This document shows, in pieces, positions 1-32,000 of a DNA stretch of 32,000 nucleotides. Numbering within the stretch: the stretch's first letter is position 1; every line of letters starts with the position of its first letter. This DNA comes from Candidatus Saccharimonadota bacterium (GTDB lineage: Bacteria; Patescibacteriota; Saccharimonadia; Saccharimonadales; Saccharimonadaceae): the NCBI GenBank assembly GCA_001029695.1, contig CP011211.1, positions 720,001-752,000 of the forward strand, given 5' to 3'. Made by a program: the position numbers and the translations under genes. A model generated the notes under the pieces. That model was not told the DNA's origin. It was given only the letters and a program-made list of their open reading frames with translations, and searched no databases.

Positions 1-1
1 A

Positions 2-193
2 GCAAAAGGATCTAGTAAAACTCATGAACTCCCCGAGCGTCGTGATGCGATCGCAAAGGCGCTTGCTATTGCTACAAAAGGCGACACAATCCTCATCACT
101 GGCATGGGACACGAACAATTCCGTATCGTAAACGGCAAAAAGCTACCGTGGAATGATGCTGCGGTGGTTCGAGAAATCCTCGAGAAGCAGTAG
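2..193 (+). CDS. murE: UDP-N-acetylmuramoyl-tripeptide synthetase MurE, C-terminal fragment (5' end lies outside the window)
   Basis: Frame 2 is open from the window edge to TAG at 191-193. The translation ...ERRDAIAKALAIATKGDTILITGMGHEQFRIVNGKKLPWNDAAVVREILEKQ carries the Mur-ligase C-terminal block (D..vLi.GkGHE.yq) typical of MurE. Confidence 0.65.
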   Translation, partial: AKGSSKTHELPERRDAIAKALAIATKGDTILITGMGHEQFRIVNGKKLPWNDAAVVREILEKQ

Positions 194-198
194 GTTAA

Positions 199-1239
199 TT
201 AATACCAATTTTCATGGTGAAGGTGGCTATGTATGCGTAGTGTAATTTTTTCGCCAACGGCTGACCATATACGATACTGAAGTGGCCGTACTGGTACGTC
301 AAACACTCCGACGTAGTCGGTTACCTCTTTATTGAAGCTTGTCTTGAAGCGCCCAATCCCGTAGTAAGGGTGCTGTTCGTTTTTAATTTGATCACTAGGT
401 GGTGTGCCGCACAAATCATGTATCAACGATCCTTTTTCTTTCGCCCATTGAATTACCTCCCATTGTAGAAGATGACTTGCACCATAGACGACTCGTTCGC
501 GGATACTTGCTCCATCTTTATAGGTACTCTTTGTGCCGAAGGTGATCGCGTACGCTCCAGCGACAATCTTGTTGTCGACATAGGCAAAAAAGAGCTGGCC
601 TTGACTGGCAGCGCTGTATCGCTGCCAGTACGTTCGATAGTACTGCTTTGAGCGAATTCGAAAAGAACCTGCCGCCGTCTCGCTGAGAAGCTGGTAGAAC
701 TGCTCGCAATTTTCGTCGCTTGTCTCAACGCGTTGAATTGTAACGCCGTCTCGCTCAGCGCGTCGCAGTGCATGTCGCCCTTTTTGATTGAGAGATGAAA
801 GGATAGTCTCCAGAGGCGGACTGAGATCCAGCGTGACTGTCGATACATTCGGCTGGATCGGTGTTGCGGGGAGAAGATGCATGTTTCGTAGCGCAGCCAG
901 TGTTTCATTTGTTTTTACGAACTCAGGTTCGATCTTGATCGCAAAGACACTACATTGAGAGGCGAACTTCCGTAGTTCGGGGAGGAGGGTAGAGATATCG
1001 TCCGCATTTACTACACCAGGGCCTTTAGAGATGTACCATAGACAGCCGAGTCCAAAAATGCTTTTTTCAAGTACGGTGATCGCAAGTGAATCGGCCATGA
1101 TGAGCCGCGGCGTCCATCCTCCGAGTCGTTTTTGCTCAGCAAACTCATAGCCTTGAAACAAGTTACCTTTGTCTGGGTTCGAGAGAACATATGTATTCCA
1201 CTGATTTCGCTCTTCGTCGCTCGCAAATCTGATATTCAT
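199..1239 (-). CDS. FemAB/FemX-family peptidoglycan interpeptide-bridge aminoacyltransferase
   Basis: 346-aa ORF whose length and sequence resemble FemAB-family lipid II aminoacyltransferases. It sits convergent with murE. The assignment rests on family resemblance only. Confidence 0.65.
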   Translation of the reverse strand: MNIRFASDEERNQWNTYVLSNPDKGNLFQGYEFAEQKRLGGWTPRLIMADSLAITVLEKSIFGLGCLWYISKGPGVVNADDISTLLPELRKFASQCSVFAIKIEPEFVKTNETLAALRNMHLLPATPIQPNVSTVTLDLSPPLETILSSLNQKGRHALRRAERDGVTIQRVETSDENCEQFYQLLSETAAGSFRIRSKQYYRTYWQRYSAASQGQLFFAYVDNKIVAGAYAITFGTKSTYKDGASIRERVVYGASHLLQWEVIQWAKEKGSLIHDLCGTPPSDQIKNEQHPYYGIGRFKTSFNKEVTDYVGVFDVPVRPLQYRIWSAVGEKITLRIHSHLHHENWY

Positions 1240-1247
1240 TATTATCC

Positions 1248-1253
1248 ACTATA
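1248..1253 (-). promoter_or_regulatory. -10 box TATAGT, 8 nt upstream of the FemAB-like ATG (candidate leaderless promoter)
   Basis: The minus strand reads TTGCCGTATAGTggataataATG. No Shine-Dalgarno sequence is present. Confidence 0.4.
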
Positions 1254-1292
1254 CGGCAAGACGCGGCCAGGCTGCAACGCGCCGAGTAAACA

Positions 1293-1301
1293 TGGTATAA
1301 T
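1293..1301 (+). promoter_or_regulatory. Extended -10 TGGTATAAT, 9 nt upstream of ATG 1311 (candidate leaderless promoter)
   Basis: The sequence reads catGGTATAATtaacagattATG, with no SD between the box and the start. Confidence 0.45.
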
Positions 1302-1310
1302 TAACAGATT

Positions 1311-1748
1311 ATGAGTACTATATTTTCTGGATTTGATATTCGTGGTCGCCTCGGCGAGTCGATGACAACTGAAGACGCATGGACGCTCGGTAAGGCCTTT
1401 GCAGACTGGCTCCCCGAAGATGGTCGTGTCGTTGTAGTCGCGAGCTCCACAGCAAACGCAACAATACTAAAAGCAGTTACCGAAGGGCTTCGATTGCAAG
1501 GTAGGGATGTTATAGATGGTGGTCAAGGCGATGCTCAGACCGTCATTCAGATTAGCGTTGGCTCAAAAACCGCTGGCGGAATCCTGGTTAGCCACGATGA
1601 TTTACAAGACCTAGAGACGATTGAACTCTACGAAGCAAATGCCGTACTTATTACGAGTGAAAATGGTCTTTCAGAAATCTCTTCACTTGTCGAAGCAGGA
1701 AACTTTGTTCCCGCAGCGGTCAAGGGTGAGTTAACCTCGATCATATAG
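1311..1748 (+). CDS. Phosphohexomutase (PGM/PMM) domain-I-only protein with a degenerate active-site loop
   Basis: 145 aa. It has the N-terminal FSGFDIRG box. GGILVSHDDLQD occupies the position of the family phosphoserine loop (T/S)ASHNP. The ORF ends at the domain I/II boundary. Confidence 0.6.
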   Translation: MSTIFSGFDIRGRLGESMTTEDAWTLGKAFADWLPEDGRVVVVASSTANATILKAVTEGLRLQGRDVIDGGQGDAQTVIQISVGSKTAGGILVSHDDLQDLETIELYEANAVLITSENGLSEISSLVEAGNFVPAAVKGELTSII

Positions 1749-1752
1749 AAAA

Positions 1753-1800
1753 GCTGGTTTTACACAGAGCCGCCGTAGCGTAACTCTATGTAAAACCAGC
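1753..1800. terminator. Hairpin between convergent genes, with a U-run only on the minus-strand side
   Basis: Perfect 12-bp inverted repeat: gctggttttaca (1753-1764) pairs with tgtaaaaccagc (1789-1800). The A-run at 1748-1752 gives a U-tail for the minus-strand transcript. Confidence 0.6.
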
Positions 1801-1808
1801 CGATGTAA

Positions 1809-2084
1809 CTATCTACTCGTGGACGAGATGATGATTGTAGCACGCCTTTCTGCTCGTAATTCTGGCTTACCTAGAATGATTGCAATGAGGTCTCCTTCTG
1901 TAGTTTTCCCTATACGAGTTGGCGAATCGTCTACATCCACAAATCGTGCTTCAATCGGAGTAGGGTTGTCACCTTTGATGGGAATGGATACGGATGTACC
2001 GTTCTCAATACCCGACGCAATGAGTAGCTCGATCATTTGTGCGCTGTCTTGACTGACATGCACTGCGAGAATACGTTGCATCAC
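1809..2084 (-). CDS. Hypothetical small protein (about 90 aa)
   Basis: GTG 2084 or ATG 2081 is preceded by GGAAGGAGG (SD). It has its own promoter and terminator. I recognise no family. Confidence 0.6.
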   Translation of the reverse strand: MMQRILAVHVSQDSAQMIELLIASGIENGTSVSIPIKGDNPTPIEARFVDVDDSPTRIGKTTEGDLIAIILGKPELRAERRATIIISSTSR

Positions 2085-2126
2085 GCTCTCCTCCTTCCAT
2101 AGTTACGGAAAGACGTAAGCTAATCT

Positions 2127-2155
2127 ATAATAACATTCTTTATAGTATAAGTCAA
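2127..2155 (-). promoter_or_regulatory. sigma70-like promoter TTGACT-17-TATTAT for the 90-aa ORF
   Basis: The minus strand reads TTGACTtatactataaagaatgtTATTAT. Confidence 0.55.
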
Positions 2156-2160
2156 TGTCG

Positions 2161-3033
2161 CTATTTGTGTTTTGTTGAGAGTTTATGGGCAACTCGTAAC
2201 CCAGCTTGATTGTGAGAAAGAATATCATCAGCAAGAGCTTCCTCGGAAGGAGTGCTTTTGACACTTCCTAGTGTTGGGAACACTTCATCTCGAATTGAAG
2301 CTAATAAACGCCTAGTGTCAGCAAACTGCCAATCTTTTAGTCCTTCGAGTCCGAGAACTGCATGAACATCAGTAGTAACTGAATCGTGTGCGTATTTTCT
2401 GCTAGCATCGGCTGAGACCACTCTTCCCTGATCGCCAGTTATAGCAAGTTCTTCAACAGATTTTACGTGGGCGCATACGGTCGCGAGATATGTGTTCCAT
2501 TTTTCATTGACAGATTGTGGCATAATTTCATTAGGGAAGCGATATTTTTTGACACCCTCTTCTTCGATAAAAATATCTAACGCCTCTATCGCACTGTGAG
2601 GGTCAGTGAGGGGTCCATTAAGTCGCTCTGCCAGGAGTTGCTGCACTGAGTTTTTAGCATTCTCTATCTCTGTGAAGCGAGCTTCGTCTGGAAGTCCCGC
2701 TTCCTCGATGATAATTTTTTTATAATGCTCGGCTATTTCTCGAACTCGTACGTTTAGATGTGGGTCTTGTACGCCCGACTTTAGTTTTCCTCTAATAGAT
2801 ACATACTCAGGGTCATCTTCCATGAGATCATATGCTAGATCTTCAACTATTTCATTAAATTCATCTTCTGAGCTATTTTTATATGCGTCATTTAGTCGAG
2901 TGCTTTCCGTGGCAGCTAGCTCGGAAGCCTTCTCCATGCGTTCGAGGAAACCTGATATATCAATATCCAAATCATTGAAATCTGCAAGATTAGCTTGATG
3001 GGTGGACGATGACGGTTTTTCGGCTGTAGCCAT
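2161..3033 (-). CDS. Hypothetical acidic, helical cytoplasmic protein (290 aa)
   Basis: Long ORF with a strong upstream promoter and no TM segment. I recognise no family. Confidence 0.65.
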   Translation of the reverse strand: MATAEKPSSSTHQANLADFNDLDIDISGFLERMEKASELAATESTRLNDAYKNSSEDEFNEIVEDLAYDLMEDDPEYVSIRGKLKSGVQDPHLNVRVREIAEHYKKIIIEEAGLPDEARFTEIENAKNSVQQLLAERLNGPLTDPHSAIEALDIFIEEEGVKKYRFPNEIMPQSVNEKWNTYLATVCAHVKSVEELAITGDQGRVVSADASRKYAHDSVTTDVHAVLGLEGLKDWQFADTRRLLASIRDEVFPTLGSVKSTPSEEALADDILSHNQAGLRVAHKLSTKHK

Positions 3034-3083
3034 AGTATAATACTCTACTTCTTTTTTTATTTTTGCTGTTGTTTATGGTCATT

Positions 3084-3111
3084 ATTATACATAAAAAAGC
3101 TATATTGTCAA
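3084..3111 (-). promoter_or_regulatory. sigma70-like promoter TTGACA-16-TATAAT for the 290-aa ORF
   Basis: The minus strand reads TTGACAatatagcttttttatgTATAAT. Confidence 0.6.
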
Positions 3112-3150
3112 TAGTGACTACAATCTAGCTATACACTGGGTATATGGGAA

Positions 3151-3177
3151 TTAGCACTCGCGCCTTGCAAGTGCTAA
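3151..3177 (+). promoter_or_regulatory. CIRCE operator (HrcA binding site)
   Basis: TTAGCACTC-gcgccttgc-AAGTGCTAA matches the consensus TTAGCACTC-N9-GAGTGCTAA with one mismatch and lies immediately upstream of groES. Confidence 0.85.
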
Positions 3178-3193
3178 TTTTTTTGGTTACAAT
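3165..3193 (+). promoter_or_regulatory. groESL promoter TTGCAA-17-TACAAT overlapping the right half of CIRCE
   Basis: The sequence reads TTGCAAgtgctaatttttttggtTACAAT. The SD ACGGAGG follows, ahead of ATG 3224. Confidence 0.5.
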
Positions 3194-3223
3194 GGAAACA
3201 CAACCAATTAACGGAGGAATTAT

Positions 3224-3487
3224 ATGAGTACACCGATTAAACCGCTTGCTGATCGTGTGGTTGCCGTACGCGAAGAGGCGCAAACCAAAACCGCGAGTGG
3301 TCTTTATCTACCTGATACCGCAAAAGAAAAACCAGTTGTCGCAAAAGTTGTTGCAGTTGGACCTGACGTCGCTGGCGTCAACGTAAATGATCGAATTGTC
3401 TACAAAGACTACTCAACAACTGAACTAAAGATCGATGGAACTGAATACCTGATCGTAAAAGAAGAAGACATTCTTGCTACCGTCTAG
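3224..3487 (+). CDS. groES: Co-chaperonin GroES
   Basis: 87 aa. The sequence IKPLADRVVAV...ASGLYLPDTAKEKP...GKVVAVG is classic Cpn10. It sits upstream of groEL and downstream of CIRCE. Confidence 0.95.
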   Translation: MSTPIKPLADRVVAVREEAQTKTASGLYLPDTAKEKPVVAKVVAVGPDVAGVNVNDRIVYKDYSTTELKIDGTEYLIVKEEDILATV

Positions 3488-3541
3488 GTAGTGTCTGTAT
3501 CTTTTTGATAATAACGAGTAACCCTACAAGGAGTATAGTGG

Positions 3542-5188
3542 ATGGCTAAAAAAGTATTTTATGATGATGACGCTCGCGAGCGTGTGCTCGGTGGAGCAAA
3601 GGCGCTATATGACGCAGTAAAAGTAACCTACGGACCAAAAGGTCGAAATGTGGTGATCGCAAAGGGCTATGGTGGACCAACCGTAACGCACGATGGTGTC
3701 ACGGTCGCTGAATCAGTCGATCTACCGGAAAACGATGATGAGACACTCGGCTACAAGGTCGGTGCAGAACTTATTAAGCAGGCTGCGAGCAAGCTCAATA
3801 AGGTAGCAGGTGACGGCACAACGACAGTAACTGTCCTTACGTACAACATTCTCAAAGAAGCAAATCGTTTGATTGCGGCTGGCCACAATCCACAAGAGCT
3901 TCGCAAAGGTATCGAAGAGGCTGGCGCTGATGTCGTCAAGCAGCTCGATAAGCTTGCTGAGAGCATTGAAGGTAAAAAGGGACGCGTGGCAGAGGTTGCG
4001 ACAATCTCTGCGGGGAGTCGTGAGATCGGCGAGCTTATCGCTGGTGTGATCGAAAAAGTCGGCAAAGACGGCGTTGTTACCGTAGAGGCTGGGCAGGGAC
4101 TTGAGCTTGAGGCTGAAGTTGTTGAAGGTTTCAATCTTGACCGTGGCTGGGTGAGTCCATTCTTCGTGACTGACGCTGGTCGTCAAGAAGCAGTGTACGA
4201 AAAGCCTGCGGTAGTTATTACAGACAAGAAAGTTTCGAGCGTACAGGAATTCCTTCCGATTATCGAAAAGCTTGCCCAGGCAGGCAAAAAAGAAGTTGTG
4301 CTCATCGCCGACGAAGTAGAGGGTGAAGTATTGAGCATCTTGGTGCTCAACAAGCTCAAGGGTGTGCTAAATACTGTAGCAGTAAAAGCACCAGCATTTG
4401 GTGATCGCCGAAAAGAAATCCTTCAAGACATTGCTGTACTGACAGGTGCGACAGTGATTTCCGAAGATCAGGGTTTGACGTTTGAAAACGTAGGACTAGA
4501 GGTAATTGGAAACGCACGCAAGGTCATCGTCGGCAAAGACGACACCACAATTATCGAAGGTGCGGGCAAAGCAGCTGACGTTAAAGCACGTATCACGCAA
4601 ATTGTTGCACAAGCTGACAATGCTTCGAGTGAGTACGATAAAGAACAGTACGAAAAACGTGCTGCAGCGCTTAGTGGAAAAGTTGCTGTCATTAAGGTCG
4701 GTGGCGCTACCGAGACTGAGATCGATGAAAAGAAATTCCGTGTAGATGATGCTGTTGCGGCGACAAAAGCAGCGCTTGCAGAGGGAATTGTTGCCGGAGG
4801 TGGTGTGACGCTTGTAAACCTTTCTGCAACGATCAAAGCCGACGGCGCCGACAGTATTAGTGCTGGTCGTCAGATCCTCAAAAACGCACTTCGTGCGCCA
4901 TTCCTTCAGATTACCGCAAATGCCGGCCTCAATAGTGAAGCACTTCTTGCGCAAGTAGAAGCAGGCAAGATTGGCTTTGGTATCGATGTGAATGCGCCAG
5001 AAAAGGGGCTCGTTGACGTAAAGAAGGCTGGTGTTATCGATCCAGCACGCGTAACGAAAGAAGCTGTGCAAAACGCAGTTTCGATCGCATCAACTGCTGC
5101 GACAATGGGAGCGCTCGTTGTCGATATTCCAGAAAAAGAAGCTCCAGCTCCTGCTGGCGGCGGCATGCCTGGTGGCATGGGCTTCTAG
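3542..5188 (+). CDS. groEL: Chaperonin GroEL
   Basis: 548 aa with AGDGTTTVTVL, the GGG(V/A) motifs and a C-terminal GGM-type tail (GGGMPGGMGF). Confidence 0.97.
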   Translation: MAKKVFYDDDARERVLGGAKALYDAVKVTYGPKGRNVVIAKGYGGPTVTHDGVTVAESVDLPENDDETLGYKVGAELIKQAASKLNKVAGDGTTTVTVLTYNILKEANRLIAAGHNPQELRKGIEEAGADVVKQLDKLAESIEGKKGRVAEVATISAGSREIGELIAGVIEKVGKDGVVTVEAGQGLELEAEVVEGFNLDRGWVSPFFVTDAGRQEAVYEKPAVVITDKKVSSVQEFLPIIEKLAQAGKKEVVLIADEVEGEVLSILVLNKLKGVLNTVAVKAPAFGDRRKEILQDIAVLTGATVISEDQGLTFENVGLEVIGNARKVIVGKDDTTIIEGAGKAADVKARITQIVAQADNASSEYDKEQYEKRAAALSGKVAVIKVGGATETEIDEKKFRVDDAVAATKAALAEGIVAGGGVTLVNLSATIKADGADSISAGRQILKNALRAPFLQITANAGLNSEALLAQVEAGKIGFGIDVNAPEKGLVDVKKAGVIDPARVTKEAVQNAVSIASTAATMGALVVDIPEKEAPAPAGGGMPGGMGF

Positions 5189-5210
5189 AGGACGCTTACG
5201 TCTTTATAAA

Positions 5211-5240
5211 ATACCACCCTGCATGGGTGGTATTTTATTT
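5211..5240 (+). terminator. Intrinsic terminator after groEL
   Basis: ataccaccc-tgcat-gggtggtat followed by tttattt. Confidence 0.8.
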
Positions 5241-5267
5241 GACAATTTATGTTTCTATATGTATTAT
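5239..5267 (+). promoter_or_regulatory. sigma70-like promoter TTGACA-17-TATTAT
   Basis: The sequence reads TTGACAatttatgtttctatatgTATTAT, directly after the groEL terminator. Confidence 0.55.
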
Positions 5268-5308
5268 ATGTTTTGTTCTGACATCAAAAGTGTGAGGAAG
5301 TGGTAACG

Positions 5309-5692
5309 GTGAAAAACTATACAGCAGAGACAGTTCGTCCCGGCGCGGTACGTCCACGGGTGGGGCTTTTGTTCCCCACGCTCCAGCATTCAATAGTGTA
5401 TCTAGAAACGGTCAACGAGGAGGGTAGTGCTCTCATCATTGCGATTCGTGCCGCACCTGTTCGACAGGGCGAGATAACGATTGGCTGTCCAGTCATCATG
5501 TCGCAGGGAGAGGGCTACGCTCATCTACGACAGCTGACAGATTCACGCGGTCATGCTAGGCGCTTCGAGCCTATCGTCGAGCCGAATCCTTCGGGTATCC
5601 ATTTTATGCGGCCGCGAGAACCTGTGGAGTTTGTCGATCTTAATGACCTTTCGGTCAGATTTACCTATATCCCGCACACTATCCGACAGTGA
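5309..5692 (+). CDS. Hypothetical Arg-rich protein (about 127 aa)
   Basis: GTG 5309 lies 8 nt after the SD GAGGAAG; an alternative GTG at 5300 overlaps that SD. The gene is monocistronic between its own promoter and terminator. I recognise no family. Confidence 0.55.
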   Translation: MKNYTAETVRPGAVRPRVGLLFPTLQHSIVYLETVNEEGSALIIAIRAAPVRQGEITIGCPVIMSQGEGYAHLRQLTDSRGHARRFEPIVEPNPSGIHFMRPREPVEFVDLNDLSVRFTYIPHTIRQ

Positions 5693-5708
5693 TTTGAAAC
5701 AGAACATA

Positions 5709-5742
5709 CCCCCGCATGCAAGTGCGGGGGAATTTCATTTTT
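5709..5742 (+). terminator. Intrinsic terminator
   Basis: cccccgca-tgcaag-tgcggggg followed by aatttcattttt. Confidence 0.75.
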
Positions 5743-5766
5743 ACAGAGGTAGAAGCGTAAGAACTA

Positions 5767-5795
5767 TTGACAAAAACAGCTAAATACGCTAGTAT
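5767..5795 (+). promoter_or_regulatory. sigma70-like promoter TTGACA-17-TAGTAT
   Basis: The sequence reads TTGACAaaaacagctaaatacgcTAGTAT. Confidence 0.6.
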
Positions 5796-5839
5796 AAAAA
5801 CCATACAACCAACAAAAACAAACAAGGCACCTTAACAAT

Positions 5840-6538
5840 ATGAATCAAGAAAAACTACCTCGAGAAATTACTGAAGCTCCCGATAGCAATGAGGATGAAC
5901 ATGGACAGCAAATCGAACAAACAAGCCCTGCTGTTGAGGATACTCCTTCGTCTTGGTGGCAAAATATTGAAGCTGGCTCAGCTCAACCAGTGGAGTCTGT
6001 CGATACAGTAAATTCTGCTGCCGAAGTGAATTCTGAGGAAAAGTCTCCCTCATTTTGGCAAAAGATTCGCAAGAATCTATTTAAGAGTACTGCTGTAGTA
6101 GCGGTTGCAGGTGCATCATTTGGCGCGGGCCATGTTACTAGCGAGATGCAATCGGTTGATAAGCCTGAGGTTTCGCAGCCAATGAACGAAGCTACTACAC
6201 CGATGCAACTCGAACAGTTTCCAGAAACGCCACCTGAAGTGCGTGTTACTCCTGCTGGCCCAGAAACATATGAGCTACCTAATAGCGGTTATATAACCAT
6301 CCCGCCTGAGACACCACCTATTCCAGAGCAGAGAGGCATTGTCCAGAAGCCTATTTATGACAACGATGAATTGAGAATTCCCTTGGGTACAGGGCCTGAG
6401 GTTGGACCACCAAAAACGGAACAGATGTTCGAAGAACCGGTCATCAGTAGGCCTGGAGACCATCCTATGGATTCAGTCGAGCCTCGAGAGCCGACGGTGG
6501 ATAAAAATTTCAACATTCGACCTCCTGAAAATCCTTAG
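5840..6538 (+). CDS. Hypothetical membrane-anchored Pro/Glu-rich protein (232 aa)
   Basis: Acidic N-terminal region of about 85 aa, one hydrophobic segment (STAVVAVAGASFGAGHV), then a Pro-rich region. It has its own promoter and terminator. Confidence 0.65.
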   Translation: MNQEKLPREITEAPDSNEDEHGQQIEQTSPAVEDTPSSWWQNIEAGSAQPVESVDTVNSAAEVNSEEKSPSFWQKIRKNLFKSTAVVAVAGASFGAGHVTSEMQSVDKPEVSQPMNEATTPMQLEQFPETPPEVRVTPAGPETYELPNSGYITIPPETPPIPEQRGIVQKPIYDNDELRIPLGTGPEVGPPKTEQMFEEPVISRPGDHPMDSVEPREPTVDKNFNIRPPENP

Positions 6539-6563
6539 TATTGAGATTAACATCTTATCTAAA

Positions 6564-6597
6564 ATAACCCATTCACATCGAGTGGGTTATTTTTATT
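6564..6597 (+). terminator. Intrinsic terminator
   Basis: An 11-bp stem (ataacccattc/gagtgggttat, including one G-U pair), a 5-nt loop, then TTTT. Confidence 0.75.
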
Positions 6598-6637
6598 AAA
6601 CTAAAGTTGTTTATTTGTAAAATATCGTCTATAAGCA

Positions 6638-6666
6638 TTGACAATATATACTGTTTATGCTAGTAT
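6638..6666 (+). promoter_or_regulatory. sigma70-like promoter TTGACA-17-TAGTAT
   Basis: The sequence reads TTGACAatatatactgtttatgcTAGTAT. Confidence 0.6.
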
Positions 6667-6727
6667 GAATACATAAGCTTGATACCAAGCAGATCAATAA
6701 CAAAGGATAGCAATAGGAACCACCACC

Positions 6728-8491
6728 ATGAGCAACCCAAACATTCCATCATTTGGTCCACAAACTAAAGAGCAGTTTACAGAAGAAGCAGACGCAGCAC
6801 GAAAGAAATTAGCTGCTAAATTTGGAAAAGGCGTTTTAAACGGCTGGACCGACCAGCAAGCGATCCTTTATATGGATACAGTCAAGAGGGATGTAGATAT
6901 GCTCGCCGAGTTTGAAGGTATGGCGGACATCCAAGAAACTCCCCAAACTCCTGCAGCTGCCGCTCCTGAAATCGCTCCTGCCGCTGCAGAGGCAGAAGCA
7001 GCGCCTGGTGAGCCTGCTCCTCGTGTCCCTGAAGTTCGTGAAGTGGAAGACGTACAGGCAGATGCTGATGCGCAGCCACTTGGTCGCTTCCGTCGTATTT
7101 GGAATAAGACAATCGCTCCGATTAACTGGACTCTTGTCAAGATGCGACTTGGTCCTACTCAAAAAGAAAATGAAACGGACGAGCAGTTTAACAAGCGTGT
7201 TAATAGTCGTGGTACAAAAGTTGCACTTGGGTTTGCAGCGCTTGCAACGGCTAGTCTTGCGGCACGCGGCATGCACCTTGGCGGCTGGGGACTTGATGAG
7301 ATGCATCATTCTGGCGGTGGAAGCGACATCAATCTTGCTGGCTCACAGTCAACGACAACGCCTAATACATTCGAAGAATTTTATCTAGGAAAGCAGCAAG
7401 AATACAAAGATTCACTTGCGAACGGCATTCACTATAATATGGCAGAAGACCCATTCTTTGGAGGTGACAAACTACGACCTCATGATTTCGGTGCGCCACT
7501 TCTTGGTAGTGACCTTGATAAGCCAGGTCAGCCAGCTGGGTTTGGTGAATTGACACAAAATCGTTGGAAAGAATCTCCTGAGCAATTTGCGACAATCATG
7601 ACTGGAATCAACCTCGATCCTACATTTGCCGACAACGACGAAGGTATCAATAGCCTTGGTGAACACCTAAAGAATAATCCTGACTACTACAAACTACAGT
7701 ATGACCGTGCGATGGGACTTATGAGCGCTCCTGACACAAAGATCACTGAAGTATGGAAAGATGGTAATTACGGCAGTCTATACGAAGTTGATAACAACGG
7801 TGACGGTGTTATCGCTAAAGATAACAATGTAAACCATGGCAACCAGCGCGTTATCGTGATCGAATACACAGACGCCAACGGTAATCGCCAGAAGCTCGAA
7901 CTTAACACAGAGTGTGGTGGTCAGCGCCGATGGGATGTCGCACAGCCTGTTGTACAGCAAGTTGTAGAAACACCACAAGGATCAGGCCCAGCTCCAGTAA
8001 CTAATTACTACGAGCAGCCAACCACAAGCTACACTCCAGAAACACCTACTGGCAATGGACCTCCTCCAAAAGAGGTAACCCCTCCACCAACAACGACACC
8101 ACCTACAACCACTCCACCAACAACACCACCCCCAGTAACGCCTCCAGTAAACCCACCCGTTACTCCACCGGTAACCCCTCCAGGTGAACAAAAGGGTAAT
8201 GCGTATCCAGCAAATGAATGGGTAGCACCGATGGGTCCAGGAGAGTTTATGCCTGAGCCGGTACCGGTTGAAACAGTCGTTACAACTGATCCGGGTCGAG
8301 ATATCGGCGGCGGTCAAACCCAAGCTCCGATCATTGACATAATTACGAATACTCCTAATACAGAAACTGGCGGTCAAATTACAGAAGGAACCAAACCATC
8401 ATTAGACATAGGTGGTAATGCCGGCGGAAATACAGTACAAGGTCCAGATACACCAGCAACAAATAACACCGAAGTCCAAAGTGGCCTCTAA
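6728..8491 (+). CDS. Hypothetical membrane-anchored protein with Ala/Pro- and Pro/Thr-rich linkers (587 aa)
   Basis: No N-terminal signal peptide. The layout is an AP-rich acidic tract, an internal TM (GTKVALGFAALATASLAARG), a central globular region, then a TPPPTTTPPTTTPPTTPPPVTPPVNPPVTPPVTPP linker. Confidence 0.7.
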   Translation: MSNPNIPSFGPQTKEQFTEEADAARKKLAAKFGKGVLNGWTDQQAILYMDTVKRDVDMLAEFEGMADIQETPQTPAAAAPEIAPAAAEAEAAPGEPAPRVPEVREVEDVQADADAQPLGRFRRIWNKTIAPINWTLVKMRLGPTQKENETDEQFNKRVNSRGTKVALGFAALATASLAARGMHLGGWGLDEMHHSGGGSDINLAGSQSTTTPNTFEEFYLGKQQEYKDSLANGIHYNMAEDPFFGGDKLRPHDFGAPLLGSDLDKPGQPAGFGELTQNRWKESPEQFATIMTGINLDPTFADNDEGINSLGEHLKNNPDYYKLQYDRAMGLMSAPDTKITEVWKDGNYGSLYEVDNNGDGVIAKDNNVNHGNQRVIVIEYTDANGNRQKLELNTECGGQRRWDVAQPVVQQVVETPQGSGPAPVTNYYEQPTTSYTPETPTGNGPPPKEVTPPPTTTPPTTTPPTTPPPVTPPVNPPVTPPVTPPGEQKGNAYPANEWVAPMGPGEFMPEPVPVETVVTTDPGRDIGGGQTQAPIIDIITNTPNTETGGQITEGTKPSLDIGGNAGGNTVQGPDTPATNNTEVQSGL

Positions 8492-8516
8492 ACAGTAAGA
8501 TAAGAAAGGAACTATA

Positions 8517-9848
8517 ATGCGTACATTCATCAACACAATCACTCGTAAAGCTAGCCCAAAGTATATCGCAGCAGCATCAATAATGCTCCTAACGACAATC
8601 GTTCTCTCTACAGCAGCACTTGCTTGGGGGCCGAACCGAACGACGTTTACTCAGGAGAATCCTGCAGACTACGTCACGTTCAACTCGATTACAAACAACC
8701 CTAAGTATGGTGACGAGCGAAACTTCTTCCGTGTTCGTGATATCGCTTCAAACCAATCGTACGGTGATGACGCAACACTTGTTGCTGGTAAAGAATACGA
8801 AGCCTTGATCTTCTACCATAACAATGCTAAGACAAGTCTCAACGAAAGTGGTAAAGGTATTGCACAAAACGCATTTGCTCGAGCAGAAATGCCAGCACTT
8901 GTAAAAGCAAACAACACCGACACTAAAGCTATGGCATATGTAGGTGCGTCAAACGCAAACCCGACATCTGTCTATGACCACATTACGTTTAAGAATCCAT
9001 CGACCACTGATATTGCACTTCGTTATATCCCTGGCTCAGCAAAGATCGCAAGTAACGGTGCTGTAAACGGTCAATCACTTGGTGATAGCGCAATCTTTAG
9101 CGCGACCGGTATTAAACTTGGATACAGTGCGCTTGACGGTAAACTTCCAGGTTGTGACCAATATTCTGGCTATATCGTTTTCCGATTTGTTGCCGACCAG
9201 CCTGCATTTACATTCGCTAAAGATGTACGAGTAAACAGTACAAAAGATTGGTCAGATAACGTATCTGTAAAATCAGGTACAAAAGTAGACTACCGACTTT
9301 CATACAAGAATACAGGTACAACTGAACAGAAAAATGTCGTCCTAAAGGATGTACTACCAAAAGGACTAAGCTATGTAGCTGGTTCGACTAAGATTCAGAA
9401 CGCAAACAACCCTAGCGGCAAAACAATCGAAGATGGTATCAACGCTGGTGGAGTAAACATTGGTAACTACGCTCCTGGTGCAAATGCCTTCCTCGTCTTT
9501 ACGGCAACAGTTGATGCAAAGACTTGTGATATTCTTACAAACACTGCAGCAGCCGAGACAAACAATGGTAATAAGCAAGATACAGCTAAGGTAACTATCC
9601 CAGGTGAGAACTGTAAGGTAGCCGAGTGTAAGCCAGGTGTTCCAGTCGGTGATGCACGATGTACTCCAGTTACTCCAGCTTCTGAACTTCCAACTACTGG
9701 ACCTGCAGAAGTGATTGCCGGACTTATCGGTATCGCAGCTATCACTATCGGAGTTGTCTACTACTTCAAGAGCCGTCGTGAACTACAAGATGTTCTCCAT
9801 GACGCACAATCACAGCCGACAATTACAAAGTCAACTGACAAAAAGTAA
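8517..9848 (+). CDS. LPXTG-type (LPTTG) cell-wall-anchored surface protein with a DUF11-like repeat domain
   Basis: N-terminal signal/TM (IAAASIMLLTTIVLSTAALA). VDYRLSYKNTGTTEQKNVVLKDVLPKGLSYVAGS resembles the conserved-repeat (DUF11) fold. The C-terminal ELPTTG is followed by a hydrophobic helix and KSRR. The SD AAAGGAA precedes the ATG. Confidence 0.8.
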   Translation: MRTFINTITRKASPKYIAAASIMLLTTIVLSTAALAWGPNRTTFTQENPADYVTFNSITNNPKYGDERNFFRVRDIASNQSYGDDATLVAGKEYEALIFYHNNAKTSLNESGKGIAQNAFARAEMPALVKANNTDTKAMAYVGASNANPTSVYDHITFKNPSTTDIALRYIPGSAKIASNGAVNGQSLGDSAIFSATGIKLGYSALDGKLPGCDQYSGYIVFRFVADQPAFTFAKDVRVNSTKDWSDNVSVKSGTKVDYRLSYKNTGTTEQKNVVLKDVLPKGLSYVAGSTKIQNANNPSGKTIEDGINAGGVNIGNYAPGANAFLVFTATVDAKTCDILTNTAAAETNNGNKQDTAKVTIPGENCKVAECKPGVPVGDARCTPVTPASELPTTGPAEVIAGLIGIAAITIGVVYYFKSRRELQDVLHDAQSQPTITKSTDKK

Positions 9849-9861
9849 TTGAATAAACGGC

Positions 9862-9896
9862 AAAAATACCCCCGCTATGATAGCGGGGGTATTTTG
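9862..9896. terminator. Bidirectional intrinsic terminator between convergent genes
   Basis: A 12-bp stem (ataccccCGCTA/TAGCGggggtat) flanked by an A-run and a T-run. Confidence 0.8.
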
Positions 9897-9915
9897 TTGG
9901 GAAAGGCAGCGGTAT

Positions 9916-10416
9916 TTAAGCTGCGGTTTTTTCTGCAGAAAGGTAATCGATCTCTTTGATGATATCGAGCAGTGCTTGAGCGCGGCGCGCTTCGTCAGTG
10001 ATTGACTTGGCTGCATCGTGAGCAGGTCCGATAAGAGCCGTATCGTCAGTCGAGCGAAGAAGTAAGAGGTATGTGTCGAACTTTTCTTCAGCAGAGACAT
10101 TGAGTTTGTCGACGAGCGGGCGAAGTTCGTTGAGGGCATCTTTTTTGATACCTTCGAGTGAGCTATCGGTGTGAAGTGATGATGCGTGCGGAGCTGGCTC
10201 TGATGGTGCAGGAGCTGCTGGCGCTGCGAGGTCGGGCACTGGTAACGAAGGTGGCGTAAGAGGAGCTGCTGCGGGAGCAGCTGCTGTAGCTGCGCCTGTT
10301 TCTTCAAACGAAAGATCAGTGCCTGGTTGTGCGCCTGAAAGCTGTTGGTTTACGCCAGCAAGTACTTTTGCTAGCTCTTGATCGTCATCTTGCTGACCAG
10401 TTGTTTGAGTATTCAT
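9916..10416 (-). CDS. Hypothetical protein with an Ala/Pro-rich centre (166 aa)
   Basis: The SD GAGGTG precedes the ATG. Acidic N-terminus, an AAPAAAPLTPPSLPVPDLAAPAAPAPSEPAP tract, and a helical C-terminus. I recognise no family. Confidence 0.6.
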   Translation of the reverse strand: MNTQTTGQQDDDQELAKVLAGVNQQLSGAQPGTDLSFEETGAATAAAPAAAPLTPPSLPVPDLAAPAAPAPSEPAPHASSLHTDSSLEGIKKDALNELRPLVDKLNVSAEEKFDTYLLLLRSTDDTALIGPAHDAAKSITDEARRAQALLDIIKEIDYLSAEKTAA

Positions 10417-10507
10417 CGCCCACCTCTAATAATTATACTTATGCTTCTTTACTAAAAAGTGTATCATAGTAGGAGAATTATTCGCAAGTTATATAAAAGG
10501 GGGCTGC

Positions 10508-11551
10508 ATGCTTGATGATAGCAATGTATTGAAACAACGCGATCCGCATGGAGCGCTAACCGTCGCTGCAGAGCAGTGGAAACAAGCAAACTATGAAATA
10601 GGAGTGGAAGATGCTGCCCATGATGGGCGACCACTGACGAAAGTTGTCGTCGCGGGTATGGGTGGTTCAGCGCTCGCTGCTGGAATCGTCAAGTCTTGGC
10701 TCGGCGGACGGATGGAAGTTCCGTTTGAGATAGTGCGATCATATGATCTCCCTGGCTATGTCGATAGTAGTACGCTTGTGATTGCGAGTAGCTATTCGGG
10801 CAATACGGAGGAGACGGTTAACTGTCTCCATGAGGCGCGTGATACGTTTTCTCAGGTAGCTGTGATAGCGGCGGGTGGACATTTGCTTGATGTAGCGAAG
10901 CATCAGTCGATTGCACATGTTGCACTGCCAGCAGATTTGCAGCCGCGTATGGCGATGATCTATAACCTCCGTGGGCTTGTAGCGCTGTTGGTGAACTTTG
11001 GAATCGTTCCTATTTCTACCCTCGATGAAGTGGCCTATGCTTCGGAGTGGCTTCGCGAAGCAACGGAAAAGTGGCTACCAGCTGTTGGGACGGAGCGAAA
11101 TCAGGCTAAGCAACTTGCACTTCTAGCTGTTGGAAAGACTCCTGTGTTTTACGGTGGTACACTGACGGCTCCTGTGGCGTACAAATGGAAGATTAGTTGG
11201 AATGAAAACGCCAAAAATGTTGCTACCTGGAATGAATACCCAGAGGTGAACCACAACGAGTTCATTGGCTGGACATCACATCCTATCGAAAAGCCGTTTG
11301 CAGTGTTTGATATCATTAGTAGCTTTGAGCATCCACGAATCTTGAAACGATTTGAGGTGAGCGATCGACTCCTGAGTGGTATGCGGCCAAAAGCAACCTC
11401 GGTTCATCTGCAGGGTGAAACCCCGCTCGAGCAGTTACTTTGGGGATGTGTACTCGCAGACTTTGTGAGTATCTACGTGGCGATACTAAACAATGTCGAT
11501 CCAGTACCTGTTGTGTTGATTGAGAAGTTCAAAAAAGAACTTAATGACTAA
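10508..11551 (+). CDS. Bifunctional phosphoglucose/phosphomannose isomerase family protein (SIS domain)
   Basis: 347 aa with VVVAGMGGSALAAG and SSYSGNTEET motifs characteristic of the PGI/PMI family. The SD AAGGGGG precedes the ATG. Confidence 0.8.
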   Translation: MLDDSNVLKQRDPHGALTVAAEQWKQANYEIGVEDAAHDGRPLTKVVVAGMGGSALAAGIVKSWLGGRMEVPFEIVRSYDLPGYVDSSTLVIASSYSGNTEETVNCLHEARDTFSQVAVIAAGGHLLDVAKHQSIAHVALPADLQPRMAMIYNLRGLVALLVNFGIVPISTLDEVAYASEWLREATEKWLPAVGTERNQAKQLALLAVGKTPVFYGGTLTAPVAYKWKISWNENAKNVATWNEYPEVNHNEFIGWTSHPIEKPFAVFDIISSFEHPRILKRFEVSDRLLSGMRPKATSVHLQGETPLEQLLWGCVLADFVSIYVAILNNVDPVPVVLIEKFKKELND

Positions 11552-11575
11552 TCTATAATCTTTGGAAAATGAAAT

Positions 11576-11606
11576 GACCCCTATGCACGTGATGTGCATA
11601 GGGGTC
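11576..11606. terminator. Hairpin terminator between convergent genes
   Basis: gacccctatgcac-gtgat-gtgcataggggtc followed by ttt. Confidence 0.7.
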
Positions 11607-11630
11607 TTTGAGCGAAGGGCTAAGTCGAGG

Positions 11631-12086
11631 TCATACTTTTGGCAGATATTCTTCGATGAATTTGATGATCTGCTCTGGCAGTTCGACTTTCCTTGTACTG
11701 AATGCATAGAGCCACAACACTTCGTTGAACGTGTGCTTTTTGCTGTTGCTGTGGATGGTGATATTTTCACCCGAGAACGCCACCGTCACGGTGGGCGTCT
11801 TCTCCTTCGATGAGCAGATAATGCTCTCTTTTCGGATGGTCAGTACTACCATAACACCATCGCCGTAAGCCCACTGACTACGAATGGTGGATCCATCCGG
11901 AGCTGCTGCAATGAACTTGAGCAGCTCACTGAACTTTGTGATCTCTTCTCGAAGAGCAACAGTAGTGGTACTACGGCGTGTTACCTTGTCGTGTGTTATT
12001 TCGACTATCGAAAGTTCACATCGAGGATGCTCCTCGTTTCGTAGAGTGTTCATGACGTCCGTTACTGTCTCGCCTGTGCCAAGCAT
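11631..12086 (-). CDS. Hypothetical cytoplasmic protein (151 aa from ATG 12086; the ORF track extends it to TTG 12167)
   Basis: ATG 12086 is preceded by AAGGAG plus 6 nt. It has its own promoter at 12139-12167. No TM and no family I recognise. Confidence 0.55.
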   Translation of the reverse strand: MLGTGETVTDVMNTLRNEEHPRCELSIVEITHDKVTRRSTTTVALREEITKFSELLKFIAAAPDGSTIRSQWAYGDGVMVVLTIRKESIICSSKEKTPTVTVAFSGENITIHSNSKKHTFNEVLWLYAFSTRKVELPEQIIKFIEEYLPKV

Positions 12087-12138
12087 GTCGAGCTCCTTCG
12101 CTACGACACCAACGGGATTTCCATTAGTGTATCTTTTT

Positions 12139-12167
12139 ATTATATCACAATTGACATAATAAGGCAA
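12139..12167 (-). promoter_or_regulatory. sigma70-like promoter TTGCCT-17-TATAAT with a TGn extension
   Basis: The minus strand reads TTGCCTtattatgtcaattgtgaTATAAT, starting right after the permease stop codon. Confidence 0.55.
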
Positions 12168-12169
12168 TA

Positions 12170-13405
12170 TTAGTGATATTGCCGAAGTGCTTCGATAGGG
12201 TCTTTTCGTGACGCCCGTATCGCTGGGTAGAGGCCAAAAAGAATACCTACGACAACGGAGGTGCCGATGGCGAGTCCGGCGATTTGCCAGCTAAAGAGTG
12301 GATCAAAGGTGAGGACTGAACGGCTCACGATAAAGGCGAGAAGATAGCCTGCTATATAGCCAAATAAGCCGCCGCCGATGCCTATCGCAAGTGATTCGAT
12401 GAGGAATTGAGCAGTGATATGTCCATTGCTTGCTCCAAGTGCTTTTCGTATACCGATCTCTCGAGTACGCTCAGCAACAGTGACAAGCATGATATTCATA
12501 ATACCGATACCGCCAACGATAAGTGAGATAGCAGCGACGGCGGTCATGGCTGCAGCAACGGCGAAGAAGAGTTGACTGGTTGGTCGAGAGAGGTCGTCTC
12601 CGGATAGTACGCTAAAATCATGCTCGTTTTTATGAGCTGCTCCAAGTGCTTTTTTAGTACCCTCAACGACAGACGGGAGGCTGTTTTGGTCTGTGGCTTT
12701 AATATCGATCTGTTGAATTTGGGCAACACCTTGGTTGAAGCTTTTGCCACTTTCAAGGCTGACGATTGCGGCATGGTCAAAGTCGATGTTGTTGTAGTTG
12801 ATAGGTTTGTTGGCTCGTTTGAGTACACCGATTACGGTAAAATCTTGGCCACGAATCTTGAAGTTTTGGCCGATAGACTGGTCTGTACCAAAGAGGTCAA
12901 CCGATAGTTGTGCGCCAATAACCGCTGTATCTCGATTGGTGACGCTATCGATGAATTGACCATCTTTTACGGTGAGATTACTAATAGAGATAAGGTCGGG
13001 AGTTGTCGCAACAATAGGGGTGTTTGAGGAGCTATTGTTGCCAGCGGCGACATTGCCGCCGACAAGCATAACCGGCGCAACGGCTTCAACTCCAGGTACG
13101 AGGCGGATAGCTTTCATGTCTCGCTCAGTGAGGCTGCTTGTCGCGTAAGAATGGTTCATTGGACTGGCGATGTTGTCGAGACGGGTCGTTTGCGGGACGT
13201 CTCCTGGGCGAACGACGGCGATATTGCCACCTAGCTCGTCGACTTGGTCTGTGATGACCTTTGTTGCTCCACCGCTCAGTGAAAGGATAAGTGTGATGCT
13301 CGCAACACCGATAGTGACACCGAGCATTGTGAGATTTGTGCGCATACGAGTACTTCGAAGTGAATCATAGGCGTTTTGGATATGGTTGAGGACAAGAAGA
13401 CGCAT
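12170..13405 (-). CDS. ABC transporter permease, MacB/FtsX family
   Basis: 411 aa. N-terminal TM, a large extracytoplasmic domain and three C-terminal TMs. It lies 3 nt downstream of the ATPase gene. Confidence 0.85.
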   Translation of the reverse strand: MRLLVLNHIQNAYDSLRSTRMRTNLTMLGVTIGVASITLILSLSGGATKVITDQVDELGGNIAVVRPGDVPQTTRLDNIASPMNHSYATSSLTERDMKAIRLVPGVEAVAPVMLVGGNVAAGNNSSSNTPIVATTPDLISISNLTVKDGQFIDSVTNRDTAVIGAQLSVDLFGTDQSIGQNFKIRGQDFTVIGVLKRANKPINYNNIDFDHAAIVSLESGKSFNQGVAQIQQIDIKATDQNSLPSVVEGTKKALGAAHKNEHDFSVLSGDDLSRPTSQLFFAVAAAMTAVAAISLIVGGIGIMNIMLVTVAERTREIGIRKALGASNGHITAQFLIESLAIGIGGGLFGYIAGYLLAFIVSRSVLTFDPLFSWQIAGLAIGTSVVVGILFGLYPAIRASRKDPIEALRQYH

Positions 13406-13408
13406 AGA

Positions 13409-14239
13409 TTACTTTGAGGCTCCTTTTTTAATTGTTTTTCTCTTTGCCGGGCGTCTTGACCTAAGAGTCTTTTCTTTAGGAGCCTCTGCTGCGTGGGTGT
13501 CGAGTCGCTTTTTTGTGGTGTCGACTTTCACTGTTGGTTGGAGAGTTTTTGTATCGCTGTCGATCTTGCCATCGAGCATGGTGATGACACGACTCGCGTA
13601 TGTAGTGAGTGAAGGGTTGTGTGTAACCATGATAATCGTATTGCCACGCTTATGAATGTCGGATAGTTCTTCCATGATGACGTGACTGGCTTTGCTATCG
13701 AGATTGCCCGTTGGTTCGTCGGCAAGGACGATCGAAGGGCTATTAACGAGTGCTCGAGCGATCGCTACGCGCTGAGTCTGGCCGCCCGAGAGCTGCCATG
13801 GCATGTAGTATTCGCGTTCGGATAGATGAAACGTCTGAAGCATTTTGCTTGCAAGCTGGAGTCGCTTGGTTTTTCGAATACCCTTGTAGGTGAGGGGAAG
13901 TGCGACATTTTCGATGACATTAAGTCGAGGGACAAGATTGAAGTTTTGGAATACAAATCCAATTTGCTCGCTGCGAATATTGGCGTGTCGCCGTGCACTA
14001 AGTGATTCTACTGAGCGATCTGCGAGAAAATAATCGCCATCATCAGCACGGTCAAGTAGTCCGAGGATATTCAGCAGTGTTGTTTTTCCACATCCACTCG
14101 GGCCCATGATTGCGATAAATTCACCCTTTTCAATGACAAGATCTACCCCGTCAAGGACTGTGTGTTCGGCGTCTCCAATGCCATAGCGCTTTTTCAGGCC
14201 ACGCAGAGCAATTACTGGTGCATCGGGGTTTGTTTTCAT
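13409..14239 (-). CDS. ABC transporter ATP-binding protein (MacB/LolD-like) with a basic C-terminal tail
   Basis: Walker A GPSGCGKTT, signature LSGGQTQR, Walker B IVLADEPTGNLD. A Lys/Arg-rich extension of about 50 aa follows. Confidence 0.9.
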   Translation of the reverse strand: MKTNPDAPVIALRGLKKRYGIGDAEHTVLDGVDLVIEKGEFIAIMGPSGCGKTTLLNILGLLDRADDGDYFLADRSVESLSARRHANIRSEQIGFVFQNFNLVPRLNVIENVALPLTYKGIRKTKRLQLASKMLQTFHLSEREYYMPWQLSGGQTQRVAIARALVNSPSIVLADEPTGNLDSKASHVIMEELSDIHKRGNTIIMVTHNPSLTTYASRVITMLDGKIDSDTKTLQPTVKVDTTKKRLDTHAAEAPKEKTLRSRRPAKRKTIKKGASK

Positions 14240-14248
14240 TAACTATCT

Positions 14249-14278
14249 ATTATAGAGAGAAACAGTAGAAAATCGCAA
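14249..14278 (-). promoter_or_regulatory. Promoter TTGCGA-18-TATAAT, with the -10 box 9 nt upstream of the ABC ATPase ATG (candidate leaderless)
   Basis: The minus strand reads TTGCGAttttctactgtttctctcTATAATagatagttaATG. Confidence 0.5.
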
Positions 14279-14296
14279 CAGCTAGTGTGGCGTGAA

Positions 14297-14324
14297 TTGT
14301 ACAACTGTTGTTAAAGTATAGTAT
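14297..14324 (+). promoter_or_regulatory. sigma70-like promoter TTGTAC-16-TAGTAT upstream of the tRNA-Ser locus
   Basis: The sequence reads TTGTACaactgttgttaaagtaTAGTAT. I found no comparable promoter directly upstream of the intact tRNA. Confidence 0.5.
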
Positions 14325-14355
14325 TTAAATGTTTGTTAAAATGAAAAGGCGACAT

Positions 14356-14387
14356 GGAGAGGTGGCCGAGTGGTTGGCGAAGCGCAG
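14356..14387 (+). pseudogene. tRNA-Ser 5' fragment (acceptor and D-arm copy without a matching 3' half)
   Basis: 14356-14376 is identical over 21 nt to 14510-14530 (GGAGAGGTGGCCGAGTGGTTG). Looser similarity runs to about 14387. No T-arm or 3' acceptor strand follows. Confidence 0.6.
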
Positions 14388-14509
14388 TGAAATTGTCTGA
14401 AAGTTCACTTTCAAGGCAATGAGCAAGCGGAGGAGCGGAACAAAGTGGAGCGATAGACGCACGCTTGACTCATGGAGCGCATAAGTTTGCTAGACAATAG
14501 TAGACGTAC

Positions 14510-14599
14510 GGAGAGGTGGCCGAGTGGTTGAAGGCGCACGCTTGGAAAGCGTGTGTGCCAGCAATGGTACCGCAGGTTCGAATCCTGTTCTCTCCGCCA
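14510..14599 (+). tRNA. tRNA-Ser (anticodon GGA), class II with a long variable arm and encoded CCA
   Basis: Acceptor GGAGAGG/TCTCTCC. Anticodon stem CACGC/GCGTG with loop TTGGAAA. T-arm GCAGG-TTCGAAT-CCTGT. Discriminator G followed by CCA. Confidence 0.9.
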
Positions 14600-14603
14600 A
14601 ATA

Positions 14604-14637
14604 AAAAAGATATCCAATGAGAGATGTCTTTTTTATT
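14604..14637 (+). terminator. Intrinsic terminator after tRNA-Ser
   Basis: aaagatatc-caatgaga-gatgtcttt (one G-U pair) followed by tttatttgg. Confidence 0.55.
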
Positions 14638-14677
14638 TGGTTGGTATTTTTTGAGCGCTGGGTGCTGTATTTCGATC

Positions 14678-14686
14678 TGATACACT
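14678..14686 (+). promoter_or_regulatory. Extended -10 TGATACACT, 8 nt upstream of GTG 14695 (candidate leaderless)
   Basis: The sequence reads TGATACACTaaagagtaGTG. Confidence 0.35.
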
Positions 14687-14694
14687 AAAGAGTA

Positions 14695-16134
14695 GTGAAA
14701 AAGCATATGGTTCGATTTGGAAAACTAGAGTTTATTGCTTTTGTGAGCGGTGCGGTGCTTATGATGTTTGAGCTTGCTGCTGCGCGCATCTTGGCGCCAA
14801 GTATTGGGAGTTCTACGTATGTATGGACGAGTGTTATCGGAGTGATTATTGCTGCACTCAGTATAGGGTATTGGAGCGGAGGTCGTATTGCGGATGCTCG
14901 CAAAAAACCTGCAGACGTTGTCATACTCTGCTTTTTTGCATGCGTCAGTGTTGTCTTTGTCCTGCTGAGTTATGTGAGTATTTTAGAGTGGGTGGTAGGC
15001 GCAGCTGATGATGCACGTCTGCAGGGTATGCTTGCCTCGCTTATCTTATTCGCACCAACGAGTTTTCTCCTAGGGGTGCTTAGTCCGTATCTTGCGAAGT
15101 TTGCAGTTACCTCACTGGACTCAACAGGCAGTTCAATCGCAAATCTGAGCTCTTTGAATTCAATTGGAGGAATTGTCGGTACTTTCCTCACTGGTTTTGT
15201 GTTGTTCGGGTATATAGGATCGCGTGAAACGCTTGGTATTGTCGCATTGATGCTTCTTGTTTGTAGCTGGCTGTTGATACCTAATTGGCGGTGGATGTGG
15301 CGAGTAGGGGCTTCATTTGTGATTGTCGTTGCTGTCGGACTTCCTGTGCAGGTGGCTGCAGGGCTGCATATAGATACTCCAAGTGCCCACTACGTTATAT
15401 ATGAGGATTGGGATCCGTCGGAACCTCAATCGACGCGTGGGATTGCTTCGGGTCCGACGGGCATACAGTCAGGAATTTATGTGAATCAACCTGATAAACT
15501 ACTGTTTTGGTATACGAAGCAGCTTGCGCAGCTTGTCGAGGCAGCACCAAATAAGCAGAATATCCTTATACTTGGTGGCGGAACATTTACCTTGCCTCAA
15601 TACCTTGCCAATAAGTATCCGTCGTCGATGATTGATGTTGTAGAGATTGACCCTACGCTCGAATCTATCGCGAAGAAGTATTTTGAATACAAAAGTCCTT
15701 CAAACGTTACGCTTCACTTTGCTGATGCTCGATCATTTATCAATGAGTCTTCAAAGCGCTACGATGTTGTTATTGTTGATATTTATAATGATACGAGTGT
15801 ACCGTTTAGTCTAATGACGAGAGAGTACGGCGAAGCGATCAACCGATTACTGACAGTGAATGGGGTTGTAGGGGTAAATATGATCGCGGGTCAGCAAGGT
15901 GCGTGTAGAGAACTTCTACAAGCTCTTGATGTACCGTACCGCCGTCACCTTCCGCAAGTAACCTATAGTGAGGACAAGAAACAGACAGTGCGGGCGAATA
16001 TGGTCGTTGCGTATAGTCAGCAGCCGGTGCAGTGGACTGGCGCCAATACGTTGTCGCTTCCTAAAGGGGTGTCATATAGTGATAATTTTGCACCCGCTGA
16101 GCGATTTCAGCAGGCATGTATCGATGAAAGCTAA
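14695..16134 (+). CDS. Fused polytopic membrane / spermidine-synthase-like protein
   Basis: 479 aa. The N-terminal half has several TM helices. The C-terminal half is a Rossmann-type aminopropyl/methyltransferase fold (ILILGGGTF, DVVEIDP, DVVIVDIYND). An alternative start is ATG 14707. Confidence 0.75.
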   Translation: MKKHMVRFGKLEFIAFVSGAVLMMFELAAARILAPSIGSSTYVWTSVIGVIIAALSIGYWSGGRIADARKKPADVVILCFFACVSVVFVLLSYVSILEWVVGAADDARLQGMLASLILFAPTSFLLGVLSPYLAKFAVTSLDSTGSSIANLSSLNSIGGIVGTFLTGFVLFGYIGSRETLGIVALMLLVCSWLLIPNWRWMWRVGASFVIVVAVGLPVQVAAGLHIDTPSAHYVIYEDWDPSEPQSTRGIASGPTGIQSGIYVNQPDKLLFWYTKQLAQLVEAAPNKQNILILGGGTFTLPQYLANKYPSSMIDVVEIDPTLESIAKKYFEYKSPSNVTLHFADARSFINESSKRYDVVIVDIYNDTSVPFSLMTREYGEAINRLLTVNGVVGVNMIAGQQGACRELLQALDVPYRRHLPQVTYSEDKKQTVRANMVVAYSQQPVQWTGANTLSLPKGVSYSDNFAPAERFQQACIDES

Positions 16135-16229
16135 ACGCTATATATAGCGTTGTAAATAAGAAACAACACACTATAAGGTGTTATTCTGCTTTTGTTTATA
16201 TATCAGAGTTGTAAAAAACACTAAAAAGC

Positions 16230-16258
16230 TTGAAAACCATATATCTAGGGTCTATAGT
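16230..16258 (+). promoter_or_regulatory. nrd operon promoter TTGAAA-17-TATAGT
   Basis: The sequence reads TTGAAAaccatatatctagggtcTATAGT. The spacer is occupied by a candidate NrdR box. Confidence 0.5.
16236..16251 (+). promoter_or_regulatory. Candidate NrdR box (proximal pair, box A)
   Basis: ACCATATATCTAGGGT matches 11/16 positions of the NrdR-box consensus acaCwAtATaTwGtgt and is partly palindromic. Its centre is 32 bp from box B. Confidence 0.45.
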
Positions 16259-16267
16259 TCTATACAG

Positions 16268-16283
16268 ACACTACATATGTAGG
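16268..16283 (+). promoter_or_regulatory. Candidate NrdR box (proximal pair, box B)
   Basis: ACACTACATATGTAGG contains the perfect 12-bp palindrome CTACATATGTAG (16271-16282) and lies just downstream of the -10 box. Confidence 0.45.
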
Positions 16284-16426
16284 AGTTCAACAAAAACACA
16301 CATTTAGCAAGAGGAGAGGTAGAGCCGCTTAGTCGGTATTTTCTTGCACCATTTGAATTATTTTGAGAGGTAATTCAAAAAATAATGTGAACAAAAATAA
16401 CATTATATATTTCCATAGGGGGAACT

Positions 16427-18823
16427 ATGAGCGAAATTCACGTGGTAAAACGCGACGGCACCCGCGAACCATTTGACGCCAACAAGATCAACCTGGCACT
16501 CGTCGAGGCGAGTGAGGGCTTGCCCGACCAGATTCAAAAAGTTGTTCAAGTTGCATCAGAGGTACGATTGACATTATTTGATGGAATCACGACGCAGCAG
16601 CTCGATGAATCAGTCATGCACGCTGCACTTCAAAACGTTAAAGACGACCCTGATTTCGATAAAATCGCCGCTCGTCTAATGCTCAAGAATGTTTATAAAA
16701 ACATCCTAGGACAATATAAAGATGCTGCTGAACTCAAAAAACTTCATGAGACAAAATTTGCAGACTACTTGAAGCAGGGTATTAAAGATGGCCTACTTGA
16801 TGAACGTATGAGCAGTAAGGTTTTTGATCTTAAAAAGCTTGCAAAGACAATCGACCCAACAAAAGACAATCTATCAAAATATCTAGGTGTCGTGACGAGC
16901 AAAAACCGCTATGGTCTTCGCAATCAAAGTGGCGATACGATCGAAGTGCCACAGTATACAAACATGCGAATTGCGATGGGACTTAGCTTTAACGAAGAAG
17001 ATCCAACGGCTGCAGCAATCGATTTTTACGAACACATGGCAAATCTTGACTACTCTCCTGGTGGATCGACTCGCATCAACGCTGGTGGTTCATTCCCTCA
17101 ACTATCAAACTGTTTCTTGATTGAGATTCAGGATGACATGGAATCGATCGCTAAAGGTGTTCGTGATGTGATGTGGATCGCTAAGGGTACGGGTGGTATT
17201 GGAATTAGCCTGAATAAACTTCGTGCCGCAGGTAGTCCTGTAAAGACGACTAATACGGAATCAACTGGACCTATCCCGTTCATGAAGATGATCGACACGG
17301 CGCTGTTTGCTGTATCTCGTAAGGGCAAAAAAGCTGGCGCAGCTGCTCTATATATGGAAAACTGGCACCTTAACTTTCCTCAATTCCTCGACCTAAAACA
17401 AAACTCTGGTGACCCATACCTTCGTACTCGACTTGCAAATACGGCAGTCTTTGTCAGCGATGAGTTTATGAAGCGTGTCGAAAAAGACCAGGACTGGTAC
17501 ATGTTTGACCCGGCAGAAGTGTCTGATCTTCCAGAGCTATACGGCGCTGAGTTTAGTAAGCGCTATGCTGAATATATAAAGATGGCAGAAAAGGGCGAGA
17601 TGCGTGATTTCTCAAAGATCAGTGCTCGCGAACAGTTCCGTCAGATCCTTACTGTACTCCAGGCGACAAGCCATCCATGGATCACATGGAAAGATACGAT
17701 CAATGTTCGTGCACTCAACAACAATACGAGCACGATTCATCTTTCAAATCTTTGTACAGAAATTACACTTCCTCAGGATAAAGATAATACCGCCGTCTGT
17801 AACCTCGTTAGTTTGAACCTTTCGGCGCATCTTATGGAAGATAAATCCTGGGACTGGGATCGCCTCAAGGCAAGTACTCGTAGTGCTATTCGTCAGCTTG
17901 ATAATCTTTGCGACATTACTAATACACCAATTCCTGAAGCGATGCATAGTAATACACAAAACCGTGCGCTTGGATTAGGTATTATGGGCTTTACGGATGT
18001 TATCGAAAAACTTGGCTTGAGCTATGAGTCTGAAGCAGCATATGATCTCATGGACCAATTGACGGAATTTATCAGCTACCATGCGATCGATCAATCAGCT
18101 GATCTTGCTAAAAAGCTCGGTAGCTACCCAACATTCAAGGGGAGCGGCTGGAGCAAAGGTATTCTTCCGATTGATACTGTCGATGAGCTTGCGACTGACC
18201 GTAAAGTAAAGGTCGACGTAACTCGAAAGACGCGCCTCGACTGGGATGTACTTCGAAAGAAGGTAAAGAAGGGTATGCGTAACGCAACGCTTATGGCGAT
18301 TGCTCCAACGGCAAATATTGCCCACGTAGTCGGGACAACCCCAGGGATTGATCCGCAGTTTGCTCAGATTTTCTCTCGTGCGACTCTAAATGGAAAGTTC
18401 CTTGAAATCAACGTCAATCTCGTTAACGACCTGAAGAAGCTTGGTATTTGGGATGATGTAAAAGACGACGTGCTTCGCCTACAGGGTGATGTACAGCAGA
18501 TCGATGCGATTCCGCAGCATATCAAGGATGTTTACAAGACAAGCTTCCAGTTGTCACCATTTGCCTTTATTGAAGTGGCAGCTCGTGCTCAGAAATGGGT
18601 TGATCAAGCGATTAGTCGCAATATGTACCTTGAGACCCGCGACATCGATGAGATGGTAAAAATCTATAGCGGTGCTTGGAAAAAAGGTCTAAAGACGACG
18701 TACTACCTGCACGTTAAACCACGTCACACTGCTGAACAAAGTACCGTCAAGGTAAACAAGGCAGAAGCGAGCGGTGGTCCGCGAAAAGCAGGCTTTGGCT
18801 TCGCAAAAAAGCAAACGGTATAG
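16427..18823 (+). CDS. nrdA: Ribonucleoside-diphosphate reductase alpha subunit (class I), without C-terminal cysteines
   Basis: 798 aa. N-terminal ATP-cone (VVKRDGTREPFD). Catalytic motifs LSNCFL, SNLCTEI and AVCNLVSLNL, plus the radical-transfer TTYYL. The last roughly 40 residues contain no Cys. Confidence 0.95.
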   Translation: MSEIHVVKRDGTREPFDANKINLALVEASEGLPDQIQKVVQVASEVRLTLFDGITTQQLDESVMHAALQNVKDDPDFDKIAARLMLKNVYKNILGQYKDAAELKKLHETKFADYLKQGIKDGLLDERMSSKVFDLKKLAKTIDPTKDNLSKYLGVVTSKNRYGLRNQSGDTIEVPQYTNMRIAMGLSFNEEDPTAAAIDFYEHMANLDYSPGGSTRINAGGSFPQLSNCFLIEIQDDMESIAKGVRDVMWIAKGTGGIGISLNKLRAAGSPVKTTNTESTGPIPFMKMIDTALFAVSRKGKKAGAAALYMENWHLNFPQFLDLKQNSGDPYLRTRLANTAVFVSDEFMKRVEKDQDWYMFDPAEVSDLPELYGAEFSKRYAEYIKMAEKGEMRDFSKISAREQFRQILTVLQATSHPWITWKDTINVRALNNNTSTIHLSNLCTEITLPQDKDNTAVCNLVSLNLSAHLMEDKSWDWDRLKASTRSAIRQLDNLCDITNTPIPEAMHSNTQNRALGLGIMGFTDVIEKLGLSYESEAAYDLMDQLTEFISYHAIDQSADLAKKLGSYPTFKGSGWSKGILPIDTVDELATDRKVKVDVTRKTRLDWDVLRKKVKKGMRNATLMAIAPTANIAHVVGTTPGIDPQFAQIFSRATLNGKFLEINVNLVNDLKKLGIWDDVKDDVLRLQGDVQQIDAIPQHIKDVYKTSFQLSPFAFIEVAARAQKWVDQAISRNMYLETRDIDEMVKIYSGAWKKGLKTTYYLHVKPRHTAEQSTVKVNKAEASGGPRKAGFGFAKKQTV

Positions 18824-18870
18824 CAAGAAAATTCACTGAAACATAATCAAAATAGGGGGAAAATAATACT

Positions 18871-19047
18871 ATGGCAAACGCATCAGCAATCATCAACGAT
18901 GACATGACACTTGAAGAAAAACTATCTGCTATTGATGCTGCAATGGCTGCAGCTCAGGCTACTGCAGACGATAATGCTCAGTCGAGTGGTGGTGCGGCAG
19001 CGCCTATTGATCCGCAAGACTTCTTGATGTGCGAAGGGTGTCAGTAG
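18871..19047 (+). CDS. Small ORF (58 aa) ending in a C-terminal CxxC (..DPQDFLMCEGCQ)
   Basis: Not in the ORF track because it is under 60 aa. ATG 18871 lies 10 nt after AGGGGGA. The translation is MANASAIINDDMTLEEKLSAIDAAMAAAQATADDNAQSSGGAAAPIDPQDFLMCEGCQ*. Its stop is 2 nt before the next ATG. Confidence 0.5.
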   Translation: MANASAIINDDMTLEEKLSAIDAAMAAAQATADDNAQSSGGAAAPIDPQDFLMCEGCQ

Positions 19048-19049
19048 CC

Positions 19050-19301
19050 ATGGGGGAGCAGTTAGCTATTTCGATCCCAGAGGTTGAAGAAAAACTTATG
19101 ACAAGAGATAGAGCGGTGCACATTAACGATAGTTTATTTTCAGCCGCTATGGCGCTTGAGGGAATTATCAGTAATGAAGCGCCCCTTGCGGAGAGCACTA
19201 TTGCTCGACTTGATGACGCACGTATTGCGATTGAAGAGGTGATGCAGACAGTCTATGAGGGTAGTGAGTTAGCAACTAACGAATTTGAGGAGGCTGTGTA
19301 A
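19050..19301 (+). CDS. Small acidic helical protein (83 aa), translationally coupled to nrdB
   Basis: ATG 19050. The ORF track's GTG 19029 would overlap the previous ORF. Its stop TAA overlaps the nrdB ATG (TAATG). It has no Cys and no family I recognise. Confidence 0.55.
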   Translation: MGEQLAISIPEVEEKLMTRDRAVHINDSLFSAAMALEGIISNEAPLAESTIARLDDARIAIEEVMQTVYEGSELATNEFEEAV

Positions 19302-20284
19302 TGGCAGGAATTTTAGGAACAGGAATACAAGACGGACTACTACTTAAGCCAGTTCACTATCAGTGGGCGATGGATCTGTATGATCAGGCAGTAGCAAATA
19401 CATGGTTTCCAAATGAAATTCAGCTTGGCCAAGACCTTGCTGACTGGAAGAAGATGAGTGACGAAGAGCGACATGCGTTGACGTTCCTCATGAGCTACTT
19501 CAATCCAAATGAACTACTCGTCAATAAGGCGCTTGCGTTTGGTGTTTACCCGTACGTCAATGCTGCAGAGTGCCACCTCTATCTTGCAAAACAGATGTGG
19601 GAAGAGGCTAACCACTGCATGAGTTTTGAGTATGTGCTTGAGACATTCCCGATTGATCGTGACCAAGCATACGCGGCTCACGTAGAGACGCCAAGTATGG
19701 CTCGAAAAGAAGCGTTTGAAACAAAGTTCATCAAACGCATGACCGAAGAGACGTTGGATATTACTTCGACTGAAGGTAAGAAAGATTTCATCCGAAATCT
19801 CATCGCGTACAATATTATCCTCGAAGGTATCTGGTTCTATAGTGGTTTCATGGTGGCACTTTCGTTCCGTCAGCGAAATCTTCTTCGTAACTTTGGTTCT
19901 TTGATGGACTGGGTTGTGCGTGACGAATCTCTCCATCTGAAGTTTGGTATTAATTTAATTTTGACAGTGCTTGAAGAAAACGAAGATCTTCAAACTGAAG
20001 AGTTTGCTGCTGAGATCAAGCAGATGATTCTCGATGGTGTTGAGATGGAAGAAGACTACAACAAAGACCTTCTACCAAATGGCATCCTCGGCCTTAATAG
20101 CGACTACATCAATCAGTATGTAAAGTATCTTGCTGATCGTCGTCTTGAGGAGCTCGGTTTTGAGGCGCACTACAAAGTATCAAACCCTGCAAAGTGGATG
20201 GCTGCAGCAAATGACACATTGCAGCTTGTGAATTTCTTTGAGAGTACCAATACTTCTTACGAAGTGAACGGACCAAAAAAATAA
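19301..20284 (+). CDS. nrdB: Ribonucleotide reductase beta subunit with class Ic hallmarks
   Basis: 327 aa. Metal ligands E71, E102-x-x-H105, E175 and E209-x-x-H212 have the same spacings as E. coli D84/E115/H118 and E204/E238/H241. Phe109 (TTT, 19625-19627) stands where the radical Tyr normally sits. Confidence 0.9.
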   Translation: MAGILGTGIQDGLLLKPVHYQWAMDLYDQAVANTWFPNEIQLGQDLADWKKMSDEERHALTFLMSYFNPNELLVNKALAFGVYPYVNAAECHLYLAKQMWEEANHCMSFEYVLETFPIDRDQAYAAHVETPSMARKEAFETKFIKRMTEETLDITSTEGKKDFIRNLIAYNIILEGIWFYSGFMVALSFRQRNLLRNFGSLMDWVVRDESLHLKFGINLILTVLEENEDLQTEEFAAEIKQMILDGVEMEEDYNKDLLPNGILGLNSDYINQYVKYLADRRLEELGFEAHYKVSNPAKWMAAANDTLQLVNFFESTNTSYEVNGPKK

Positions 20285-20302
20285 CAGAGTAAATATAAAA
20301 TG

Positions 20303-20340
20303 AATGGGCGGGTACACTAGCTGTTCGCCCATTTTTTATT
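20303..20340 (+). terminator. Intrinsic terminator after nrdB
   Basis: aatgggcg-(15 nt loop)-cgcccatt followed by ttttatt. Confidence 0.7.
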
Positions 20341-20352
20341 TGAAAGGTCTGC

Positions 20353-21273
20353 ATGAAAATTACTATCTGTGGTTCGATGAAGTTTGACGAAAAGATGTCC
20401 GAGGTGAAGGGGCAGCTTGAAGGTATGGGGTACGAGGTAGAGAAGCCGAATGTTGCTGAGGCTCACACGTATGGAGATGACCTTGATAAAAACGCAGATA
20501 TAAAACAGGGATTTATCAATGAACATTTTCGAAAGATCGACACATCCGATGCGATACTTGTTGTTAACGAAGATAAAAATGGAATTGAAAATTATATTGG
20601 TGGAAATACGCTGATCGAGATCGCCCACGCCTACACCCAAGGGATTGAAGTCTTTTTACTACATCCTGTGCCTAATGTCAGTTATGCGGACGAAATACGC
20701 GGTATGCATCCAATTTCTCTCAACGGCAATACTGCTGAGGTAGCAAGTTATTTCGAAAAACTGCCACTTGTACGTATTAGCAGTGAAAGCCCCGTCAAGC
20801 ATCTCGCGGTGAGTCGCGGACTACGCAAAGCTGGTATTCGAGTACGGACAGAAGGGGTGAAGGTTGAGTCTGGGGTTGATGAGCAGCCAATGAGCATTGA
20901 AGAAAGTTACGAAGGTGCGATGATTCGACACGAAAACCTCATAAAGACTGACAAGGTAGCTGACTATTTCGTTACGATTGAAAGTGGTCAACACCTTGCG
21001 CATAAAAATCATAGTCTCTTTGGTTGCGCAGTGATTATGATTGAGCGAGTAAACCAAGGGCGAAAGATAGGTATTGATCTCGATGTTGAGTTTCCACGAG
21101 AAATGCTCGACAAGGTGCCGTCGCAATACCCAGATCTTGGCATACTTGTTCAAAAAGAATACGGCTCAAAGCTGAAAGATCCGTATCCATTTTTTACGAA
21201 CAATCAACTAACACGAGCTAAGTTGCTCGAAGAAGCTGTGTACCGTGTGGCGGTGCAGTTGGAGGCAATATGA
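20353..21273 (+). CDS. Fusion protein: nucleoside 2-deoxyribosyltransferase/Rcl-like N-domain plus YjjX-type (NTPase I-T, DUF84) inosine/xanthosine triphosphatase C-domain
   Basis: The N-terminal MKITICGSMKF...DAILVVN...YIGGNTLIEIAHAYTQGIEVFLL matches the NDT/Rcl-like pattern. The C-terminal half aligns with E. coli YjjX as I recall it (VESGVDEQPMSIEESYEGAMIRHENL, YFVTIESG, LTRAKLLEEAV). Confidence 0.7.
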   Translation: MKITICGSMKFDEKMSEVKGQLEGMGYEVEKPNVAEAHTYGDDLDKNADIKQGFINEHFRKIDTSDAILVVNEDKNGIENYIGGNTLIEIAHAYTQGIEVFLLHPVPNVSYADEIRGMHPISLNGNTAEVASYFEKLPLVRISSESPVKHLAVSRGLRKAGIRVRTEGVKVESGVDEQPMSIEESYEGAMIRHENLIKTDKVADYFVTIESGQHLAHKNHSLFGCAVIMIERVNQGRKIGIDLDVEFPREMLDKVPSQYPDLGILVQKEYGSKLKDPYPFFTNNQLTRAKLLEEAVYRVAVQLEAI

Positions 21274-21782
21274 AAGAAATACTAGGCGATTACGAAGCGT
21301 TTGTCGCTGAGGCGAATAAACTTATTGATCAGTCGGGCATCGCCCGAAAAGAGATCATAATGTGTGACACACTCTGCTATCGAGTAGAGACAAATGAGCG
21401 TTACGATGAACTTAAGCAACTACTCGCTTCGTACGCACTTTCATCTCACGAAGAAGAGGTGAATCAGCGCATGATCACGGTCTATAGTCTCAGAGAGCCG
21501 TTAAATGTGCCGGGCTGGCAACGGCCAGTTCCGTATATAGAAGTGCCGCAGCCAAAGCCTGGCAGCCCATATCCTGAGGGGTTTGACCATGCGCAGTTTG
21601 TGACATTGCGAGGCTTGGGAGAGTTTCGTGCAGCGCACACTAGCTTGTCGTTTGATGAAAAAGGCCTCTCTCACACGTACAATCAGCTTGTAAAATTATC
21701 TGGAAAAGACGTGGCAATCAAATTTCACGATAAGCATATGGGCTCAGTTATTGAGCTTGAGCGAGCAGTTTCAGGACAATAA
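21270..21782 (+). CDS. YecM-like VOC (glyoxalase-fold) family protein
   Basis: 170 aa with DTLCYRVET...EVPQPKPGSPYPEGFDHAQFV, the pattern of the YecM/DUF991 family. Its start overlaps the upstream stop (ATGA). Confidence 0.6.
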   Translation: MKEILGDYEAFVAEANKLIDQSGIARKEIIMCDTLCYRVETNERYDELKQLLASYALSSHEEEVNQRMITVYSLREPLNVPGWQRPVPYIEVPQPKPGSPYPEGFDHAQFVTLRGLGEFRAAHTSLSFDEKGLSHTYNQLVKLSGKDVAIKFHDKHMGSVIELERAVSGQ

Positions 21783-21804
21783 TCTACTATATAAAGTATA
21801 GTGA

Positions 21805-21813
21805 TGTTATACT
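21805..21813 (+). promoter_or_regulatory. Extended -10 TGTTATACT, 9 nt upstream of the zwf ATG (candidate leaderless)
   Basis: The sequence reads TGTTATACTaaaaagactATG, with no SD. Confidence 0.4.
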
Positions 21814-21822
21814 AAAAAGACT

Positions 21823-23100
21823 ATGAAAACAAAACTCATCATCTTTGGCATCACCGGCGACCTGTCGACACGAAAACTTTTACCAGCACTTTCTCGTATC
21901 ATTGGGACGGGTGATTTTGATGATCTTTCAATTATTGGGGTGTCGCGACGACACGTTGAGCAGTACGAGCTACTCGGTGATCACCATGAACAACTAAATG
22001 GTACAACGGCAATGTATACAATGGATCTTGCAAATCCCGATGATTACCGAGGTCTCAAATCATACATCGACCTCAAAGAAGATGAACAGGCAATTTTTTA
22101 CCTCTCCGTACCTCCCGCGAGTAGCGCGCAGATCGTCGAGCTTCTTGGCCAAGCTGGTCTAAATAGCGATAATGTAAAACTTCTTCTTGAAAAGCCGTTT
22201 GGAGTTGACCTTGTGTCCGCTCAGGATATGATTGAGCATGTTGGTCGTCACTATGACGAGTCGCAGGTGTATCGGATTGATCACTATCTCGCTAAGGAGA
22301 TGGCTCAAAATATCCTTAGTTTTCGTGGTCGAAATGCATTGTTCGCACATGTATGGAATAATACTGCGATTGAACGCATCGATGTTATCGCACTTGAGTC
22401 GATTGATATTGAAGGTCGTGCTCATTTTTACGAACAAGCGGGTGCGCTGCGCGATGTTCTGCAGGGGCATTTAATTCAGCTTCTTGCTTTGACGCTTCTT
22501 GAAGTGCCTGAGGATCTTGACTGGAATAAGCTCCCAGATGCACGCCTAAAAGCGCTACAGTGTATTCAGCCAGCCGATATCACAAAGAGTCTCCGAGCGC
22601 AGTATAACGGCTATAGAGACGAAGTTCAGAACCCAGATAGTCAGGTTGAAACATTTGTGTCGGTCGCCCTAAGCTCGAATGACCCTAACTGGCAAGGTGT
22701 GCCCTTGACGTTAACAACTGGCAAGGCGCTGGAGCGCAAGGCTACTGAGGTACGTATTCACTTCAAGAAAACGAATGGTGCACAAAGCAATTATCTTATA
22801 TTTCGTATTCAACCGCATGAGGGCATTGAGATTGATCTTGTCACAAAAAAACCTGGTTATGACCAAGACTTCGAAACTCAGGAACTCACGTTTAACTATC
22901 CCGAAGAAACTAATTTACCTGACGCTTATGAGCAGGTTATTGTCGATGCGATTCGTTCAAAGAAGAGTCTTTTTGCTGAGGGTGGAGAGGTGGTGCGATC
23001 ATGGGAGATTGTAGCGCCACTTCAGGAAGCGTGGCTGCGAGGTGAATCACCGCTGCGTTTTTACGACAAAGGCGACAGCGCCAAGTCTCTCTTCGCATAA
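21823..23100 (+). CDS. zwf: Glucose-6-phosphate 1-dehydrogenase
   Basis: 425 aa with FGITGDLSTRKLLPAL (NADP site), EKPFG and RIDHYLAKE (catalytic signature). It is shorter than typical enzymes of this family. Confidence 0.9.
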   Translation: MKTKLIIFGITGDLSTRKLLPALSRIIGTGDFDDLSIIGVSRRHVEQYELLGDHHEQLNGTTAMYTMDLANPDDYRGLKSYIDLKEDEQAIFYLSVPPASSAQIVELLGQAGLNSDNVKLLLEKPFGVDLVSAQDMIEHVGRHYDESQVYRIDHYLAKEMAQNILSFRGRNALFAHVWNNTAIERIDVIALESIDIEGRAHFYEQAGALRDVLQGHLIQLLALTLLEVPEDLDWNKLPDARLKALQCIQPADITKSLRAQYNGYRDEVQNPDSQVETFVSVALSSNDPNWQGVPLTLTTGKALERKATEVRIHFKKTNGAQSNYLIFRIQPHEGIEIDLVTKKPGYDQDFETQELTFNYPEETNLPDAYEQVIVDAIRSKKSLFAEGGEVVRSWEIVAPLQEAWLRGESPLRFYDKGDSAKSLFA

Positions 23101-23110
23101 CATAAGGGTA

Positions 23111-23139
23111 TTGACTTTTTAGCAAGTTTGGTGTAGTAT
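23111..23139 (+). promoter_or_regulatory. sigma70-like promoter TTGACT-17-TAGTAT
   Basis: The sequence reads TTGACTttttagcaagtttggtgTAGTAT. Confidence 0.6.
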
Positions 23140-23181
23140 AAGCTTATACATAAAAACATAAGCGAATAGATATCCACCACT

Positions 23182-25329
23182 ATGGCAACAAAACACGTTA
23201 GTCAAGAATCACTCAAAAACAGCAACGTCAACCCAGTTTCAGGAGTTGACCGGTTGGGGCGTACTCCCGAAGAAGCTGAAGCCGACCAGCAAGAGATGCT
23301 AAAACGTCAGTATGAAGCAGGACGTCCGTTTAGTGACGCAGGTCTCGCCGTACAGCGTGCTCTTCAGGGGTATAGCGGACTTCATGATGGATGGGGTGCT
23401 AAGCCGCTTGTTGGTGACGAGGGCAGGCCTAATACTGTCGATGGCGTGTATGAGCTGGGTCGTTTCATGGCTCGTGCTCGACAGGAAGCTGAGTATGCTT
23501 CTCGTGACACAAAAGACTACGAGCAGGCATTTATCGGTCACATGGAAACAGTCGCCGATAAATACAATGGTCTTACTAATCTTGATGAAGATGCGCTTAA
23601 TGCTTCGAAGCCTGGTGAAAAAGATGATCCAGCACAAATACATATCGCAGCTGTTCTTGAAAAGCTAAATGCTGAACGTGACGAAAAGATTCAAGCAAAT
23701 GACAATATTGCCGCTAGAAAACTAGAAGACGATATTGCAGTGGTTGGTCAGTATGCCGAGATTGTTAAGTCTGACTACGCTGATAAACCAGTTGGCAATG
23801 AGGCGCATGACTTTGTGGTGCAGTCCGAACTTGCAGATCGTACACTTCCTGACAAATCAGTCGATGAAGAGGATCGCAAAAGCGCTGACGAAACGCTTGG
23901 TGATGTTCGTAAGGCGCTCGATAAAGCGTCTGAATACAATGCACTTATTGCTGGTGGGGCGAATATCCTTGCGAACTATTATCCATCGCAAAAACTCCTT
24001 GAGAAGTTTGCTGTAGGAAAGATGGTAAATGTGTCTGGAGTAGAAGACGGTGAAACGTCATCATGGCAAATTGCTGGACTTGCGCCTGGTGATAAATTCA
24101 CTGTTGAGCAAAAAGACACTGAAGGAAACTATGTTTATAAGGATCTTTCACTTCGTGAATTACGCGAGATGAATGAAAATGGTGGCACGGAACCTGTAGC
24201 AGCACCAGCTGTTGAGCCAGCCCCTGCGCCCGTTGAGTCAAGTCCAGAACAGAGTGCACCGGCACCTATTAGCCCCGAGATGAAGGCCGCATCAGAACGA
24301 CTCGAAGGTCTTCGCTCAAAGCTTGCCGAACTTAATGCTCGCCGAGAGAAACGTATTTTTGCTGGCGATGCATGGCGCGGTGAAGAGTCTGATATGACAA
24401 GCGTGAAAGCTCTTCAGGAAGACTACCAGAGCGCGTCACGAGAATTATTTATACTAGAAAACCAAGATGTACTTATGGACGGTTCTGTCGAAAAGATTGA
24501 AAAGATCCGGCTTATTGCCGAGCATACAGTCACTGAAGCAAAAGCGCTCGATACAGAGATTCTCGAAAACTATAACAACAAGAATACGCGCATAGGCAAG
24601 TTTATCAAATGGTACGGTAAACGTGGACTTGCAAGTAAGATCGCAATAGGTGGCGCGCTCTCGATTGGTGCTGGTCTTTTGACGGGTGGCGCTGGTACGG
24701 CACTTGTTTCAGGTACGCTGATGGCTGCTGGCCTTGAGGCGAAGCGCCGTGAGAAACGTGGTGCTGGCGATAGTATGGTTGAATTGACTGCCGAAGATTT
24801 GACGTATCAATACCAGGGCAACACTAATGAAGATGCTTTTCTCGGCATGCAGTCTAAGGCAAGGGATGCGTTCGATAATCGAATCGAGAATGAGCAACGT
24901 AAGCGGGGTGTTCGAGTGCTCGGAAGCTTTGTTGCTGGTGCGACGATTGGAACTGTATCACACTACATTGTCCCACATATGGATGGTATGTTCGGCGGAG
25001 ATAGTGCACATGCAGTAGCGCCTGACGGAAGTAGCGTACCTGCTGGTGCTGAGGCTGGAGCTGATTTTGGCTCAGCACATAGCGCTGTTTCAGAGACCGC
25101 GGCGAATTTTGGACCAAATAATATCTATGTAAACCCAGGTGATGGCTTCAATAACCTTTTCCAACAGATGAACATCCCACAAGACCAGTGGTCAAGTCTG
25201 ATTGATAAAGTCGGCCCAGAGCTTGTGCAGCATGGTGACGCATATGTTATGCCAGACGGTAGTTTCGGCGTCAGTAATGTTGGCCAGCTATCGCAACAAG
25301 CCTTTGAAACAATTCTGAAAAGTCGTTAA
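23182..25329 (+). CDS. Hypothetical large membrane protein (715 aa)
   Basis: Soluble N-terminal region of about 490 aa containing an AP-rich tract (EPVAAPAVEPAPAPVESSPEQSAPAPISPE) and coiled-coil-like segments. It has a Gly/Ala-rich TM hairpin (IAIGGALSIGAGLLTGGAGTALVSGTLMAAGL), a further TM (VLGSFVAGATIGTVSHYIV) and a C-terminal domain of about 110 aa. Confidence 0.7.
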   Translation: MATKHVSQESLKNSNVNPVSGVDRLGRTPEEAEADQQEMLKRQYEAGRPFSDAGLAVQRALQGYSGLHDGWGAKPLVGDEGRPNTVDGVYELGRFMARARQEAEYASRDTKDYEQAFIGHMETVADKYNGLTNLDEDALNASKPGEKDDPAQIHIAAVLEKLNAERDEKIQANDNIAARKLEDDIAVVGQYAEIVKSDYADKPVGNEAHDFVVQSELADRTLPDKSVDEEDRKSADETLGDVRKALDKASEYNALIAGGANILANYYPSQKLLEKFAVGKMVNVSGVEDGETSSWQIAGLAPGDKFTVEQKDTEGNYVYKDLSLRELREMNENGGTEPVAAPAVEPAPAPVESSPEQSAPAPISPEMKAASERLEGLRSKLAELNARREKRIFAGDAWRGEESDMTSVKALQEDYQSASRELFILENQDVLMDGSVEKIEKIRLIAEHTVTEAKALDTEILENYNNKNTRIGKFIKWYGKRGLASKIAIGGALSIGAGLLTGGAGTALVSGTLMAAGLEAKRREKRGAGDSMVELTAEDLTYQYQGNTNEDAFLGMQSKARDAFDNRIENEQRKRGVRVLGSFVAGATIGTVSHYIVPHMDGMFGGDSAHAVAPDGSSVPAGAEAGADFGSAHSAVSETAANFGPNNIYVNPGDGFNNLFQQMNIPQDQWSSLIDKVGPELVQHGDAYVMPDGSFGVSNVGQLSQQAFETILKSR

Positions 25330-25351
25330 GTAAATAGCGTCAAATAGACAA

Positions 25352-25386
25352 CACACTCCGCTAGATATGGCGGAGTGTGTTGGTTT
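25352..25386 (+). terminator. Intrinsic terminator (11-bp stem, short U-run)
   Basis: acacactccgc-tagatatg-gcggagtgtgt followed by ggtttg. Confidence 0.6.
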
Positions 25387-25388
25387 GA

Positions 25389-25397
25389 TGCTACAAT
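25389..25397 (+). promoter_or_regulatory. Extended -10 TGCTACAAT, 8 nt upstream of ATG 25406
   Basis: The sequence reads TGCTACAATgaaatcccATG. Confidence 0.4.
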
Positions 25398-25405
25398 GAA
25401 ATCCC

Positions 25406-27013
25406 ATGGGAGAGGGATATCTTATGGATCAAAAACAGAAATATATTTTTGTAACGGGAGGCGTACTTTCGGGGGTAGGAAAGGGCATCACGGCGGCAAG
25501 TATTGGCGCTGTCTTACAGGCAAAGGGCATTTCGGTGTCAATTCAAAAATGTGATCCGTATCTAAATGTAGATGCGGGTCTTTTAAATCCTGCGGAACAT
25601 GGCGAGTGTTTTGTGACAAAAGATGGAGCGGAGACTGATCTTGACCTTGGTCATTATGAGCGTTTTTTGGATATTGAGCTGACGCAGAAAAACGCTACAC
25701 TATCAGGTAAGCTGCTGTCGCAGTTGATTGCTGATGAGCGTGCCGGAAAATTTGGCGGTAAAACGGTCCAGTTGGTGCCGCATCTCACGGGTGCGATTCA
25801 GGATGCGATCGAGCTTGCAGCCGATGGCAGCCAGGTGCATATCGTTGAAATTGGCGGTACGGTAGGTGACTATGAGGGGTTGAGTTTTGTTGAGGCGATC
25901 CGCGAATTTTCAGGCCGTGTGGGTCGCGAGAACTGCATGTACGTCCATGTTGTGTACGTGCCATTTATTGGGACAAGTAAAGAATTTAAGACAAAACCTG
26001 CACAAAATGCACTGAATGAGCTTCGCGGATTTGGGATCACACCTGACTGTGTCGTCGTGCGAACTGACGACATCGCACCGGGGAATGTTGCTCGGAAGAT
26101 TAGCCAGTTTAGTGGCGTAGATGAAGATGCGGTCGTGTTGCTGCACAATGCAAAAACGGTCTTTCAGGTGCCATTGACTATCGCTGCGAGCGGTATCAAT
26201 GATGTACTTACGGAGTTTACGGGCAACTCGGAGACACCGAATCTTTCAAAATGGGAGACAATTGTTCGTGCGCAGGAGGCTGAGCATACTCAGACGGTGA
26301 AGATCGGGCTGGTCGCGAAATATATGGACAATGAAGATACCTATATATCTGTGCTTGAGGCACTTAAGAGTGCGGCATGGCAGGAAAAGGTGGGGCTGGA
26401 TATTGTCTGGATCAACGCTGAGACGGCTGATGATGAGGACTTCAAGGCAGTTGATGGCATCTTGGTACCTGGCGGCTTTGGTGAACGAGGTGTGAATGGA
26501 AAAATCGCTGCGGCCCACTATGCGCTTGCAGAAGATGCTCCTTATTTGGGTATTTGTCTGGGACTTCAGGTCGCGGTGGTGGCATCGGCACGTCGCGGCG
26601 GTCTTACGAATGCACATAGCACTGAGTTTGATGCGGGGACGGTGAGTGATGTGGTTTATATTATGGAAGGTCAGGCGGGCAAGGAGTCGACAGGCGGGAC
26701 ACTTCGACTTGGAGACTACGATGCGCGGCTTGCGCCTGGTTCACTTGCTGCAGACCTCTACGGCGCAGAATCAGTCACGGAGCGACACCGACATCGCTAT
26801 GAAGTAAATCAGAAGTTTACGCCAGAGATAACCGCAGGAGGACTTGTGATCAGCGGCACCTCACCGGACGGTGCATTGGTTGAGTTCGTTGAAGCTCCAG
26901 CAAGTCGATTCTTTGTCGCAACTCAAGCGCACCCAGAGCTAAAAAGCCGACCCGATCGAGCGCACCCATTGTTTGTCGGCCTCATCCAAGCGGCAAAGCA
27001 AGGCGCTCTTTAG
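25406..27013 (+). CDS. pyrG: CTP synthase
   Basis: YIFVTGGVLSGVGKGI, the GATase domain LGICLGLQ and ...HPE. The start is ambiguous: ATG 25406 would be leaderless, while ATG 25424 (MDQKQKYIFVTGG) is preceded by GGGAGAGGG. Confidence 0.95.
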   Translation: MGEGYLMDQKQKYIFVTGGVLSGVGKGITAASIGAVLQAKGISVSIQKCDPYLNVDAGLLNPAEHGECFVTKDGAETDLDLGHYERFLDIELTQKNATLSGKLLSQLIADERAGKFGGKTVQLVPHLTGAIQDAIELAADGSQVHIVEIGGTVGDYEGLSFVEAIREFSGRVGRENCMYVHVVYVPFIGTSKEFKTKPAQNALNELRGFGITPDCVVVRTDDIAPGNVARKISQFSGVDEDAVVLLHNAKTVFQVPLTIAASGINDVLTEFTGNSETPNLSKWETIVRAQEAEHTQTVKIGLVAKYMDNEDTYISVLEALKSAAWQEKVGLDIVWINAETADDEDFKAVDGILVPGGFGERGVNGKIAAAHYALAEDAPYLGICLGLQVAVVASARRGGLTNAHSTEFDAGTVSDVVYIMEGQAGKESTGGTLRLGDYDARLAPGSLAADLYGAESVTERHRHRYEVNQKFTPEITAGGLVISGTSPDGALVEFVEAPASRFFVATQAHPELKSRPDRAHPLFVGLIQAAKQGAL

Positions 27014-27163
27014 AGGATTCTGTGCTCAGAAGTTAGCTTCTAGGCATAAGCGTAATACTGTATACTAGAGCTCAGCTACTAAAGATAACTGAGAGATAAA
27101 TCAACAATGGTGCGCCTGTTCGGATATGCAAATAACATCGTTCATCCTAGAAGGGATGGCTCG

Positions 27164-27661
27164 ATGTCGCGCAGCGCTAGTGGTTTTACGATCATCGAGT
27201 TGTTGATTGTTATTGTTGTGATCGGTATTCTTGCTGCTATTACCATCGTTGCGTTTAATGGAGTGCAAAACAGGGCGTACAATACAGCTATACAAAGTGA
27301 CTTAAAAAACTTTAAGACTAAAGTTGAAGTATATAAGATCGACAATAATGATCAGTATCCTGATGCAACACAACTTCCAGTATTAAAGTTTAAGGCATCT
27401 CAAGCTGCGTATTCGGCCGCACCAACTGATCAAAGTAATCTATATTATTGTTACTCCGCCACTGATAGGTCAATATTTGGGCTTGTTGCAAAAAGTAAAT
27501 CCGGAAGTGGTTATTCGATAACAAACTCTACTGGAGTGCAGCCATATACAGGAGCCTATGCTAACCCATGTACGGGGCTTTCCGCCTCCCTGACTAACAA
27601 CTATAGGGGATACGCCACAGATGACGTTACCGATGGTCCATGGCGGACGTGGGCACGATAG
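27164..27661 (+). CDS. Type IV pilin / pseudopilin with a prepilin N-terminal cleavage-methylation motif
   Basis: MSRSASG|FTIIELLIVIVVIGILAAI has Gly at -1, Phe at +1 and Glu at +5. The SD AAGGGA lies 7 nt upstream of ATG 27164. The ORF track's 27107 start is probably too long. Confidence 0.85.
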   Translation: MSRSASGFTIIELLIVIVVIGILAAITIVAFNGVQNRAYNTAIQSDLKNFKTKVEVYKIDNNDQYPDATQLPVLKFKASQAAYSAAPTDQSNLYYCYSATDRSIFGLVAKSKSGSGYSITNSTGVQPYTGAYANPCTGLSASLTNNYRGYATDDVTDGPWRTWAR

Positions 27662-27668
27662 CATAGTA

Positions 27669-27697
27669 TTGACTTTTTTATACATAAGTGCTATAGT
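27669..27697 (+). promoter_or_regulatory. sigma70-like promoter TTGACT-17-TATAGT
   Basis: The sequence reads TTGACTtttttatacataagtgcTATAGT. Confidence 0.55.
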
Positions 27698-27724
27698 GAG
27701 TAGTGTAAAGGTATAAAAACAAAT

Positions 27725-27898
27725 ATGCACCACAATACAAATGATACAAACGAACAAACTGGATTTACTGACGACGCACGAGTGCTTCGCTACCTGCTCC
27801 ATACGATAAAGGGCATTAGTCCTGTATCTGGAGGTGAAATGGGTATCGCACTTGAACAAGAGTACGCGGTTTCTAACGATAGTTTCGACGAACTGTAG
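27725..27898 (+). CDS. Possible small acidic protein (57 aa)
   Basis: Not in the ORF track. ATG 27725 to TAG 27896-27898. The translation is MHHNTNDTNEQTGFTDDARVLRYLLHTIKGISPVSGGEMGIALEQEYAVSNDSFDEL. It lies downstream of a good promoter but has a weak SD. Confidence 0.3.
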   Translation: MHHNTNDTNEQTGFTDDARVLRYLLHTIKGISPVSGGEMGIALEQEYAVSNDSFDEL

Positions 27899-27926
27899 TT
27901 AGTAGCAAACGCATTTTTTACACCTC

Positions 27927-27935
27927 TGTTATAAT
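27927..27935 (+). promoter_or_regulatory. Extended -10 TGTTATAAT, 9 nt upstream of the argS ATG (candidate leaderless)
   Basis: The sequence reads TGTTATAATagggtctatATG. Confidence 0.45.
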
Positions 27936-27944
27936 AGGGTCTAT

Positions 27945-29570
27945 ATGGACACAAAACTAGCACAGATTGTAAAAGAACTATTCGATATTGACGTTGAGAT
28001 TAAACTCACACGTCCCGATGCTCAGTTTGGTGACTACGCTTCTAATGTAGCGCTCCAGCTTGCAAAGCCACTCTCGAAAAGCCCACGTGCTATCGCGGAA
28101 GAAATTGCTAATTCGCTTCGAGCGTCAGGCGATTTTGATGCGGTGACGATCGCTGGGCCGGGATTTATTAATCTGACTGTCTCGACGCAATCATTGCTTG
28201 ATGAGCTTGAACATCACCCGCAAAAAAGTCGGTCAGGTGAGTCTGTAGTTGTAGAGGTAAATAACCCAAATCCTTTTAAGGATCTGCATATTGGGCATGC
28301 CTATAACTGCATTACGGCAGATACACTCGCGAATCTTTTAGAGGCGAGCGGAGCGGTGACGCATCGCGTGAGTTATCACGGTGATGTTGGTCTGCATGTC
28401 GGTAAGAGTATGTGGGCGATTCTTCGCTATGTCGATGGCGATATGTCACGGCTTGACGCTATTCCAGTGCGCGAGCGACCGGCATTTATGAGCCGAATGT
28501 ATGTCGAGGGTGCGGCAGCATATAAAGATGACGATGATGCGAAGCAAGCGATTGAGTTTTTGACGAAACAATCGTTTGGCTTCGACGATGTATTTGAGCA
28601 AAACGTGTACGACACATGTAAAGCGTGGAGTTTTTCTTATATTGATGAGACGATACTACGTCTCGGAAGTCATGCTGCAGAGAAACGCTACGTAGAGAGT
28701 GATGCGGATGCGCTTGGCATGGCGACTGTAAAGTCACAGGTCGGAACGGTATTTGAGGAGAGTGATGGAGCAATTGTATTTCCTGGTGAGAAATATGGGT
28801 TGTATACAAATGTATTCGTTTCTTCTAGGGGTACAGGGCTATATGCTGCGCGTGACTTAGGGTTGATGCAGCTCAAGCAGCGCGACTTTCATCCGAATAA
28901 AAGTTTTATCATAACTGGTGATGAACAAAAGGCGTATTTTGAAGTTGTTATAAAAGCAGCTGAGCTTGCGCTCCCCGAACTTAGTGGAGTCACGAAGAAT
29001 ATACCAACGGGCACAGTTAAGTTATCGACTGGCAAGATGAGTTCGAGAACAGGTGAAGCACTCAATATTGAGTGGTTATTTGAGAAGCTGCATGCGGCGG
29101 CAAGTGAGCGCGGCGAAGTAAAAGATGTGGTGATTATTGCTGCACTTCGGTATGCATTTTTGAAAGTGCGTATCGGAAGCGACATCATTTTCGATATCAA
29201 TGAGGCGTTGAGTATCGAAGGAAATTCGGGACCATATCTGCAGTATGCTCATGCGCGTGCAAGGAGTATTTTGGGAAAGACAGCTAAAGCGAGCGTGCGA
29301 CCAGTGGAGCTTGGTGAGGCAGAACGTTTGCTCGTATCTAAGCTTGGCGAGTATAGCGATATGGCAACGCAGGCTATGAATCAACTTGCGCCGCATACTC
29401 TTTGTGCATATCTATATGAACTGTCACAAGTGTTTAATCGTTTTTACGAAAAATCACAGGTGGTTGGTGATGCTCGTGAAGCAGAGCGAGTATATATAGT
29501 TCATGCGTACGCCGAGACGCTTAAGCGTGGACTTACATTGCTCGGGATACCCGCTCCTGAGCAGCTATAA
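27945..29570 (+). CDS. argS: Arginine--tRNA ligase
   Basis: 541 aa. Class I HIGH-type motif (DLHIGHAYN) and overall ArgRS architecture, including the C-terminal anticodon-binding (DALR-type) region. Confidence 0.9.
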   Translation: MDTKLAQIVKELFDIDVEIKLTRPDAQFGDYASNVALQLAKPLSKSPRAIAEEIANSLRASGDFDAVTIAGPGFINLTVSTQSLLDELEHHPQKSRSGESVVVEVNNPNPFKDLHIGHAYNCITADTLANLLEASGAVTHRVSYHGDVGLHVGKSMWAILRYVDGDMSRLDAIPVRERPAFMSRMYVEGAAAYKDDDDAKQAIEFLTKQSFGFDDVFEQNVYDTCKAWSFSYIDETILRLGSHAAEKRYVESDADALGMATVKSQVGTVFEESDGAIVFPGEKYGLYTNVFVSSRGTGLYAARDLGLMQLKQRDFHPNKSFIITGDEQKAYFEVVIKAAELALPELSGVTKNIPTGTVKLSTGKMSSRTGEALNIEWLFEKLHAAASERGEVKDVVIIAALRYAFLKVRIGSDIIFDINEALSIEGNSGPYLQYAHARARSILGKTAKASVRPVELGEAERLLVSKLGEYSDMATQAMNQLAPHTLCAYLYELSQVFNRFYEKSQVVGDAREAERVYIVHAYAETLKRGLTLLGIPAPEQL

Positions 29571-29571
29571 A

Positions 29572-29600
29572 TTGGCTTTTGTAAAATGATAGTATATAAT
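29572..29600 (+). promoter_or_regulatory. sigma70-like promoter TTGGCT-17-TATAAT
   Basis: The sequence reads TTGGCTtttgtaaaatgatagtaTATAAT, starting 2 nt after the argS stop. Confidence 0.55.
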
Positions 29601-29622
29601 ACTATTTAAGGAAGCGAAATTG

Positions 29623-29688
29623 ATGAGTACAACGAGACAACAATTCATTCTCTGTGACATGTTGTTTACCGTGCACTTGGCGAGGTAG
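29623..29688 (+). CDS. Candidate 21-codon micro-ORF (MSTTRQQFILCDMLFTVHLAR)
   Basis: AAGGAAG (29608-29614) lies 8 nt upstream of ATG 29623, with TAG at 29686-29688. It sits between a strong promoter and an intrinsic terminator. Confidence 0.3.
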   Translation: MSTTRQQFILCDMLFTVHLAR

Positions 29689-29713
29689 TTTCCGGTTTCA
29701 TCCGCAGCCTAAC

Positions 29714-29739
29714 ATCTCGTCTCGTAGGGCGAGATTTTT
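29714..29739 (+). terminator. Intrinsic terminator / possible attenuator
   Basis: atctcgtc-tcgtag-ggcgagat (8 bp, one G-U pair) followed by tttt. Confidence 0.6.
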
Positions 29740-29814
29740 GTACATCAGGTACACTGCGGCGCAGTACGGATCTTCGAGAGATACTCGGATCTGGAAGAAC
29801 AATATGGAGGAGAA

Positions 29815-30096
29815 ATGGTGAGCGAAGACGATCTACACACTAAGGTGCTGCGCGCGATTGGCGCGGAGCAAGTCGCAGGTCTGAGGGTGGTGTCGTGTGC
29901 TGACTTTATGGTAAGTCAACGAATCGAAGATGTCAGTCCAAGACAGATGGAAGCCGTTTTTACGAGCATGGTTGAGCACGGTCTCATTTGCTTCGAGCGA
30001 ATCGAGAATGATCGGGTTCGACGGTTTTCGTTCATGGATGCAGGACGAGATTTATATGCGAAGCTGAAACGCCCTGAAATGCCACTTTGGTCGTAG
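29815..30096 (+). CDS. Small protein (93 aa), possibly a winged-helix DNA-binding protein
   Basis: GGAGGAG lies upstream of ATG 29815 / GTG 29818. The pattern ...MEAVFTSMVEHGLICFERIENDRVRRFSFMDAGRDLYAKL resembles a recognition helix plus wing, by eye only. Confidence 0.5.
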   Translation: MVSEDDLHTKVLRAIGAEQVAGLRVVSCADFMVSQRIEDVSPRQMEAVFTSMVEHGLICFERIENDRVRRFSFMDAGRDLYAKLKRPEMPLWS

Positions 30097-30101
30097 CTAT
30101 T

Positions 30102-30141
30102 TTGTGGTGCGGATAGTCATTAATGATTGTCCGCACCACAA
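30102..30141. repeat. Perfect 12-bp inverted repeat forming a long hairpin, with no U-tail on either strand
   Basis: ttgtggtgcgga (30102-30113) pairs with tccgcaccacaa (30130-30141). The loop contains the palindrome tcattaatga. Confidence 0.7.
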
Positions 30142-30159
30142 GCTCAACCGATCTCCTCC

Positions 30160-30187
30160 TTCACATTTTTTGAAAATACAGTAAAAT
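30160..30187 (+). promoter_or_regulatory. Candidate mscL promoter TTCACA-16-TAAAAT
   Basis: The sequence reads TTCACAttttttgaaaatacagTAAAAT. The SD AAGGAG precedes ATG 30213. Confidence 0.4.
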
Positions 30188-30212
30188 AATCAACATAACT
30201 AAGGAGTATCCT

Positions 30213-30638
30213 ATGGCAGAGAAAAAGCAATCCAAAATACAGGCTGCAAAATCACACGCAACTGCACGTGCGCAGGCAGCGAAGGAAAAGGCAGCAGCGG
30301 TAAAAGGAGCTGGCAGTAAACATGCTGGCGGGTTTGCCGAATTTATCCGTACGCAGGGAGTGATTGGCCTTGCGGTTGGTCTTGCTATCGGTACTGCCGC
30401 GGGTGACACCGTCAAGAAGCTTGTAGAAGGCTTTATCAACCCAGTCGTCCAGTTTATTGTGGGCTCTCAAGAAGGCTTACAGGCTGCCGTATGGCACTTT
30501 GAGGCATTTGGACGAAGCGCTGATTTTGCTTGGGGTGCGTTTGTATCTTCGGCAATTACGTTACTAGCGACTGCACTTGTCATTTACTGGTTGGTTCATA
30601 TTTTGAAGCTCGATCGCCTCGATAAAAAGAAAGAGTAA
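30213..30638 (+). CDS. mscL: Large-conductance mechanosensitive channel MscL with an N-terminal Lys/Ala-rich extension
   Basis: FAEFIRTQGVIGLAVGLAIGTAAGDTVKKLVEGFINPVV matches the MscL TM1 signature, and a second TM lies near the C-terminus. Confidence 0.85.
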   Translation: MAEKKQSKIQAAKSHATARAQAAKEKAAAVKGAGSKHAGGFAEFIRTQGVIGLAVGLAIGTAAGDTVKKLVEGFINPVVQFIVGSQEGLQAAVWHFEAFGRSADFAWGAFVSSAITLLATALVIYWLVHILKLDRLDKKKE

Positions 30639-30661
30639 TCTCTAGTGAATTTTTCTGAAAA

Positions 30662-30689
30662 ATACCGCCACTGTATGGCGGTATTTTTT
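30662..30689 (+). terminator. Intrinsic terminator after mscL
   Basis: ataccgcca-ctgta-tggcggtat followed by ttttt. Confidence 0.85.
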
Positions 30690-30693
30690 GCCG

Positions 30694-30699
30694 TATAAT
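30694..30699 (+). promoter_or_regulatory. -10 box TATAAT, 6 nt upstream of msrB ATG 30706 (candidate leaderless)
   Basis: The sequence reads TTGCCGTATAATaagagtATG. Confidence 0.4.
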
Positions 30700-30705
30700 A
30701 AGAGT

Positions 30706-31104
30706 ATGACGATGGATAAAACCGAAAGTGAATGGGAAGACGAACTGACGCCCGAGCAGTACCATGTGCTGCGTGAAAAAGGCACTGAACCTGCGTTTAC
30801 AGGTGAGTATGACAGTGTTTTTGATGACGGCGCGTATAGCTGTGGTGCGTGTGGTGCAAAACTTTTTGATAGCGAGACGAAGTTTGATGCGGGTTGCGGA
30901 TGGCCGAGTTTTTATGATGCGATCCCCGGAACAGTGCTGCTGTCTCCTGACGATAGTTTAGACATGGAGCGGACTGAGGTGACATGTATGCGCTGCGGTA
31001 GTCATCTTGGGCATGTCTTTGAGGGTGAGGGGCTTGATGTACCGACAGATCAGCGGTATTGTATCAATTCTCTGAGTTTACAGTTTACCCCTGATATTTC
31101 GTAG
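30706..31104 (+). CDS. msrB: Peptide-methionine (R)-S-oxide reductase MsrB
   Basis: Two zinc CxxC pairs (CGAC, CMRC), the catalytic RYCINS and GHVF. The ORF track start at 30688 is a non-ATG extension. Confidence 0.9.
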   Translation: MTMDKTESEWEDELTPEQYHVLREKGTEPAFTGEYDSVFDDGAYSCGACGAKLFDSETKFDAGCGWPSFYDAIPGTVLLSPDDSLDMERTEVTCMRCGSHLGHVFEGEGLDVPTDQRYCINSLSLQFTPDIS

Positions 31105-31117
31105 TACAATAGGGAGT

Positions 31118-31663
31118 ATGACGAAAAAAGCAAAAATACTCTGGATGGATCTAGAGATGACTGGTCTTGATCCGATCGAGGATCGAATTCTTGAGGTCGC
31201 GGTAATTGCGACTGATTGGGACTTTAATGAGATCGCCACGTATGAAGGCATTGTAAAGGTGGGGCCGCGATTGGTGGAGCGCCGCTTGAAGGTAGGGCAG
31301 GCGTTTTGGGATGCTCATCCCGAGGCACGCGATGGATTAGTCCAACAAAACCTTACACTGGGCCGTTCGGGGCGAGTGATTGAGGATGAGCTACTGGCGT
31401 TTATAGGTGAGTATTTTGATGGCGAGAAGCCGGTTCTACTTGCAGGTAATTCGATTCATCAAGACCGACGATTTATCGTCAATGAGTGGCCACGACTCGA
31501 TGGGCGGCTGCATTATCGCATGCTCGATGTAACTGCATGGAAGGTGGTTATGGAAGGTAAGTATAAAAAGCGCTTTGCAAAACCAGAAGAGCATAGAGCG
31601 CTGGGTGATATTCGCGGTAGTATTATGGAATTAAAGTATTATTTAGGAAAAGTAAGAGTATGA
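31118..31663 (+). CDS. orn: Oligoribonuclease
   Basis: DEDDh motifs: WMDLEMTGLD, GNSIHQDRRF and HRALGDIRGSIMELKYY. The SD GGGAG precedes the ATG. Confidence 0.9.
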   Translation: MTKKAKILWMDLEMTGLDPIEDRILEVAVIATDWDFNEIATYEGIVKVGPRLVERRLKVGQAFWDAHPEARDGLVQQNLTLGRSGRVIEDELLAFIGEYFDGEKPVLLAGNSIHQDRRFIVNEWPRLDGRLHYRMLDVTAWKVVMEGKYKKRFAKPEEHRALGDIRGSIMELKYYLGKVRV

Positions 31664-32000
31664 CACATAAAGATATTGAAGAGTTTTTGTTTAGCTTGCC
31701 GAAGGTGTGGCTTGATTATCCATTTGGTGAGGGATCGGCGGTATATAAATACGGAGACAAGCCAGATGGTAAGATTGTTGCGATTGTTGCTGAGAATACG
31801 AAGCCTCTTCGCGTAAGTCTCAAGTGTGATCCTCAGCTCGCCGAGGTGCTTCGGGAAAAGTACGAGACGGTCGTGCCAGGATATCACCTCAGTAAAAAAC
31901 ACTGGAATACAATTCTTTTGACAGGGCAAATGCCTGATCAGGAAGTGCTTGATTTGGTACGACTCAGTCATCGTCTTGTCTCAGGTGAGCTAACTATCGC
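31660..32000 (+). CDS. MmcQ/YjbR-family protein, 5' part (continues beyond the window)
   Basis: ATG 31660 overlaps the orn stop (ATGA). The frame stays open to the window end. The translation MTHKDIEEFLFSLPKVWLDYPFGEG...LRVSLKCDP...VVPGYHLSKKHWNTILL fits the YjbR family pattern. Confidence 0.7.
   Translation, partial: MTHKDIEEFLFSLPKVWLDYPFGEGSAVYKYGDKPDGKIVAIVAENTKPLRVSLKCDPQLAEVLREKYETVVPGYHLSKKHWNTILLTGQMPDQEVLDLVRLSHRLVSGELTI

Follow-up and report, generated by a model that had tools for sequence, protein, structure and literature searches.

A separately encoded microprotein as the likely trans-acting redox tail of a class I ribonucleotide reductase in Saccharibacteria

In a Saccharibacterial genome and its relatives, the cysteine tail of the class I ribonucleotide reductase (RNR) catalytic subunit NrdA is encoded by a gene of its own, and the 58-amino-acid (aa) product is likely to serve this enzyme as a redox tail acting in trans. 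Comparative analysis established that the end of this microprotein is homologous to the tail of related NrdA proteins, that its gene occurs precisely at the loci where the NrdA tail cysteines have been lost, that the gene is linked to nrdAB, and that redoxin genes accompany it in other lineages. RNR is the sole de novo route to DNA precursors, and re-reduction of its active site is usually held to need a tail tethered to the catalytic subunit. An initial annotation, made from sequence alone, had proposed that the 58-aa open reading frame (ORF) is the separately encoded NrdA cysteine tail; the comparative evidence supports this identification, and the chemistry of reduction in trans stays an inference.

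The window (the whole stretch of DNA analyzed, 32,000 nucleotides [nt]) carries nrdA on the + strand at positions 16427-18823, encoding a class I RNR catalytic subunit of 798 aa with a TAG stop. Pfam scans detected the ATP-cone, all-alpha, and barrel domains (PF03477, PF00317, and PF02867). The catalytic cysteine motifs LSNCFL, SNLCTEI, and AVCNL and the YY dyad (TTYYL) are kept, and the C-terminal 42 residues, from TTYY to the end of the protein (..TTYYLHVKPRH..GPRKAGFGFAKKQTV), contain no Cys. The score of NrdA against the class I model NF005101 of NCBIfam exceeds the curated cutoff; the match covers profile positions 2-790 of 822, with the final ~32 positions absent. The closest solved structure, 5IM3, was aligned over chain residues 148-928 of 963. 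Upstream of the gene on the + strand, a consensus scan detected a promoter-like site at 16230-16258 (TTGAAA-17-TATAGT, 10/12 matches); this is a consensus match only, in a region with fewer such sites than its shuffles.

The gene for the detached tail protein begins 47 nt downstream of the nrdA stop (gap, 18824-18870) and occupies positions 18871-19047 of the + strand, stop included. Its product is MANASAIINDDMTLEEKLSAIDAAMAAAQATADDNAQSSGGAAAPIDPQDFLMCEGCQ, with the C-terminal end ...DPQDFLMCEGCQ. A Shine-Dalgarno-like AGGGGGA on the + strand (18855-18861) precedes the ATG (18871) by 9 nt, the reading frame differs from that of nrdA, and a TAA is present in the peptide frame at 18844-18846. 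The stop (19045-19047) is separated by 2 nt from the ATG of the next ORF at 19050. On rereading the sequence, the initial annotation held for all of these features, namely, the coordinates, the Cys-free NrdA end and retained motifs, the 47-nt gap, the Shine-Dalgarno sequence, the CxxC, the frame, the TAA, and the 2-nt spacing. Its description of the ORF as unannotated failed in part: NCBI has a record of the product (UW38_C0001G0814, hypothetical protein) from Ca. Saccharibacteria bacterium GW2011_GWC2_44... The peptide matched no Pfam or NCBIfam family, even at E ≤ 1.

Three modules were distinguished in the peptide, all encoded on the + strand. Residues 1-29 (18871-18957) form a conserved N-terminal module, NAxxIIxDDMTLEEKLxAIDxAMxxAQ, which conservation and AlphaFold2 mark as an acidic amphipathic helix. 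Its heptad positions are L14, L18, I21, M25, and A28, and its invariant residues are N3, A4, M12, L14, K17, L18, A20, I21, A24, M25, A28, and Q29. AlphaFold2 run on the family alignment placed the helix at residues 14-38 with a pLDDT of ~80. We regard this helix as a putative docking or assembly element, a role that is possible and for which there are no binding data. Residues 30-42 (18958-18996) constitute a variable low-complexity linker with poorly conserved columns and indels. Residues 43-58 (18997-19044) make up the tail module AAPIDPQDFLMCEGCQ, identified by homology to fused NrdA ends and containing the CxxC pair, Cys54 (codon at 19030-19032) and Cys57 (codon at 19039-19041). Its motif is APxDPxDxxMCxGCQ, with P45, D47, P48, C54, and C57 invariant; the two cysteines are invariant in 120 homologs and near universal among intact members. 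Most members of the family have two cysteines, and basal members have three. Over the last 18 residues AlphaFold2 yielded a pLDDT of 52-67 and only a one-turn helix; such low confidence suggests disorder without proving it.

The tail module shares homology with the very C-terminal end of fused NrdA. Seven more distant relatives (L067-L070, L072, L073, and L075) encode a single, longer NrdA of 816-909 aa, 56-59% identical to that of the window and ending, for example, in ...CPIDPAERAQCDSCQ. The fused C termini ..ACPLDPMERLQCESCQ, ..VCPIDPAERAQCDSCQ, and ..NPADANICDDCQ align end to end with ..APIDPQDFLMCEGCQ of the peptide. When a hidden Markov model (HMM) of the peptide family was searched against 17,591 six-frame segments from all loci, it matched the exact C terminus in 7/7 fused NrdAs and in none of the split NrdAs. 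These alignments mostly cover peptide positions 40-58; in L070 and L073, a weak extension begins at position 22. That extension aside, the helix module was sought inside the fused tails and was not detectable. One out-of-frame segment in L023, with an HMM score equal to that of some fused tails, was inspected and dismissed as a chance match.

Direct counts of identity gave the same picture. The last 16 residues of the stand-alone peptide P0258, ACPIDPAERAQCEGCQ, are identical to the NrdA end of L070 and L073 at 13/16 positions (background maximum, 7/16), and the window peptide is identical to fused NrdA ends at 9/16 (background maximum, 6/16). Some stand-alone peptides, P0258 among them, retain the third Cys. 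More broadly, C[ED]xCQ is the usual ending in this NrdA subfamily, as in Acinetobacter (..CSIDNPDCEACQ) and phage nickie (..FQCEACQ). The homology nevertheless rests on only 16-19 residues. An HMM search of 1.84 billion representative proteins recovered 140 clusters at 50% identity, nearly all of 32-144 aa; these were stand-alone small proteins, the only others being three unrelated repetitive proteins. No NrdA was recovered in that search at E ≤ 0.001 because a 16-residue tail carries too few bits, and homology to fused tails was therefore shown on the fetched loci. The initial annotation had suggested aligning NrdA and the peptide with related NrdA proteins, which might reveal either a single NrdA with a homologous C terminus or a conserved split; both outcomes were found.

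The distribution of the peptide gene follows the loss of the NrdA cysteines. The gene was detected downstream of nrdA on the same strand in 72 of 74 loci with a Cys-free NrdA end and in 0 of 7 fused loci. At the two Cys-free loci without it, the contigs end 65 and 192 nt past nrdA; on one of these contigs, the first 19 peptide residues are visible at the edge. In total, 263 homolog clusters of 55-60 aa were found, all unnamed or "hypothetical." The ORF is thus conserved, the opposite of an outcome that, according to the initial annotation, would have refuted its proposal.

In neighbor-joining trees, the split NrdAs group together as a single clade (99/100 bootstrap), with the fused clade as its sister. 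The peptides with three cysteines (L081-L085) branch near the base of the split clade, and the fused tails likewise have a third Cys. In one subclade (L043, L045, L051, L053, L058, and L078), the peptide gene, still on the nrdA strand, is found 1.5-2.7 kb downstream, past nrdB and a few nucleotide-metabolism-like genes. Linkage of the peptide gene to nrdAB therefore survives rearrangement, and it is strict in cellular genomes. As the simplest history, we infer a single fission within the linker, past the conserved GFGF motif, after which the helix would have been gained and the first Cys lost later. Split-type NrdAs showed no clade-specific insertion or obvious docking surface, only 1- or 3-residue indels and 19 scattered fixed substitutions; the partner of the helix is therefore unknown.

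An apparent split could also result from a frameshift introduced by sequencing or assembly, or from a nonsense lesion, the 58-aa ORF then being a mere remnant. The window belongs to a metagenome-assembled genome, and the ORF lies just 3' of nrdA in another frame, as such an artifact would predict. However, the comparative data refute this explanation. The same arrangement was observed in 72 independent assemblies. Across 62 loci, the gap between nrdA and the peptide gene ranges from 11 to 181 nt and the three relative frames are evenly spread (20/22/20), which excludes a conserved frameshift, read-through, or assembly error. All 62 peptide copies extracted from related loci have an ATG start with upstream G-rich runs of the Shine-Dalgarno type; a separate scan of loci with the peptide directly after nrdA found a Shine-Dalgarno-like motif before the ATG in 60/62. 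The in-frame TAA upstream of the ATG, the N-terminal helix that is conserved without a counterpart in fused tails, and the relocation behind nrdB in one subclade also speak against an artifact. The statement in the initial annotation that a frameshift does not explain the split therefore held.

Purifying selection provides further evidence against a remnant. Differences among peptide genes by codon position (26911/18652/58212) are dominated by the third position. The pN/pS ratio was 0.31 for the whole gene; it was lowest in the C-terminal module (0.22), slightly higher in the N-terminal module (0.27), and highest in the middle (linker) module (0.52). Together, these data show that the 58-aa ORF is a real gene under purifying selection; its translation is inferred.

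Between the peptide gene and nrdB, an 83-aa acidic ORF (19050-19301, + strand) occupies what appears across loci to be a variable slot. The TAA stop of this ORF overlaps the nrdB ATG at 19301. It matched no Pfam or NCBIfam family and had no tblastn match in any other locus, the closest relatives do not have it (a 64-nt gap is present in L001), and the ORFs found in this slot are mostly unrelated to one another. The 83-aa ORF is not conserved, and a role for it in the RNR system is doubtful. The following gene, nrdB (19301-20284, + strand; PF00268 and NF007186), encodes a radical-generating subunit of 327 aa that is class Ic-like: its best solved match is 1SYY, in which Phe pairs with Phe at the radical-Tyr position and Glu with Glu at the first metal ligand. 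A hairpin with a T-run after nrdB (20302-20334) was the sole terminator-like structure that the terminator scan found on the + strand of the scanned region, and nrdA, the peptide gene, the 83-aa ORF, and nrdB therefore look like one operon. An Rfam scan of the window detected nothing but a tRNA.

The peptide could instead serve NrdB, using its CxxC to deliver electrons or metal for assembly or maintenance of the class Ic-like metal cofactor in the manner of YfaE or NrdI from other nrd operons. Its usual position between nrdA and nrdB, the class Ic-like character of NrdB, and the Nramp-family transporter gene found after nrdB in L081-L083 would suit such a helper. Against it, the tail module is homologous to NrdA's own C terminus in fused relatives, and these relatives have the same NrdB type downstream and no peptide. 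Moreover, two cysteines are insufficient for a YfaE-type cluster, and no flavodoxin or ferredoxin family was matched. We consider this role very unlikely.

Detached tails keep company with thiol-disulfide oxidoreductases. A point against the redox-tail reading is that no thioredoxin-type or glutaredoxin-type active-site motif was present in any reading-frame segment of 70-180 aa across the 32 kb of the window. Among the Saccharibacterial loci, the thioredoxin and glutaredoxin motif search detected a nearby redoxin only in L081 and L082, where divergent thioredoxin and thioredoxin reductase genes adjoin nrdA-peptide-nrdB. Scanning IMG/VR with the peptide alignment identified 36 viral contigs with the peptide and no nrdA or nrdB within 5 kb. 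The peptide genes on these contigs lie in phage replication modules (replication initiator, RusA, DNA polymerase exonuclease subunit, endolysin, and a 22-tRNA array). In seven of the 36 (L106, L108, L110, L111, L097, L099, and L113), a glutaredoxin-family gene of 73-75 aa directly follows the peptide gene on its 3' side; glutaredoxin-family neighbors in other loci score E ~1e-12 with Pfam.

Other forms of detached tail were found when IMG/VR was scanned with the NrdA alignment. In L125 and L127, a 97-aa protein is encoded between a Cys-free NrdA (38% identical) and the nrdB that follows it; this protein consists of a glutaredoxin domain and an acidic extension ending in ATCESCEG. In L122-L124, a tiny ORF of 28-35 aa lies upstream of a Cys-free nrdA and encodes hardly more than the tail, for example, MSNLFESSVDVVDGIVCPVDPMDLLNCESCQ, without the helix. 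The NrdAs of L122-L124 are 61-64% identical to that of the window and group with the split clade at 100/100. These loci are actinophage-like, with a WhiB-family gene in L123 and similar sequences in L124. Close patterns revealed no viral-contig relative of the window NrdA, and the peptide had no match in GenBank phages; the nearest deposited phage NrdAs are <40% identical, with fused tails. From the mini-tails and the glutaredoxin-tail fusion in IMG/VR, we conclude that the tail was detached more than once.

The 36 viral contigs without RNR genes fit a trans-acting factor, yet they leave room for a broader or different role. One possibility is that the peptide is a mini-redoxin that diffuses freely without docking and, as a soluble dithiol carrier, serves several disulfide-forming client enzymes of which RNR is just one, its helix being used for homo-oligomerization or redoxin recognition. 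The phage copies far from any RNR gene would be explained in this way, as would the existence of helix-less mini-tails and the lack of a docking insertion in NrdA. However, cellular genomes keep the peptide gene strictly linked to nrdAB, the peptide originated from an RNR-specific tail, and conservation is as strong in its helix as in the tail, which speaks for a specific partner. We therefore judge a general mini-redoxin unlikely.

A second possibility is that the peptide is a regulator, a tail mimic that occupies the tail path or the active-site entrance, while NrdA is reduced directly by a small molecule or a redoxin. Yeast Sml1 is a small, intrinsically disordered RNR inhibitor, and the peptide is likewise small, acidic, and, by prediction, partly disordered. 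Phage copies with no RNR nearby would suit a host-manipulating factor, and small-molecule reductants have been suggested for some RNRs without C-terminal cysteines (bioRxiv 10.1101/2022.04.23.489257), which would allow reduction without the peptide. However, invariant cysteines in the most constrained module fit chemistry better than mere occupancy. The presence of the peptide exactly where NrdA lost its Cys pair is expected for a replacement and not for an added inhibitor, and glutaredoxin-family proteins, adjacent or fused to such tails, are indicative of a thiol relay. A purely regulatory role is thus also improbable.

We favor the reading that this class I RNR uses the peptide as its redox tail in trans, a reading that we hold likely and in which translation, binding, the role of the helix, and electron-relay chemistry are all inferred. 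Under this model, the tail would have become a free-standing microprotein when, long ago, the gene underwent fission in the linker that joined the CxxC tail to the catalytic body. Each turnover of the class I enzyme would leave a disulfide in the NrdA active site. The flexible ..DPxDxxMCxGCQ end of the peptide would enter the active site and reduce this disulfide by thiol-disulfide exchange, and the oxidized peptide would in turn be re-reduced by thioredoxin or a glutaredoxin-type redoxin. Among chemical reductants, TCEP reportedly works via the C-terminal cysteines, and DTT is able to reduce the active site without them (PMC4078304; PMC5704485). The acidic amphipathic helix would make up for the missing covalent tether through docking onto the RNR complex or its redoxin. 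Docking is the weakest step of the model because no insertion in NrdA marks a site and because the mini-tails manage without a helix; the actinophage-like mini-tails thus raise the prospect that docking is not essential. Compensation for the tether remains the most likely function of the helix in our estimation, as an inference without binding data.

A bolder reading is also possible, and it is offered as a single joint proposal. The microprotein may be an obligatory, separately dosed third subunit of RNR, with a helix that docks the alpha2 dimer and an abundance that sets turnover; Saccharibacteria phages may carry copies, often with a glutaredoxin-family gene and no RNR gene nearby, that plug into the tail-less NrdA of the host and boost the supply of deoxynucleoside triphosphates during infection. 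Within this proposal, the part that is shown is that detached tails have at least two origins, represented by the helix-tail and mini-tail forms and by the glutaredoxin-tail fusion. If the whole proposal were true, detached tails would be a recurrent, exchangeable module.

The preferred reading, if true, has consequences of its own. RNR tails that seem to be missing may be mere unannotated small ORFs nearby. The tether would be dispensable, and by adding the tail in trans, one could cleanly study tail entry, redoxin recognition, and rate limitation. The genomes of Saccharibacteria are small and their lifestyles epibiotic, and in these organisms and on viral contigs the tail would be a module that is independently inherited and possibly independently regulated. 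The peptide would also exemplify a functional bacterial microprotein annotated only as hypothetical. For specialists, the surprise would lie in a predicted disordered tail that exists as a free microprotein and travels on viral contigs as well, its function being inferred.

A detached Cys tail in a class I RNR appears to be new; in the literature searched, which does not span all journals, no separately encoded class I tail was described, and only a class II case is documented. A literature search combining Saccharibacteria or Patescibacteria with RNR returned nothing relevant. The statement in the initial annotation that no case had been described therefore held for class I, with the class II precedent discussed below. 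Reviews of RNR extensions describe class I tails solely within the alpha chain and leave class II sequences without C-terminal cysteines unexplained unless they are split (PMC9669993; bioRxiv 10.1101/2022.04.23.489257). The canonical class I NrdA tail carries C754 and C759 in Escherichia coli, and a consensus CXXC has been noted (PMC9669993). Like that tail, the peptide (..MCEGCQ) has its Cys pair one residue from the terminus and is homologous to the fused tails of the sister lineage. It differs in being a separate polypeptide, not covalently attached, with an extra, conserved amphipathic helix at its N terminus.

Small redox proteins of nrd operons provide a second comparison. Like NrdH and glutaredoxin-like redoxins, which deliver electrons to NrdA or NrdE, the peptide is a small CxxC protein encoded with RNR genes, its part in electron delivery being inferred; a glutaredoxin domain is even fused to NrdB in Facklamia ignava (PMC6187632). 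Unlike NrdH, glutaredoxin, and thioredoxin, the peptide has no thioredoxin fold and no match to PF00462 or PF00085, and its CxxC lies at the extreme C terminus. We infer that it corresponds to the substrate of such redoxins and not to a redoxin. It is also unlike YfaE-type ferredoxin, which has four cysteines and a 2Fe-2S cluster, in having two cysteines and no family match.

Split RNRs are the closest known systems. In Aeromonas phage Aeh1, nrdA is split at the insertion of a mobile endonuclease into pieces, NrdA-a and NrdA-b, that reassemble noncovalently (Crona et al. 2010, PMC3045599). New terminal sequences that act there as interaction domains offer, by analogy, a possible parallel for the helix of the peptide. 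In the present case, the split falls at the linker and separates just the tail, and the gap in the window contains no endonuclease gene. The split class II RNR of Pseudomonas aeruginosa depends in vivo on NrdJb, which carries out thiol-disulfide exchange on behalf of NrdJa (Crona et al. 2015, PMC4520616). Electron transfer between subunits has been described as well (Loderer et al. 2017, PMC5704485), and both findings are precedents for the action of such a module in trans. As with NrdJa/NrdJb, the reductive C-terminal Cys module here comes from a separate adjacent gene and the catalytic chain keeps the other functions. However, NrdJa/NrdJb is a class II, B12 (adenosylcobalamin)-dependent enzyme, and the present one is class I with NrdB. 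NrdJb is a folded Cys-rich domain (six cysteines and zinc in the relative from S. nassauensis), whereas the present module is a 58-aa protein composed of a helix and a predicted disordered two-Cys tail. Finally, split NrdJ is known from P. aeruginosa and a few related gamma-Proteobacteria, and the present split occurs in Saccharibacteria and metagenomic viral contigs.

Among the contigs recovered by scanning IMG/VR with an NrdA alignment, two (L125 and L127) encode an NrdA whose end contains no Cys (..YYLRSKAATSAENSTE). In both, nrdA is followed by a gene for a 97-aa glutaredoxin-domain fusion and then by nrdB. The 97-aa protein consists of a glutaredoxin domain and an acidic extension with the terminus ..EYATCESCEG (about 5342-5635), and appears from sequence to be a detached tail of independent origin. 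In three other contigs, a mini-tail ORF of 28 to 35 aa (..VCPVDPMDLLNCESCQ) sits 5' of a Cys-free nrdA (L122, ~1890-1999; L123, ~1923-2018; L124, ~2820-2906). These three contigs are actinophage-like, with a WhiB-family gene in L123 and similar sequences in L124. In L123 the mini-tail ORF is separated from nrdA by an ORF of 315 aa that contains a LAGLIDADG-like motif and gave no Pfam match, and nrdA of L124 contains an intein-like insertion.

Genes for the helix-tail peptide itself were also observed on phage-like IMG/VR contigs (L086-L121), with no nrdA or nrdB found within 5 kb. These peptide genes are set in replication modules, and in seven viral contigs a glutaredoxin-family gene of 73 to 75 aa lies directly 3' of the peptide gene. 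For example, the two genes occupy 4998-5171 and 5361-5588 in L106, a short way downstream of a 22-tRNA array. Another viral contig, L112, carries two peptide paralogues in tandem (5001-5165 and 5153-5305), the second of which is divergent (MERLTNDEINERPATIEERLLIGSKAIEQYIIPIDPMDELQCDSCQ).

In one Saccharibacterial subclade (L043, L045, L051, L053, L058, and L078), the peptide gene has been relocated to the 3' side of nrdB. At the only loci inspected, L078 and L053, the relocated gene is preceded by ORFs resembling a DUF84 NTPase and by further small ORFs with no assignment. In L053 this copy is divergent and longer, at 71 aa, with the end ..VVGDPADAFACEGCQ. The slot between the peptide gene and nrdB, which in the window holds an 83-aa acidic ORF (19050-19301, +), is hypervariable among relatives. 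The closest relatives have only a 58- to 64-nt gap there, and others have unrelated ORFs of 40 to 144 aa. The sole feature common to a few slot ORFs (the window, L005, L017, L018, L052, and L106) is an M(A/G)GEQL/GEHL-like start.

The window operon is followed on its 3' side by a cluster for nucleotide and redox metabolism (20353-21782 and 21823-27013), encoding a 306-aa protein whose C-terminal part is a DUF84 NTPase domain (PF01931) and whose N-terminal ~140 aa are unassigned, a member of the YecM family, glucose-6-phosphate dehydrogenase, the product of a 715-aa ORF with no assignment, and CTP synthase. The operon of the basal split lineage is flanked by genes for thioredoxin and thioredoxin reductase in divergent orientation (L081-L082), and an Nramp-family transporter gene comes after it (L081-L083). 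We speculate that this transporter could supply metal to a class Ic-like NrdB.

Many relatives share a conserved C-terminal NrdB extension (..GQSPSADRDENDPDNSILKK) located after a ..TSYEVN motif (nrdB 3' ends of L003-L006, L008, L013, L059, L061, L063, and L080). The window NrdB (19301-20284, +) is without this extension and terminates in ..YEVNGPKK. Its top solved-structure match is 1SYY, the Chlamydia trachomatis R2, and by alignment to this match it appears class Ic-like. Because a Phe at the radical-tyrosine position lies opposite the Phe of 1SYY (HCMSF versus HTHTF), and the Glu serving as first metal ligand lies opposite Glu (NPNE versus STAE), the alignment suggests that the window NrdB possesses a Mn/Fe-type cofactor rather than a tyrosyl radical.
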